Assembly (NCBI GenBank): GCA_963805625.1
Contig: CAWDVE010000017.1
Coordinates: 544,001-608,000 of the forward strand
Origin: an uncultured Candidatus Rokubacteria bacterium
GTDB lineage: Bacteria > Methylomirabilota > Methylomirabilia > Rokubacteriales > DASRDR01
DNA: 64,000 nt
Direction: 5' to 3'
Of this stretch, positions 1 to 64,000 are shown one piece after another (position 1 is the first letter of the stretch; each line of letters starts with the position of its first letter). The notes under the pieces are model-generated. The model was not told the DNA's origin. It ran no database searches and saw only the letters and a list, made by a program, of their open reading frames with translations. The translations under genes and the position numbers were made by a program.

Positions 1-517
1 CGTTCGGGACAACATCGCCTTCGGGCTCCGCCAGCGCGGCGCCGGCCAGGCCGAGATCAGCCGGCGCGTGGACGACGCGCTGGCACTCATGGGGCTGACC
101 GAATTCGCGGCCGCCTATCCGGCACAGCTGTCCGGCGGCATGCGCCAGCGCGTGTGCATCGCCCGCACCCTGGTCCTCGAGCCGCGGCTCATCCTGCTCG
201 ACGAGCCGTTCGGGGCCCTGGACCAGCAGACGCGTCTGCTGATGGGCGACGAGCTCTTGAACCTCTGGCGACAGTCCGGCGCCACCGTGCTGCTCATCAC
301 CCACGCTCTGGACGAAGCCGCGATGCTCGCCGACCGCGTCGGTGTCATGTCGGCCCGCCCCGGGCGGTTCCTGGACATCGTGGAGACCGGCTGGCCGCGC
401 GGCCGGGACAGCACGATCGTCGCCGACGCCGAGTTCGGCCGGATCACCGGCCGGCTGTGGTCACTCCTGCGCGGCGAGTCGCTGAAGGCGCTGCGCTCCC
501 AGTCCGGGGCTCGCTGA
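1..517 (+). CDS. NitT/TauT-family ABC transporter ATP-binding protein (5' partial)
   Basis: LSGGMRQR signature, Walker B ILLDEPFGALD, ITH switch; frame runs off the window start. Confidence 0.93.
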   Translation, partial: VRDNIAFGLRQRGAGQAEISRRVDDALALMGLTEFAAAYPAQLSGGMRQRVCIARTLVLEPRLILLDEPFGALDQQTRLLMGDELLNLWRQSGATVLLITHALDEAAMLADRVGVMSARPGRFLDIVETGWPRGRDSTIVADAEFGRITGRLWSLLRGESLKALRSQSGAR

Positions 518-519
518 CC

Positions 520-1272
520 GTGCGGCCGGCCACCCGCCTCCGGATCGTCGTCCTGGTCGCGTCCATCGCCCTCGTCGAGGGGCTGTGCCGCACCGGCGTG
601 ATCGGCACCTTCACGATGATTCCGCCGACCGAGATGGCGCTCAGCCTATGGCGGCTCCTCCGCTCCGGCCGGGTGCAGGCCGACATCTACCGCACCCTGA
701 CCGCCGTTGCCATTGCCATCGGCTCGTCGATCGTCGTCGGCATCGTCGTCGGCGCGGCAGTGCACGCGCTGCCCCGGCTCCGGCGCACCGTCGACCCCCT
801 CCTGGCCGCGTACTACTCGGTGCCGGTGTTCGTTTTCTACCCGATGTTCATCGTGATGTTCGGCCTGAACGACATTCCCAAGGTCATGATCGGCTTTCTC
901 TACGCGGTGGCCGTGATGATCATTAACACGCTCAACGGCCTCGATCGGGTGTCGCCGGTGCTCCTGAAGACGGTCCGGGTGCTCCGGATGGGCCGGACCG
1001 CGACCGCCTTCAGTGTGGTGCTGCCCTGCGCCGCCCCCTACCTGTTCACCGGCGTCAAGCTGGCCATCGCCTATTCGTTTATCGGCGTCGTCGGCTCCGA
1101 GTTCATCCTGTCCAGCGGCGGACTGGGCTATCAGATCGGCTTCGCCTATCACGACTTCAATAACCCGACGATGTACGCCCTGATCCTGTTCATCCTGTCC
1201 TTCGTCCTGGTCGTGAACATGACGCTGCACGCCTGGGAGAAGGCGCTGATGGCGCGGCGCGGTCTCCGGTGA
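520..1272 (+). CDS. NitT/TauT-family ABC transporter permease
   Basis: GTG at 520 just after the ATPase stop; hydrophobic helices; C-terminal FIGVVGSEFILSSGGLGY motif. Confidence 0.88.
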   Translation: MRPATRLRIVVLVASIALVEGLCRTGVIGTFTMIPPTEMALSLWRLLRSGRVQADIYRTLTAVAIAIGSSIVVGIVVGAAVHALPRLRRTVDPLLAAYYSVPVFVFYPMFIVMFGLNDIPKVMIGFLYAVAVMIINTLNGLDRVSPVLLKTVRVLRMGRTATAFSVVLPCAAPYLFTGVKLAIAYSFIGVVGSEFILSSGGLGYQIGFAYHDFNNPTMYALILFILSFVLVVNMTLHAWEKALMARRGLR

Positions 1273-2033
1273 GTACCGCCGCGCCGTCCCGGCTGCTGGG
1301 GAGCCGAGCGGTCGACCTCGCGATCCTCGCCGGCGTGGTGCTGGCGGTGTGGCAGCTCGCGCATCGGGGGGGGGGCGAGGTGGCGATGACCACGCCTCTC
1401 GGCACGCTGCGCCACACCGCTCTCACGCTGGCGTCCGCCGAGTTCTGGCCGCATGCCGGAGCCACGCTGACCGCGTTCGTGATCGCGCTCCTGCTGGCCG
1501 CGGGCACCGGTGTCCTGGCCGGCGCGCTCCTCGGGTACCACCGACTGTCGGGCGAGGTCGCGGAGCCGGTCCTCGTGGCGATCTATTCCATCCCCAAGGT
1601 CACGCTGTACCCGATCATCCTGCTGTTCTTCGGCATCGGGATCAGCGCCGAGGTCGCCTTCGAGGCGCTTCACCGCGTCATCCCCATCACGCTCTTCACG
1701 ACGAACGCGGTGCGTAACATCAACCCCGTGCTCGTCAAGACGGGGCGGATCCTGCGCCTCCCCCCGTGGACGCTGCTCCGGTCCGTGCTCCTGCCCGCCA
1801 CGCTGCCGGAGGTGTTCACCGGGCTCCGGGTCGGCTTCGCTCTGACGCTGATCGGCACCCTGCTGAGCGAGATGTTCGGCTCGCGGCGCGGTCTCGGCTT
1901 CATGCTGATGAACGCGATCGGTCTACACAACATGGAGGTGATCATGTCGCTCACCTTCATGCTGGTCGCCTTCGCGGGCTCGGTGAACGCGCTCCTGCTC
2001 GCCGTCGACCACCGCTTGCATCGCCGAGTGTAG
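1269..2033 (+). CDS. NitT/TauT-family ABC transporter permease
   Basis: GTGA overlap with upstream gene; YSIPKVTLYP and GTLLSEMFGSRRGLGF motifs. Confidence 0.9.
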   Translation: MSTAAPSRLLGSRAVDLAILAGVVLAVWQLAHRGGGEVAMTTPLGTLRHTALTLASAEFWPHAGATLTAFVIALLLAAGTGVLAGALLGYHRLSGEVAEPVLVAIYSIPKVTLYPIILLFFGIGISAEVAFEALHRVIPITLFTTNAVRNINPVLVKTGRILRLPPWTLLRSVLLPATLPEVFTGLRVGFALTLIGTLLSEMFGSRRGLGFMLMNAIGLHNMEVIMSLTFMLVAFAGSVNALLLAVDHRLHRRV

Positions 2034-2175
2034 CCCTGTCATCGGATTGTGCGGGAACGGTGCGGACGGGGGTCCGAGGTCCAGGGCCTCGGTCGACATG
2101 CGCGGCTACGACGAGGTCGTCGCATGGCCAGGGGCGGGCGTCCCGGGGATGGAGGGGCCGACGACGTCAAGTATC

Positions 2176-2210
2176 GCTGCGAAATGTAGCACCGCGCTGT
2201 GAAATGCAGC
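2176..2210. promoter_or_regulatory. Tandem imperfect palindromes GCTGYGAAATGYAGC, putative operator pair
   Basis: GCTGCGAAATGTAGC at 2176-2190 and GCTGTGAAATGCAGC at 2196-2210, 20-bp period, intergenic. Confidence 0.45.
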
Positions 2211-2439
2211 GGCCGGCCCAACTGAGCTCCGCGAGCGGAACCCGGCGTCTAATCCGCTGCGGGGGATTGGGGCCAGTCGCGTCTTCTTGCCCCCTCGCCT
2301 GAAGACGCCCAAGTCCGAGGTGCGGCGGGGGCCGTCCGGTGCCGTCCTTGACACTGCCCGCGCTGGCGCGCACGTCGAAGTCGAGTGGGTCAGGGCTGCA
2401 ATCCCGACTGGAGGGAACGGGGGAAACGGTCGAAAAGGG

Positions 2440-2692
2440 GCCGCTGATCGTGCTCGGGCAGATCTACCAGTGCCACGGTGATCCGGCCCAGACGATGGTG
2501 CATTCCGGAGGGCGCTCGCGGAAGAGACCGGGGAGCCCCAGCTCCTGTTTCCCTGCTACGATGGCCTTGCCACCGTTCATGTGGACCTAGGCGACGAGGG
2601 CCGGGCCGAGGCGTTCATGCAGAGAGTCCAGGCAGGGAGTGAGGGGGAAGCTCGAGCCCGCCGCGCTCGTGGTGCTGCCATTCCTGGATTGA
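2440..2692 (+). pseudogene. Frameshifted C-terminal remnant of a TPR-containing protein
   Basis: Helical TPR-like peptides in shifting frames: PLIVLGQIYQCHGDP / EETGEPQLLFPCYDGLATVHVDLGDEGRAEAFMQR / LEPAALVVLPFLD-stop; no start found. Confidence 0.5.
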
Positions 2693-2717
2693 AAGCAAGC
2701 ACGAGGAGACACTGGTC

Positions 2718-3383
2718 ATGACAGTCGAGCCCCTCCGTCCCGGTGAGCCTGCCCCAGATTTCGCCCTGCCCGCGGTCAATCGGGAAGGTCAGGTCTCGCT
2801 CGCCGAGTATCGTGGCCGCAGCCCGATCCTGGTCGGTCTGTTCCGAGGGCTCCACTGACCCTTCTGCCGACGCCAGCTCGTGCAGCTGGGCACCACGCAG
2901 GAGAAGCTCAAGGCCGTGGGCGTGGAGACGCTGGCGGTGGTCAACACCGCGCTCGAGCGCGCGCGGCTCTACTTCAGGTATCGCCCGACCCGCGTGCTGC
3001 TCGCCGCGGACCCCGATGCGGCGACGCACCGGGCGTTTGGGGTACCCGCAGGCGTGCTCGTCGAGGACGAGGCGGCAGCCGCGTGGCCGCTCCGCGCCAC
3101 GATTGGCCAGCTGCAGACGGTACTGATCAATCCCACCGGAGAGCTGCCCGCGCCGCTGAACCCCTTCGCGGCAAAGGAGGCGCTGAACCAGCGGGACGGC
3201 TTCGAGCCGACCGAGGTCGACCAGCAGATCGCGACCGCGCACGGCACCCAGCTGACCGGGCACTTTCTCATCGACCGGGAGGGGATCATCCGGTGGGGGC
3301 AGATCGAGGCCGGCGAGCGGATCGGCGACCTCGGCAAGTTCCCGAGCGACGAGGAGATCCTGCGCGCGGCCCGCGGTCTCTAG
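2718..3383 (+). CDS. AhpC/TSA (peroxiredoxin-like) redoxin, probable selenoprotein (Sec at TGA 2856-2858)
   Basis: GAGGAG RBS then ATG 2718; MTVEPLRPGEPAPDFALP...GLFRGLH-TGA-PFCRRQL continues in frame into the 2880..3383 ORF (GHFLIDREGIIRW); TGA sits at the first Cys of CxxC. Confidence 0.85.
2873..2889 (+). other. Putative bacterial SECIS hairpin
   Basis: CCAGCT-CGTGC-AGCTGG; loop starts 21 nt after the in-frame TGA with G at loop position 2. Confidence 0.55.
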
Positions 3384-3470
3384 GCCGGCTCCGGCCTGGC
3401 CCGATTCATTGCGGCCACCGACCGCCGGGCCGGGACCCCACCGCGTGGTTCGAGGCGGCGATGCCGCCGC

Positions 3471-3887
3471 TTACCCTTGCCTCCCCAAGTGAAGGTCGAA
3501 GAAGCGCGCGACTTCATCGTGGTACTCGCGGGTCTCGGGTGCGGTGATGTCGGCGAGGTACTGCGCGTGAGATTGACCTTCCCACACCTGCAGCACCGCC
3601 TCGACCCCGGCCGCGCGCAGCTTGCGATGCATCCGCACCGTGTTCGACAAGTACAGGTCGCGTGTGCCGCTGGTCAGGATGGTCGGCGGAAATCCGCGCA
3701 CATCTCCGTAGATGGGAGATAGCAGCGGGTCTCTCAGGTTGCGTCCGTTGGCGTAGAGCAGGGCGGTGGCTCGGATGAAGCCGTCCTGGGTGCCCAGGAC
3801 GTTGTCGACCATGGCGTTCGTGAACAAGGTTTCGCCGGTCTTGGTCAAGTCCACCGTAGGCGTGCCCGGCGCTATGGCACCGGGCAT
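3471..3887 (-). pseudogene. C-terminal fragment of an alpha/beta hydrolase (HSL-type esterase)
   Basis: DPLLSPIYGDVRGFPPTILTSGTRD...WEGQSH carries the catalytic Asp/His; the HGG and GxSxG half is absent. Confidence 0.75.
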
Positions 3888-3916
3888 CGGCAGGCCGACT
3901 GTGATCCGGGCACTCG

Positions 3917-3933
3917 GTGACGATTTTCGTCAC
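3917..3933. promoter_or_regulatory. Palindrome GTGACGA-TTT-TCGTCAC, putative regulator site
   Basis: Perfect 7-bp arms about 105 bp upstream of the receiver gene. Confidence 0.4.
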
Positions 3934-4039
3934 TTCCGGGAGGGTCTCCGGGCCGCTCAGCGGACAAATCGCAGGCCATTCGGCCATCTGAGCGACGTCC
4001 TGCAAGCTGGCACGCCTTGCAAGACCTGCCCTGGTCACC

Positions 4040-4447
4040 ATGGAAGAACAACGTCGCCTCCGGGTGCTCGTGATCGACGACGATCCCAGTGTGCGTGAGA
4101 TCGTGTGCTATCTGGTCGCCTCGTTCGGGTACGACTGTGAGACGGCGGCCGATGGCGCGAGGGGACTGGCTCGCTTCGACGAGGGGGGTTGGGACCTCGT
4201 GATCACGGACCTCGCCATGCCGAGGATGAGCGGGTGGGAGCTCGCGGAGGCCATCCGGCAACGATCCCCGACCATGCCGATCGTCCTCATCACGGGACTG
4301 ATTGACTCCGAGGTGATGCGGCGCGCCGACGAGCGGGGCCTGCCCGTCGTCCCGAAGCCATTTCGCGAGGAGATGCTGAAGACGGTCGTGGCCAAGGCGC
4401 TCCGGGCACGTCCTTCTTTCGAGACCAGTTCCTCCCACCAGGGCTGA
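4040..4447 (+). CDS. Single-domain response regulator (receiver)
   Basis: LVIDDD, ITDLAMP (phosphoacceptor Asp), ITG, KPF motifs. Confidence 0.9.
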   Translation: MEEQRRLRVLVIDDDPSVREIVCYLVASFGYDCETAADGARGLARFDEGGWDLVITDLAMPRMSGWELAEAIRQRSPTMPIVLITGLIDSEVMRRADERGLPVVPKPFREEMLKTVVAKALRARPSFETSSSHQG

Positions 4448-4781
4448 GCCGTTCCGGTCGCCGTTCCGAGTCACCAGCCGACCGCTGACGCTTGAGAGTC
4501 TCGGGAAGCCTCCTTCGACCGTAGCTCCTCGTCCGTTCGCACTTGAGCTGGCGCCACAACCCTGCGAGGAAAGCGACAGGGTGACAGCACGTCCTTCCGC
4601 GGAGCCGCGGCCAGGCTGGGAAGGTGTACCCTCTCGTGAGGGTCCACTTGACGGCGATACTCCGGGCGCCCGGCGCGGATAGGAAAGCTCGGGAACGGGT
4701 TCACGGCACGTTCGCTGGCGAGAGAGAGCTCAGTCAAGTCATGGTGGGGACGAGAGCCCCCGCACAGTTGGTGAGTGATCT

Positions 4782-5000
4782 ATGCCAAGCCTGAAGCTCC
4801 TGGATGCGATCGGCAACACTCCCTTGGTCGAGCTCCACCACGTCGTACCGGCCGGGTCCGCGCGCGTGGTCGCCAAGCTGGAGTCGGCGAATCCCACCGG
4901 GAGCATGAAAGATCGTTTGGCCCGGGCGCTGATTGAACGCGCCGCCGCGGACGGACGGCTCTCACTGGGAGGCACGGTCGTCGAATACACGGCCGGCACC
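4782..5000 (+). pseudogene. cysK: N-terminal fragment of cysteine synthase
   Basis: LDAIGNTPLVEL...AKLESANPTGSMKDRLA...VVEYTAGT, then similarity stops abruptly. Confidence 0.8.
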
Positions 5001-5736
5001 GGGCATGCGTGCCCCGAGCGTCGACACGAGCCTCTACTTCTCGCCGCGCCCGCCCCAGTTGCCCTATGCGTTGAGCATGCAGCAGGCGGAAGGGAGGGCG
5101 ACGCGCCGAGACGGCAGCGTCCCTGAGGATGCGACGGTGGTCTGCGGCTTCCTGGGGCTCGACGCTCGGCCGTTCAATCCGCTTCTGGCGGCGCTCCCTC
5201 GCGTGCTTCGGATTCCGGGCAGCACGCTGGGACCCGACTCCTGGGTCACGACCTTCATGCGGTCGGTCGTGGCCGAGTCGAACTCGAGGCGGCCCGGCGG
5301 CGAAGCGGTGCTCGAACGGATGAGCGAGATGCTCTTCGTGGAAGTGCTGCGTCGGCACATCGACTCGCTCCCGCCGGAACAGAAGGGCTGGCTCGCGGGA
5401 ATGCGGGACCCGGCCATTGGTCGCGCGCTCTCCCTCATTCACGAGAAGCCCGCCGAGGCGTGGACGCTGGAGCGATTGAGCGAGGAGGCGGGGCTCTCGC
5501 GCTCGTCGCTTCACGAGCGCTTTGTGCACTTCATCGGCCAGCCGCCGATGCACTATCTGGCCCGGTGGAGAATGCAGGTCGCGTCGGGACTGTTGCGCGA
5601 CACGAGCGCGAAGCTGGTGGCGGTGGCGCTGGACGTCGGCTACGAGAGTGAAGCCGCCTTCTCGCGGGCTTTCAGACGGGTCGCCGGTATGTCGCCCGGG
5701 GCGTGGCGCAAGGTGAAGCGGGCTAGTTCGCGATGA
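4996..5736 (+). pseudogene. AraC-family regulator lacking its N-terminus
   Basis: VCGFLG...FNPLLAALP sensor remnant and double HTH (WTLERLSEEAGLSRS...VGYESEAAFSRAFRR); no own start, joined out of frame to the cysK fragment. Confidence 0.78.
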
Positions 5737-6041
5737 TCCAGGTTGCGTGACCCCGGGGGGCAGGACCCGTGAGGGTTGCCGCTGTCTGATCCTGCGGGGA
5801 TTGATCTGACCTGATGGGCTCGCGGACGGACGTGTGTCTGGGGGCCGACACGCTCCCGATGACATGCGGTCCTTCTCCGCGCGAGGTCTGGATCGAGGAT
5901 GTGCCACGGTACATGCCGCCTACATGACAGGCAGGGCGGCCGGGACTTGGCCGGGGAGGGCTCCGCGGCGAGGATTGCGGATGCCGCGAGCCGGCCGAGC
6001 GCAGGCCAAGGCTCACGCCGAGCGTGATAGCATGCCTCGGC

Positions 6042-7439
6042 ATGGTCGGGACCGATCCCACGCGCGCAACGGTGACCGAGCTGTCGGCCGCGCTCGAGAG
6101 CCGACAGCTCTCTCCCGTCGGCCTCATGGATGCCGTCCTCGACCGGATCGCGCGGCGCGACCCTGAGCTCCACGCCTTCGTCACCGTCTACCGCGACGAC
6201 GCGCGGCTCGCCGCCGAGGCGGCCGAGCGGGCCATACGCTCAGGCCACCGGATCGGCCCGCTTCACGGCATTCCGGTCGCCCTGAAGGACCTGGTCGAGC
6301 TCGAAGGCCGGGTCACCACCGGCGGATCGAAGGCGTGGCTGTCCCGCATCTCGTCGGAGACCGCGACTCTGGCGCGACGGCTCGTCGAGGCCGGCATGAT
6401 CGTGCTCGGCAAGACGCACACGGTCGAGTTCGCCATGGGCGGCTTTGGGACCAATGTCGAGCTCGGCACGCCGCGTAACCCCTGGGACCTCCGGATTCAT
6501 CGCACGCCGGGCGGCTCGTCGAGTGGCTCGGGCGTCGCCGTCGCCGCCGCTCTCGCCCCGGCGGCGATCGGCACCGATACCGGCGGCTCGGTGCGTCTTC
6601 CCTCGGCATGGTGCGGCATCGTCGGGCTGAAGGTCACGGTAGGGCGCATCTCGACCCACGGCGTCCTGCCGTTGTCCACGACGCTGGACACGCCAGGGCC
6701 GATGGCGCGATCCGTCGAGGACGCAGCGATCATGTTCCGTGTGCTGCAGGGCCCGGACCCTCTCGATCTCCGGACGCGGCTCGAGCCCCCCATCGATCCG
6801 ATCCCGGGGCTTCGCCGCGGCGTGGCCGGTCTCCGCCTCGGAATCCTGTCGCAGTCCGAGCGCGCCGGGGTTGATGCCGAGGTCCTCGAAGCCTACGATC
6901 GCGCGGTCGATGCTCTCGCGCGCCTCGGCGCCCGGGTCGAGCAAGCGAGGCTTCCCCGGACGTTCCAGGACTACCTCGCGGGGACCGGCCGGATCATCGC
7001 GGCCGAGGCCTACCACGTCCTGGGCCCGCTTGCCGAGGATCCGGCGCTCCCGCTGGGCTCGCACGTCCGGGCCCGGCTCCTCCAGGGGCGCGGCGTGACC
7101 GCCCGTGACTACCTGGAGACGCTCCATCAGCAAGCGGAGGATCAGCGAGGCTACGCGGCGGCGACGTCCGATCTCGACGCGCTGTTGACCCCGACGACCC
7201 GCACGCCGGCGATCCCGTTGACCGAGGTCGACGAGGGGACCACGCCGGCGTACTTCACGCGCATGGCCAACTACCTGGGCCTGTGCGCGCTCGCGGTGCC
7301 GAATGGCTTGACCCGGGCCGGCCTGCCCACATCGCTCCAGATCATCGGCCCCCCGTTTGCCGAGGCCATCGTCCTGCGTATCGGCTGGGCCTACGAGCAG
7401 GCCACGGAGTGGCACATGCGCCGCCCGCCCGAGGCCTGA
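6042..7439 (+). CDS. Amidase-signature family enzyme
   Basis: GPLHGIPVALKD, GGSSSGS, GTDTGGSVRLP (Ser-cisSer-Lys triad). Confidence 0.92.
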   Translation: MVGTDPTRATVTELSAALESRQLSPVGLMDAVLDRIARRDPELHAFVTVYRDDARLAAEAAERAIRSGHRIGPLHGIPVALKDLVELEGRVTTGGSKAWLSRISSETATLARRLVEAGMIVLGKTHTVEFAMGGFGTNVELGTPRNPWDLRIHRTPGGSSSGSGVAVAAALAPAAIGTDTGGSVRLPSAWCGIVGLKVTVGRISTHGVLPLSTTLDTPGPMARSVEDAAIMFRVLQGPDPLDLRTRLEPPIDPIPGLRRGVAGLRLGILSQSERAGVDAEVLEAYDRAVDALARLGARVEQARLPRTFQDYLAGTGRIIAAEAYHVLGPLAEDPALPLGSHVRARLLQGRGVTARDYLETLHQQAEDQRGYAAATSDLDALLTPTTRTPAIPLTEVDEGTTPAYFTRMANYLGLCALAVPNGLTRAGLPTSLQIIGPPFAEAIVLRIGWAYEQATEWHMRRPPEA

Positions 7440-7602
7440 CGGGCATCAGTTCGTGTCTCACGGGCTTTGTCGCCCTCGTCTTTGCGCGAACGCCCCGGAA
7501 TCCGCGGTTTGGCCCCTGGTATCCCGAGGTAGGATGAGCCATGCTGAAGGCTCACGCCCCACCGAAGCCCCATCTCCTGCACGGCCTCGCCAACTGCCCC
7601 GC

Positions 7603-8634
7603 ATGAGCCCGTCGCCGATCGATCACGTAGAGACCCGGGCGCTCGGGCGCACCGCGGTGCGGGTGACTCGCCTCGGGTTCGGGGGCGCGCCGCTCGGCAA
7701 TCTCTTCCGTCCGATCTCGGAGGCCCAGGCCGTCGACACGGTGCGTGCTGCCTGGGCCGCCGGCGTGCGCTACTTCGATACCGCTCCCCTGTACGGCCAC
7801 GGGCTCAGCGAGCGACGCATCGGCGCGGCGCTCCACGGCCAGCCCCGCGATGCGTTCGTGCTCTCGACCAAGGTCGGGCGGCGCCTCGTGCCTCGGCCCG
7901 CCGATCCCGCCGCGGAGAGCGCCTACGTCCACACGCCGGCGCTGACGCCGGTGTTCGACTACACGGCCGAATCGGCGCGGGACTCCCTCGCCGCGAGCCT
8001 CGAGCGACTAGGGGTCGGCCGCGTGGACGTCGTGCTGATCCACGACATCGGCCAGGTCACGCATGGCACCGAAGATGCCGCCCGGTATCGCCAGGCCATG
8101 GACGGAGCGTATCGCGTGCTGCACGACCTCCGCGCCGCCGGTGTCATCCGGGCGATCGGCGTCGGCGCCAACGAGTGGCAGATCCTCGAGCGCTGCGTGC
8201 GGGACGGCGACTTCGATTGCTTCCTGCTCGCCGGGCGGTACTCCCTCCTCGAGCAGACCGCGCTCGACAGTTTTCTGCCACTGTGCACCCGGCGTGGCAT
8301 CAGCGTGATCGTGGGCGGGCCCTTCAACTCCGGGATCCTGGCCAGCGGCGCGGCCACGGGGGCGACCTACAACTACCAGCCCGCCCCGCCTGCGATCCTC
8401 GAGCGCGTTCGGGCGCTGGAGCGCGTCGTGACCGCCCACGGCGTGTCCCTCGCGACCGCGGCGCTCCAGTTCCCGTTCCACCACCCCGCCGTGACCACGG
8501 TCATCCCCGGCGCCCGGGCCGCCGCCGAGGTCGAGCAGAATCTCGGGCTCCTTCGCTCCGTGATCCCGCCGGCGGTCTGGCGCGATCTGAAGACCGAGGG
8601 TCTCGTCCGGCCCGACGCGCCTACTCCTGGATGA
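7603..8634 (+). CDS. Aldo/keto reductase (D-threo-aldose/L-fucose dehydrogenase-like)
   Basis: GFGGAPLGNLF, FDTAPLYGHGLSE, STKVGR, LIHD, LLAGRYSLLEQ; alternative start 7534. Confidence 0.87.
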   Translation: MSPSPIDHVETRALGRTAVRVTRLGFGGAPLGNLFRPISEAQAVDTVRAAWAAGVRYFDTAPLYGHGLSERRIGAALHGQPRDAFVLSTKVGRRLVPRPADPAAESAYVHTPALTPVFDYTAESARDSLAASLERLGVGRVDVVLIHDIGQVTHGTEDAARYRQAMDGAYRVLHDLRAAGVIRAIGVGANEWQILERCVRDGDFDCFLLAGRYSLLEQTALDSFLPLCTRRGISVIVGGPFNSGILASGAATGATYNYQPAPPAILERVRALERVVTAHGVSLATAALQFPFHHPAVTTVIPGARAAAEVEQNLGLLRSVIPPAVWRDLKTEGLVRPDAPTPG

Positions 8635-9473
8635 CGGTGCGCGGGGCGCGGCGCGTCGACGCCCACCAGCACTTCTGGCGCCTTGCGCGGGCCGACTACG
8701 GCTGGCTCACCCCGGCCCTGGCACCCATCTACCGAGACTTCGCGCCAGCCGATCTCACCCCGCTGCTCGCCCGTACCGGGATCGACGCCACCGTGCTCGT
8801 CCAGGCGGCGCCGACGCTGGCCGAGACGCGCTTTTTGCTCGAGCTCGCCGCGGCGACGCCCATCGTGGCGGCCGTCGTCGGCTGGGCGCCGCTCGACGCG
8901 CCTGATGCGCCCGAGGTGGTCGCCGATCTCGCCCGGGACCCGTATCTCAAGGGCCTCCGCCCGATGCTCCACGACATCCCGGACGTCGACTGGATGCTCG
9001 GCCCTGCGCTCGCGCCGGGCCTCCGCGCGATCGCGGCGTTGGACCTCGCCTTTGACGCCCTGGTCCGACCGCCGCACCTGCCGAACCTCCGCCGGCTGTT
9101 GGAGCAGCACCCCGATCTCCGCGTGGTGATCGACCACGGGGCCAAGCCGGAGATCGGGCGGGGCGCGCGTGAGCCTTGGGCTACTCACATGGCCGGACTC
9201 GCACGGGACACGCGTGCGTGGGTCAAGCTCTCGGGACTGGTGACCGAGGATGGGCCGGGGTGGTCGGTCGACCGCTTGCGGCCCTACGTCGATCATCTGC
9301 TCGATTGCTTCGGCCCGGAGCGCCTGATCTTCGGGAGCGACTGGCCCGTCGTCACCCTGCGGGCCACCTATGCCGAGTGGGTCGCTGCGGCCGAGGCGCT
9401 CCTCGCCGGCCTCGAGCGGGACGCGCGAGACCGTGTGTTAGGACTCAACGCGACGACGTGCTACCGCCTCTGA
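8631..9473 (+). CDS. Amidohydrolase_2 family (L-fuconolactonase-like)
   Basis: DAHQHFW, VLVQA, IDHGAKP, KLSGL, FGSDWPV; ATGA overlap with the reductase. Confidence 0.88.
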   Translation: MTVRGARRVDAHQHFWRLARADYGWLTPALAPIYRDFAPADLTPLLARTGIDATVLVQAAPTLAETRFLLELAAATPIVAAVVGWAPLDAPDAPEVVADLARDPYLKGLRPMLHDIPDVDWMLGPALAPGLRAIAALDLAFDALVRPPHLPNLRRLLEQHPDLRVVIDHGAKPEIGRGAREPWATHMAGLARDTRAWVKLSGLVTEDGPGWSVDRLRPYVDHLLDCFGPERLIFGSDWPVVTLRATYAEWVAAAEALLAGLERDARDRVLGLNATTCYRL

Positions 9474-9621
9474 GCGGCAGGGTCACCTCAGCCCGAGCCG
9501 ACCGCCATCCGCCGTGCGGAGGAAGTTGCCGTGTCATCCATCGACACGCCGCCGTGCTCGGTCGTCCTGTCTGGTTCCGCAGGCCCCTTAGTCTGACCGC
9601 GACCCGATCATCGTCCGGGGG

Positions 9622-10272
9622 CTACCTCTCGATGTAGAGGCTCGGAAATTTCTTCCGCAGGCTGTCGATCTTCGGCCAGTCGTGGAACACGATGTACGGG
9701 TCATCGGGATGCCGATTCAGGTAGTCTTGGTGATACGCCTCGGCCGGGTAGAATCCGGCGAGCGGGACGACCTGCGTCACGATCGCCCGCGGAAACGCCC
9801 TCGCCGCGGTGAGCTGGTCGATGTGCGCCTGCGCGCTCGACTTCTGCGTCGCGGTCGCGTAGAAGATCGCCGACCGGTACTGGAGCCCCACGTCGGGACC
9901 CTGCCGGTTGAGCTGCGTCGGGTCGTGGGCAACGGTGAAGAACACTTGCAGGAGCTCCGCATACGAGATCCGCGCCGGATCGAAGGTGACCTCCACCGAC
10001 TCGGCGTGCCCCGTGGTGCCGCGGCTCACGGCCTCGTACTGGGCCGAGCCGGCCGAGCCCCCTGCGTATCCGGACACAGTCCGCGTGACGCCCTTGACTC
10101 GCTGGAAGACCGCCTGGACGCCCCAAAAGCACCCGCCCGCGAACACGGCCGTCTCCTCGGGCGGTCCTCCCGCGGCCAGATTCGGCCTCCCCACCGTCGC
10201 GCCCGCCTCCAGGCTTGCGAGCGTCACCACGATGGCAAGCCAGCCGCGACAACGATGGAACCCTTGGATCAT
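9622..10272 (-). CDS. msrA: Peptide methionine sulfoxide reductase MsrA, probably exported
   Basis: GGCFWG active site, GHAESVEV, HDPTQLNRQGPDVG, AEAYHQDY; hydrophobic N-terminus; GGAGG RBS. Confidence 0.93.
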   Translation of the reverse strand: MIQGFHRCRGWLAIVVTLASLEAGATVGRPNLAAGGPPEETAVFAGGCFWGVQAVFQRVKGVTRTVSGYAGGSAGSAQYEAVSRGTTGHAESVEVTFDPARISYAELLQVFFTVAHDPTQLNRQGPDVGLQYRSAIFYATATQKSSAQAHIDQLTAARAFPRAIVTQVVPLAGFYPAEAYHQDYLNRHPDDPYIVFHDWPKIDSLRKKFPSLYIER

Positions 10273-10508
10273 CACGACCTCCGTCGACCGGCCGCCTCCT
10301 TGGTGGCGTCGGTCCTCGTGAGTTGGGCTGTGGTTCACAGTGCGCCGCGCGGAACCGGCCACGTGTCACAACCGAGTGAAATCGTTGGATTCGCCGCTTC
10401 GAGCCGTGGGTTCCCCGGGCCGCTCGCGCGCCCTCTCGGGGAGGGGAAGGCCGTCGGGCTGTCCATCAGCCCGGCCTCCGTCTAACCTCAGCGAACGGGG
10501 CAATCGTC

Positions 10509-10697
10509 TGCTATAGTACGTGTGCGGGTCGATGGGGTCATGTGATCTCCACCGGCTCCGCAGGGTGCTCTGCCGGACTTCCCCTCTCTGAGAGACTGGC
10601 CTCGCCTCCGTCGGTTCATCCGCATCTTCGGGGCGCGTATCCCAAGCGGATGAGTTGAATGACCCCCGATGCGGTCGGGGGAAGAAGGAGGCGCCCC
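10509..10697 (+). promoter_or_regulatory. Extended -10 promoter and long structured leader of the RRM gene
   Basis: TG-C-TATAGT at 10509-10517; stems 10616-10623/10646-10653, 10663-10669/10675-10681 and competing 10534-10541/10659-10666. Confidence 0.55.
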
Positions 10698-10985
10698 ATG
10701 GCGTCCAAGCTATATGTCGGCGGAATGTCCTACTCGACCACCTCCGAGAGCCTGCGGCAGCTGTTCGCCCAGTACGGGACGGTCGAGTCGGCCACGGTGA
10801 TCACGGACCGGATCTCGGGCGACTCGCGCGGGTTCGGGTTCGTGGAGATGGCCACCGAGGCCGAGGCGCAGGCGGCCATCCAGAAGCTGAACGACCAGTC
10901 GTTCGAGGGTCGGAAGCTGATGGTCAACGTCGCGAAGTCGCCGGGCTCGGGCGGCGGCGGCCCGCGCAAGACGTCCCGCTGGTAG
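10698..10985 (+). CDS. RRM (RNP-1) RNA-binding protein
   Basis: KLYVGGM (RNP2), SRGFGFVEM (RNP1), Gly-rich tail; AAGGAGG RBS. Confidence 0.95.
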   Translation: MASKLYVGGMSYSTTSESLRQLFAQYGTVESATVITDRISGDSRGFGFVEMATEAEAQAAIQKLNDQSFEGRKLMVNVAKSPGSGGGGPRKTSRW

Positions 10986-11009
10986 TCGCGACCGGCTACG
11001 TCGTCAGAG

Positions 11010-11046
11010 CGGCGCAGGAGCCGAGGCTCCTGCGCCGTTTCTCTTT
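11010..11046 (+). terminator. Intrinsic terminator after the RRM gene
   Basis: CGGCGCAGGAGC-CGAG-GCTCCTGCGCCG hairpin followed by TTTCTCTTT. Confidence 0.75.
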
Positions 11047-11118
11047 CTGGCGGCGGGTCTCCGCGCCGCTTGCTGACGGGCCCCGGTGTCTGGCTCCATG
11101 GCGGGGCGCCGATGCTGA

Positions 11119-12285
11119 TCACGTCACGACGCGGGCGGACTCCAGCGCCTGCCGGATGCGAGCCCCGAGCATGGTGAGCCGTTCGACTGGCTCGTTGCTG
11201 AAGACGAATCGGACGTGGCGAGCCGCGACATCGCCGCCCCAGCCAGGCATGGGCGTGGCCGCGACCTTCTGCTCGAGCAACCGGCGAGACACCTCCGCGG
11301 GGTCGAGACCGAGCGTCGCCACATCGAGGAGCAAGGACCATGCGCCCGCCGGCCGGCAGGCCGGCAGGCCCGCGAGCTGGCGGAGCGTCTCGTCGCGGCG
11401 CCGCTGCCACTCGGCGTTGGCGGCCGCCAGATCCTCGGGCGGCTCGGCGAGTGCCACGCGGGTTCCGACCTGAGCGAATCCGCTGCTGACGAGCCCATTG
11501 TAGATCTGGACGCGAGAGACGTCGTTCACCAGTGCGCCCGGTGCCACGACCCAGCCCACGCGCCAGGCGATCATCCGCTGCTCGAACGAGGGCGCACCCA
11601 CGGTCACGGTCCGATCGCGCATGCCCGGCAGTGCCGCCGGGTGACGGACAGGTCGGCCGTCGAAGAGGACGCCCTCGAAGCCTCCCCAGTAGAGGAGCCA
11701 GAGATCCCGTTCACGGCAGAGCGCCGCGATGGCCGCCCATTCCTCGTCGCTCGCGACCCAGCCCGTCGGGAAGGAGGCGTTGTTGACGAATACCACGCGC
11801 GTGCGGCGGCCCGCAGCGGCCCGCAGGGCGTCCAAATCGAGGCGCCACTCGCCGCCGCTGACGCGAAGTGGCACCAGGCGCGGCGCGGCTCCGACCAGCC
11901 GGACACGGTTGAGCATGCCGGCATAGGTGGGGTCGGTAAGGATGACCTCGTCGCCCGGATCGGTGAGGCAGAAGAGCGCGTCGAGGATCGCCTCACCCTC
12001 GCCGCAGGTGATGACGATCTCGCGCCGGCCGTCGTAGCGAGGCCCGCCGCGCCCCTCGATGTAGGCGGCCACGGCGTCCTTGAGATCGTCGCGTCCGGTG
12101 AAGGGGAGCCAGCTGTTCGCGTCGTCTTCGCCGAGGGCGAGGCGAGTCGCCGTGATGGCGCTCGCCGGCGGCGCGATGTCGGTGTCGAGATTCTCCATCC
12201 GCAGGACGTCCGGATCGTCTCCGGCCGCCGCCGCCACCCGATCGATGTTGAATCCCGGGATGTCACAAAGTCGCGAGACGCTCAT
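11119..12285 (-). CDS. Class I/II aminotransferase-fold protein with altered PLP-binding residues
   Basis: DPGDEVILTDPTY, FPTG, RMIAWRVGW, HVRFVFS; expected Lys position reads Phe (GAPSFEQRM). Confidence 0.85.
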   Translation of the reverse strand: MSVSRLCDIPGFNIDRVAAAAGDDPDVLRMENLDTDIAPPASAITATRLALGEDDANSWLPFTGRDDLKDAVAAYIEGRGGPRYDGRREIVITCGEGEAILDALFCLTDPGDEVILTDPTYAGMLNRVRLVGAAPRLVPLRVSGGEWRLDLDALRAAAGRRTRVVFVNNASFPTGWVASDEEWAAIAALCRERDLWLLYWGGFEGVLFDGRPVRHPAALPGMRDRTVTVGAPSFEQRMIAWRVGWVVAPGALVNDVSRVQIYNGLVSSGFAQVGTRVALAEPPEDLAAANAEWQRRRDETLRQLAGLPACRPAGAWSLLLDVATLGLDPAEVSRRLLEQKVAATPMPGWGGDVAARHVRFVFSNEPVERLTMLGARIRQALESARVVT

Positions 12286-12414
12286 GCGAGCACTCTCCTG
12301 TCGCCCTGAGCCCGGGCCGCGCGGCGGATCCTGCAGGGGGCGACGGCCGCCGTTGCGCCCGTCGGCTGTGTCCGGCGCCGGGTCGTCGCGGGCGCCGACC
12401 GGTGCGGGGCTCGG

Positions 12415-14616
12415 TCACGGCGCTGCGAAGCGGCGAAGGACGTTGTCGAGAACGCGGGAGATGTTGTTCCGGTAGCCGTTGTGCGAGAGGCTCCCGCAGA
12501 AGGTGATCGAGCCGACCGAGAAGACGGCCCCGCCGCGCGGCGTCTCGAAGTAGACCATGTCAGCCCGGATCAGCTTGTCGGGCGGGTCGCCGGGCCAGGT
12601 CGCCACGTGGGTTAGCCAGTCCTCGGGGACGAGGACGAACTTCGTGAGGTCGTGCTTCTCCGAGGAGGCCAGGACCACCGCGTGGGGCGGCGTCCCGAGC
12701 CGCGCGTCGGCCCGGTCGAGCTCGAAGCCCGCCGCGCCGCCGCCGGAGAGCCCGAAGTCACCGAGGATCTCGTCCGGCACACCGTCGAAGATCCAGGAGA
12801 CCCGAGGGTCCCGTGATGCGGGGAGGCGGCGGTAGTACGAGCCCTCGAACGGTCCCTGGGAGGTGAACCCCACCCCGGCCAGCTTCTGGGGCGGCCGCCC
12901 GTTCCGCCGCCAGAGCCCCCCGTACTGGCCGTCCAGGCTCATGAAGTACTCTCCGGGCTCGGCGGCCCAGGCGCGGATGCCGCCCTCAGCGCGCCGCACC
13001 TCCAGCGCGCCCGGCACGGCCGAGTGGGCCGCGACGCGCCAGTAGAAGCCGTTCCCACCGAGGTACATCAGCCGGCCGCCCTGCTCGAGATAGGCCGTCA
13101 GCGCGTCCATGGTCTGAAGACTCTGGTACTCGGGATGGGTCGGCGTCAGGACGACCTTGTACGAGGCGAGCAGCTCGAGGCCCTCGGCGTGGAGATCCTC
13201 GTCGGTGACCACGTCATAGCGGTGGCCCATCTGCTCCAGCCAGTCGAGGAGGTAGAGATCGGCGGGGAGGTGACGGACCCCCGACCCGCGCGGGTCCACG
13301 TAGGCGAGGAAGCTCGAGCGAAGGTTCAGGATCGGCCGGAGGCGCGAGGAGTAAGCGATCCCGCTCCCGTCATGATGGTAGTTGTAGGTGGACAGCGCGT
13401 AGTCCTGGTGCTCGTCGCTCGTCCACGGACGCGCCCCCCAGGCCGCCACGCGCGCTCGGTACTCGTCGTTGGTGACGTCGCGCGCGATGTTCGCGTACAC
13501 GATGTACGTGAACGTCGGCATCAGCACGCAGACGTCCGCGGTCCGCCGCCCGCGCGGCGGGCGGACGAAGAACGGGATCATGTCCTCGACGTCGCCCGCC
13601 CTGAGCCGCACCGCGTACACGCCGCTCCGGAGCCCGTCCGGCACGGTATAGGTGAAGTCGGTGGCCCACCCGCAGTCGTAGAGATCGTCGTCGTGGAAAT
13701 GGATGGCGCCGTACTGGCCGGGCGCGTGGCGCCAGCACATCTCCTCGCCCGTCCAGGTCGAGCCCATCATGGCGCGAGCCGGGAGATTGACGACCTCTCC
13801 GTGGTGCCCGCTCGGCCCCACGTCCACCACGCGGGTGCTGGAGGTCTCGCGGCTGAAGTCCCAGGCCGCCACCAGGTGGCGGCGGAACGTCCCGTCCGGC
13901 GCGGAGGGAATGGCGGCTTCTGGGAGCGCGACGTCGTACACCGCGGGGCGCTCGACCTTGCCGTTGTAGTGGCCGCCCACGGGCGCGCCCCCCAGCGCGG
14001 CGACGAGCAGCGGGGTGCGGCTGTCGAGCGCCGGCGAGAAGGGCACGGTGACGGTCGCGTGGCCTGCGTCGTCCGCGCGCACGCGCGGCACCAGCGGCGC
14101 CTGGCCCACGGTGAGCGTCCGTGCGGCCGCGTCATAGGTCGCCCACACGCGATACCACGCCCTCGCCAGCAGAAGCTTACCGACATGGACCGTTGCGACA
14201 TCACTGCGCCCGTTCCCGACCAGCGCGCCGGCACCTCGGTCGTCCACGAAGAGGGCGAACCCGGTACCGGCCTTCGGATCATGGCGCGCCACGATGCCCT
14301 GGCGCGCGCGATCGGGCGTGGTCGGCCAGATCGTCGCAACCATCGTGAAGCTGGCGAGCCGCCCGAACGCCGGGGCGTCCGGCACGCGGACGTAGGAGCC
14401 GAGTGGCACCGGCTGGACGCGCGAAGGATAGCTCGCGGCGAACGGCGCGGAAAGGGGCTCCTCCTTGAGGCCGGGGCCCGCGGGGTTCGGGTCGCCGGAA
14501 ATGAGACGGACCAGACGCGCCTGATATGGCGTCGCAGCGGTGCTCGACACCTTGAAGGCGATTGTCTGGCCCGGCGCAACGGAAAAGCGGTCCGCGTAGC
14601 CGGTCAGGGGAAGCAT
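12415..14616 (-). CDS. N,N-dimethylformamidase large (beta) subunit-family protein
   Basis: MLPLTGYADRFSV, AIHFHDDD, PTFTYIVYAN, LSTYNYHHDGSG, THPEY, YLGGNGFYW, VFSVGSITFCGSL; GAGGAGG RBS. Confidence 0.88.
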   Translation of the reverse strand: MLPLTGYADRFSVAPGQTIAFKVSSTAATPYQARLVRLISGDPNPAGPGLKEEPLSAPFAASYPSRVQPVPLGSYVRVPDAPAFGRLASFTMVATIWPTTPDRARQGIVARHDPKAGTGFALFVDDRGAGALVGNGRSDVATVHVGKLLLARAWYRVWATYDAAARTLTVGQAPLVPRVRADDAGHATVTVPFSPALDSRTPLLVAALGGAPVGGHYNGKVERPAVYDVALPEAAIPSAPDGTFRRHLVAAWDFSRETSSTRVVDVGPSGHHGEVVNLPARAMMGSTWTGEEMCWRHAPGQYGAIHFHDDDLYDCGWATDFTYTVPDGLRSGVYAVRLRAGDVEDMIPFFVRPPRGRRTADVCVLMPTFTYIVYANIARDVTNDEYRARVAAWGARPWTSDEHQDYALSTYNYHHDGSGIAYSSRLRPILNLRSSFLAYVDPRGSGVRHLPADLYLLDWLEQMGHRYDVVTDEDLHAEGLELLASYKVVLTPTHPEYQSLQTMDALTAYLEQGGRLMYLGGNGFYWRVAAHSAVPGALEVRRAEGGIRAWAAEPGEYFMSLDGQYGGLWRRNGRPPQKLAGVGFTSQGPFEGSYYRRLPASRDPRVSWIFDGVPDEILGDFGLSGGGAAGFELDRADARLGTPPHAVVLASSEKHDLTKFVLVPEDWLTHVATWPGDPPDKLIRADMVYFETPRGGAVFSVGSITFCGSLSHNGYRNNISRVLDNVLRRFAAP

Positions 14617-14849
14617 GATCCTCCTCGGCGTCCGGGCCCGGCGGCGGGCCGGTCCGGGGATGAGGGCGCCACGGGCGCCCGGAGATCGTCGTCGCGGTGG
14701 CTGGAGTCTAGCGCGCGGCGGGTTGGGCCAGCAAGAACCGAGGCGTGTCGTGCTCGCGGACCGCCGTCGCCTTGGCTCAGCCTTCCGGGATGTCGTAGAG
14801 CGTGAAGCGACCTCCGGGGACCCGAGCGAACAATGGGCCATAGCTCCAC

Positions 14850-15533
14850 CAGGACCGCCGCTCCGTAGACACGCCGCGAGGACCGTTCGCGCCGGGGACG
14901 GTAGTGGACGGCCGTGATGCCAGCGCCACGCGGCGCGGGCGGTCCAGCCCGTCGCGATCACGCCCGCCGCCTGCAGGCCGACCTGAACGTGGATCAGGGT
15001 TGCTCCGATGAGCGCTGGAACCGCAGCCCGCTTCCGTCCAGCCACCACGCCAGGGCGAGGAGACCCGGGGCCTTGGCCAGGGGAGCGGGTTCAACTCGGC
15101 GCGGACCAGCCAGTGATCGGCGAGGGCCGGGCCCGGGACCAGAACGCAGAGGGCTGCTGCGAGGTATCCGGCGGCCCGGTTCGCGTGTAACGCGCGACCG
15201 AGACGGTAGCCTGCCACCGCCAGGAGAGCGACCCTGGATAATCCAGAGCAGCAGTGCCGCGGTGGGTATGCCGAGCATGCGAGAGAGCGCCCCGAAAACG
15301 CCCAGATATGCGGCCCGGACTCCCTCGCCGCCGGCGTTCAGGAACCAGTCGCGGGCGAGAAACCCCGGATCGAGGACACGCTGCAGCTCGACGAGGTGAA
15401 CGAGCTGGTTCCCCCGGTCGAACAGATAGCAGGTGTCCGAGGTCCAAGTCCACGCGAGGATGGCTAGGAGAATGGCGGCGCCGATGGTGCGCTCGATCAC
15501 GCGATCTGCCGGCCCCGTTGGCGCGGCGCTCAT
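14850..15533 (-). pseudogene. Frameshifted and truncated polytopic membrane protein
   Basis: Hydrophobic segments continue across three frames (LDPGFLARDWFLN / AGYRLGRAL...AELNP / LIGATLIHVQVG); 3' end uncertain. Confidence 0.5.
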
Positions 15534-15787
15534 GGCGCCCCGACCGTGTATCACAGCCATTCAATCGGCCCCGCGTTTCAGGGTTCGTCGCGGACGACCC
15601 CGGGGAGCTCACTCTCGGGGCATTGGGCGGTCGTCAGGGGCGTCGCACGCTCCTGCCAGGAACGGTCGTCGCGGCGCCGATTTCCGTGTCGACCAGCCCT
15701 TTGATTGCCTTGGCGCGTGTCGTGTAACATATGATGTAAAATGGATAATCTGTCATTGACGTGATTCGGTGTGTCCGGACGATCCCG

Positions 15788-15804
15788 TGGCAATTCCTTT
15801 GCAT
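15788..15804 (+). promoter_or_regulatory. Sigma54 (-24/-12) promoter
   Basis: TGGCAATTCCTTTGCAT, GG-N10-GC spacing; AT-rich tract at 15725-15760 upstream. Confidence 0.75.
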
Positions 15805-15852
15805 CCTCATCCAGGCACCATGGATGGAGGAGTGCGCCCAGGGTTTCGACAC

Positions 15853-18083
15853 ATGGCGGCGCTCGTGCCGATGCTCCTGGGAGCCTGTCTGTTCACGGCT
15901 CCGTCGCCCCCAACCTGGTCCGCCCCAGCTGAACGGGTCGACTTTCGGCGAGACGTTCAGCCCATCCTCCAGGCGTCCTGCACCAAGTGCCACGGTTCGA
16001 CTCGCCAGCGGGGCCAGCTCCGGTTGGACTCGCGGACATTCGCTTTCCACGGCGGCGTCACGGGGCCGGTGATCATCCCTGGCGACAACGCGCGGAGTCG
16101 TCTCGCCCAGCTCATCGCCCATCCCGACGCGGCGGAACGGATGCCCCAACCTTCCACCGTGCCCGCCCTGTCCGCGGAGAAGGTGCAGCTCATCCGACGC
16201 TGGATCGACCAGGGTGCAGTCTGGCCCGAGATCGCGGGCGAGGCCAGGTACGAGCCGCACTGGGCCTACCGCGAGCCGGTCCGCCCGAGCCCGCCGCCCG
16301 TGAGGAATGCCGGCTGGGTGCGCAATCCGATCGACGCGTTCGTGCTCGCGCGGCTCGAGCAGGAGGGGCTCGCGCCATCGCCGGAGGCAGCGCGGGTGAC
16401 CCTGATCCGACGCGTAACCCTTGACCTCACGGGACTGCCGCCGACCCCGGGTGAGGTGGATGCCTTCCTCGCGGATACTCGCCCTAACGCCTACGAGAAG
16501 GTTGTGGACCAGCTCCTCGCGTCGCCCCACTACGGCGAGCGCTGGGCACGCTCCTGGCTCGATCTCGTGCGCTACGCGGACACCGACGGCGGGAGCTGGG
16601 ACCGGCCGCGATCGATGTGGCCGTACCGCGACTGGGTCATTCGCGCGTTCAACCAGGACATGCCCTTCACGCGGTTCACGATCCAGCAGATCGCCGGCGA
16701 CCTCCTGCCGGGCGCCACGTCCGATCAGTTCGTGGCCGCGGGCATGCACGCCAACGCCACCCTGAACCAGGAGGCCGGCGTCGATGCCGACGAGGTTCGC
16801 TGGGAAGCGCTGACCGACCGCGTGGACACCACCGCGACGGTGTGGCTGGGATCGACGCTCGCGTGCGCGCGTTGCCACAACCACAAGTACGACCCGTTCA
16901 CACAGAAGGACTACTACCGGTTCCTGGCCTTCTTCAACCACGCGGACGTGTTCGAGTACGCGCTCCCTCACCTGCCCGATCCGGCGCGCGCGGGCAAGCC
17001 TGCTCTCACCTCCGTGGTCATCGAGCACCCGACGGGGATGCCGGCCGCCCACGTGCGAGTCCGCGGGATCTTCACTCAGAAGGGCGAGCAGGTCTCGGCC
17101 GGCACGCCGCGCGTTCTTCACCCGATGCGCCGCGGATGGCCCGTGAATCGACTTGGGCTCGCCTACTGGCTTGCCGACGACGCCAACCCCCTGACCGCCC
17201 GCGTCGTGGTCAACCGGTTCTGGGGGGAGATGTTCGGCCGGGCCCTGGCGGAAACGGCGGAGGATCTCGGCACCCAGGGTCGGCGCCCGTCCCATCCGGA
17301 GCTCCTCGACTGGCTGGCGACGGAGTTCGTGCGCGGGGGCTGGAGCATGAAGGGGATCCAGCGCACGATGGTGACCTCGGCCACGTACCGCCAGTCCTCC
17401 CGCGCGACGCCAGTGCTGCTGGAGCGGGATCCGGAAAACGTTCTCCTCGCGCGCGGCCCGCGATTCCGCCTTCCAGCTGAGACGATCCGGGACGTCGCGC
17501 TCGCGGCCAGCGGGCTGCTCAACCCCAAAGTTGGCGGGCCGAGCGTCTTTCCGCCGCTGCCGGACGAGCACGTCTTTACGCCCAACAACAAGAGCCAAGC
17601 GGCCTGGACAGCAAGCGTGGGCGAGGATGCGCGTCGGCGCGGGCTCTACACGTTCTGGCGACGGACGGCGCCTTATCCGGCTTTTGCGACGTTCGACGCG
17701 CCGAGTCGCGAGGTGACGACGGTTCGGCGCCCTCGCACGAACACGCCGCTCCAGGCGCTGAGCGGCCTGAACGACCCCGCGTTCGTCGACGCGGCCCGGG
17801 GGCTCGCGCGCCGAATCGCGCGAGAGCCGTCAGGTGATCCCGCGGCTCGCGCGATCCACGCCTTCCGCTTGTGCGTGGCGCGGCCCCCGGAGCCGGAGGA
17901 GCTTCAGCTGCTGCTGGCCGAGTTCCATCGGGAGCGCGACCACTTTGGGACCGAGCCGCGAGCGGCACGGCAAGTCGTCGGAGACGAAAGTCCGCGTGTC
18001 GCCGAGACCGAGCTCCGTGATCTGGCGGCCTGGACAGTCGTGGCGGGGGCCCTACTGAACCTCGACGAGACGCTGACCAAGGA

Positions 18084-18087
<4 letters not shown>
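15853..18087 (+). CDS. Planctomycete-type cytochrome c / DUF1549 / DUF1553 (PSCyt-PSD1) protein
   Basis: Signal peptide, [61 protein letters not shown]; start uncertain. Confidence 0.9.
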
Positions 18088-19538
<1,451 letters not shown>

Positions 19539-19602
19539 GAGGACTGCCGCGTCCTCAATTCGCCCGCCGACGCGAGCCTCGCCAGCAGGATCGGGGCCCT
19601 GA

Positions 19603-19905
19603 TCAGACCGGGCGTTCGCGGATCTCGCCGATCTTCCGGTCGCGGTCGCGGGTGAACCGGTCGCGATCGCGCGCCAGCTCCTCGTTGAGCTTCTGGACCT
19701 CCTCGTGGCTCTTCGCCTGGCGCAGGGCGCCGCGGTGCAGGATCTCCCGCTCCGCCACCTTGGCCTCGTAGACGCGCCGCGCTTCCGCGATCGCCGCCTT
19801 CTGCTCGCTGGTGAGCGGACGCTCAACGACGCCCCCCTCCTTGTCCTTCAGGCGGAGGCGCTCCATCGCGAGCTCGTACGCGCTCTTGGGTCCACTGTCC
19901 GTCAC
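19603..19905 (-). CDS. Small coiled-coil hypothetical protein
   Basis: GAGGT RBS + GTG; KSAYELAMERL...LTSEQKAAIAEARRVYEAKVAEREIL. Confidence 0.7.
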   Translation of the reverse strand: MTDSGPKSAYELAMERLRLKDKEGGVVERPLTSEQKAAIAEARRVYEAKVAEREILHRGALRQAKSHEEVQKLNEELARDRDRFTRDRDRKIGEIRERPV

Positions 19906-20019
19906 GGTCGCCACCTCACTTTCCCGAGCGTTCCGCGTAGTGTAGCGCGACGGCGGGGCCCGTGGGGAGCGCGACTGCAGGTGACGCGGGAGACGATCTA
20001 CGCTAGCATCCTCGCGACC

Positions 20020-20766
20020 ATGACCGGGATCGCGCCGGCTGTCCGGGCCGACCTCGCTCCGAGCGGGACGCTTCGCGCCGGCGTCAACTACGGGAATTTC
20101 ATCCTCGCCACGAAGGACCCGGCGACCGGGGAGTCCCGCGGAGTGGCGATCGACCTGACGCAGGAGCTCGGCCGGCGGCTGGGCGTGCCGGTCGCGATCG
20201 TCGCCTACGACAGCGTCGCCGTCATGGTGGACGCCGCGAAGACCGGCGCCTGGGACATCGCGTTCCTCGGGATCGATCCGGCCCGCGAGGGCGAGATCGG
20301 CTTCACCGCCGCCTACCTCGAGATCGAGGCCACCTATCTGGTGCCGGCCGGGTCGCCACTCGGGGCCGTGGAGGACGTCGACCGGGAGGGCGTGCGCGTG
20401 GCCGCGCCGGCGAGGGCCAACTACGAGCTCTACCTGGGCCGGCATCTCAAGCGCGCGGAGCTCGTGCGGGCCCCGAACGCCGAGGCGGCCTTCGGCTTGC
20501 TCGCGGCCGGTCAGGTGGACGTGCTCGCCGGTCTCCGGCAGGCGCTGATCGCGCTCCCCGAGCGGCTCCCCGGGGCGCGTGTGCTCGACGGGCGGTTCAT
20601 GGCGGTGCAGCAGGCCGTCGGCATGCCGCGGGGCCGCGACGCCGGCCTCGCGTACCTCCGCGGGGTCGTCGAGGACGCGAAGGCCTCCGGGTTGGTTGCG
20701 CGCGCGATCGAGAGGACGGGCGCGCGGGGCGTCTCGGTGGCTCCCCGAGCGGCCGGAACAGGATGA
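20020..20766 (+). CDS. Stand-alone substrate-binding-fold protein (SBP family 3-like)
   Basis: LAPSGTLRAGVNYGN, WDIAFLGIDPAR, FTAAYLEIEATYLV; no signal peptide evident. Confidence 0.85.
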   Translation: MTGIAPAVRADLAPSGTLRAGVNYGNFILATKDPATGESRGVAIDLTQELGRRLGVPVAIVAYDSVAVMVDAAKTGAWDIAFLGIDPAREGEIGFTAAYLEIEATYLVPAGSPLGAVEDVDREGVRVAAPARANYELYLGRHLKRAELVRAPNAEAAFGLLAAGQVDVLAGLRQALIALPERLPGARVLDGRFMAVQQAVGMPRGRDAGLAYLRGVVEDAKASGLVARAIERTGARGVSVAPRAAGTG

Positions 20767-21602
20767 TCCCCGATTTCCTCTACGGCACCGCCTGGAAGGA
20801 AGACCGGACGGCGGCGCTGACCGAGCTCGCGCTCCGGACCGGCTTCCGGGGCGTCGACACCGCGAACCAGCGGCGGCACTACTTCGAGGTTGGCGTCGGG
20901 GAGGGGCTCGCCGCGGCCTACCGCGCGGGGGTGGTGTCGCGGGCGGATCTCTTTCTCCAGACGAAATTCACGTACCAGCCGGGCCAGGACCACCGCCTGC
21001 CCTACGATCCGGTGGCCGATCTCTCGACGCAGGTCGCCCAGTCGCTCGCGAGCTCGCTCGAGCACCTCGGGACCGACTACGTCGACAGCTACGTGCTGCA
21101 CGGCCCCGCCTCCGGCCACGGCTGGACGCCCGACGACGCCGAGGTGTGGGCTCAGATGGCGCGGGAGCGGGACGCTGGGCGCACGCGGCTCCTCGGCGTC
21201 AGCAACGTCTCCCTGCGGCATCTCCAGGAGATGGCGGGCTCCGGCGCCGAAGCTCCCGCGTTCGTCCAGAATCGCTGCTTCGCCCGAACGGGCTGGGACC
21301 GCGAAGTGCGAGCGTTCTGCGCCAAGGCGAAAAGCGTGTATCAGGGCTTCTCGCTCCTGACCGCGAATCCCGAGGTGCTGCGCCACCCTGTGGTTGCCGG
21401 CATCGCCGCACGTGGCAAGGCCACGCCGGCCCAGGTGGTGTTCCGGTTCGCCCAAGCGGTCGGGATGCTCCCGCTGACGGGCACCACCGACGCCGCGCAC
21501 ATGACGCAGGCTCTGGAGAGCCGCGCCCTGACGCTCAGCCCCGACGAGGTGCTAGCCGTCGAGAGCCTCGCGGTGTCCCGCGGAGTCCGAGGAGGGCGTT
21601 GA
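20763..21602 (+). CDS. Aldo/keto reductase
   Basis: YGTAWK, VDTANQRRHY, LFLQTKF, YVLHGP, LGVSN. Confidence 0.88.
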   Translation: MIPDFLYGTAWKEDRTAALTELALRTGFRGVDTANQRRHYFEVGVGEGLAAAYRAGVVSRADLFLQTKFTYQPGQDHRLPYDPVADLSTQVAQSLASSLEHLGTDYVDSYVLHGPASGHGWTPDDAEVWAQMARERDAGRTRLLGVSNVSLRHLQEMAGSGAEAPAFVQNRCFARTGWDREVRAFCAKAKSVYQGFSLLTANPEVLRHPVVAGIAARGKATPAQVVFRFAQAVGMLPLTGTTDAAHMTQALESRALTLSPDEVLAVESLAVSRGVRGGR

Positions 21603-21612
21603 CGCTCGCCGA

Positions 21613-21648
21613 TTGATGGGGGTACTGTGCTGGCTGGATAGCACAGTA
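21613..21648 (+). promoter_or_regulatory. Promoter region with palindromic operator upstream of the GntR gene
   Basis: TTGATG at 21613-21618; TACTGTGCT-N8-AGCACAGTA at 21623-21648. Confidence 0.65.
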
Positions 21649-21669
21649 TCACGTGGGTGGTGATCGCGA

Positions 21670-22659
21670 GTGCTCACAATCGACCGGGCGAGCGGGCTGC
21701 CGATCTACCTCCAGATCCGGCACCAGATCGTCTACGAGATCGCCCTCGGGCGTCTTCAGCCCGGCGCGCCTCTGCCCTCGATCCGCCAGCTGGCCGCGAG
21801 CCTGCGCGTGACGACGGTGACCGTCCGTCACGCGTACGATGCGCTGGCCGCCGAGAACCTCGTGGTGAGTCACCCCGGCCGGGGCGTCATGGTCGCGGAC
21901 CTCAGCGCGGACGCCCGGATCCAGGTGTCGCTCAGGCGCGAGGCGCTGGCCGACCTGTTCGCGCCGGCGTTGAACCGGGCCCGCGCGCTCGGCTACTCGC
22001 CGGAGGAGATCCGGGCGGGGTTCCACCGGGCGCTGGCCGGGAAGGGGCGGCCGCGGGTCGCGTTCGTCGGCTCGGAGCAGGAGTTCGTGGACCGCTACAC
22101 GCCGCTGCTCGCCGAGACCGTGCGCGACCTCGGCGTCGAGGTGGTCGGGGTGCTACTGCGCGACCTCGAGCGCCGCGGTGTCGAGGCGCTGGGGGAGCCG
22201 CCCGAGCACGTCGCCACCCTGGTGCGGAGCTACGCGGCGGTTCGGAACCTTTTGCGGGACACCGCCCTGCCGGTCTTCGGCCTGGCCCTCGAGCTGTCGT
22301 CCGAGACGCGTGCCGAGCTGCTCGCCCTGCCCGGCACGACCCGCGCCGTGCTGGTCGCGGAGCACGTCAACCTCATCGGGATGGCTCACTTGATCGAGCA
22401 GTACTGGATGCCGGCAGGTTCGATCCGCCACGTCCCGCTGGAGAACCGCGCCCTCGCGGCGGCGCTGCGCGACGCCGAGGTCATCATCCATTCCTTGCAC
22501 GCGCGGCGGGCGGTGGCGCGTGCGGCGGCGCCGGGGCGGCGGCTCCTGGAGCTGCGTCACGACCTGAGCCCGATCTCGGCCGCCCGCTTCCGCGACGAGC
22601 TGGTCGCCTCGCGGCTGGCCGTTGCCGATCAGCCCGTGCGGGTGGCCAACCCAGCATGA
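21670..22659 (+). CDS. GntR-family regulator (YtrA-like HTH with long C-terminal region)
   Basis: PIYLQIRHQI...LPSIRQLA...TVRHAYDAL...HPGRGVMV. Confidence 0.9.
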   Translation: MLTIDRASGLPIYLQIRHQIVYEIALGRLQPGAPLPSIRQLAASLRVTTVTVRHAYDALAAENLVVSHPGRGVMVADLSADARIQVSLRREALADLFAPALNRARALGYSPEEIRAGFHRALAGKGRPRVAFVGSEQEFVDRYTPLLAETVRDLGVEVVGVLLRDLERRGVEALGEPPEHVATLVRSYAAVRNLLRDTALPVFGLALELSSETRAELLALPGTTRAVLVAEHVNLIGMAHLIEQYWMPAGSIRHVPLENRALAAALRDAEVIIHSLHARRAVARAAAPGRRLLELRHDLSPISAARFRDELVASRLAVADQPVRVANPA

Positions 22660-22687
22660 ACCAGATCCGACTCACACCGAGGGGAGA

Positions 22688-23965
22688 ATGACCGTGGAGA
22701 ACAAGCGAGAGGCGCGCCAGGCCCGCCTGACCGAGTCCTCGACCGCCTCGTGGCTGTCCGCCAGCATGAAGGCGTCCTTGATGCTCGACTACGCGGACGG
22801 AGGCCTTCCGAGCCCCGTGACGGCCGCGCGCTACCTGAGCGACCTCTCGGAGGAGCTCGGGGACGTCGTGAGCCTGTCGGGCGGGACGATCGGGGACCGG
22901 CTGCCGCCCGACTTCGTCCGGGATGCGGCTCGCGCGGCGGTCGACAAGTACCCACACTACCCGGGGGTCAAGGGCCACCGGGATCTCCGGCAGGCGATCT
23001 CGCGGAAGCTCGAACGCGAGAACGGCATGCTCGCAGACGCCGACGACGAGATCCTCGTCACCATCGGCGCCCAGCAGGTCATCGACAGCACCTTCCGGAT
23101 CCTGGTCGGCGCCGGTGACGAGGTGCTGCTGTTCGATCCCGAGTACGCGAGCACGGAGCCGGCGATCCGGATGGCCGGCGGCCGGGTTGTCCCGGTGCCC
23201 CTGGCGCTCGAGAAGAGCGAGTGGCGCTTCGACTTCGAGGCCCTGGCGCGCCGGGCCACTCGCAAGAGCAAGCTCCTCGTCATGAGCAACGGCGGCAACC
23301 CCTCGGGCATCGTGTATTCCCGCGAGGACCTCGCGCAGATCGCCGACCTGGCCCGGCGGCTCGACCTCTGGGTCTTCTCGGACGAGGAGTACGAGAAGAC
23401 TCTGCTGGACGGGACGACGCACTACAGCATCGCGGCGCTGCCCGGCATGAAGGAACGGACCGTGACGGCCTTCTCCTTCTCGAAGGCGTATGGCATGACG
23501 GCGTACCGGATCGGCTACGCCGTCGGCCCCGCCAAGGTCATCGATCACATGCACAGCATCCTGCGCTTCTCCCTACAGGCCTGCCCGGCGGTGGGGCAGC
23601 GCGCGGCCCATGCCGTGCTGACCGGCGACATGGAGCCCTGGCTGCGCGACAACATTGCCAACCTGGAGCAAAAGCGGGACTACCTCGTCGACCGGCTCAA
23701 CCGGATCCCGGGGGTGCACTGCAACACGCCGAAGGGCTGCTACTTCACCTTTCCGGACGTGCGGGGGCTGGGGTTGCCCACGTTCCAGTTGGCGGAGCAT
23801 CTGCTGCGGCGCGGCCGCGTCGCCGTCGCTCCGGGATTCGAGTTCGGCCCGAAGGGCGAGGGCCACATCCGCATCAGCTTCTGCTTCAGCCTGGAGCAGA
23901 TCGCCGAAGGCATGAATCGGCTGGAGCGGGCACTCGGCGAGCTGCCGGCCCCGCGGCCCGCCTGA
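22688..23965 (+). CDS. Class I/II PLP-dependent aminotransferase
   Basis: NPSG, SDEEYE, SFSKAYGMTAYRIGY (catalytic Lys), HIRISF. Confidence 0.92.
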   Translation: MTVENKREARQARLTESSTASWLSASMKASLMLDYADGGLPSPVTAARYLSDLSEELGDVVSLSGGTIGDRLPPDFVRDAARAAVDKYPHYPGVKGHRDLRQAISRKLERENGMLADADDEILVTIGAQQVIDSTFRILVGAGDEVLLFDPEYASTEPAIRMAGGRVVPVPLALEKSEWRFDFEALARRATRKSKLLVMSNGGNPSGIVYSREDLAQIADLARRLDLWVFSDEEYEKTLLDGTTHYSIAALPGMKERTVTAFSFSKAYGMTAYRIGYAVGPAKVIDHMHSILRFSLQACPAVGQRAAHAVLTGDMEPWLRDNIANLEQKRDYLVDRLNRIPGVHCNTPKGCYFTFPDVRGLGLPTFQLAEHLLRRGRVAVAPGFEFGPKGEGHIRISFCFSLEQIAEGMNRLERALGELPAPRPA

Positions 23966-23975
23966 GGAGGGTTGA

Positions 23976-24959
23976 ATGCGACAGCCCGGAACGTTCGGCA
24001 GTCTCCGGGCCGCGCCGGGGACCAAGGTCACCGGCTGGCTCGACGTGGCGGAGCGGCCAGGAGGGGCGATCCGCTGCCCCGTCGGACTGGTCAACGGCGC
24101 CGAGGATGGGCCGCACCTGTCGATCACGGCGGGAGTCCACGGGACGGAGTACGTCGCCCAGGAAGCAGCGATCCGGTTCTTCCGAGAGCTGGATCCTAAG
24201 GCCGTTCGCGGCGCCGTCGGCTTCATCTTCATCGTCAACGTGCCCGGCTGGGAGGCGGCCGAGACATTCGCCAACCCGATGGACGGGCAGAACCTGAACC
24301 GCATCTTTCCCGGTAACACGAACGGCACCGTCAGCTTCGTGATCGCCCACCGCGTCGTCGAGCTGCTCTCGAACTGGGGCAAGTGGCACATCGACATGCA
24401 CGGAGGGGACGCCTCCGAGTGGCTCAACCCGTTCGCGATCTTCCACCGGACCGGCAAGCCTGAGGTCGATTCGGTCTCCGAGCAGATGGCTCGCCTGTGG
24501 GACACCGAGGTGGTCTGGTCGATGACCCACCAGTCCGGCTACCCGGGGACACTGGTCGGGACGCTGGCCGACCGCGGGATCCCGTCGATCGTGGCGGAGT
24601 CCGGATACCTGTCCACATACAACGAGCCGGAGATCGCGGTACACCTGAAGGGGGCCCGCAACGTGATGCGGGCGTTCGGCCTGGTCGACGGGAAGCCCGA
24701 GCACGCTCGGTCCCGCGACCCGATGATGATGACCGAGAACTGGGTGGCCTACGCCACCCGGGGGGGTGTGTTCCACCCGCAGGTCAAGCCGGGCGACCGG
24801 GTACGCGCCGGCCAGGTGATCGCCGTGATCAAGGACGTCTTCGGCGAGGCCGTCGAGGAGATCGTGTCGCCGAAGACCGGGCTGGTGCGCATCCAGCATC
24901 CGCGCCGCGTCGTGAACAGCGGCAACCCGGTCTTCCGTGGCTGGGTGGTGTCCGGCTAG
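23976..24959 (+). CDS. Succinylglutamate desuccinylase/aspartoacylase (M14-type) family
   Basis: AGVHGTE, NLNRIFPG, IDMHGG, AESG and biotinyl-like C-terminal hairpin. Confidence 0.9.
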   Translation: MRQPGTFGSLRAAPGTKVTGWLDVAERPGGAIRCPVGLVNGAEDGPHLSITAGVHGTEYVAQEAAIRFFRELDPKAVRGAVGFIFIVNVPGWEAAETFANPMDGQNLNRIFPGNTNGTVSFVIAHRVVELLSNWGKWHIDMHGGDASEWLNPFAIFHRTGKPEVDSVSEQMARLWDTEVVWSMTHQSGYPGTLVGTLADRGIPSIVAESGYLSTYNEPEIAVHLKGARNVMRAFGLVDGKPEHARSRDPMMMTENWVAYATRGGVFHPQVKPGDRVRAGQVIAVIKDVFGEAVEEIVSPKTGLVRIQHPRRVVNSGNPVFRGWVVSG

Positions 24960-24984
24960 GGCTGACCCGGAAGGAGGCAGGCCG

Positions 24985-25677
24985 ATGGATCTCGACGGAC
25001 GTTTGCGACGACGTCATGCTCGCTTGCCGGAACCGACCCTCCGGCGCCACGATACCGCGCTGCTCGCGATCGATCTGCAGTACGGCGACGCGCACCGGGA
25101 CCACGGGCTCCTCCAGCAGATGCGTGACCGCGGTGACGGCGCGGCGGTCGAGTACTACGCCAGGCGCCTGGAGGAGTCGGTCATCCCCAACGTCCGCCGG
25201 CTCCAGGAGGCCTGCCGACAAGCGGGGATCGAGGTGATCCACACGAAGATCGAGTCGCTGACCCGCGATGGTCGGGACCGGAGCCTCGAGCACAAACACC
25301 TCGGGATTCACCACCCGCCGGGGTCGAAGGACGCGCAGATCCTCGACGAAGTGGCGCCTCAGGGCGACGAGATCGTGATCACCAAGACCTGCGGCGGGGC
25401 GTTCAATGGCACGAACATCGAGTACGTGCTGCGGAATCTCGGCATTCAGCACCTGATCATCGTGGGCGTCGTGACGAGCGGCTGCGTCGAGGTAGCCGTG
25501 CGCGATGCGGCGGATCGCGGATTCCAGGTCCTGCTCATCGAGGATGCGACGGCGACGTGGTCCGACGACATGCAGCGGGCGGCGATGCGCGCGATGGACG
25601 AGATCTACGCCAAGGTCCAGTCGACGAGCGGAATGCTCGCACGCCTGGAAGCCCTGGGCGTCACGGTAGCCAGGTGA
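24985..25677 (+). CDS. Isochorismatase-like cysteine hydrolase
   Basis: LLAIDLQ (Asp), ITKTCGGAF (Lys), GVVTSGCVE (Cys); AAGGAGG RBS. Confidence 0.9.
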   Translation: MDLDGRLRRRHARLPEPTLRRHDTALLAIDLQYGDAHRDHGLLQQMRDRGDGAAVEYYARRLEESVIPNVRRLQEACRQAGIEVIHTKIESLTRDGRDRSLEHKHLGIHHPPGSKDAQILDEVAPQGDEIVITKTCGGAFNGTNIEYVLRNLGIQHLIIVGVVTSGCVEVAVRDAADRGFQVLLIEDATATWSDDMQRAAMRAMDEIYAKVQSTSGMLARLEALGVTVAR

Positions 25678-25765
25678 GGCCGGCAGGACGCCGCTCCGGA
25701 TATCGAGCGCCGATCACGACATGACCGCAGCGCGGAGAACCGGAACGAAAGGGAGGGCAGAGGCC

Positions 25766-27403
25766 ATGGGCGGACGCGGGAGAGTCGACAGGTCATCGAG
25801 CTCCAATCCGAGCCGGCGCGCGTTCATTGGACTCGGCATCGGCGCGGGGCTGGCGGGCGCCGGCCTGCTCACCGCCCGGCCCTCCTCGGGGCAGCCCGTC
25901 CGGGGCGGGACGCTGGTCCACGCCTTCCGGGATCCGCTCAACACCCTCGATCCACCGGTACCGAACTCGGACTCCCAGTCGCGGCTGCTGAACTCGATCC
26001 TGGACCCCCTCGTGTGGCAGCCCGAGGCGGGCAAGTTCTTCCCGGGACTGGCCACGGCGTGGCAGGTGTCGCCGGACGCGACTCGCTACACGTTCACGCT
26101 GCGCGAGAAGGTGAAATTCCACGACGGGACGCCGTTCAACGGGACCGCGGCCAAGGCCACGTTCGACCGGGTGGTCGATCCCCAACTCAAGGCGCTCCTG
26201 ATCGGACTCCTGGGCCCGTACGACGGCACCGACGTCCTAGGCGACCATCAGATCCGGGTGAGGTTCAAGGAGCCGTTCCCCCTCTTCCTCCACAACCTGA
26301 GCGCGACCGGTCTCCGGCCTGTGTCTCCGACCGCTGTCAAGAAGTGGGGGGCCGACTTCGGCCAGAACCTGGTGGGCACCGGCCCGTTCGCGCTCACGAA
26401 GTTCTCGCCGTCGGAGATCGTCTTCGAGCGTTTCGCGGACTACAACTGGGCGCCGGCGTTCCTGGACCACAAGGGGCCTGCCTACCTCGACCGGCTGATC
26501 CTCCGTCTCATTCCCGAGGCGTCGACTCGCGTCATCGCCCTGGAGCGAGGCGAGTCGCAGCTGATCGACTTCGTCCCTGATGCCGAGGTGAAGCGGCTCC
26601 GGGCCAACCCGAAGTTCGCGGTGGACGTGATCGCGGTGCCGGGCCTGCCGCAGCTGCTTCAGCTCAACGTGACCAAGCCGCCCCTTGACGACAAGCGAGT
26701 CCGCCAGGCCATCCAGTACGCCGTGGACCAGAAGAAGCTGGTCGACGTTCTCTTCTTCGGCGTCCGTCGACCCGGGTACGGTGTTCTCGCCTCGCAGACC
26801 TGGGGCTACTGGAAGGGAGTCGAGGAGACCTACCGGTTCAGTCCGGACAAGGCCAAGGCTCTGCTCGACACCGCGGGCTGGAAGCCGGGCGTCGGCGGCA
26901 TCCGCGAAAAGGACGGGCAGCGCCTGTCGCTCCTCTACATCACCACGAACCGGGCGGAGTACACGCAGACCGGCGAGGTGGTGCAGGACATGCTCCTACA
27001 GGTGGGCATCGAGATGAAGATCGATGCGATGAGCAACGCGGCGTCGCTGACGAAGTACCAGATGAACGAGCACCACATCGGGCGCCTGGGCGAGATCAAC
27101 GCCGATCCGAGCGTCATGGCCTTCCCCGTCCATTCCCGGAATATCCGGGGCGGCACCCAGGGCAACCGTTCGAAGTACACCAACCCGGAGGTCGACGCGC
27201 AGCTCGACGCGGCGGAGAAGGAGGTCGACCCGCGGAAGCGGCTCCAGATGTACGAGACCCTCCAGAAGACCGTGGCCGAGGAGGCGTTCATCCTCGGGAC
27301 GTTCGAGCAGACGCTGATCAACGCCCGCGCCCGGAGCCTGGAGGATGCGTCCTACGACAACCTGGGCCGCTTCTTCTTGCACAAGGCGTGGCTGAAAGCC
27401 TGA
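25766..27403 (+). CDS. Peptide/nickel (family 5) ABC substrate-binding protein, Tat signal
   Basis: SRRAFIG, YTFTLREKVKFHDGTPF, VGTGPF, DDKRVRQAI. Confidence 0.92.
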   Translation: MGGRGRVDRSSSSNPSRRAFIGLGIGAGLAGAGLLTARPSSGQPVRGGTLVHAFRDPLNTLDPPVPNSDSQSRLLNSILDPLVWQPEAGKFFPGLATAWQVSPDATRYTFTLREKVKFHDGTPFNGTAAKATFDRVVDPQLKALLIGLLGPYDGTDVLGDHQIRVRFKEPFPLFLHNLSATGLRPVSPTAVKKWGADFGQNLVGTGPFALTKFSPSEIVFERFADYNWAPAFLDHKGPAYLDRLILRLIPEASTRVIALERGESQLIDFVPDAEVKRLRANPKFAVDVIAVPGLPQLLQLNVTKPPLDDKRVRQAIQYAVDQKKLVDVLFFGVRRPGYGVLASQTWGYWKGVEETYRFSPDKAKALLDTAGWKPGVGGIREKDGQRLSLLYITTNRAEYTQTGEVVQDMLLQVGIEMKIDAMSNAASLTKYQMNEHHIGRLGEINADPSVMAFPVHSRNIRGGTQGNRSKYTNPEVDAQLDAAEKEVDPRKRLQMYETLQKTVAEEAFILGTFEQTLINARARSLEDASYDNLGRFFLHKAWLKA

Positions 27404-27494
27404 ACGACCCGGTCGGGGGGCGCCACCGGGCCCCGGATCCTGGCGGCGGCCGATCGCCCCGGAGGGCTCGCGGCGCCCTCAGGCCAGCCGAGCG

Positions 27495-28454
27495 ATGATC
27501 GGCTACGTCGCCCGCCGGCTCCTGGCGGCCGTGCCCGTGCTGCTGGGCGTCTCGCTGGCGGTGTTCTCCATGCTCCACTTCCTTCCGGGCGACCCGGTTC
27601 TCCTGATGATGTCGGAGTCCGGGGGATCGGGCGCGAAGATGGCAGGGGTGTCCCAGGAGACGTACGAGCGGATCCGCCATGAGCTGGGATTCGACCGGCC
27701 CCTGCCGGCCCAGTTCGGCCTGTTCCTGTGGCGCGCGGTGCAGGGGGACCTGGGACGCTCCTTCCGGGGTAACCAGCGGGTGGCCACCCTGATCGGCGAG
27801 GCCTTTCCCTACACGGTGCGGCTGACGCTCGTCGGGCTCGGGCTGGCCATACCGATCGGAGTCGCCCTAGGGACCCTGGCCGCCGTGCGGCCCGGGTCGA
27901 TGCTGGACAACGGCACCATGGTCGCTGCGCTGTTCGCCGTCTCAATGCCCAGCTTCTGGTTCGGCATCATGTTGCTGCTGGTGTTCGCGCTGCACCTCGA
28001 CCTGCTGCCCGCCGTTGGCCACGGGAGTCTCCGCGCGATCGTCCTGCCGGCGCTGACGCTTGGCCTCAGCAGCGCGGCGATCGTCGCCGCGCTGGTCCGC
28101 TCCAGCCTCCGTGAGGTGCTGGCCATGGAGTTCGTGGCCACGGCGCGGGCCAAGGGGCTGTCGGGCGCCGCGGTCGTGCTCAAGCACGCGCTGCGCAATG
28201 CGCTGATTCCTGTCGCGACCGTCGTCGGCCTCCAGTTTGGCGCGCTCCTGGGCGGCGCGGTCGTGGTGGAGACGGTATTCGCCCGGCCCGGCCTTGGGCT
28301 CATGCTGGTGAACGGGATCAAGGACAAGGACTTCCCGGTCGTGCAGGCCGGCATGCTGGTGGCGGCGGCGGCCTACGTCCTCGCGAACCTGCTGGTCGAC
28401 CTGTCGTACGGTTGGCTCGACCCGCGGATCCGCCTCGACCGGAAGTCGGTCTAG
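27495..28454 (+). CDS. Peptide ABC permease (DppB-like)
   Basis: PGDP, GDLGRS, TARAKGL...KHALRNA, VETVFARPGLG, LDPRI. Confidence 0.93.
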   Translation: MIGYVARRLLAAVPVLLGVSLAVFSMLHFLPGDPVLLMMSESGGSGAKMAGVSQETYERIRHELGFDRPLPAQFGLFLWRAVQGDLGRSFRGNQRVATLIGEAFPYTVRLTLVGLGLAIPIGVALGTLAAVRPGSMLDNGTMVAALFAVSMPSFWFGIMLLLVFALHLDLLPAVGHGSLRAIVLPALTLGLSSAAIVAALVRSSLREVLAMEFVATARAKGLSGAAVVLKHALRNALIPVATVVGLQFGALLGGAVVVETVFARPGLGLMLVNGIKDKDFPVVQAGMLVAAAAYVLANLLVDLSYGWLDPRIRLDRKSV

Positions 28455-28457
28455 CGG

Positions 28458-29354
28458 ATGGGAAGGCGGGAGGGCGTACGCGCGTCGGTCGCCCGTGTGA
28501 TGCGCCCGGGCGAGAGTCCCCTCGGGCAGGTCGTGCGGCACCTGGCGAAGAACCGCGGAGCCACGGCGGGCGGGACCCTGCTCGTCGCGCTCGTGGGCAT
28601 GGCGACCTTCGCGCCGCTGGTCGCGCGCTACGACCCGATCCGGACGAACTATGCCGACGCCCTGGTCGGGCCCAGTCTCCGCCATCCCCTGGGAACAGAC
28701 CACTACGGCCGCGACCTCTTTAGCCGGCTCGTCTTCGGCGGACGGCTGTCGCTCACCGCTGGGCTGCTCGCGGTGAGCATCGGCGTCGTCGCGGGCGTCC
28801 TGGTCGGCGTGCCGTCCGGTTACTACGGAGGGATGGTCGACGATCTCACTATGCGGGTCATGGACGTCATGCTCGCCTTTCCCGGCATCCTGTTCGCGAT
28901 GGCCATCGTGGCCATTCTCGGGAGCGGGCTGATCAACGTGATGATCGCCGTGGGCGTCAGCTCGATTCCCGGGTTCGTGCGGCTCGTCCGCGGCTCGGTG
29001 CTCTCGGCCTCCGAGCACGTCTACGTCGAGGCGGCCCGGAGCATCGGATGCCGCAACCGGCGCATCATGGCGCTTCACATCCTGCCCAACGTCTTCGCTC
29101 CGCTCTTCACCTACGCGACCCTGCGCGTCTCGGTGGCCATCGTGTCGGTCGCGTCGCTGAACTTCCTGGGGCTCGGCGCGCGGCCGCCCACCCCCGAGTG
29201 GGGCGTCATGCTGGCGGATGGCCGCGACTACATGCGCCAGTACTGGTGGCTGGCGACGTTCCCTGGCCTCGCTATCATGATCACCACGCTGTCCATCAAC
29301 TTGTTCAGCAACGGGCTGCGGGACGTGCTGGACCCGCGGCTTCACCGGCGATAG
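28458..29354 (+). CDS. Peptide ABC permease (DppC-like)
   Basis: HPLGTDHYGRD, EAARSIG, HILPN, FLGLG..PPTPEWG. Confidence 0.93.
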   Translation: MGRREGVRASVARVMRPGESPLGQVVRHLAKNRGATAGGTLLVALVGMATFAPLVARYDPIRTNYADALVGPSLRHPLGTDHYGRDLFSRLVFGGRLSLTAGLLAVSIGVVAGVLVGVPSGYYGGMVDDLTMRVMDVMLAFPGILFAMAIVAILGSGLINVMIAVGVSSIPGFVRLVRGSVLSASEHVYVEAARSIGCRNRRIMALHILPNVFAPLFTYATLRVSVAIVSVASLNFLGLGARPPTPEWGVMLADGRDYMRQYWWLATFPGLAIMITTLSINLFSNGLRDVLDPRLHRR

Positions 29355-29365
29355 CGGAGAGGCGA

Positions 29366-31417
29366 ATGGCACGCGTCGCCCGCTGCGCCCTGGTCCAGGT
29401 CGGTAGCGATCTCCCCATGGATCGGCCGGTCGAAGAGATCAAGACCGCGCTCAACGACAAGTGCGCCCGCCTGATCACGGACGCCGCCTCGGGCGGCGTG
29501 CAGGTTCTCGCGCTGCCCGAGCTCTTCAACACGCCCTACTTCGCGGCGGCCACGGATCCGCGCTGGCACGCCGCCGCGGAGCCCGTCCCCGACGGCCCCA
29601 CGACAGCGCTGATGCGGGAGTTGGCCCGCCGGCACGGGATGGTCATCGTGGCGCCGCTCTACGAGCAGGCCGGCACCGCCCGGTACAACTCGGCGGCCGT
29701 CATCGACGCCGACGGGCGGTTCCTCGGTGTCTACCGGAAGCACCACGTGCCCAGCCCCCACGCCGGGAACTACGAGCCCTTCTACTTCCACCGGCCCGAC
29801 ATCGGATTCCCGGTCTTCGACACGGCGCACGGTCGCATCGGGGTGTACATCTGCTACGACCGGCATTTCCCGGAGATCGCCCGCATCTACGGGGTCAAGG
29901 GAGCGGAGATCGTCTTCAACCCCTCGGCAACGGGCGGACGCCGGTCCGAGCTGGTGTGGGAGCTCGAGCAGCAGGCTCACGCGCTGGCCAACGGCTACTT
30001 CGTCGGCGCCCTGAACCGGGTGGGGCGCGGCCAGCCGTACGACAGCGCGGAGTTTTTCGGCAAGAGCTACTTCTGCAATCCGCTGGGCGAGCTCGTCGCC
30101 CAGGCGGGGCGGGGAGTCGAGGAGGTCCTGATCGCCGACCTCGATCTCGACGAGATCCAGTCGAGCCGCGAGAGCTGGCACACGAACCGGCTGTACCTCG
30201 ACCGGAGGCCGGCCACGTACCACGAGATGCTCGTGGAGGGCATCCCGACCCCCGAGACACGGAAAGGAGAGTCCACCGTGGCTCACCGGCAACGAAGCAT
30301 CCACTACGTTCCAATCATGACGGACGAGATGAAGGCGGCGGCCGTCCGGGCGCTGGAGGACGGACGCCTGATCCGCTCCTACCTGGAGAAGGACAGTGAC
30401 GGCGGCCGGTTCGAGGACGAGTTCTGCGCCTATATGGGCGTCAAGCACGGTGTGGCGGTCAGCTCGGGCTTCGCGGCGCTCCACGTCGCGATGATGGCGG
30501 CCGGTATCGGTCCCGGCGACGAGGTCATCACCGAGTCGCGGACCTTCATCTCGGTCGGGGACGTCATCGTGCTGGTGGGCGCGACCCCGGTCTTCGTCGA
30601 CATCGACCGCGACACGCTCAACCTCGATCCCGCCCGGATCGAGGCGGCCATCACGTCCCGGACGCGGGCCATCATGCCCGTCCACAACAACGGATTGACG
30701 TGCGAGATGGGTCTGATCGAGGCGATCGCCCGTCGCCACAGCCTCAAGGTGATCGTGGATTCCTGCCAGAGCATCGGCACGTCCTATCGGGGCGACCGGC
30801 ACGCGACCGTCGGCGACATCGGGGCGTTCAGCTTCGTCCGCAACAAGTCGATGACCTGCGGTGGCGAGGGCGGCATGGTGATCACGGACAACGACGAGCT
30901 CGCCTACCGCGCGAAGCTGCTCTCGAACCACGGCCGCGGCCGAGACTACCAGGAGTCGCACGACGCCGAGCTGATCGGGTACAACTACCGGCTGAGCGAG
31001 GTGCTCTCGGCGATCGGTCGCGTCCAGCTCCGTCACGTGGACGCCTGGAACAACGAGCGCCGGACCAACACCGCCCTCTACCAGGAGCTGCTGGCCGGGC
31101 GCGATCTTCCGGTGACGATCACCGGGGAGCCCGCGTGGGGCCTGCACACCCGCATGCGTTGCGTTGCGCTGGTGCCGAGACGTGACGAGCTCGTCGACCA
31201 CCTGCGAAAGCGGGACATCGGTGTCAGCCCCGAGTACAAGCTCCCCATCCACCTGAACGCGCCCTACGTCCGGCGGTTCGGGTTCCGGCCGGGGCAGTGT
31301 CCGGTCAGCGAGCAGGTTGCCCAGGAGACCTTGGTCCTGCCCAACTGGCCCGGTCTGACGCGGGGAGACGTCGAGTACGTGGTCGACGCGATCGAAGAGT
31401 TCTTCCGCGGCCGATGA
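29366..31417 (+). CDS. Carbon-nitrogen hydrolase (beta-ureidopropionase-like) in frame with a DegT/DnrJ PLP aminotransferase; possible internal start at 30278
   Basis: N part: LPELF, YRKHH, ICYDRHFPE (Glu-Lys-Cys). C part: GIGPGDEVI, PVFVDI, FSFVRNKSMTCGGEGG, GYNYRLSE. No stop between; AAAGGAG upstream of in-frame GTG 30278. Confidence 0.85.
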   Translation: MARVARCALVQVGSDLPMDRPVEEIKTALNDKCARLITDAASGGVQVLALPELFNTPYFAAATDPRWHAAAEPVPDGPTTALMRELARRHGMVIVAPLYEQAGTARYNSAAVIDADGRFLGVYRKHHVPSPHAGNYEPFYFHRPDIGFPVFDTAHGRIGVYICYDRHFPEIARIYGVKGAEIVFNPSATGGRRSELVWELEQQAHALANGYFVGALNRVGRGQPYDSAEFFGKSYFCNPLGELVAQAGRGVEEVLIADLDLDEIQSSRESWHTNRLYLDRRPATYHEMLVEGIPTPETRKGESTVAHRQRSIHYVPIMTDEMKAAAVRALEDGRLIRSYLEKDSDGGRFEDEFCAYMGVKHGVAVSSGFAALHVAMMAAGIGPGDEVITESRTFISVGDVIVLVGATPVFVDIDRDTLNLDPARIEAAITSRTRAIMPVHNNGLTCEMGLIEAIARRHSLKVIVDSCQSIGTSYRGDRHATVGDIGAFSFVRNKSMTCGGEGGMVITDNDELAYRAKLLSNHGRGRDYQESHDAELIGYNYRLSEVLSAIGRVQLRHVDAWNNERRTNTALYQELLAGRDLPVTITGEPAWGLHTRMRCVALVPRRDELVDHLRKRDIGVSPEYKLPIHLNAPYVRRFGFRPGQCPVSEQVAQETLVLPNWPGLTRGDVEYVVDAIEEFFRGR

Positions 31418-31568
31418 CAAGGACGGTCGGAGCTGGAGAACGGAGGCTGGGCTTGACGCGTCAGTGCCGTCGGCGTGAGCATGACACGCCGGCCGCGTGG
31501 CGCTCAGCCTCTCTTCGCGGGCCTGCGCACCTCAGAGCGCTCTGCCACCACCGAGCAAGGAGGACCCC

Positions 31569-33215
31569 ATGAGCCTGTGGCGATTCTGTGGCCGGCGAGG
31601 CTGGACCACCGCACTGCTGACCGTCCTGGCCCTCTGGCCGGCGATCGGATCGGCGGCGGGACCCGACAACGTCCTCTTCGTGGGCTGGGGGCAGAAGGTC
31701 GACAACCTCGACCCCCAGACGTCCCGCGGCAATCGGAACTGGTGGGTGCTGGCCGAGCTCTACGACACCCTGACCGTCCTGCCGGACCAGAGCCTGCAGG
31801 CGGCGCCGCAGCTGGCCGAGTCCTGGACGATCTCGCCCGACGGCAAGGAGTACGTCTTCAAGATCCGCAAGGGCGTCAAGTTCAGCACCGGGAACGAGCT
31901 CAACGCTCACGCCGTCAAGCTCGCGCTGGACCGGCTGCAGACGATCGGTCTCGGCCCGCTGTACATGACCCGGGACGTCTACAACCGGACCGAGGTCATC
32001 GACGACTACACCGTCAAGACAGTGCTGAACTTTCCCTACCCGGTCTGGCTGGCGATCCTCTCTCAGCCGGCCGTGACGGGCATCGCGGATCCCAAGGTCA
32101 TCAAGGAGAAGTGCGGAGAGCCTACCAAGGGGCAGAAGTGCGACTGGCTCTCCAACAACAGCGCCGGGGCGGGCGCGTACGTCATCGAGGAGTTCAAGCC
32201 GAACGACCGGGTCGTCCTGGTCAAGAACCCGAACTACTGGAAGGGGTGGAGCGGCAAGCACCTCGAGCGGATCATCCTGGAGACGGTCCCGGAAGAGTCG
32301 ACCCGTCTCCTGCGCCTGGAGAAGGGCGATCTTGACGTGGCGGCGGTGGGCACGGCCCAGCTCGCCGACCTGGAGCAGCGCATCAAGGACCAGAAGCTGC
32401 CCATCGTCGTGACCAAGGTTGACAAGAAGGGGCAGCCGTTGCTCAGTCTCTCTACGCAGTGGATCAACCTGAACAACAAGATGCTGCCCACGAGCGACAT
32501 CAACGTGCGGCGGGCCCTCGTCCACTCCTTCAACTACGATCTCTACATCCAGAAGGTCATGAAGGGCTACGCGTTCCGGATGACCGGCCTGATCCCGAAG
32601 GGTGTGTCCGGGAACGTGGCCGACTACCCGTTGTGGCCCTACGACCTGAAGAAGGCGAAGGAGTTCGTCGACAGGGCGTCTCCGGAGGCCCGGCAGGAGC
32701 TGGCGAAGGGCCTGAAGCTCCCCTACCGGCCGGACGGCGTGCTCCAGAAGGAAGGCGTTCTCATGTGGCAGGCCGACCTGGCCACGATCGGCATCAAGCT
32801 GATTCCCGAGGAGGTGGACGCCGCCACGCTCTCGAGCCTGCAGACCTCGGCGCCCGGTCAGCCGATCATCGAGGCGCGCTGGTACGCTGACTTCCCCGAT
32901 CCGGACAATTTCAAGAACGCGGCCTGGACCAAGTACTGGCCGGGCCCGCCCACGATGGGCTACGGCGCGGCCTTTGCCGGCGACGCCAAGACGGACGAGC
33001 TGATCGACCGGGGCCGGTCGGAGATCGATCCGGCGAAGCGCCGGGCCATCTACCGTGAGCTCGAGCTGTACTTCCGCGAGACGGCGGCCACGATCATGCT
33101 GGCCCAGCCGAGCGGCGCCCTCAACGAATGGAACGCACAGGCTGCCTCGGTGAAGGGCTTCGAGTACAATCCCATGATCCATCCCCTGTTCTACAACATG
33201 TACAAGGAGAAGTAG
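31569..33215 (+). CDS. Peptide/nickel (family 5) ABC substrate-binding protein
   Basis: Signal peptide, NLDP, LAESWTISPDGKEYVFKIRKGVKFS, NPNYW, VRRAL; AAGGAGG RBS. Confidence 0.92.
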   Translation: MSLWRFCGRRGWTTALLTVLALWPAIGSAAGPDNVLFVGWGQKVDNLDPQTSRGNRNWWVLAELYDTLTVLPDQSLQAAPQLAESWTISPDGKEYVFKIRKGVKFSTGNELNAHAVKLALDRLQTIGLGPLYMTRDVYNRTEVIDDYTVKTVLNFPYPVWLAILSQPAVTGIADPKVIKEKCGEPTKGQKCDWLSNNSAGAGAYVIEEFKPNDRVVLVKNPNYWKGWSGKHLERIILETVPEESTRLLRLEKGDLDVAAVGTAQLADLEQRIKDQKLPIVVTKVDKKGQPLLSLSTQWINLNNKMLPTSDINVRRALVHSFNYDLYIQKVMKGYAFRMTGLIPKGVSGNVADYPLWPYDLKKAKEFVDRASPEARQELAKGLKLPYRPDGVLQKEGVLMWQADLATIGIKLIPEEVDAATLSSLQTSAPGQPIIEARWYADFPDPDNFKNAAWTKYWPGPPTMGYGAAFAGDAKTDELIDRGRSEIDPAKRRAIYRELELYFRETAATIMLAQPSGALNEWNAQAASVKGFEYNPMIHPLFYNMYKEK

Positions 33216-33427
33216 GAGCGAGCGGCCGGGCGACCTCGCCCGCGGGAACCGGGCACTCTGTCAACGGACGCGGTGGAGCGCATCACCGCGCCGGCTGAAC
33301 GGGTGCCCGGTGCCCGCCGGGTGCCCACGCCTGCGGGGCATGGCCTCGGCGGACCCCGACCACGCCATCGGGTGACCACGCGTGTCGCGGTCACGCCTTC
33401 CCGACCGAGAGAGGAGCCGAACCTGCG

Positions 33428-34570
33428 ATGAGAGTCGAACGCGAGAAGCTCGGCGACTGGTTCATCTACGGGCGCGAGGTTGCCTGGAAGTACTCTTTGA
33501 CGAGCGTGGGCCGGCCCGCCGCGCGCTTCGCGGATCTCGGGCTGACCATCGACGAGGGCATGAGCCTCGACTGGGGCGGGCACTACTTCGGGCCGCCGGT
33601 GCTGAAGCAGCGTCTCGTCCAGACGCAGGGGTACGACCTGACCCCGGAGCAGCTGTTCCTCGCCAACGGCACCTACGAGGCGAACTACGTCTCGGTCATG
33701 GCCTTAGTCGACAAGGGCGACGAGGTGGTCCTCGAGGCCCCGGCCTGGACCCAGGTCGGCGTCCTGTGCCGGGCCATCGGGGCCAACGTCAAGATCCTGC
33801 GCCTGCGCGAGGAGAACGCCTGGAAGCCCGACCCCGATGAGCTGCGCCAGCTCGTCACCGACCGCACCAAGCTCGTGTTCATCAACCACCCGAACAACCC
33901 GACAGGCTCGGTGCTCTCGACCGACGACATGAACGCCATCGTGGCCGTGGCGCGCCGGCACGGGACCTATCTCCTGTCGGACGAGATCTACCGGGGGCTC
34001 GAGTGGGATGGGCCGATCTCGCCGTCCGCGGTGAACGCCTACGAGCGCGGCATCGTCACGAGCAGCCTGACCAAGACGCTCGGTATGTGTGGCCTCCGCC
34101 TCGGCTGGGTGGGCAGCCGTGACAAGGAATTCCTAGACCGGGCCTTCGCCCTCCACCGGTACGGGGTGATGGTGAACGACGTGTTCGGGGAGCAGCTTGG
34201 CGCCGCGGCGCTCGAGCCGGCGACCTGGGACCGCCTGCTGGCGGAGGGGAAGCAGATCGGCCGGCGGAACCGCCAGCTCGTGGTCGACTGGATGGCCCGG
34301 AACTCGCTCTTCACCTGGGTCGTGCCCGGCGGGGCCTTCACCTCGTTCCCCCGCTTCGAGTTGCCGGTGACGTCGTGGGACCTGTGCCGGACGCTCATTG
34401 GCGAGCCCTACGGCACGTACCTCGTGCCGGGCGTGTGCTACGGCGACGAGTTCGACAACCACGTCCGTCTGGGTTTCGGCGCGGAGACGCCCAAGGTGCA
34501 GGCGGGGCTGGCCCAGCTGGAGGTCTTCGCCCGCGAGGCGAGCCGGCGGGAGCCCGCGCTCAGCCGGTAG
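33428..34570 (+). CDS. Class I/II PLP-dependent enzyme (aminotransferase; VioD/capreomycidine synthase-like possible)
   Basis: NHPNNPTG, SDEIYRGL, SLTKTLGMCGLRLGW, HVRLGFG. Confidence 0.9.
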   Translation: MRVEREKLGDWFIYGREVAWKYSLTSVGRPAARFADLGLTIDEGMSLDWGGHYFGPPVLKQRLVQTQGYDLTPEQLFLANGTYEANYVSVMALVDKGDEVVLEAPAWTQVGVLCRAIGANVKILRLREENAWKPDPDELRQLVTDRTKLVFINHPNNPTGSVLSTDDMNAIVAVARRHGTYLLSDEIYRGLEWDGPISPSAVNAYERGIVTSSLTKTLGMCGLRLGWVGSRDKEFLDRAFALHRYGVMVNDVFGEQLGAAALEPATWDRLLAEGKQIGRRNRQLVVDWMARNSLFTWVVPGGAFTSFPRFELPVTSWDLCRTLIGEPYGTYLVPGVCYGDEFDNHVRLGFGAETPKVQAGLAQLEVFAREASRREPALSR

Positions 34571-34579
34571 AGGCTCGCG

Positions 34580-35611
34580 GTGATCCGCTTCAGCCTGCGC
34601 CGGCTGATCCTGCTGGTCCCGGTGCTGGTGGGCATCACCCTCGTCACCTTCACGCTGGCGCGCGTGGTGCCGAAGAACGTCGCCTACGTCTGGGCGGGGG
34701 CCCAGGGGTTCCGGGCCACGCCGGAGGCGGCGGCCCAACTGACGCGCCAGTACCACTTGGACGCGCCCCTGCCGGTGCAGTACTTCCACTACATGGCCGG
34801 CCTCCTGCGCGGCGACCTCGGAACCTCGCCCGTGACGACGCGGCCGGTGATCAACGAGATCAAGCAGTTCCTGCCCCACACCATCGAGCTGGCCGTGAGC
34901 GCCATGCTCCTGTCCGTGCTGCTGGGTTTGCCGATCGGCGTGATCTCCGCGGTGCGCCGCAACACGCTGGTCGACCACCTGAGTCGTCTCACCGCACTTC
35001 TGGGTGTCTCCATGCCGGTGTTCTGGCTGGGGCTCTTGCTCCAGCTGGTCTTCTACTCGTGGCTGGGCCTGGTGCCGGACCCCGGCGGGCGCCTGAGCAA
35101 CCGGATCCGCTACACGAGCCCGGTGCAGAGCGTCACGGGCTTCCTCATGGTGGACACGGTCATCACCGGCAACTGGATTGCGTTCCAGGACGCGCTGGTC
35201 CACCTGATCCTGCCCGCCGTCACGCTGGCCCTGCCCCAGGTGGCCATGATCAGCCGCATGACGCGCTCCTCGATGCTCGAGGTGCTGGGGCAGGACTATA
35301 TCCGCACATCACGGGCCAAGGGCTTGAGCGAGCGGGTGGTGAACTACCGCCACGCGCTGCGCAATGCCCTCATTCCCGTGACCACCGTGGTGGGGCTGTC
35401 CCTGGCCTGGCTCCTGACCGGGTCGGTCGTGACGGAGGTCGTGTTCTACTGGCCGGGGCTGGGCCGCTACGGGGTCGAGGCGATCCTCGCCTTCGACTTT
35501 CCCGGGGTGATGGCGTTCACCATCATCGCCGCGTGCGTGTTCGTCTTCGCCAACCTCGCGACCGACGTCCTCTACACGCGCCTGGACCCGCGCCTCCGAG
35601 AGCGGGGATAG
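34580..35611 (+). CDS. Peptide ABC permease (DppB-like)
   Basis: GDLGTS, SMPVFWLG, RAKGLSE...HALRNA, YWPGLG, LDPR. Confidence 0.93.
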   Translation: MIRFSLRRLILLVPVLVGITLVTFTLARVVPKNVAYVWAGAQGFRATPEAAAQLTRQYHLDAPLPVQYFHYMAGLLRGDLGTSPVTTRPVINEIKQFLPHTIELAVSAMLLSVLLGLPIGVISAVRRNTLVDHLSRLTALLGVSMPVFWLGLLLQLVFYSWLGLVPDPGGRLSNRIRYTSPVQSVTGFLMVDTVITGNWIAFQDALVHLILPAVTLALPQVAMISRMTRSSMLEVLGQDYIRTSRAKGLSERVVNYRHALRNALIPVTTVVGLSLAWLLTGSVVTEVVFYWPGLGRYGVEAILAFDFPGVMAFTIIAACVFVFANLATDVLYTRLDPRLRERG

Positions 35612-35616
35612 GCCGC

Positions 35617-36528
35617 GTGACGGCGGTCACGGAGCCCGTGATCGCTCGCGGCGCGTCGGAGCCGCGTCACGCGCGCGCGGGCGGCCAGCTCCGGCAGGCG
35701 TGGCGTCGCCTGGGGCGCAATCCGCTCTCTCGGGCGGGCGTGCTGATGATCGCCGGCCTCGTTCTCGCGTCCCTCCTCGCCCCGGTCCTGGCGACACACG
35801 ACCCCCGCGGCGTGAACCTGCAGGATCAGCTGCGGCCGCCGAGCGGCGCGCATCTGTTCGGCACCGACAGCGCGGGGATGGACATCTTCAGCCGCGTCCT
35901 GTACGGGGGGCGGCTGGCCCTGAGCAGCGGACTGATCATCCTCGCGCTCTCCACCGTCACCGGCTCGCTCCTGGGCTCGCTGGCCGGGTACTTCGGCGGC
36001 CGCACCGACGAGACGATCATGCGGATCACCGACGTGTTCCTCGCGTTCCCCGGCCTGATCCTCGCCATGGCCGTGGTCGCGGGCGTCCAGCGGCGAAGCC
36101 TGGTCGTGCTGGTGGTGGCCATTGCGCTCCGATGGTGGGCTCCCTACGCGCGCATCATGCGGGCCCAGACGATGGCCGTGAGCGCTCTCGAGTTCGCCCA
36201 GGCGGCGCTCGCCAGCGGCGCCAGCCCGCGGCGCGTCCTGTTCCGCCACATTTTGCCCAACACGATCTCGCCCATCGTCGTGCAGGCCACCCTGGATCTG
36301 GGCTACGTGATCCTGACCGCGGCCTCCCTCAGCTTCATCGGGTTCGGGGTGCCGCCCGGGGAGCCGGAGTGGGGTCGCATGATCGCCGACGGGCGCCAGC
36401 ACATGCGCACCGCGTGGTGGGTCATCACTTTTCCGGGTCTGGCCATCCTTCTGACGGTGCTCGGCTTCAACCTCCTGGGCGACGGCATCCGGGACGTGCT
36501 CGACCCGCGCACGCAGGGAGCCTCCTAA
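35617..36528 (+). CDS. Peptide ABC permease (DppC-like)
   Basis: HLFGTDSAGMD, HILPN, SFIGFG..PGEPEWG, FNLLGDGIRD. Confidence 0.92.
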   Translation: MTAVTEPVIARGASEPRHARAGGQLRQAWRRLGRNPLSRAGVLMIAGLVLASLLAPVLATHDPRGVNLQDQLRPPSGAHLFGTDSAGMDIFSRVLYGGRLALSSGLIILALSTVTGSLLGSLAGYFGGRTDETIMRITDVFLAFPGLILAMAVVAGVQRRSLVVLVVAIALRWWAPYARIMRAQTMAVSALEFAQAALASGASPRRVLFRHILPNTISPIVVQATLDLGYVILTAASLSFIGFGVPPGEPEWGRMIADGRQHMRTAWWVITFPGLAILLTVLGFNLLGDGIRDVLDPRTQGAS

Positions 36529-36588
36529 CCCGATACACCCGTCTCCTGGCACGTCGGTCCGTGGCACTCCGGCTGACGGAGGACCAAG

Positions 36589-36984
36589 ATGGCTGACAAG
36601 CGTCCCCGGGTCATCGGCCCCGATGAGCTCCTCAAGCTTCGCAAGCCGCTTCCCGAGAAGCCGGCCCCTCTCGTCTACTTCACGAACAAGGAGTTCGCGC
36701 GGCTGACCAAGGGTGCCATCGAGTTCCCGCGTCGACCGCGGAGAGCTCCTCTCGCCGCGTTCGAGCCCTGTACTCGGGAGTTGCCGGGCGGGCCTGCAGT
36801 GCCGTCTGGGCCTCTGGAGGGAGGCTGGCGGCGGCCGAGTCGCGCTCGACTGCCGCTGCTCGAGGGTGCTCGTCTCCGCGTAGCGGCTGCCGATGGAGCC
36901 TCATCAGCGCACGGCCCGCGTGGAGCCGGTCTCGTTCGCGGCGCAGCCGCAGGCCCGCGCCCAAACACGCAGGGCGCGCGCTAG
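36589..36984 (+). CDS. Hypothetical protein (N-terminal ~60 aa protein-like, rest doubtful)
   Basis: GGAGG RBS + ATG; coding-like codon usage only in the first half. Confidence 0.4.
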   Translation: MADKRPRVIGPDELLKLRKPLPEKPAPLVYFTNKEFARLTKGAIEFPRRPRRAPLAAFEPCTRELPGGPAVPSGPLEGGWRRPSRARLPLLEGARLRVAAADGASSAHGPRGAGLVRGAAAGPRPNTQGAR

Positions 36985-38090
36985 GCTCTCGTTCCTGAGC
37001 GGGTGAGCCGCGCCTGCGCGATCCCGCCGGGCACCACCACGAGATAGCTCAGGAGCCAGCCCACGGCCCCCGCGATCACGATCGCGCCCGTCCAGAGGTG
37101 CACGGACCAGGCCACGCGCGCCCACATCATGATCGCGAGGAAGTAGAGCAGGTACTGCACGGCGGGAATCGCGAATGCCACCGTGCGAAAGGCGAGGACC
37201 CGGTCCGGCGCCGGCCGAAGCCACACGACCAGGGCGTCGCCGATCAGGCCCGCCAGGACCGCAGCGCCGATGAGCGGATACGGACCCGTGTCGAGATACT
37301 TGTCGTGGATGATTGTCATGAGCGCGACGTTGACCGACAGGAGGACCGTGAGGCTGCCCAGGGGGAGCGGCTGCATTCGCAGGACGAACAGCACCAGCCC
37401 CATCAGCACCGCGGGCTGGACCAGGAAGCCCGCGAGACCCGCCGACAGATACACCTGGCTACCGGTCCGTGGGGTCTCCGTGACCCACGTCGTCGCGTAC
37501 GGGCTCGCGTACCCGGTGAAGAAAGTGATCAGCGAGAGAAAGAGGGTCAGGGACACGACCATGGGCATCCGGGAGAGCCAGCTCTCTCGGACCGGGGCCG
37601 GGTGGTGGAGCCCCGCCCTGAGCGGCCCCGTCACCATGAGCCCGCCGCCGAACGCCAGGGCGAGGTGGCTCGGGCTGATGAGCCCCTCGATGCCTTCCTC
37701 GATCCCGAAGGTCACGTGCCATAGCATGTCGGCCCCGCCGGCGAAGAAGAACACGAATGCGCCGACGAGGGAGAGTCCGTAGCCCGCCGGCAAGGCCCTG
37801 GCGCGCGGCAGGCCCCGGCGACGGTTCCGGCGCACGGTCACCGCGAGCACCACCGCGCCGGCGATGTAGCCGGAATAGAGGACCCCGTGCCACGGCGTGA
37901 AGAACGTCTCGAGCGCCGGTACGTGGATGTGCGCCCATCCGTCGAGGTAGAGGCCGCCGATGAGCCAGCCTCCGAGGAGAGCGATCAGCCAGTCGAATCC
38001 GGCTCCGCCGATGGCCGTGGCGTCAGGGCCGGCCGCCGCCGGGGTCCTGGTCCTCGGTCCGGGCTCGGCTACGACGGTGCGGGCTGCCAT
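36981..38090 (-). CDS. Polytopic membrane protein with two D-x3-H...P-x-H motifs
   Basis: GGAGGT RBS; many TM helices; LDGWAHIH...FFTPWH and ADMLWH...LISPSH. Confidence 0.82.
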   Translation of the reverse strand: MAARTVVAEPGPRTRTPAAAGPDATAIGGAGFDWLIALLGGWLIGGLYLDGWAHIHVPALETFFTPWHGVLYSGYIAGAVVLAVTVRRNRRRGLPRARALPAGYGLSLVGAFVFFFAGGADMLWHVTFGIEEGIEGLISPSHLALAFGGGLMVTGPLRAGLHHPAPVRESWLSRMPMVVSLTLFLSLITFFTGYASPYATTWVTETPRTGSQVYLSAGLAGFLVQPAVLMGLVLFVLRMQPLPLGSLTVLLSVNVALMTIIHDKYLDTGPYPLIGAAVLAGLIGDALVVWLRPAPDRVLAFRTVAFAIPAVQYLLYFLAIMMWARVAWSVHLWTGAIVIAGAVGWLLSYLVVVPGGIAQARLTRSGTRA

Positions 38091-38319
38091 CGAGATACCT
38101 CCGGTTCGGGAGCCCGCCGTGCGCTCTGGCGGATCTCCGGGACGGTCGTAGTGTAGCGCGCCCGCCGGCATTCGCTGCACGGCGGGTGCGTGCGGCGGCA
38201 GCTTTCTCGCAGGAACTCGCGTGACGCTGACGTCGACCGGGGTATTCTCCGCGAGAGGACCGGAGGTTTCTCGGGCGGGCGCCTGCGCGGTGACCATCAC
38301 GAGGAGTCGCTCGGTCACC

Positions 38320-38545
38320 GCGGTCGCGAGCTCGGCGTGGCCCCGTGGCAGAGCGTCCCAGAACGTGTGCTCCACGAAGTAAAGGCCGGTGCGAACCTCG
38401 TCGGTGACCTCCGGGCGTGCCGTGCGCGTCCGGTCGGTGAGTCAGAGCGCTGTGATCTCGGCCCGGAGCGCCGTTTCGGCGGCGGCCTGCTCCAGCGGCA
38501 AGATGTCGTCCCGGTGGAGGTCTGACAGGGTCGCGGCGACGCGCT
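38320..38545 (-). pseudogene. ppc: Internal fragment of phosphoenolpyruvate carboxylase with nonsense codon
   Basis: LRAEITAL-TGA-LTDRTRTARPEVTDEVRTGLYFVEHTFWDALP resembles PEPC 'LWxTDxxRxxRPxVxDEV'; stop at 38442-38444 replaces Trp. Confidence 0.7.
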
Positions 38546-39270
38546 GGTCCGCCGGGATCGCACGCGCCGCGGATCATTCGAGCCGGAAGTCCCGAGTCAC
38601 CAGGAGCTGTCCGCGGTCCCGCCCGATGACCCGCGTCAGCCGCGCGGGACCGAACGCCTCGACGGCGGTTCCCGGCGCTGCTCCCTTCACCCCGATCATG
38701 AGATGCGAGACGAACAGGGCTCGGGTTCTTCACAAGCGGCCACGTGTGCAGGAGGACCAGGAGCACAAAGACGCCATAGACGGCCGCCAGGCGGCCGGGG
38801 CTCTCCGCCTCGCGCCCCCTCGGCGGAATCACGACAGGATCGTCGGCGCGATCACCGATCTCCAGCCCTCACCGGCCCGGTGCGTAGGTCGCCACTTCTC
38901 GGCGAGGGCGCGGATGCCCTTCGGGCGGGGCTCACCGGATCAGCGCGAAGGGCCGCGAGCCTGTGGCGGCAGAGGGACGTGCTCCGGATTGCCGCACTGG
39001 TCACACATGAGTCGCGTTGCGATCATGGCCGACACCTCCCCGTGAGCTCGTCCTCGCGAGGCCATTTTCCTCCGGGCGTCAGGCAGCCGCAAGGCCGCCG
39101 GCTGGCGCAGAGGCGAGGAGACGGCAGCGATCGACGGCGGAGTTGACGCGCCACGGGGAAGGTGTTGTGGTTTCCTGGCGACCCACAGCAACGGGCGGCA
39201 GCCCTCGATGTCCGCGCCGCCCCAGGGTGGCCGTGTGGAGCGGAGTCCCACCTGAACCGGGGAGGCATCG

Positions 39271-39828
39271 ATGACAGACCGGATCATCCTACGCACTGGC
39301 GAGGCACTCGTGACCGGAGGGCCGCCGGGCACGGCGGCAGAGCCCGAAGTCGTGATCGGCGCCCTGGACGGCCCGGTGGGCACCGCGATGGCCACGCTGA
39401 TGGGGGGCCAGGTCAAGGGTCACACGCGCGTCTTCGCGCTCCTCAACACCGACGTCCAGGTTCGCCCCGCCACCCTGATGGTCAGCAAGGTCACGGTCGG
39501 AGGGGAGAAGGCGACGAAGTACACGAACATCCTGATGGGCACGGTGCAGGCGGCGATCGCGCACGGCGTGCTCGACGCCGTCCGGGCCGGCGACCTGCCG
39601 AAGAGCCAGGTCAACGAGCTTGGCATCATCTGCGCCGTCTGGCTGGCGCCCACCATCGTCGACGTCGTTGATCTCGACCACCGGCTGCTGTTCGACATTC
39701 ATCGGCGAGGCATGGCCAAGGCGATCGGCAAGGCGATGCGTCACGAGCCGTCGATCGACTGGCTGCTCGAGAACCAGGACAAGGTCGTCCACCGATACTT
39801 CCAGATGGGGCTGGAGGGAAAGATCTAG
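39271..39828 (+). CDS. fae: Formaldehyde-activating enzyme (Fae) homologue, divergent type
   Basis: GEALV, VIG..DGPVG, RPATLMVSKVTV, GTVQAAIAHGVLDAV, EPSIDWL; GGAGG RBS. Confidence 0.85.
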   Translation: MTDRIILRTGEALVTGGPPGTAAEPEVVIGALDGPVGTAMATLMGGQVKGHTRVFALLNTDVQVRPATLMVSKVTVGGEKATKYTNILMGTVQAAIAHGVLDAVRAGDLPKSQVNELGIICAVWLAPTIVDVVDLDHRLLFDIHRRGMAKAIGKAMRHEPSIDWLLENQDKVVHRYFQMGLEGKI

Positions 39829-40150
39829 CTCCAAGGGCGACGCGCTGTCGCGGCCCCGGGAAGGTCCGGCGGTGTCCGCCGTGCGGTCCGATACGGAGGA
39901 GCCCTCGCCGCTTGCCGGCCTGATGGCCGGCGAGCGGCGAGGCGCCGGCTAGCGTTGCCGGAGCCGCGCCTCGATTCGGTCGCCCTCCTGCAGGCCCTGG
40001 CGAGGCCTGGAACTCGTGCGTCGTTTGGCTCCAGTCGAACTTGACGACCTGACCTGCAGGAATTGGAGCGCAGGCCCCGGGGTCTGAGGGTGCCCGTCAG
40101 CGCGAGAGCGGTGAGGCCTTACGAGGCGCGAGCGCCTCTCGCCGCAAGGG

Positions 40151-40672
40151 TCACGGCAGCTTCTTCAGGAGGCCCTCGTAGACTCGGTCGTTCCGGGGGC
40201 CGCCGGTGGATCCGCCCCGGTCCCCGAAGTACGAGGCCGCCCGGCTCACGATCCGAACCTGCAACCCGCCGGTCGTCAACGCGTAATCGGCCTCCTCGGT
40301 CACGTACTGCTGCTCGAGATAGCCGCCGCTTGTCCGCTCGAAGCCGGTGTGAAGGACGTACGCGACCCCGCCCGGCCGCTTCACGACGGATGCCACCGCC
40401 ATCGTCATCACGCCCCCACCCGGCGGCACGAACTGGATCTGTCCGGGAGCGGAGAGCTCGACGGTCCGGACCAGTCCCTGGTTGTTCTCGTAGGTGAACA
40501 GGAAGTAGCCGTTCTCGCTGAAGGTCGCCGTGAACTCGACCGCCTGTCCTTCCACGGTGACGGTGCCGCGCCACGTACCGGTGAGGTCGTCCGGACGCGC
40601 AGGCCGGGCCGAGAGCAGGAGGACGGACGCGAGTGCGACCACGAAGACTCTGAGCCTGGGCGCCCTGTTCAT
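40151..40672 (-). CDS. Exported hypothetical beta-rich protein
   Basis: Signal peptide then DLTGTWRG; coding-like composition. Confidence 0.7.
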   Translation of the reverse strand: MNRAPRLRVFVVALASVLLLSARPARPDDLTGTWRGTVTVEGQAVEFTATFSENGYFLFTYENNQGLVRTVELSAPGQIQFVPPGGGVMTMAVASVVKRPGGVAYVLHTGFERTSGGYLEQQYVTEEADYALTTGGLQVRIVSRAASYFGDRGGSTGGPRNDRVYEGLLKKLP

Positions 40673-40694
40673 GATCCCGCCCGTCGCGAAAAGG

Positions 40695-42278
40695 CTACCG
40701 CGCCCGCTCCCGGTCGAGCAGCACGCGGCGCAGGACCTTGCCCGAAGCCGACTTGGGGATCTGATCGATGAACTCCACGTACCGGATGCGCTTGTGGGGC
40801 GCTACCCGCTCGGCCACCCAGTCCATGAGCGCATCGCCGCTCGTCCCGCGAGCGGCCTCGTCGGGCTTCAGCACCACGTACGCTAGGGGTACCTCGCCCG
40901 CCTCCTCGTCGGCCTTCCGGATGACCGCGGCGTCGAGGACAGCAGGGTGCGTCAGCAGGAGCGCTTCCAGCTCGGCCGGCGCCACCTGCAGCCCCTTGTA
41001 CTTAATGAGCTCCTTGGTGCGGTCGACGACGTAGAACCACTCCTCGTCATCCACGTAACCGATGTCGCCGGTGTGGTACCACCCGTCACGATCGATGGCG
41101 TCCGCCGTCTCCTGGGGTCGGTTGAGGTAGCCCCGCATGATCTGAGGGCCTCGGATCAGGAGCTCGCCCTGCTCGCGCGGGCCGAGCGCCGCGCCGGTGA
41201 CGAGATCGATGATCTTCACCTCGGTGTTCGGAACGACCTGGCCGATCGATCCGGGCTTGGACGGCGCATCGATCGTCGGGCTCAGGTGGGTGACGGGGCT
41301 CGCCTCCGTCATGCCGTACCCCTGGACGACCGGGCATCCGAGCTTCCGGGCGAGCGCGCGGGCGATTTCCTCCCCGAGCGGCGCGGCTCCGGAAAATACG
41401 AGCCGGACGCTCGAGAGATCGAACTGGGCGACGGCCGGATGCTTCACGAGGCCCAGGACGATGGGCGGCACGAGCGGCAGGACGGTCACCCGATGCTTCT
41501 GGATCAGGCCCAGGAACTCCATGAGGTCGAAGCGCGGCATCGTCACCAGCGTGCTGCCGTTGGCCAGCGACAGCTTCATGATGACGACCATGCCGTAGAT
41601 GTGGAAGAACGGCAGCACGGCCATGACCACGTCCCGCTCGCCGAAGCACTCGAAGCCCCGCATGCCCTCGCATTGCCGGAGATTCGCGACCAGGTGGCGG
41701 TGGGTGAGCATCACCCCCTTGGGCAGCCCCATCGTGCCGCTCGAGTACGGCAGGACGACGAGATCTCGCCCCGGATCGATGGTGACGGCGGGAGGGCTGG
41801 GCGGCGCCTCCAACAGCTCGGCAAAGGGGCGGGCGCCCTCGGCCGCCCCGATGACGAAGATCTCCTCGATCCCCGTTCGCGCCAACGCCTCCTTCGCCCT
41901 GTCGAGGATGGCGGGGACGGTGACCAGGAAGCGGGCTCCCGAGTCTTTGAGCTGCACGGCCAGCTCGTCGGCGGTGTACGTCGGGTTGACAGTGGTGTTG
42001 ACTCCGCCGAGAGATGCCACGGCGTGGAAGACCACCACGTACTCGGGGCAGTTCGGGCTGTAGATCGCGACCACGTCGCCCTTGCGGAGGCCGCGGCGCG
42101 CCAGGCCGGTCGCCGCGCGTCGGATGCCGTCCTCGAGCTGGCCGTACGTCAGGACGCGGCCGCTCGGCCCGTCGATGATGGCTGGCTTGTCGGCGAGCCT
42201 CCGGGCGTGCCGCAGCACGTACTCCGTGATGGAGACGTGGGGCACCGTGACGTCGGCGCTGCGGCTCCTGACGATCAT
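40695..42278 (-). CDS. 4-coumarate--CoA ligase-like AMP-binding enzyme
   Basis: PYSSGTMGLPKG, LPFFHIYG, QGYGMTE, HTGDIG, KELIKYKG, PKSASGK. Confidence 0.93.
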   Translation of the reverse strand: MIVRSRSADVTVPHVSITEYVLRHARRLADKPAIIDGPSGRVLTYGQLEDGIRRAATGLARRGLRKGDVVAIYSPNCPEYVVVFHAVASLGGVNTTVNPTYTADELAVQLKDSGARFLVTVPAILDRAKEALARTGIEEIFVIGAAEGARPFAELLEAPPSPPAVTIDPGRDLVVLPYSSGTMGLPKGVMLTHRHLVANLRQCEGMRGFECFGERDVVMAVLPFFHIYGMVVIMKLSLANGSTLVTMPRFDLMEFLGLIQKHRVTVLPLVPPIVLGLVKHPAVAQFDLSSVRLVFSGAAPLGEEIARALARKLGCPVVQGYGMTEASPVTHLSPTIDAPSKPGSIGQVVPNTEVKIIDLVTGAALGPREQGELLIRGPQIMRGYLNRPQETADAIDRDGWYHTGDIGYVDDEEWFYVVDRTKELIKYKGLQVAPAELEALLLTHPAVLDAAVIRKADEEAGEVPLAYVVLKPDEAARGTSGDALMDWVAERVAPHKRIRYVEFIDQIPKSASGKVLRRVLLDRERAR

Positions 42279-42523
42279 GAGTCTGCTCGTGGGGTGAGCC
42301 GGCGTGGGCCGCTCATCGATGGGAGACTATCGCCGGTGCTCCAAGGCCGTCAAGCCGCCTGCCGGCGGCCGAGACGGGTCCCCTTGTTGACAAGTGGGCG
42401 TCGCCTGAATACGCTCGCCCGCGGCAGTCGCCGCCCCTGCGCCGATTGGACGGCGTCCGCCGGGAGGCTCGGCGGGAAGGGCGGATCCGCGAGGGCGAGC
42501 CTCCGGGGCCGCGCCGGGGCGTC

Positions 42524-43100
42524 TTAGACGTGCTCGACGACGATCGCCCAGAAGGGGGCGCTGCCGACGTTGCGGATCTCGTGGACCATGACCTGCGGCG
42601 CCCAGTGCACGCCCCCCGCCGGGAAGCGGTCCTCGCGGGCCTCGCCACTGGGGAACCGCTGCGCCGCGTGGGCCGCCGTGAGCGGGGAGGATGAGCCGAG
42701 GCGCGTGGCTGTGCATCCAGCGGACCTGCGCGGGCCCCAGGATCTCCTCGTAGACGCAGACCGAGTCGTTCCGGAAGAGCACCTTGTCCCCGAAGGTCCG
42801 CGTCACCCCCGGGGCGTCCGGCAGTGACCGCACCTCCACGAGCATCGCCTCGCCAAACGGCTGCGACCCGGCCTGGGGCAGGAGCTCGCCGGCTCCGAGC
42901 CAGTCGACCCGGCCCCGCGCCACCGGAAGGTATCGATCCTCGTCGCGCTGCCGATGGAGCAGCGAGCCTCCGCCATCCCGCACTCCGATGAGCAAGGCGT
43001 TCGCGTGCGGGATCGGCGGCCCGCCGTGCCCCGTTCCCGAGGCTTCATCGATCCCGATGACGAGCACCGCGTCGTTGTCCAGCAGGGTCCGAATCGGCAT
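42524..43100 (-). pseudogene. Cupin-like protein with a single-base frameshift
   Basis: 577 nt start to stop; removing one base from the G4 run at 42684-42687 joins ...MHSHAPRLIL to PLTAAHAAQ...VHEIRNVG...VVEHV-stop. Confidence 0.6.
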
Positions 43101-43168
43101 GGCTCCTCCGCGCTCCGGAGGCCCGGCGCGATCGCCTTCTCCCGGGCGCCCAGGTTTCCCGTCTGCCC

Positions 43169-44071
43169 TCAGATTCCCCACCGCCGCCGAGACACCTCCA
43201 CCGGCTCGAGCGGGGCGCCGGGCTGCCAGAAGGCCGAATGGCCCGCCGGCGCGGCCCCGGCCCACCGATCGTCCATCGGCTCGCTGGCGCGCTGGCAGCG
43301 GGTGTCACAGCTGAGCCGGTAGCGGTCGGTGGTGTTGACCAGCGATGCATGGAGCATGAACAGGCCGAAGATCACGACGTCTCCGGCGCGGAAGGTCGCC
43401 GTCGCCCAGCGTCCCCCGAGGCGGTCGACCAGCTCGGCCGGGTCCCGGCTGAAGATCCCCTCGATCAGATCGCGGTCGACATCGCACCGCCCGTACGTCT
43501 CGCGAACCCGGCGCCAGCGATGCGAGCCGAGGCAGAGGGCGAGCGGCCCCATCTCCGGCGTCACGTCACCGAGCGGGGTCCAGCACGTGTAGACGTCGAG
43601 CGTGCCCCGGCCCATGTACGGCGCGTCACAGTGAATGCCCGTGCCGGCACCGGGCCCTGCCGCCCGCAGCCACTGGAACTGATAGCTCGCCACCGGCGCG
43701 TCCAGGAGCCGCGCGAAGACGCCCATGATCCGGTCACCGTAGACGACGGTGGCGAGCGCCGGGGTCTTGAGCCGCTCGCGCGCCCGCACGGAGGTCGTGG
43801 GCGTCTCGCGGGACGCGCGATTGGCGACGCCGTCCATCAGGGGGTATGCGGGGTCGAGGAGCCCCTCCTCGGCCATGCGCCGGAGGATGTCCCCGCGGGC
43901 GGCCAGCACCTCGGCCGGGTCGTGCACGCCCCGGAGCAGCAGATACCCGTCCTCCGCCAGGCGGTGGCGAAGCGCCGCCGGGTCGGCGAGGAGATCGTTG
44001 CTGGCGCGGAGCTCGAGCGTCAGGTACCGGCTCCCGGCCGCGAGCTGCCGCTCACCGATGCGGTATTCCAT
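43169..44071 (-). CDS. Phytanoyl-CoA dioxygenase (PhyH) family Fe/2OG oxygenase
   Basis: DGYLLLRG, IHCD, WTPLGD, GDVVIF...LHAS, RLSCDTR. Confidence 0.9.
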   Translation of the reverse strand: MEYRIGERQLAAGSRYLTLELRASNDLLADPAALRHRLAEDGYLLLRGVHDPAEVLAARGDILRRMAEEGLLDPAYPLMDGVANRASRETPTTSVRARERLKTPALATVVYGDRIMGVFARLLDAPVASYQFQWLRAAGPGAGTGIHCDAPYMGRGTLDVYTCWTPLGDVTPEMGPLALCLGSHRWRRVRETYGRCDVDRDLIEGIFSRDPAELVDRLGGRWATATFRAGDVVIFGLFMLHASLVNTTDRYRLSCDTRCQRASEPMDDRWAGAAPAGHSAFWQPGAPLEPVEVSRRRWGI

Positions 44072-44185
44072 TCGTGCCGACCCCGGCGGCCGAGTCTAGC
44101 AACGGCCTCTCGAGCGCGTCAACGCGAGGCGTCTCGAGGGTCGTGTCTCAGTCCTGGACTGGCCGTCCGGACTCGAAGGACTTCT

Positions 44186-44410
44186 TCAGAGCCGCCCGGA
44201 ACGGACGACCTCGCAGTGATAGCAGCCGCTGTTCTGTAGTCGATGTTGAACCAGTGATGCTCCGCCCCCACCAGCTCGCAGTCCTCGGCCTTGCTCGCCA
44301 TGCCGAGGTTGATGAGCGTCCAGGGGAGACGACGTCGGAACCAGGTCCGCCAGCGGTATGAATGGCCGGGGTCCCAAACCATGCGAAATCCTATCCCGTC
44401 CCGTCGACCT
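44186..44410 (-). pseudogene. Frameshifted small Cys/His protein remnant
   Basis: WRTWFRRRLPWTLINLG...DCELVGAEHHWFNID continues in another frame as SGCYHCEVVRSGRL. Confidence 0.35.
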
Positions 44411-44484
44411 GAGACACTACCGACGTCGGAATCGGGGCCAGGGAGGACCGCCGACATTTCCGTGCAGTCCTGGCCATCCCGCGG

Positions 44485-44644
44485 TATAGTGATGGCTGTC
44501 TGGTTCTGACCGTCGGTTCATCTTCGAGCCCGAGTCCTTTTCAGACCGCGCAACCCCGCCTCCTCTTCCGCACGGTGGGACGCGACCTCAACATCGCGGA
44601 AGACTGGCTGGGCCCAGGCTTGCCCTGAAGGGACTCACATACCC
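44485..44644 (+). promoter_or_regulatory. -10 element and structured leader of the DEAD-box helicase gene
   Basis: TATAGT 44485-44490; stem 44532-44544/44625-44636 covers the RBS; inner stem TCTTCCGC/GCGGAAGA. Confidence 0.6.
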
Positions 44645-45910
44645 ATGTCGTTCAACACGTTTGACCTCCACCCTGACCTCCTACGGGGCGTCGCCTCCCT
44701 CGGGTTCGACATGCCCACCCCGATCCAGCGGGACGCCATCCCGCCGGTTCATGCGGGCCGGGACGTGCTCGCGTGCGCCATGACCGGGAGCGGCAAGACG
44801 GCCGCGTTCCTCCTGCCGATCCTCCACCGGCTTCTCGGGCGCCCGCGCGGGACCACGCGCGTCCTCGTCCTCGCCCCCACGCGCGAGCTGGCGGCGCAGA
44901 TCGACGAGCACCGGCAGGAGCTCGGGCGTCACACGCGCCTCACCGGAGCGGCCATCTTCGGCGGCGTCGGCTACGGGCCGCAGGAGCAGGCGTTCCGCCG
45001 CGGGGTCGACGTGCTCGTCGCTACGCCCGGCCGCCTGCTGGACCACTTCGGGCAACCCTACGCCCGTCTCGCCGGCCTGGAAGTGCTGGTCCTGGACGAG
45101 GCGGACCGCATGCTCGACATGGGCTTCCTGCCCGACATTCGCCGCGTCCTCCAGCACCTCCCGGCACGCCGCCAGACCCTCTTCTTCTCGGCGACGATGC
45201 CGCCGCCGATCGTGGCGCTCGCCCGGGAGATCCTGCGCGACCCCGTCACGATCGCGGTGGAGCGCCCGGCGGCGCCGGCCACCGGCATCACCCACACGGC
45301 GTACCCGGTCGTGTCCGAGCTGAAGTCGCGGCTGCTCCTGAGCCTGCTCGCGCAGCCGGGCACCCGCAGCGTCCTCGCGTTCACGCGCACCAAGCACCGG
45401 GCGAACCGGCTGACGGAGTTCCTCGGCCGCCACGGGATCCGGGTGGAACGGATCCACGGCAACCGCAGCCAGGCCCAACGAACGCAGGCCCTGGCCGGCT
45501 TCAAGAGCGGGTTCTACCAGGTGCTGGTGGCCACGGACATCGCCGCGCGCGGCATCGACATCGACGCCCTGAGCCACGTGGTGAACTTCGACGTCCCGCC
45601 GTTGCCCGAGGACTACATCCATCGCGTGGGCCGGACCGCCCGGGCGGAGGCACGCGGCGACGCGCTCACGCTCGTTGCGCCGAACGAGGAGGCGGACCTC
45701 CGCACCATCGAGCGGGCCATCGGGAGCCGGATCACCCGGGCGACGCTGCCGGATTTCGACTACGGCCAGCGGCTGTCCGAGCGCCTGGAGATTCCTCTCA
45801 CCGAGCGCCTCGCCGCGATGCGGGCTCAGCGGGCCGGTCAGCGGCGCGGAGCAGGGGGCGGACGCCGTCACACGGCGGCCGGGGCCGTCCGGTCGGCGCG
45901 GCAGGCCTAG
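44645..45910 (+). CDS. DEAD-box RNA helicase (RhlE-like)
   Basis: PTPIQ, TGSGKT, PTRELA, TPGRL, DEAD, SAT, ARGID, HRVGRTAR. Confidence 0.96.
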   Translation: MSFNTFDLHPDLLRGVASLGFDMPTPIQRDAIPPVHAGRDVLACAMTGSGKTAAFLLPILHRLLGRPRGTTRVLVLAPTRELAAQIDEHRQELGRHTRLTGAAIFGGVGYGPQEQAFRRGVDVLVATPGRLLDHFGQPYARLAGLEVLVLDEADRMLDMGFLPDIRRVLQHLPARRQTLFFSATMPPPIVALAREILRDPVTIAVERPAAPATGITHTAYPVVSELKSRLLLSLLAQPGTRSVLAFTRTKHRANRLTEFLGRHGIRVERIHGNRSQAQRTQALAGFKSGFYQVLVATDIAARGIDIDALSHVVNFDVPPLPEDYIHRVGRTARAEARGDALTLVAPNEEADLRTIERAIGSRITRATLPDFDYGQRLSERLEIPLTERLAAMRAQRAGQRRGAGGGRRHTAAGAVRSARQA

Positions 45911-46006
45911 CGCTTCGGGCTCCCGCTTCACCGCATCACGGAGGGGCGCGGGGCCCGTCAAGTCACTGGGGGGCCGTCGCGCCCCCGCGCGGTAGACTGG
46001 GCCGGG

Positions 46007-46549
46007 ATGGCTGACCCCGCGTCCCGGCTCTACGAGCTTCGCCTTCCGACCCTCACCGACGCTCGGGTGCGCGACGCGGTGGTGCAGGTGCTGGGCCGAC
46101 GGCTTCCGGCACAGTTCGGCCCGAGCCAGGGCGAGGCCCTCGCGCGTACCGGCGTCGTGTTCCGCGTACCCCTGGGCGACGCCGAGGCGGCGGCGTTCCT
46201 GCGAGACCTCTACGCGACGGGCGTGGCGCCGGCCGGCGTGGTCCTGCGCCCGCTCGGGATCGGGGTGCCGCACGATCGGGCGGTCGAGGAGCCCGCCTTC
46301 GCGATCTTCGCGCGCCACGGCGGGAGGTTCGTCCCGACCTGGAACTGGCGGGCGTTCGTCTTCGGGCCGCTCTGGTATTTCAAGAGGGGCCTCTACGCCA
46401 AGGGTCTCGTGTTGCTCGGGCTCAGCGTGTGCCCTTTCTTCAGCCTCGCGCTCACCGTGCTCCTGTCGGCCGCGATCCTGGTCTATTGCGGCGTGGCGGG
46501 GAACTGGGACGACTACCTCTGGAGAGTCAAGGGCACTCAGTGGTGGTGA
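46007..46549 (+). CDS. DUF2628-like membrane protein
   Basis: WNWRAFVFGPLWYFKRGLY followed by TM helices. Confidence 0.75.
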   Translation: MADPASRLYELRLPTLTDARVRDAVVQVLGRRLPAQFGPSQGEALARTGVVFRVPLGDAEAAAFLRDLYATGVAPAGVVLRPLGIGVPHDRAVEEPAFAIFARHGGRFVPTWNWRAFVFGPLWYFKRGLYAKGLVLLGLSVCPFFSLALTVLLSAAILVYCGVAGNWDDYLWRVKGTQWW

Positions 46550-46603
46550 CGGTCGGGGTCAGCCCGATCGCACCGAGTGGCACGTTCCGTCCGGATCCTT
46601 GAG

Positions 46604-47644
46604 CTACCCTGACGCTCGAACGTCCCGCGCCGGGCTCGGCGCCGGGGATGGATCTGGCGTGCCCGGCTCCGCGGCGGCGGGGGACTTGGGGCCGCGCATG
46701 ACCGCGAGGCACACGTACCCGATGAGAATCCAGACGGCTTCTCGGAACCGGCGGGCGACGCCGAAGGCTAGACCGGTGCTCGAGCCTAGCCCGAGCAGGG
46801 CGAAGATGCCGACGAGCCCGCCCTCGAGGATGCCGATCGATCCTGGGATCAGGAACCCGACGGCGCGCACGCCTGTCGCTCCCGCCTCGATGACGAGCGC
46901 TGTCATTAGAGAGACCGGCGAATCGAGGAGGACGAGCATGAGCCACGTCTCGAGCGCGCCCGTCGCCCATCCCACGAGGCTCAGGCTGAAGACCCCAGTG
47001 GCCCGCCCCCGCCGCTCCCGGTAGAAGCACCGCAGGTCGGCGTCGAGCCGGTCAGCGCTCGCCACCACGCGATCGCCCAGCCCGAGCCACGCGAGAGCTC
47101 GGCCGCCCATCCGGAACATGCCCCGGACCTGCACCCACATGAAGCCCGCGGTCGACGCGGCCATGTACAGGGCGAGCAGGGCGAGCAAGGACAGCATCGA
47201 GGTGGACATGCCCTCGAACGCCCACGCGAGCGCGAGCGCGCCCCCGATGAAGCCCGCCAGGGAGGCGACGAGAGCCGTCTTGGCGACCACGACGGCCAGG
47301 AGCCCCTCCTCGACGGGTACGCCCGCCCCCGCCCACGCGAGGAGGTACGCTTTCAGCGCGTCCCCTCCCATGGTCCCGGTCGGCGTCGTCTCGTTCACCG
47401 CCTCGCCCGCGAGCCGGACCGGGAAGAGAAGCCCGAAGGGTGGGCGCCGCCGGGGGAACGCGATCCGCCATGCCTCGGTCTTGAAGAGGTTCGTCACGAC
47501 CTGGGGCAGGAGGATCAGCGGGAGCCGCCAGGAGAGCTTGCGCAGCTCGGCGACGAGCGTGGCGACCCCGATCTCCCAGATGAGCCAGACGACGATGAGC
47601 CCCCCCGCCAGGACGGCGAGCAGGCGAAGTGCCTTCAGGAGCAC
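46604..47644 (-). CDS. Flippase-like / lysylphosphatidylglycerol synthase TM-domain protein
   Basis: RLAGEAVNETTPTGTMGGD, IPGSIGILEGG, ARRFRE; GTG start inferred. Confidence 0.82.
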   Translation of the reverse strand: MLLKALRLLAVLAGGLIVVWLIWEIGVATLVAELRKLSWRLPLILLPQVVTNLFKTEAWRIAFPRRRPPFGLLFPVRLAGEAVNETTPTGTMGGDALKAYLLAWAGAGVPVEEGLLAVVVAKTALVASLAGFIGGALALAWAFEGMSTSMLSLLALLALYMAASTAGFMWVQVRGMFRMGGRALAWLGLGDRVVASADRLDADLRCFYRERRGRATGVFSLSLVGWATGALETWLMLVLLDSPVSLMTALVIEAGATGVRAVGFLIPGSIGILEGGLVGIFALLGLGSSTGLAFGVARRFREAVWILIGYVCLAVMRGPKSPAAAEPGTPDPSPAPSPARDVRASG

Positions 47645-47735
47645 CGGGAGACCGCGGGGGACGATGCCAGAGGGTGGGCGGGGGAGATCCGGGAGCAGCT
47701 CACCGCCCGCGCATTTTACTCCAGGAGTGGAATCG

Positions 47736-47866
47736 ATGGAGGGAGCATCGCCGGTCCAGGCGACGTGATCTCGTTGCCCAGCGGCCATGACGCGTGGGTG
47801 GTGGGCAACGAGCCCGTCGTCGTCGTGGACTGGCTCGGCGCGAGCAACTACGCCCAACTGGCCTGA
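47736..47866 (+). pseudogene. Cupin gene with internal deletion
   Basis: AGGAG + ATG (MEGASP) then out-of-frame C-terminus GPGDVISLPSGHDAWVVGNEPVVVVDW. Confidence 0.6.
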
Positions 47867-47980
47867 GCGGGTCGCTCCGCCCGCGGGGGCGCCGACGCGA
47901 TGGTCGGCGCTCTCGCGGGCGGCGCCCTGACCCGAGCCCGGCGGGCCGCCCGCCCTCTCTCTTCCGGCTAGGCCAGTTCG

Positions 47981-48913
47981 TTAGACGGCCTCGGCGGCGA
48001 TCCGGGCCCGAAGCTTTCCGTCGGGCAGGCGCCCGTAGGCGGCCCTCATGTTGTCGCGCAGGTGGGCCGCGCTCGACGTGGCGGGGATCGCGCAGGTGAT
48101 CGCGGGGTGCGAGACGACGAACTTCAGCAGGACCTGCGCCCAGCTGTCGCAGTCGATCTCGGCCGCCCATGCGGGCAGCGGCTTTTGGCGGAGGCGGCGG
48201 AACAGGTCGCCGCCCGCGAAGGGCCGGTTCGCGATCACCGCCGCGCCCCGCTCCTGGGCGAGCGGCAAGAGGCGGCGCTCGGCGTCGCGCTCCCCGACGG
48301 AATAGTTGATCTGCACGAAGTCGACCGGCTTCGAGGCGATGAGCCGGGCCACGGCCTCGTGGCTGCCGGCCGTGTAGTGCGTCACGCCGACGTAGCGCAC
48401 GCGGCCGTCGCGCTTCCATCCCGCCAGGGTGGCGAGGTGCGCGTCGACGTCCACCAGGTTGTGCACCTGCATCAGATCGATGCGGTCGGACCGGAGCTTC
48501 CGCATCGATTCCTCCATCTGCCGGATCCCGGCTGCTTTCCCCGAGGTCCACACCTTGGTGGCGAGGAAGAGCTTCGGCTGAAGCCCGAGCTTGGCGGCGA
48601 GGTCGCCGACGACCTCCTCGGAGCGGCCGTACATGGGCGACGAGTCTACGAGGCAGCCGCCGAGGTCGACGAAGGCGCCGAGGACGTCCTCGAGGGGTGC
48701 CCGAGCGGCGGGACTGGGGGCGACGTCGAAGGTTTGCCAGGTCCCGAGTCCGACGACGGGAATGGTCTCGCCGGTCGAGGGAATCCGGCGCGTCAGGATG
48801 GCCGATCCTGGTCCCGGTCCTGCTGCCCCCGCCGCGCCCGCCGTTCCCATGGCCACTCCCATCCCGGCTGCGCCGATCAGGCGCAGCGCGTCACGTCGCC
48901 TCACACCGGCCAT
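47981..48913 (-). CDS. Aldo/keto reductase with Tat-like signal
   Basis: RRRDALRL; GLGTWQTFD, VDSSPMYG, LATKVW, MQVHNL. Confidence 0.92.
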   Translation of the reverse strand: MAGVRRRDALRLIGAAGMGVAMGTAGAAGAAGPGPGSAILTRRIPSTGETIPVVGLGTWQTFDVAPSPAARAPLEDVLGAFVDLGGCLVDSSPMYGRSEEVVGDLAAKLGLQPKLFLATKVWTSGKAAGIRQMEESMRKLRSDRIDLMQVHNLVDVDAHLATLAGWKRDGRVRYVGVTHYTAGSHEAVARLIASKPVDFVQINYSVGERDAERRLLPLAQERGAAVIANRPFAGGDLFRRLRQKPLPAWAAEIDCDSWAQVLLKFVVSHPAITCAIPATSSAAHLRDNMRAAYGRLPDGKLRARIAAEAV

Positions 48914-48954
48914 GCGCGTGGCCCATGCATTCGGTCACGCTGCGGCAGTGCGGT

Positions 48955-49372
48955 CTACGTCGGCACGGTCAGGGGGCGGCCCGGACGGATCACGGCGGGC
49001 GGCGTGAACTCGTGGACCCGCTCCCCGATCTCGAGGCGCTGGAGCGTCAGCTCGCCGGCCTCGACCTGCACGACCGCCTCTCGCGCGGAGATGCGGACGG
49101 TGCCCCACGCCGTCCCCGCGGTGAACAGGCTGCGAAAGTCCGGCACTGCCACGCGTGGCGCAAAGCGGAGCCGCCGGGCCGGCGCGCTGTACTCGTAGCC
49201 CGAGAAGGCGAGGAGAAGCGCCCACGACGCGAGCGCGCGGGCGTAGTGGTGACCGCACTCGAACTCGTCCCAGGGGTTGCGCCGGACGCCGTCGTGGCGG
49301 TCGCGCACGGCGCGGACGACGGCCACGCCGGCGTCGACCTCGCCCTCGTACATGAGGAGCCCGGCGACCGAG
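48955..49372 (-). pseudogene. C-terminal fragment of a GH116-like glycoside hydrolase
   Basis: VAGLLMYEG...RDRHDGVRRNPWDEFECGHHYARALASW; upstream part absent. Confidence 0.72.
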
Positions 49373-49436
49373 CTGCCTCTCTGTGCGCGCGGACGTCGGA
49401 CCTGACGGAGCGTGACGCCGGGGTCAAGACGGGCGA

Positions 49437-50102
49437 TCAGTCGCCCCCGCCGGCGACGTGCGCGCTCCAGTAGTGATGTGTCTTCGCCACCACCGTGATG
49501 ACGCTCTTCACCTCGTCCATCAGCGCGAAGGCAGGGTCGGCCGGCACGAGGAGCCGCTCCTCGTCGCAGCGGGCCTCGACATTCTCCAGGATGATCGTGG
49601 CGCACAGCCAGGCCGCCATCCGCGGCGATTCGCACGAGACCGCGAGCCAGCCGGGCGCCGCCGGTTCCGAATAGAGCCCGGTCGTCTCCCAGATCCCCCG
49701 GCGGATCTCCGCGACCGCGCCGGATCCCTCGGGCGCCGCGGGCTTGCTCGCCCCGGCCCCGAGCACGCTCTCCGGCCCCCGGTGGGGCGGGCCCCCGAAG
49801 AGGGCCAGCTCGCAGAAGGTGCTCCACATGGCTCGCCAGTCGGGACGGCCGTCCGGTCGCCAGACGAAGGGCGCCGAGGACATGGGCGCGGCAGGAGTGG
49901 CCGGGTCGGGCTCGATGACTTCGCGCCGCCCGGCGGGGAGCTCGTGCAACACCGAGGCGATGGGATCCGGCGCCCCGTCGAGTCGCCACAGCTCGACGGG
50001 GCCGCCGAGGAACCCCGCGAGCATGCGGCACTGCCCGCGCCAGTCGTCCAGGATCGTGTACGGCATCTCGACCGGGGACACGAGCAGCACGCGTGTGGGC
50101 AC
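49437..50102 (-). CDS. Hypothetical protein with Cys/His-containing C-terminal domain
   Basis: PMSSAPF...WSTFCELALFGGPPHRG...ENVEAR...VITVVAKTHHYWSAH; start uncertain. Confidence 0.65.
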   Translation of the reverse strand: MPTRVLLVSPVEMPYTILDDWRGQCRMLAGFLGGPVELWRLDGAPDPIASVLHELPAGRREVIEPDPATPAAPMSSAPFVWRPDGRPDWRAMWSTFCELALFGGPPHRGPESVLGAGASKPAAPEGSGAVAEIRRGIWETTGLYSEPAAPGWLAVSCESPRMAAWLCATIILENVEARCDEERLLVPADPAFALMDEVKSVITVVAKTHHYWSAHVAGGGD

Positions 50103-50162
50103 GGCACCGTCCTGGTTGGAGTACGATGAATCCATCACCGTGAGGCGCGGAGAGTGAACATC

Positions 50163-50396
50163 ATGGCCTTGTACGATTTCCGCTGCACCGTCTGCGGGCT
50201 CGAGTTCGAGGTGTCACGGCCCATGGCCCAGGCCGGGGAACCCGCCCGCTGCCCCGTCGATGGCGCGGACAGCCGACGTTTCTTCACGATGCCCATGACG
50301 TTCTCCAAGTCGAGCTCGAGGCCCCGCCCGCCGGGGCGAGCCTGGCGCCACCACGGTCACCGCCACGGGCCCGGCGCCAGCCCTCACGTCCACTGA
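50163..50396 (+). CDS. FmdB-family zinc-ribbon protein with His-rich tail
   Basis: MALYDFRCTVCG...CPVDG; HHGHRHGPGASPHVH. Confidence 0.8.
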   Translation: MALYDFRCTVCGLEFEVSRPMAQAGEPARCPVDGADSRRFFTMPMTFSKSSSRPRPPGRAWRHHGHRHGPGASPHVH

Positions 50397-50543
50397 AAAA
50401 GGACGCCAGTCAATCCTCCGTCCCCGCAGCGAACCGCGAGGAGGGTGAGTGCGCGGCGCCGGCGTTGCGGCCAGTCTGGCGCCAGTGTACACGGGGCGGC
50501 GCCCCCGATGGCGGCGGGGGCGCTCTCCGCCGGGGGCCGCCGG

Positions 50544-50927
50544 TCAGGCCCCTCCGCCCGCGGGCGGCCGCCGCCGCATCGTGTCGAGAAAGGCGTCAAG
50601 CTCGGTGTCGGTGGCGAAGACGTCCGTGGACGGGAGCGCCTTCACGATGTCGAAGACCTGCCGCACCGCAGGCTGAAGGCGCGCGACCGCCACCCCGCCT
50701 CCACGCGCCTCGAGCGTCTTCCGCGCCCTGATGAGGACGCGGATGCCGGCGCTGCCGATGTACTCGAGACCGGCGAGGTCGAAAAGGGCCGCGGTCACGG
50801 TGGGTGACGCGAGGAGCGGCTCCAATCGCTCGTCGAGCGTCGGCGCGGTCTCAGTGTCGAGCCGCCCGCGAAGCGCGACGCGGCGGCCTCCGTAGCCTTC
50901 CTCGGTGATCTGGATGTCGAGCCCCAT
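50544..50927 (-). CDS. STAS-domain anti-sigma factor antagonist
   Basis: LRGRLDTETA, FDLAGLEYIGSAGIRVL; GGAGG RBS. Confidence 0.9.
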   Translation of the reverse strand: MGLDIQITEEGYGGRRVALRGRLDTETAPTLDERLEPLLASPTVTAALFDLAGLEYIGSAGIRVLIRARKTLEARGGGVAVARLQPAVRQVFDIVKALPSTDVFATDTELDAFLDTMRRRPPAGGGA

Positions 50928-50994
50928 GGGAACCTCCCGCGGTCGGTGACGTCAGGCGTCCGGGCGGCGGCCGGCTTGCCGGCTCGCGGCCGCT

Positions 50995-51630
50995 TCAGTA
51001 TCCGTCACGGCCATGCGGGGCGGCCACCTTGCCCCGGAGCAGGCGGAACAGCAGAACGAAGTAGGCAACGGCCAGGGGAGCCCCAACGACCCACCAGCCG
51101 AGGGCGGTCACCAGGCTGGTCGCCGGCACACTCGCATTGTAGGCGGTGAGGGAGCCGCCGTCGCTGCCGATCGAGCGCAGCATCACCGGGAAGACGCAGG
51201 CCGCGGTCGCCGCCAGCATGCCCGCCAGGAAGGCACAGGATCCGAGGAACGCCGAGAGGGGCCGATCCGCGCGCAGGCCGCGGCGAACGCCGAGCAGCCC
51301 GCCGATGGCCAGCAGGAGCGACAGCCACGCCAGCGGCCGGCCCGGCAGCGCCGCCAGCATCGGCGCGTTGACGAGCCACGTCGCGACCGTCAGGAGTGGC
51401 CAGAGCACGGCCACCCCCGCGTAGAGATGCCCCGCCGCCCGCCGGCTCCGCTCGTGCACGGGCCCGTCCGACTTCCACAGGAGAAACGTGGCGCCGTGGC
51501 CGGCGAGGGCGGTCAGCGCGAACACGCCGGCGAGGACCGTGTACCAGTCGAGGATGCCGACCGGCGTTCTCGTGTCGGTGGCCAACCCCGTGGCGGAGGG
51601 GCTCTTCGGCGAGGGGGAGGCGGTGGCCAT
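50995..51630 (-). pseudogene. cydB: C-terminal fragment of cytochrome bd oxidase subunit II
   Basis: GILDWYTVLAG...HGATFL..K...FPVMLRS...SLTAYNAS...FRLLRGKV; N-terminal part absent, no cydA nearby. Confidence 0.75.
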
Positions 51631-51771
51631 CGCGTTCCCCGCGCACCCAGTCGCCCTCGTTCCAACATCGTAGCAGCCGGCCCCAACCCCGGCCGCCGTC
51701 CCTCCTGGGAGCTGGAGTCTACGCGAACCCCGGTCTCTCCAGGGCGGCCGGGACGAGCAGCTCCCGAGCCC

Positions 51772-54294
51772 TCACACCCAGTCGAGGGCCTTCAGCAAGC
51801 CACGCTGCTCTTCCAGTCGCTTCGTCCGATCCCTGGCGAACCGCGTGACCCCCGCGAAGATCGACTCGGGATCCAGATGCGCCTCGGCGATGACGTCCGC
51901 CTCGAGCCCGCCCGTCAGCCACTGATTGTCCCAGTCGGACGTCAGGGAGTACTCGTCGGTCAGCGAGCCGACGTTCCGCAAGGGCCACATCCGGCGCGTG
52001 CCCGAGCTGACGAACATGAGATCCTGCCGCGCCTCCGGCGGAAGGATGGCTCTCTGATAGGCGGCGGTCTGCCGATCGAACAGGTCCTCGCTGATCGCGG
52101 AGATGACCTTCACGTTGATCCCCGCCTGCTCCAGCCGCGGCAGGACGCTCACCAGGTTGAACGTGGCGCTCGACCCCTGCGCGACCACGTAGCCGTGCCT
52201 CGGCTGGCCCGGCGCGAAGTCCCGGATGACGTAGAGCCCCTTCGCCGCGGCGCGGATGTCAGTGTCCGCGAACTTGGTGCGATCCGCCACCTTGAAGTCC
52301 GGCCGCGCCACCTCGATGATGATGACGCCCACCTTCTTCTCGCGTGCCGCGATCTCGGCCGCCGCAAAGTATCCCGGCGCGACGTCGTTGTAGTCCCAGA
52401 AGCTCAGGTGGATCGCGTGACCGCGCGGGAAGAGCTTCCACACCTGCGGGGAGAAGATCCCGAAGTGCGTCCGGGCGTCGGCCGCCGTCTCCGGGCCGGA
52501 GTGCCCGGCCAGGATGTGTAGAACCCCCATCCGGAACTTGCTGTCCTGGTTCTGCTGGCTCCAGACGCGCGCGGGCAGGTACATCAACGGCGTGAACGCC
52601 CCGTAGGTGCCGCTGAACGCCCAGACGCCCGCAAACTTGTCGGGGTCGACCGACGCACTCTGGCTGACCAGGCCGATCGCCGTCGACACGTTGCCGGCCT
52701 CCTGGATCGCCGCCTTGAGGCGTGTGCCGAGCGGATTCGTGTCGGGATCGTAGTGCCCCCAGAGGCTACCGTGCTCCAGGTTCACCGACTCCGACAGGTC
52801 CGCGGCCAGTGTGAGCGCGCGGTTCTCGGTGACGTAGTTCAGCCACTTGACGATCTCCGAGATGCCGCGGCGCGCGCCTGCGACCTCGCCGTACTTCCGG
52901 AAGAGCGCGACCTTGACCTGCTTCTCCGCCCCCGAGAGCGGGTTCTTCACGGAGAGGGTCTGCGGCTCCTCGGGAAGGTTCGCGACACGAAGCCGGTCGT
53001 CCTGGAAGGGGTCGTGCCGGACGTCGATGCGGACCTTCAGGTCGTCCGTGAGCGAGTCGCCGATCTCCACCAGGCGATCGGCCAGCCACTCGCCGAGCTC
53101 GTGGCGATCGAGGACGGACATCGCGACGTCGATGTTCGTCTTGAACTGGATCAGGCGCTCGCGCGGGTCGGTCACCGCGCCGTCGCGGATCCCGACGAAC
53201 TTCACCCCGTAGCGCTGCTCGAAGGTCTGCGCGAGCGAAACGAAGTACTCCGAGTTCATCTTGAAGGCGTAGGGGTGGCTCGGATACCCCACGATCTGGT
53301 CCGCGCCCGGGAGCTTTCCGTTCACCGCGCCGGGCCAGTACCCCTTGATCGTCTTGCCGAACACGATCATCGGCCGGCGATCGCGAGGGTCCCACTCCTC
53401 CATGTTCCTCAGCACCCGGACGATCTGGTCGTAATCGTGGCCGTCCGGGATGGACAGGACGTTCCAGCCGTAGGACGTCCACTGATCGATCAGGCGGTAA
53501 CCGTCAAACTTCCGGCTCACCACGCCGCCGATCAGCGCGTCGTCGATGCCGGCATTGTTGTCGGAGAAGAAGATCCGGAGGCGCTTGCCCACCTGGAGCG
53601 CGATGGCCTGCGTCTTCAGCTCCTGGGCGTGGCCCGCGCACATCGCGAACTCGCCCTCGAAGGCGACGACCTTGGGCGACCCCGCCGGCGCGCCGATGAA
53701 GTCCCAGAACGCGGCCTTGCCCGCCGCGGTGGCGATCCCGATCCCCGATGGGCCGCCGTTGACGTCGTTCGTGACGTCCGTCGATTCGATGTGCCCCGAC
53801 AGCGCTCGAATGCCGCGGCCGCGAGCCTGCGCGAACAGCGGATGATCGGTGAGTCCCTGCTCGGCGAGCAGGGTCTTCAGGGCGCCGGCGCCACGCCGGA
53901 ACCCCAGCGCGTCCACCGACAGCATGGCCGCGTCGGGCGCCACGTGATAGCGCCGATCGCCCGTGGCCTCGTGCCGGCGGTACATCGCCTCGCCCATGAT
54001 CATCCACAGCGCGTAGCAGGTGGGGGCACAGTGGCCGGCGGCCAGCATGAACTTGTCGGCGTACGGGTGCTTTTGCCGCCGGTAGTCGAAGCGCAGCCCG
54101 CCCGAGGCCGGCCCCGCCAGGTGCGTTGCCACGTTGAATGGCGTGTAGGCGAGCGGGCCCCCGAAGTGCCCGGTCTGCGCGTAGTTACCGAGCAGCACCA
54201 GCGTCATGCACGTCATGTAGCCGACGTCTTCGAGTCGCTGCCGCTCCGATGGCACCTTCGATCCGCCGACCGACACTGGCGACGCTTGGCTCAT
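51772..54294 (-). CDS. Atypical transketolase-like ThDP-dependent enzyme
   Basis: TGHFGG, AAGH, SGH, GGPSGIG, FEGEF...SDNNAGID, DGHD, TIKG, AADL, HSG...DARTH. Confidence 0.8.
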   Translation of the reverse strand: MSQASPVSVGGSKVPSERQRLEDVGYMTCMTLVLLGNYAQTGHFGGPLAYTPFNVATHLAGPASGGLRFDYRRQKHPYADKFMLAAGHCAPTCYALWMIMGEAMYRRHEATGDRRYHVAPDAAMLSVDALGFRRGAGALKTLLAEQGLTDHPLFAQARGRGIRALSGHIESTDVTNDVNGGPSGIGIATAAGKAAFWDFIGAPAGSPKVVAFEGEFAMCAGHAQELKTQAIALQVGKRLRIFFSDNNAGIDDALIGGVVSRKFDGYRLIDQWTSYGWNVLSIPDGHDYDQIVRVLRNMEEWDPRDRRPMIVFGKTIKGYWPGAVNGKLPGADQIVGYPSHPYAFKMNSEYFVSLAQTFEQRYGVKFVGIRDGAVTDPRERLIQFKTNIDVAMSVLDRHELGEWLADRLVEIGDSLTDDLKVRIDVRHDPFQDDRLRVANLPEEPQTLSVKNPLSGAEKQVKVALFRKYGEVAGARRGISEIVKWLNYVTENRALTLAADLSESVNLEHGSLWGHYDPDTNPLGTRLKAAIQEAGNVSTAIGLVSQSASVDPDKFAGVWAFSGTYGAFTPLMYLPARVWSQQNQDSKFRMGVLHILAGHSGPETAADARTHFGIFSPQVWKLFPRGHAIHLSFWDYNDVAPGYFAAAEIAAREKKVGVIIIEVARPDFKVADRTKFADTDIRAAAKGLYVIRDFAPGQPRHGYVVAQGSSATFNLVSVLPRLEQAGINVKVISAISEDLFDRQTAAYQRAILPPEARQDLMFVSSGTRRMWPLRNVGSLTDEYSLTSDWDNQWLTGGLEADVIAEAHLDPESIFAGVTRFARDRTKRLEEQRGLLKALDWV

Positions 54295-54595
54295 TGGAAT
54301 CTCCCACCCTTCCCGTGTGGATGACGGTTCGGCCGCGACACGCTCCGGGCGGCTGGCACCCGCGAACTCCCCGTGTGCCCGAGGCATTGTCCGAGGCTGC
54401 CCGAGAATTCTACCCGAAGTTGGGCGGTTCGGGGATGAGGGGCGGATCGCCCAGAGGGCCCGGTGGCGGGCCGGCCAGCCGGGTCCCCGTCCTGGGCGGA
54501 ATCCGAGAGCGGAGCCCGCCTCCCCCCGCAGGCTCAGCCGGCTTTCAGGGACGCCGTGCGGCCGAGCGGGGCCGGTGCCGGCCCCGCTCGTGAGG

Positions 54596-56083
54596 CTAGT
54601 GCCCCGCCATGCTTGGGGTGCCCTCGCCGTGGAAGACCTCCGGGTTGTCTGCGCCCTCGACGATCAGGAATCCGGCCAGGCCGCGCTCGAGTCGTGACAG
54701 CGCGTGGTCCACCAGGATGTAGCGGCCCGGCACCTGGAGCTTGAACTCGACGATCGTGGCCCCGCCCGCGGGGACGGTCGTCGTCTGCACGTTGGTCGCT
54801 CCGGGCGAGCCGATGGCTGCCTGGTCGTACACGTGGTCGAAGATCTCGCCGATGACGTGGAACGAGGACGTGGCGTTCGGTCCGCCCACGCCGAAGTAGA
54901 TCCGGACCGTCTCGCCGACCGTGGCCTTCATCGGATGCTCGGCCGTGAGAGCGCCCACCGCGCCGTTGAAGACGAAGTACTCGGCGCGTTCGGCGAGGAG
55001 CTTCTCGACGCTGAATTCGTCGTGACCTCGCTGCCCGAAGGCCCGGTCGGTGTAGAGCTCGCCCTGCATGACGTAGAACTCGCGATCGACCTTCGGCAGA
55101 CCGCCCACCGGCTCCACCAGGATGAGCCCGTACATTCCGCTGGTGATGTGGTTGGCCACCATCGGCGTCGCGCAGTGATAGACGTATAGCCCCGGGTTGA
55201 GCGCCTTGAAGCTGAATGCCTTCGTCTCGCCGGGCGGGGTCTGGGTCATCACGGCGCCGCCCCCGGGCCCGGTCACCGCGTGAAGGTCGATGGAGTGGAT
55301 CATCCGGCTGGTCTCGCGGTTCTTGAAGGTGAGCTTCACCGTGTCGCCCACGCGCACGCGAAGGAACGGCCCCGGGACCTTGCCGTTGAAGGTCCAGTAG
55401 TTGTAGGTCGTCTCGTTTGCCAGCCTTCCGATCAGCTCCACTGCCTCCAGCTCGATCGCCACCGTCTGGGGCGCCCCTGCCGGGAGCGGGCCCGGGAGGT
55501 CTGCCGGGTTCCGGGCGATGCTGACCGAGGGGGGCAAGGCCGCCACCGCGGGCTTGCCCCCGCCCACCACGAGCTTTCCCTCCATCCCCGCCTGCCGATG
55601 CCCCGGCAGCGAGCAGAAGTACGCGAACTCGCCTGCCTGATCAGCACGGAACACGGTGACGCTGCTTGCGCCCTTGCGGTTGACGCGGTCGGTGGCGGCC
55701 TTGAATTCCGGGAACACGACGTCGTGCTCCACCCCGTCGCCGTTGATGATGCCGACCTGGACGACGTCACCCTCAGCCACGCGAAGGGTCGGGTTGACGA
55801 TTCCCTCGATGTCGCCGCCGACGCCGACGAAGGCCATCTTGCCCTCGGCCAGCTCGGTGCGCAGGCGGAAGCGCACGTTCGGCGTGTAGTCCGCCGCCGG
55901 ACTCTGCTTGGAGACCTGCGGCGCGGCTGGCGCGGCCGGGGCTGGCTGGGCTGGTGCCGCCGGCCGGCTCTGGGCCATGTGGGCCTTCCCACCACCATGG
56001 GACATCTGGGCGCCAGCCTCAGGTGCCAGGGCAGGAACGAAGAGCCAGACGACGCACAGGAGGGAGGTCAGGAGGGAGATCAT
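54596..56083 (-). CDS. nirK: Copper-containing nitrite reductase with extra N-terminal cupredoxin
   Basis: Signal peptide; H...YFCSLPGHRQAGM; WTFNGKVPGP, HSIDLH, YHCAT...HITSGM, SFHVIGE, VDHAL. Confidence 0.95.
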   Translation of the reverse strand: MISLLTSLLCVVWLFVPALAPEAGAQMSHGGGKAHMAQSRPAAPAQPAPAAPAAPQVSKQSPAADYTPNVRFRLRTELAEGKMAFVGVGGDIEGIVNPTLRVAEGDVVQVGIINGDGVEHDVVFPEFKAATDRVNRKGASSVTVFRADQAGEFAYFCSLPGHRQAGMEGKLVVGGGKPAVAALPPSVSIARNPADLPGPLPAGAPQTVAIELEAVELIGRLANETTYNYWTFNGKVPGPFLRVRVGDTVKLTFKNRETSRMIHSIDLHAVTGPGGGAVMTQTPPGETKAFSFKALNPGLYVYHCATPMVANHITSGMYGLILVEPVGGLPKVDREFYVMQGELYTDRAFGQRGHDEFSVEKLLAERAEYFVFNGAVGALTAEHPMKATVGETVRIYFGVGGPNATSSFHVIGEIFDHVYDQAAIGSPGATNVQTTTVPAGGATIVEFKLQVPGRYILVDHALSRLERGLAGFLIVEGADNPEVFHGEGTPSMAGH

Positions 56084-56351
56084 GACTATCCTTTCCGCCG
56101 GGCTATAGGATCGCTCCGGCCTGTGCCGATCAACCGCGGGTGTGATCACTGCACTGGTGGTGCCAGCCAGGCCCCGCGCCTCGAATGCTGATCTGTGCGG
56201 AGATGCAGCCGCCGTGGCTGCAGGGGGCTGGGTCACATGCGCCCCATCGGGGCATTGGAGGGTCACCGTCCCGCCGGGCCCCGGGTCACTCCCTGACGCC
56301 GGCGGGGCGCCGCGACCGTGCTGATCGCTGGGATACACTGGCGCCACCACC

Positions 56352-57386
56352 ATGGCGCCATCCTGGATGGAGTCCGAGATCCGGAGTCAGCCCGCCATGC
56401 TCACCCGGCTCGCCGAGGATGCGGCGCCGCTGGTGGCCGAGCTCGGCCGGGCGATCGGGCGGCGGCGACCCCGGTTCGCCGTGCTGGCCGCGCGCGGCTC
56501 GTCCGACCACGCTGCGATCTACGGGAAGTACCTCCTCGAGATTCAGGCTGGCCTCGTCGCTTCCCTGGCCGCGCCGTCCGTCTACTCGGTCTACGAGCGG
56601 AGCCCGGACGTCCGGGACGCGCTCGCCATCGGTATCTCCCAGTCTGGGCAATCGCCCGACATCGTCTCGGCCATCGACGGGGCCCGGCGCGCTGGAGCCC
56701 TCGCGCTCGCGGTGACCAACGACGAGACCTCCCCACTTGCCAGGGCCGCCGACCTCGTGCTGCCCCTGGGCGTGGGACTCGAGCGCAGCATCGCGGCCAC
56801 CAAGACGTTCACGGCCGAGCTCCTCGCGCTCTGGCTCCTCGTCGGCGCCGTCGCGGGCGCGGACCCGGCGCCCGCGCGTGGTGTGGGCGAGCAGGTCGCG
56901 CATGCCCTCGATGCGGCCGAGCGCGCGCTCGCCGGGCTCTCGCTCGGAGATGCGGCGGGCCCGGTCGTGGTGGTGGGCCGCGGATACAGCTTCCCGATCG
57001 CCCTCGAGATCGCCCTCAAGCTCCGAGAGGTCGGCGTCCGGAACGCTCAGGGGTTCTCCGCGGCCGACCTGCTGCACGGCCACATCGCGGCGGTCCGCCC
57101 GGGCACGGCCGCCGTCCTGGCCGGCGCGGCTGGCCCGACTCTCCCGAGCCTGGTCGATTGCGCGGCGGCCCTCCGCGCGCGCGGGGCGCGGACCTTCGTG
57201 ATGAGCGACGCCCCCGAGCTGCGCCAGTCGGCGGACGTCAGGGTCCCGCTCCAGGCGGCGACCGAGAGTCTGGCGGCGATCCCCATGACCGTCGTCGGTC
57301 AGTGGCTCACCCTTCAGGACGCGGTGACCCGGGGGCTCGACCCGGATCGGCCTCCCGGTCTCTCGAAGATTGTCCGCACGGTCTGA
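56352..57386 (+). CDS. Double SIS-domain sugar-phosphate isomerase/deaminase
   Basis: EIRSQP, ARGSSDHA, ISQSGQSPD, AATKTF, EIALKLRE, HG, LSKIVRT; no glutaminase domain. Confidence 0.9.
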   Translation: MAPSWMESEIRSQPAMLTRLAEDAAPLVAELGRAIGRRRPRFAVLAARGSSDHAAIYGKYLLEIQAGLVASLAAPSVYSVYERSPDVRDALAIGISQSGQSPDIVSAIDGARRAGALALAVTNDETSPLARAADLVLPLGVGLERSIAATKTFTAELLALWLLVGAVAGADPAPARGVGEQVAHALDAAERALAGLSLGDAAGPVVVVGRGYSFPIALEIALKLREVGVRNAQGFSAADLLHGHIAAVRPGTAAVLAGAAGPTLPSLVDCAAALRARGARTFVMSDAPELRQSADVRVPLQAATESLAAIPMTVVGQWLTLQDAVTRGLDPDRPPGLSKIVRTV

Positions 57387-57547
57387 CTGTGGCAGGCCGC
57401 CAGCGGCCGCACGACGCGCGGAGCGGGTCTTGCCCGGACGCTGGAAGCCGTGCTTTTCTTCATGCAACAGCATCGTAGGGTAGCCGGGCGAGACGAACCC
57501 GGGGACGGACCTTGAAAGGGCGGCTTCGAGCCGCGGAGGAGCCGAGA

Positions 57548-58570
57548 ATGAAGGGGACGATCCGAAAGGCGTGCGGGATCGCGCTGGGCGGCGCGCTGGC
57601 GTGGCTCGGTCTCCTGGCGGCGCCGGCCGCCGGCCAGGGGAAACCCGAGGGCGAGGTCGTTGTCTACTCGGCGGCGGACGCCGACATGGTGAACGCCATG
57701 GTCGCGGCGTTCCAGCAGAAGTACCCAGCGGTCAAGGTCTCGACGGTGGTTGCCGGCACCGGGGAGGTCATCAAGCGGGTCGAGGCGGAGGCGAGCCGCC
57801 CGCTCGGCGACGTGCTGTGGAGCGTGGGTCCCGAGAGCCTCGGCGCCAAGAAGAGCCTTCTCGCGCCCTACGAGAGCCGGGAGGCCGCAGCGTTCTTCCC
57901 GGGCCAGGCGCCGTCAGACCGCGTCTGGACGCCATTCACCGTCATGCCCTACATCATCATGTACAACAAGAAGCTCGTGCCGGACGGTGAGGCACCCAAG
58001 GCCTGGAAGGACGTGCTGGACGCTCGGTGGAAGGGGAAGGTCGCCTACGCGGACGCGAGCAAGTCCGGCTCGTCCTACACGCTGCTCGTGACCTGGCTGA
58101 CGGTCTTTGGGAAGAACGACACGGGCTGGAAGTTCGTGGAAGACGTCCTCCGCCAGTCCAAGGTGCTGCCCAAGTCGAGCATGACGTATCAGATGGTGGC
58201 GAACGCCGAGATCCCCATCGGCCTCACCTTCGAGCAGGCGGCGTTCGACTATCTCAAGGGCGGGGCTCCCATCGGGATCGTGTATCCATCGGAAGGCACG
58301 GCCATCATCCCCGACGGCAGCGCGCTCATCGCCAACGCGCCTCACCCGAACGCGGCACGCCTCTTCCTCGACTTCACGGTCTCGAAGGAGGGGCAGGCGC
58401 TCGTCGTCGAGAAGTTCGGCCGCCGGTCCGTGCGTCGTGACGTCGCGACCCCCGCGGGCCTGCCGACGCTCGACAAGATCAAGCCGATCACCTACGACCT
58501 CCAGTGGGCCGCCGACAACCGCGCCGAGATCCTCAAGCGGTTCCAGGACACGCTGATCAAGACCCAGTGA
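57548..58570 (+). CDS. ABC substrate-binding protein (Fe3+/AfuA/2-AEP class)
   Basis: Signal peptide, VVVYS, AGTGE, PKAWKD, ASKSGSS, YPSEGT, PNAARLF. Confidence 0.88.
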   Translation: MKGTIRKACGIALGGALAWLGLLAAPAAGQGKPEGEVVVYSAADADMVNAMVAAFQQKYPAVKVSTVVAGTGEVIKRVEAEASRPLGDVLWSVGPESLGAKKSLLAPYESREAAAFFPGQAPSDRVWTPFTVMPYIIMYNKKLVPDGEAPKAWKDVLDARWKGKVAYADASKSGSSYTLLVTWLTVFGKNDTGWKFVEDVLRQSKVLPKSSMTYQMVANAEIPIGLTFEQAAFDYLKGGAPIGIVYPSEGTAIIPDGSALIANAPHPNAARLFLDFTVSKEGQALVVEKFGRRSVRRDVATPAGLPTLDKIKPITYDLQWAADNRAEILKRFQDTLIKTQ

Positions 58571-58625
58571 GCGTCCGCTAGCCCGAGCTCCACTCTCCGC
58601 GCGGACTAGCCATCGCCGGGCGCCG

Positions 58626-59717
58626 ATGACACGGGTCCGCATCGACGGGATCGTCAAGCGCTTCGGCGAGGCGTCGGCGCTGAGCGGCGTCAGCCTCGAT
58701 CTGCCGCCCGGGGAACTCTTCACCCTGCTCGGCCCGAGCGGGTGCGGGAAGACCACGCTGCTCCGCATCGTGGCCGGATTGCTCGCCCAGGATGCGGGCT
58801 CCGTGGCGTTCGACGGGGTGCCGGTCGACCGCGTGCCGCCGTACCGGCGGAACATCGGCGTCGTGTTCCAGAGCTACGCGATCTTCCCGCACCTCACGGT
58901 CCGGCAGAACATCGCCTATGGACTCCGCGCGCGGCGGATGGACTCCGCGGGCGCGGCGGCGAAGGTGGTCGAGGCGGCCCGGATGGTCCAGATGGAGCCG
59001 CTCCTCGACCGCATGCCGGCCGCGCTCTCCGGAGGTCAGCAGCAGCGGGTCGTGCTGGCCCGGGCCCTCGTCATCGAGCCGCGCCTTCTCCTCATGGACG
59101 AGCCCCTGTCCAACCTGGACGCGAGGCTCCGCGTCGAGATACGGACCGTGATCCGCCGGCTCCAGCGGGCCCTCGGCATCACCACCCTCTACGTCACACA
59201 CGATCAGGAAGAGGCGCTCGCCATCTCGGACACCATCGCGGTCATGGACGGCGGAGAGGTCCTCCAGACCGGCCCGCCGTGGGCGCTCTACCGCGCCCCG
59301 CGGAACCGCTTCGTGGCGGAGTTCCTCGGGGGGATGAACGTCCTCGCGGGCCGGCTGACAAGTCCCGCAGGAGCGGGGGGCGTCACGGTGGTCGAGACCG
59401 ACTTCGGTGCGCCCTGGGGGGTGGCGGCGGACGGCCCGGCCCCGGGTGCCGGGCCGGTGTGGCTCGGGATCCGGCCGGAGTCACTCAGGATCGAGCCGCC
59501 CCCGGGTGCCGCGGACCGCTGGAACCAGGTGACGGGGACGGTGACGGAGGTCGGCTATCTCGGCGCCGTGGCGCGGTATCAGGTCGATGTCGCGTCCGGC
59601 GTCTCGCTGACGGTCGAGGTGCACGATCCGGATTTCCAGACCCTTCGACAGGTGGGTGACAGCGTGCGTCTCTGGTGCGACCCGGCCAAGGTCCGGATCC
59701 TGGCGCCGCATCCGTGA
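58626..59717 (+). CDS. ABC ATP-binding protein (PotA/AfuC class)
   Basis: GPSGCGKT, FQSYAIFPH, LSGGQQQR, MDEPLSNLD, TOBE-like tail. Confidence 0.95.
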   Translation: MTRVRIDGIVKRFGEASALSGVSLDLPPGELFTLLGPSGCGKTTLLRIVAGLLAQDAGSVAFDGVPVDRVPPYRRNIGVVFQSYAIFPHLTVRQNIAYGLRARRMDSAGAAAKVVEAARMVQMEPLLDRMPAALSGGQQQRVVLARALVIEPRLLLMDEPLSNLDARLRVEIRTVIRRLQRALGITTLYVTHDQEEALAISDTIAVMDGGEVLQTGPPWALYRAPRNRFVAEFLGGMNVLAGRLTSPAGAGGVTVVETDFGAPWGVAADGPAPGAGPVWLGIRPESLRIEPPPGAADRWNQVTGTVTEVGYLGAVARYQVDVASGVSLTVEVHDPDFQTLRQVGDSVRLWCDPAKVRILAPHP

Positions 59718-61393
59718 GCGGGACGGCCGTCCGTCCGGACGCACGACCGCGTCACCACGGCGATATCTGGTGGATCGTGAGCGCCCTCGGGTTCGCCGTC
59801 GTCCTCGCATTCCTCATCTGGCCCCTGGGACGGGTGCTGGCCGGTAGCGTCCTGGGCGAGAGCGGATGGCTCGCGCTCGGCGAGACCTACGGGCGCGTGG
59901 CTTCGCACCGATACTACTGGTCGAGTGTCCTCAACAGCCTTGGCCTGAGCGCAGCGGCCACGATCGGCGCGGTTCTCGTCGGTACGCCCTTGGCCGTCGC
60001 GCTGGCCCGGTACCCGATCCCGGGGACGGTCCTCGTCCGGACGGCGGCGAACCTTGCGCTCCTCTCGCCGCCGTTCATCGGCGCCTACTCCTGGGTCGTC
60101 CTCCTCGGGCGCAACGGCCTCGTGACCCGCTGGCTCGAACCCCTCGGGTGGCATGTCCCGACCATCTATGGCTACCGGGGCATCCTGCTGGCGTTCGTCG
60201 TCCAGTACTTCCCGCTAGTCTTCCTGCTCGTCTCGGGCGCGCTCACCGCCGTGGATCAGTCGATGGAAGACGCGGCGCTCAGCCTCGGGTCCCGCCCGCG
60301 ACAGGCTTTCTTTCGCGTCATCCTCCCCGTGATCCTCCCGTCGCTCACGGCGGGCGCCCTCCTCGTGTTCATGGCGACGATGGCCGATTTCGGCACCCCC
60401 ATGGTCCTCGGCGAGGGCTTGCGCACGCTCCCAACCCTCATGTACGGCGAGTTCATCAACGAGCTCGGCGGGAACCCCACGATGGCCAGCACGCTCGGGA
60501 GCCTCCTCATCCTGATCAACACGGCCGCCCTCATGGGGCAGCGCTACTGGGCCTTCCGGAAGGCCTATCACATCGTGTGCCTCCGGCCGCTCGAGCCGCG
60601 GCGCCCGCCGCGCGCCCGGCTCGCCGTGGCGTCGGCAGCCGTATACGGCGTGATCGCGCTCGCTCTCGTCCCCGCCGTGACCATCCTGGTGTCCTCGTTC
60701 ATGCCGACGCGGGGTCCGGTGATGTACCCGGGCCTGAGCCTCCAGAGCTACGCCACCGTGCTCCACCTCGTTCCGCGCGCGATCGCCAACACGTTCATGC
60801 TCACCGGCCTGGCCGTCGTCCTCGACGTTGCACTCGGGGTGCTCCTCGCGTACTGCCTCGCCCGGCGCCCGTCCCGGCCACACGCGGTGCTCGATGCTCT
60901 CATCATGCTGGCCTACGCGATTCCGGGCACGGTCGTCGGGGTCGGGCTGATCCTCGTCTACAATCGTCCGCCCATCGTCTTGACCGGGACCTGGGTCATC
61001 CTCCTCGTTTCCTACTTCATTCGCCACCTGCCCTATCCGGTGCGTGCCTGTACCGCGATGCTCCAGCAGATCGACGTCCGGGTCGAGGACGCATCGATCA
61101 GCCTCGGCGTCCCACCCTTCCGCACCTTCTTGCGGGTGACCGTGCCGCTCATGTTCCCCGCCATCGTGTCGGGCGCGACGCTCGCGTGGATCACGACGAT
61201 CGGCGAGCTGTCGTCGTCGATCCTGCTCTACTCGGGTCCGTGGGCGACGACGTCGGTCGCGATCTTCACCCAGGTCTTCAGCAACCACTTCGGCACGGCG
61301 TCCGCGCTCGCGTCGATCCTGATCGTGGCCGCCGCCGCGCCCCTGTTTCTCATGTACCGGCTCCTGGGCCGGCAGACCGCGGTGGCGCCGTGA
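59714..61393 (+). CDS. ABC permease (FbpB/AfuB double-domain)
   Basis: Two EAA-like loops (EDAALSLG, EDASISLG), DFGTP; GTGA overlap. Confidence 0.92.
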   Translation: MSGTAVRPDARPRHHGDIWWIVSALGFAVVLAFLIWPLGRVLAGSVLGESGWLALGETYGRVASHRYYWSSVLNSLGLSAAATIGAVLVGTPLAVALARYPIPGTVLVRTAANLALLSPPFIGAYSWVVLLGRNGLVTRWLEPLGWHVPTIYGYRGILLAFVVQYFPLVFLLVSGALTAVDQSMEDAALSLGSRPRQAFFRVILPVILPSLTAGALLVFMATMADFGTPMVLGEGLRTLPTLMYGEFINELGGNPTMASTLGSLLILINTAALMGQRYWAFRKAYHIVCLRPLEPRRPPRARLAVASAAVYGVIALALVPAVTILVSSFMPTRGPVMYPGLSLQSYATVLHLVPRAIANTFMLTGLAVVLDVALGVLLAYCLARRPSRPHAVLDALIMLAYAIPGTVVGVGLILVYNRPPIVLTGTWVILLVSYFIRHLPYPVRACTAMLQQIDVRVEDASISLGVPPFRTFLRVTVPLMFPAIVSGATLAWITTIGELSSSILLYSGPWATTSVAIFTQVFSNHFGTASALASILIVAAAAPLFLMYRLLGRQTAVAP

Positions 61394-61839
61394 CGACCGC
61401 TCCGCGCTTTCCCGTGTCGGTCAAGGGCATCCTGCTGGTGCCGGGGGATCCTCGCGTGGCCGGCAGCCGGCGCGTCGCGCTCCTCGAGAACGAGCGAGGC
61501 GAGTGGGAGCTGCCAGGAGGGAAGCTCGAGCGAGGGGAGACCCCCGAGACGTGTCTCGTCCGGGAGATCCGCGAGGAGCTGGGTGTCATCGCGACGCCTG
61601 GCCCCCTCCTCGACGTGTGGCTGTACCAGCTCCCGGCGGGCGCGCCGGCGAGCGAGGTCCTGGTCGTGACCTACGGGTGTCGCGCCGAGCCCTTCGACGA
61701 GATCCGCTGGACCGCCGAGCATCGTGGCGGTCTCCTGGCGTCGCTCGACGAGCTCGAGCGGCTGCCGATGCCGGAGGGCTACCGGCGATCGATCCGGGCC
61801 TGGGCGGCGACGTCCGGCGGGGAAGCCTTCCTGAGCTGA
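61390..61839 (+). CDS. NUDIX hydrolase
   Basis: WELPGGKLERGETPETCLVREIREELG Nudix box; GTGA overlap with permease. Confidence 0.92.
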   Translation: MTTAPRFPVSVKGILLVPGDPRVAGSRRVALLENERGEWELPGGKLERGETPETCLVREIREELGVIATPGPLLDVWLYQLPAGAPASEVLVVTYGCRAEPFDEIRWTAEHRGGLLASLDELERLPMPEGYRRSIRAWAATSGGEAFLS

Positions 61840-61967
61840 CGTGCATCGCGCGTCCGCCATGTCGAGCATCAGCGGGCGGCTTGTCGAAAGGGAGAGGGAC
61901 CTCTATCTTCAGGAGACGCGGCTCCCGCTCGAACCGCCCATCTAGACCCGAGGAGGCCGGACTCGCC

Positions 61968-62714
61968 ATGCTCGATCGCTTGCTGGAGACCCGTCGCACG
62001 CACCGGAAGGCGCCGCTGCCGTCACCGTCCATCGGGCTCGACGTGGCCTACCGCATCCAGGACGAGCTGCGGGAAACGCTCGTCGCCCGGGGGGAGCGGG
62101 TCATCGGCTGGAAAGCTGGGCTGACCGGCCGGATTGCCCAGGAGACCACGGGGATCCACCACCCCGTTTCCGGCTTCCTCCTCGGCGACGGCGTCTACGC
62201 GACGGGCGAGGCGGTGCCCATGTCGCGCTTCGCGGATCTGGCGGTGGAGGTCGAGACCGCCTTCGTGATGAAGCGGGACCTGACGGGGCCGGGCGTGACG
62301 CCGGCAGCGGCGCTGCTGGCGGTGGAGGGAGCGCTCCCCGCCCTCGAGCTGGTGGAGTTCCGCTGGGAGGGCAACCCCACGGGTGGCGACCTCATCGCGG
62401 ACGGCGTCGCCGGGAACGCGATCGTGCTGGGCCAGCCCCTGACGTCCGTGGTCGGCCTCGACCTCGCGCTCGAGGGAGTCGTCTTCGAGATGGGCGGGCG
62501 GGTCATGGCGACCAACACCGCTGCGGAGGTCCTGGGCAATCCCCTGAACTCGCTCGCCTGGCTCGCGAACCATCTCGGGGAGCGCGGACTGGGACTCCGC
62601 GCCGGCGACCTCGTGATGAGCGGGTCGATCTCCGCTCTCCTGCGACCGAAGGCGGGGGACGTGGTGACGGCGCGCTTCACGCGCCTGGGATCCGTGAGCG
62701 CGCGGTTCATTTGA
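61968..62714 (+). CDS. 2-keto-4-pentenoate hydratase / FAH-family protein
   Basis: AYRIQ, GWKAGLT, VEVETAF, LIADG, VLGNPLNSLAWLAN, MSGS; GAGGAGG RBS. Confidence 0.9.
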   Translation: MLDRLLETRRTHRKAPLPSPSIGLDVAYRIQDELRETLVARGERVIGWKAGLTGRIAQETTGIHHPVSGFLLGDGVYATGEAVPMSRFADLAVEVETAFVMKRDLTGPGVTPAAALLAVEGALPALELVEFRWEGNPTGGDLIADGVAGNAIVLGQPLTSVVGLDLALEGVVFEMGGRVMATNTAAEVLGNPLNSLAWLANHLGERGLGLRAGDLVMSGSISALLRPKAGDVVTARFTRLGSVSARFI

Positions 62715-62736
62715 TGATGGTATGGGTGAGGATGAC

Positions 62737-63582
62737 ATGAGCAAATTGCTGACGGTGGCGCAGATCGAGCAGTACCACCGGGACGGGATCGTCTTCCCGG
62801 TGCCGGTCCTGTCTCCGGGCGAGACCGCGCACTTCCGCGCGGCCTTTGAGGAGGTGGCCGCCCGGCTCGGCGGGAGACCCGTTGCCCAGGCGCTGGGCCA
62901 CACCCAGTCGTACTTCCGCTGGGCGTACGATCTCGCAACCCACCCCAGGATCCTCGATGCCGTCGAGGACGTTCTGGGGCCCAACCTCCTCGTGTGGACG
63001 GTCTCCATCTTCCCGAAGTACCCGCGCGATCCGGGGTACATCTCGTGGCATCAGGACGGCACCTACTGGGGGCTGGACTCGACCCGGGTGGTGACGGCGT
63101 GGGTCGCCCTCACCGACAGCACCCGTGACAACGGCTGCATGCGGGTGGTGCCGGGCTCGCACCGGCAGCCGATCCTGCCACACCGAGACACCTACGCCGC
63201 CGACAACCGCCTGAGCCGGGGCCAGGAGATCGAGGTGGAGGTGGCCGAGCAGGACGCGGTGGACGTGGTTCTGCGGGCCGGCGAGATGTCCCTCCACCAC
63301 GTCAACATCATCCACGGCTCGAACTCAAACCCGTCGGACGGCTCGCGGATCGGCTTCGCCCCCCGCTTCATGACTCCCGAGACCCGTCAGATCGACGGCG
63401 AGCCGCTCACCGCGGTGCTGGCGCGCGGGCGCGACAGCCACGGGCACTTCCAGCTGCTTCCGGGGCCGCCGGCGCTCGGCTTTGACGAGGCGCTGGCCGC
63501 CCAGCAGGCGGCGGCCGGTCAGTTCCTCACCGGGATTCGGAAGACGCGCGGGCACTACGCGGCGGGCACCGGCGGAGACTGA
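62737..63582 (+). CDS. Phytanoyl-CoA dioxygenase (PhyH) family Fe/2OG oxygenase
   Basis: SWHQDGTYWG, NGCMRVVPGSH, GEMSLHHVNIIHGS, RIG. Confidence 0.92.
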   Translation: MSKLLTVAQIEQYHRDGIVFPVPVLSPGETAHFRAAFEEVAARLGGRPVAQALGHTQSYFRWAYDLATHPRILDAVEDVLGPNLLVWTVSIFPKYPRDPGYISWHQDGTYWGLDSTRVVTAWVALTDSTRDNGCMRVVPGSHRQPILPHRDTYAADNRLSRGQEIEVEVAEQDAVDVVLRAGEMSLHHVNIIHGSNSNPSDGSRIGFAPRFMTPETRQIDGEPLTAVLARGRDSHGHFQLLPGPPALGFDEALAAQQAAAGQFLTGIRKTRGHYAAGTGGD

Positions 63583-63691
63583 CCGCGGCGCGGGGCCTGT
63601 ATACCCGAGTAGTGGAGCCGTCCGTGCCCACGCCTCTGGCGGGGCCGGGTTGGGCACGGGCGGATGGGGCAGCCCGTCAAGGCGGGTCGGG

Positions 63692-63815
63692 CTGCACAGT
63701 AGACTGTGCAGGAGTGCACTGTGGACTGTGCAGTCTTCGTAGGCTGCTGAATTTTCAGGCGCCAAGTCGTCGATGGCCCACCTGGGATCGCCGGCCTGCA
63801 CAGTGGATTGTGCAG
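63692..63815. repeat. Three copies of a 20-bp palindrome (TGCAC-N8-GTGCA core), putative activator sites
   Basis: CTGCACAGTAGACTGTGCAG 63692-63711, GTGCACTGTGGACTGTGCAG 63714-63733, CTGCACAGTGGATTGTGCAG 63796-63815. Confidence 0.8.
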
Positions 63816-63889
63816 AAGCTCCCCGCGCCTTGCCCCCTGCGCGACCTCCAACTGTCGATGACCACTGGCCTCGTCATTCAGGGCATGAC

Positions 63890-63905
63890 CGGCACGGGCC
63901 GTGCA
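63890..63905 (+). promoter_or_regulatory. Putative sigma54 promoter
   Basis: CGGCACGGGCCGTGCA, GG-N10-GC; followed by GGAGGTGAGG RBS and ATG 63957. Confidence 0.55.
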
Positions 63906-63956
63906 CGAGAAAGCGTCCTTGGACTCCCCAACCCCAGCGGAGGTGAGGTTGCGCCC

Positions 63957-64000
63957 ATGAGCCGGGATGGCTACAGCGATCCGCGTCGAGCTGGCAAGGG
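63957..64000 (+). CDS. 5' end of an unknown gene (runs off the window)
   Basis: RBS + ATG, frame open to the window end (MSRDGYSDPRRAGK). Confidence 0.4.
   Translation, partial: MSRDGYSDPRRAGK

Follow-up and report, generated by a model that had tools for sequence, protein, structure and literature searches.

The window, the whole 64,000-nucleotide stretch of DNA that was analysed, carries near its 5′ end a gene for a redoxin of 221 amino acids with an in-frame TGA, preceded by the 3′ stump of a cyclase gene (Table 1). The initial annotation had described a ribosome-binding site and an ATG from which the frame continues through one TGA, in the context H-TGA-P-F-C, into a 167-amino-acid ORF, and inspection of the sequence confirmed each of these elements. 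The frame comprises 221 codons, the TGA is its sole internal stop, and it ends with a TAG at 3381 to 3383; the 167-amino-acid ORF, which starts at GTG 2880, shares this frame. The TGA lies in the context CAC-TGA-CCC-TTC-TGC, corresponding to FRGLH-TGA-PFCRR in the protein. A GGGAG similar to the GAGGAG of the window precedes the paralogue of the redoxin on contig C19 of the same genome. Two Pfam families, AhpC-TSA (58.8 bits; cut-off, 26) and Redoxin (53.8 bits; cut-off, 26.6), match across the TGA, and dN/dS of the redoxin against 14 homologues was 0.26 to 0.54, values that are pairwise and not branch specific. The window gene likely encodes a 221-amino-acid selenoprotein in which the TGA at codon 47 is read as a predicted selenocysteine (Sec).

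Table 1. Features of the redoxin locus, with positions numbered along the window
Feature	Position	Strand	Basis
3′ stump of the cyclase partner gene (last ~85 codons; deletions of 2, 5, and 2 nt; ends 25 nt before the redoxin ATG)	2437..2692	+	Comparison with full-length relatives
Shine-Dalgarno-like GAGGAG, 9 nt 5′ of ATG 2718	2703..2708	+	Sequence
Redoxin gene, AhpC/TSA (Prx-like), 221 aa, predicted Sec U47 in U47-P-F-C50	2718..3383	+	ORF reading, Pfam, AlphaFold2 model
In-frame TGA, codon 47	2856..2858	+	Cys aligned here in all other 103 rows of alignment A1
TGC, Cys50, second residue of UxxC	2865..2867	+	104 of 104 rows of alignment A1
Predicted lower stem, 7 bp (2861-2867/2897-2903), around the upper hairpin	2861..2903	+	Fold prediction
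Upper SECIS hairpin: 6-bp stem CCAGCT (2873-2878)/AGCTGG (2884-2889), loop CGTGC (2879-2883)	2873..2889	+	Fold prediction

In the surroundings of the gene, a scan of positions 2000 to 3600 for the sigma-70 promoter consensus found none, a terminator scan around the redoxin locus found none, and Rfam had no match in positions 1900 to 3600. An intergenic repeat of ~200 nt (2226-2440), also without an Rfam match, adjoins the truncated end of the cyclase stump. Contigs C7, C10, C12, C13, C17, and C19 carry some twelve further copies of this repeat, weaker and for the most part incomplete (73 to 89% identity). A TTGACA box is conserved in the repeat, and in most copies CACCAT comes 18 nt after it. 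Downstream of the redoxin lie a partial alpha/beta hydrolase gene (3471-3887, minus strand), a stand-alone receiver domain (4040-4447), and an N-terminal fragment of a PALP enzyme (4782-5126) that runs into the frame of a cupin-AraC regulator (4933-5736). A gene for a DJ-1/PfpI-AraC regulator is often found near the redoxin (L040:4670-5746 and about a dozen other loci).

The identity of codon 47 was then compared across homologues, for which the initial annotation had predicted either Cys or TGA. This prediction held, and Trp is nearly absent, with TGG at just one of the 192 distinct loci. The 61 related genomes gave 64 matches to the redoxin, of which 22 carry one TGA and are spread over 16 of the 30 matching genomes; selA was found in 14 of these 16, and the TGA was at codon 47 in all 21 of the 22 matches that were inspected. 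The named close homologues belong mostly to Methylomirabilota/Rokubacteria. A set of 144 distinct genome loci held 25 TGA codons, 15 of them in loci chosen because they had been flagged as TGA, together with 119 TGC or TGT codons and no TGG. Every one of the 66 proteobacterial rows has Cys at this codon and none has TGA, and among 120 database proteins the site is Cys in 119 and Trp in one. When metagenomes were searched with a Trp-bearing query, 79 loci were obtained, 73 of which covered the site; 48 were distinct, comprising 29 TGA, 10 TGC, 8 TGT, and 1 true TGG. Every metagenome locus long enough has 174 to 178 open codons 3′ of the TGA. Judged from these sequences, alleles with Trp do occur, though seldom even when the query itself favours Trp. 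The allele with the true TGG at the Sec/Cys codon (L183) retains the hairpin core described below and may have arisen from a TGA allele as an inactive form.

In a quick, midpoint-rooted tree of 97 of 136 rows, from which 39 proteobacterial Cys rows had been thinned out and in which the codon-47 site was masked, Sec genes fell into at least three groups, with seven label changes, at least five of which were forced by starred branches. Sec and Cys copies of the redoxin occur together at five loci (L025, L033, L110, L116, and L046), mostly in tandem behind one cyclase and in either order. The genome of the window has a third redoxin paralogue, with Cys (C18:36414-37031).

The initial annotation had also proposed a SECIS-like hairpin with a 6-bp stem and a CGTGC loop 15 nt past the TGA. 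The hairpin is present, its upper stem starting at the 15th base 3′ of the TGA and its loop, with GU at loop positions 2 and 3, lying 20 nt past the TGA. According to the legend of Fig. 2 in PMC13188914, the bacterial SECIS consensus has a loop of 3 to 9 nt with a G among its two initial positions, 16 to 37 nt from the UGA, on a stem of at least 4 bp with a minimum free energy of −7.5 or lower. A strict SECIS filter was coded from this legend, and the window hairpin fits it, with CGTGC at 20 nt, 6 bp, and −19.1 kcal/mol. The hairpin is SECIS-like in its agreement with the bacterial consensus but is weak evidence when taken alone, as its folding energy showed no excess over chance relative to shuffled sequences (z of 0.86, −0.74, 0.33, and −0.35 in four fragments). 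The strict filter was passed by 25 of 25 TGA genes of the family, compared with 13 of 52 Methylomirabilota-like Cys genes and 23 of 66 proteobacterial Cys genes, one too-short Cys row being left out of these counts. Since 165 of 600 true TGA stops of the window's own genome (70% GC) also passed, as did 180 of 600 Cys codons, the filter is necessary rather than sufficient. In these sequences, the weight of the hairpin comes from the family-wide comparison and not from the window copy.

Across the family, three TGA clades have distinct hairpins, with the loop CGTGC at 20 nt, GTT or GTC at 18 to 21 nt, and AGTT at 25 nt. Within the clade of the window, the 17-nt hairpin core is identical in 8 of 8 TGA genes versus 2 of 12 Cys genes, and at metagenome loci the same core is found in 26 of 29 TGA versus 11 of 18 Cys loci. 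The strict filter was passed in this closer metagenome set by 29 of 29 TGA and 16 of 18 Cys loci (P value, 0.14); relatives are not independent, and such counts and P values overstate significance. Cys alleles that still have the hairpin, together with the many TGT codons of a lineage rich in GC, may reflect reversions from Sec to Cys of recent date.

The recoding proposed in the initial annotation implied that selA, selB, selC, and selD should be encoded elsewhere in the genome, and this was largely borne out. The genome (G000; 7.27 Mb in 28 contigs, 99.9% complete) contains selA on contig C21 (576 bits) and, 1.2 kb away, a tRNA-Sec whose anticodon is UCA. A selD gene is present as well, itself with an in-frame TGA and with a hairpin that conforms to the model; all of the sel genes lie on contigs other than that of the window, in a bin with 6.26% contamination. 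The remaining gene, selB, follows selA (G000:C21:223591-225488, minus strand) and is full length in sequence but is divided between two frames, with the change at a C7-G5 run. Other frame breaks in the assembly are found in the C19 redoxin paralogue and in the C19 cyclase, and because of these similar breaks the selB frame change is probably an assembly or sequencing indel. Among five relatives tested, selB was intact in three and not found in two.

A rough scan of the genome gave 28 TGA/Cys pairs among 964 candidate TGAs, some of them clearly noise, and 16 of the 28 pass the SECIS filter. From their motifs, we take the contexts of these pairs to include Trx, BCP-type TxxU, AhpD-like, and MoeB-like proteins. 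Further redox-motif TGA/Cys pairs, mostly with a hairpin, are located at C17:56531, C19:61081, C11:170847, C10:1995280, C4:168233, C21:69344, C14:196816, and C21:378609. From its sequence, the genome looks selenoprotein rich; for one Methylomirabilota MAG, a review (PMC13188914) gives 63 selenoprotein genes as predicted. In one relative (G024), tRNA-Sec and a TGA-containing selD are present. In another (G025), a 2.4-Mb bin that is 98% complete, one contig (C35, locus L014) carries both the TGA redoxin and a TGA-containing selD, and selA, selB, and tRNA-Sec were not found, with 150 of 477 tRNA candidates scored; these genes are likely absent through a missing contig.

In order to place the protein among known redoxins, an AlphaFold2 model was built from an alignment of 104 rows (pLDDT, 96.2; pTM, 0.92). 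The model has a Prx/Trx fold in which the UxxC motif starts the active-site helix (residues 48 to 66). Its fold matches include AhpE (Z, 18.3; rmsd, 2.0 over 150 aligned residues), BCP (Z, 16.9), DsbE (Z, 16.2), and human prostamide/PGF synthase (Z, 14.2). The family motif is RGL(H/Y)(U/C)PFCRR, with both redox residues invariant, and 64 of 64 Cys members match both PF00578 and PF08534. Gly181 (103 of 104 rows) is aligned where AhpE has an Arg, which we take to be the catalytic one that precedes the FxID strand. Assignment as a true peroxiredoxin was considered and rejected: there is no PxxxTxxC/U motif, Arg43 and Sec47 occupy the Pro and Thr positions, and Gly181 occupies the Arg position. 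The earlier description of an AhpC/TSA-like redoxin thus stands as regards the Pfam families, the Prx/Trx fold, and the UxxC motif, and is refined in that the protein is not a true peroxiredoxin, since the Prx Pro, Thr, and Arg are missing.

The stump upstream of the redoxin, which the initial annotation had passed over, is what remains of a partner gene, the rest of which is absent from the window. In relatives, the full partner has 1,047 amino acids, with Pfam matches to the zinc ribbon DZR (weak), the class III cyclase domain Guanylate_cyc, AAA_16, and TPR. A 950-bp cassette (2437-3386) containing the stump and the redoxin is 84% identical to a pair on contig C19 (G000:C19:192917-196735, plus strand). 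This is the full paralogous pair, with the cyclase in three assembly pieces followed by a TGA redoxin with two frame breaks. Of 61 genomes, 28 had both redoxin and cyclase, 4 had just one of the two, and 29 lacked both. Starting from the cyclase, the redoxin was found 18 to 160 nt downstream in 26 of 30 loci with a Cys-rich TPR, 8 of them with TGA, a fraction that may be biased upward because the A2 cyclase profile was built from loci first found via the redoxin; one of the four loci without a redoxin had just 237 nt of contig left. Starting from the redoxin, an orthologous cyclase was in the flank of 31 of 80 GTDB loci, and the other 49 were without a full ortholog in the flank examined. The two genes are arranged tail to tail in 12 betaproteobacterial loci, and no such cyclase was found in the flank of the Rhizobiaceae redoxin loci.

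Seven Cys residues in the TPR region of the partner are kept in 37 to 40 of 40 rows; 21 of the 40 also have a terminal Cys. The other cyclase-AAA paralogues of the genome have at most two of those seven and no redoxin neighbour. Cyclase and Walker motif residues are intact in 20 to 22 of 22 full-length partner copies, the kept cyclase residues being, we assume, the metal-binding, substrate-specifying, and transition-state ones. A fold search with a model of the TPR region returned generic TPR superhelices only. As a defence gene the partner was considered and set aside, PADLOC having given only cyclase-domain matches (PycC) and none for the redoxin. A distant, shorter-matching redoxin type (xKGMxCPFC) follows more divergent Cys-rich cyclases at six loci (L162, L164, L165, L166, L087, and L092; with TGA in L164), so that the pairing extends past the main family.

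Collectively, we regard it as very likely that the TGA is decoded as Sec in the redoxin family, and as highly probable that this also holds for the window copy in its own strain. SelB would bind the hairpin past the TGA, and Sec47 would be inserted with the SelA, SelB, SelD, and tRNA-Sec of the genome. In the protein, Sec47 would attack a client disulfide and Cys50 would resolve the intermediate. The absence of the Prx Pro, Thr, and Arg argues for thiol-disulfide exchange rather than a classical peroxidase reaction, and we think it probable that Sec47 is the attacking residue of a CxxC of the Trx type, at the place of the Prx Thr, and that Cys50 is the resolving one. Taken as a whole, the best explanation, which we hold with good confidence, is a Sec47 thioredoxin-fold oxidoreductase that likely sets the redox state of Cys residues in the neighbouring signalling cyclase.

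The identity of the client is a more tentative matter. Gene order and Cys conservation point to the cyclase-AAA-TPR partner as a dedicated client, the pair turning thiol-redox state into a cAMP signal, a proposal to which we give somewhat less than an even chance. With the Cys-rich TPR sensor as client, cAMP output would depend on thiol-redox state. The window copy, having lost its own partner, would serve in trans (the full-length C19 cyclase is one possible target) or as a free redoxin. Slightly less likely again is a complete, undescribed two-gene redox-signalling system, in which a Sec/Cys redoxin would be dedicated to a STAND-type adenylate cyclase whose seven TPR Cys residues form a thiol switch, and in which the Methylomirabilota redoxin would change back and forth between Sec and Cys, its SECIS elements having three or more separate shapes.

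The main alternative is a real selenoprotein that serves as a thiol reductase or antioxidant of general function and is linked to the cyclase through co-expression, as an output turned on together with it would be, and not as an enzyme with its client. This is a serious possibility, though we consider it the case in only a minority of outcomes. It fits the Cys copies that stand alone in Rhizobiaceae and in many Variovorax, the redoxins in 49 of 80 GTDB loci with no full orthologous cyclase in the examined flank, and the frame of the window copy, intact after the loss of its partner; peroxiredoxins, moreover, are the closest folds. However, the link persists in the tail-to-tail arrangement, where the genes are on opposite strands and one shared transcript is impossible, the Cys-rich TPR is specific to the redoxin-linked cyclase subfamily, and the catalytic residues of Prx are missing.

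The window copy might instead not be made as a selenoprotein, being a stranded duplicate without a promoter or residing in a genome in which selB is truly broken, so that its TGA is a stop. The cassette begins inside the partner gene, the stump has deletions, other gene fragments lie nearby, selB is split, and no promoter consensus was found. Yet the redoxin frame, ribosome-binding site, UxxC motif, and hairpin are all intact next to a stump with three deletions in 250 nt, the pairwise (not branch-specific) dN/dS values are below 1, and a TTGACA-bearing repeat lies just upstream. In addition, SelB is needed by selD and by a dozen or more further TGA genes with redox motifs. We consider this reading improbable. 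A conserved split gene, with the TGA a true stop and pieces of 46 and 167 amino acids made separately, would make use of the GTG at 2880; it is very improbable, as the stop in all 55 stop-bearing copies (25 from genomes, 29 from metagenomes, and L164) is a TGA at the catalytic Cys and never TAA or TAG, a start at 2880 would lose Cys50, and the break would cut the active-site helix of the predicted model. Least credible is a sequencing error in the TGA, or a different genetic code in which TGA means Trp or Gly: indel-type breaks in the assembly and the one TGG allele could be cited in its favour, but an error is very unlikely because the same TGA recurs in the paralogue and in 15 other genomes, TGA ends 1,463 long ORFs of the genome, and the sole UCA-anticodon tRNA found in it is tRNA-Sec.

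Taking Sec47 as the preferred reading, the recoding amounts to a solid but unremarkable correction of annotation, since the UxxC class is known and Methylomirabilota have already been reported as selenoprotein rich. What is new is a testable client, the Cys-rich cyclase-STAND-TPR protein, for one of these poorly understood redoxins, and a family that supplies many natural Sec/Cys pairs whose SECIS elements differ or are relics. Should the partner step be true, selenium chemistry would be tied to the cAMP signals of soil bacteria that are abundant and uncultured; if the two-gene system is true, a bacterial selenoprotein would control second-messenger output rather than peroxide detoxification. 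The Cys-only betaproteobacterial versions make the redoxin-cyclase link testable. No description of the redoxin subfamily or of the cyclase pair was found in the literature searched (selenoprotein with Rokubacteria or Methylomirabilota; cyclase, STAND, or TPR with redoxin), and a paper in mSystems on the neighbourhoods of selenoproteins (Haft and Tolstoy 2025) may cover the pair. Neither the subfamily nor its cyclase partner appears in the available portions of PMC13188914, PMC2398784, PMC12013277, PMC13326102, PMC8195603, and bioRxiv 10.64898/2026.01.04.697583, and one file of the BSepDB supplement, of ~4 million characters and possibly truncated, had no matches.

Among known systems, the true peroxiredoxins BCP/PrxQ and AhpE provide the closest solved folds to the redoxin model. 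The redoxin is set apart from the Sec-containing peroxiredoxin PrxU (NF040737) by its score of 22.6 bits against a cut-off of 270, and a Cys homologue (HEU4366843.1) is named by NCBI a "peroxiredoxin-like family protein." No NCBIfam selenoprotein model scored above its cut-off. The best was the SelL-related NF040769 (54.4 bits against a cut-off of 120; E value, 1e-14), which we take to belong with eukaryotic SelL/FAM213 in the PRX-like2 group and which shares a Prx-like fold and a (U/C)xx(U/C) motif with the redoxin; however, the window redoxin and three homologues (4 of 4) lie far below its cut-off, at 44.8 to 64.5 bits.

The redoxin belongs to a known class, the Prx-like UxxC selenoproteins. 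Prx-like UxxC (PF00578) and "Redoxin family" UxxC (PF08534) selenoproteins appear in Table 1 of PMC13188914, and the class is described in the available text of PMC1088965 and PMC2398784. As in that class, the subfamily belongs to the same Pfam families, has UxxC in place of TxxU/TxxC, carries its SECIS right after the UGA, and has widespread Cys homologues. It differs, in a comparison made by description, in its size of ~221 amino acids with an insertion of ~65 residues (~110 to 175) outside the Pfam core and in its tie to a cyclase-AAA-TPR gene, a partner that the available portions of PMC2398784 and PMC13188914 do not mention for UxxC selenoproteins.

The partner, in turn, resembles class III cyclase-STAND NTPase-TPR transducers in having intact cyclase residues, an AAA_16 domain with Walker motifs, and TPRs, and it scores below the TIGR03903 cut-off. 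We presume that it belongs to the SWACOS-type clade. The SWACOS name itself occurs in the available parts of PMC8195603 and of the 2026 bioRxiv preprint. In contrast to these transducers, the partner subfamily combines a Cys-rich TPR region with a fixed redoxin neighbour.
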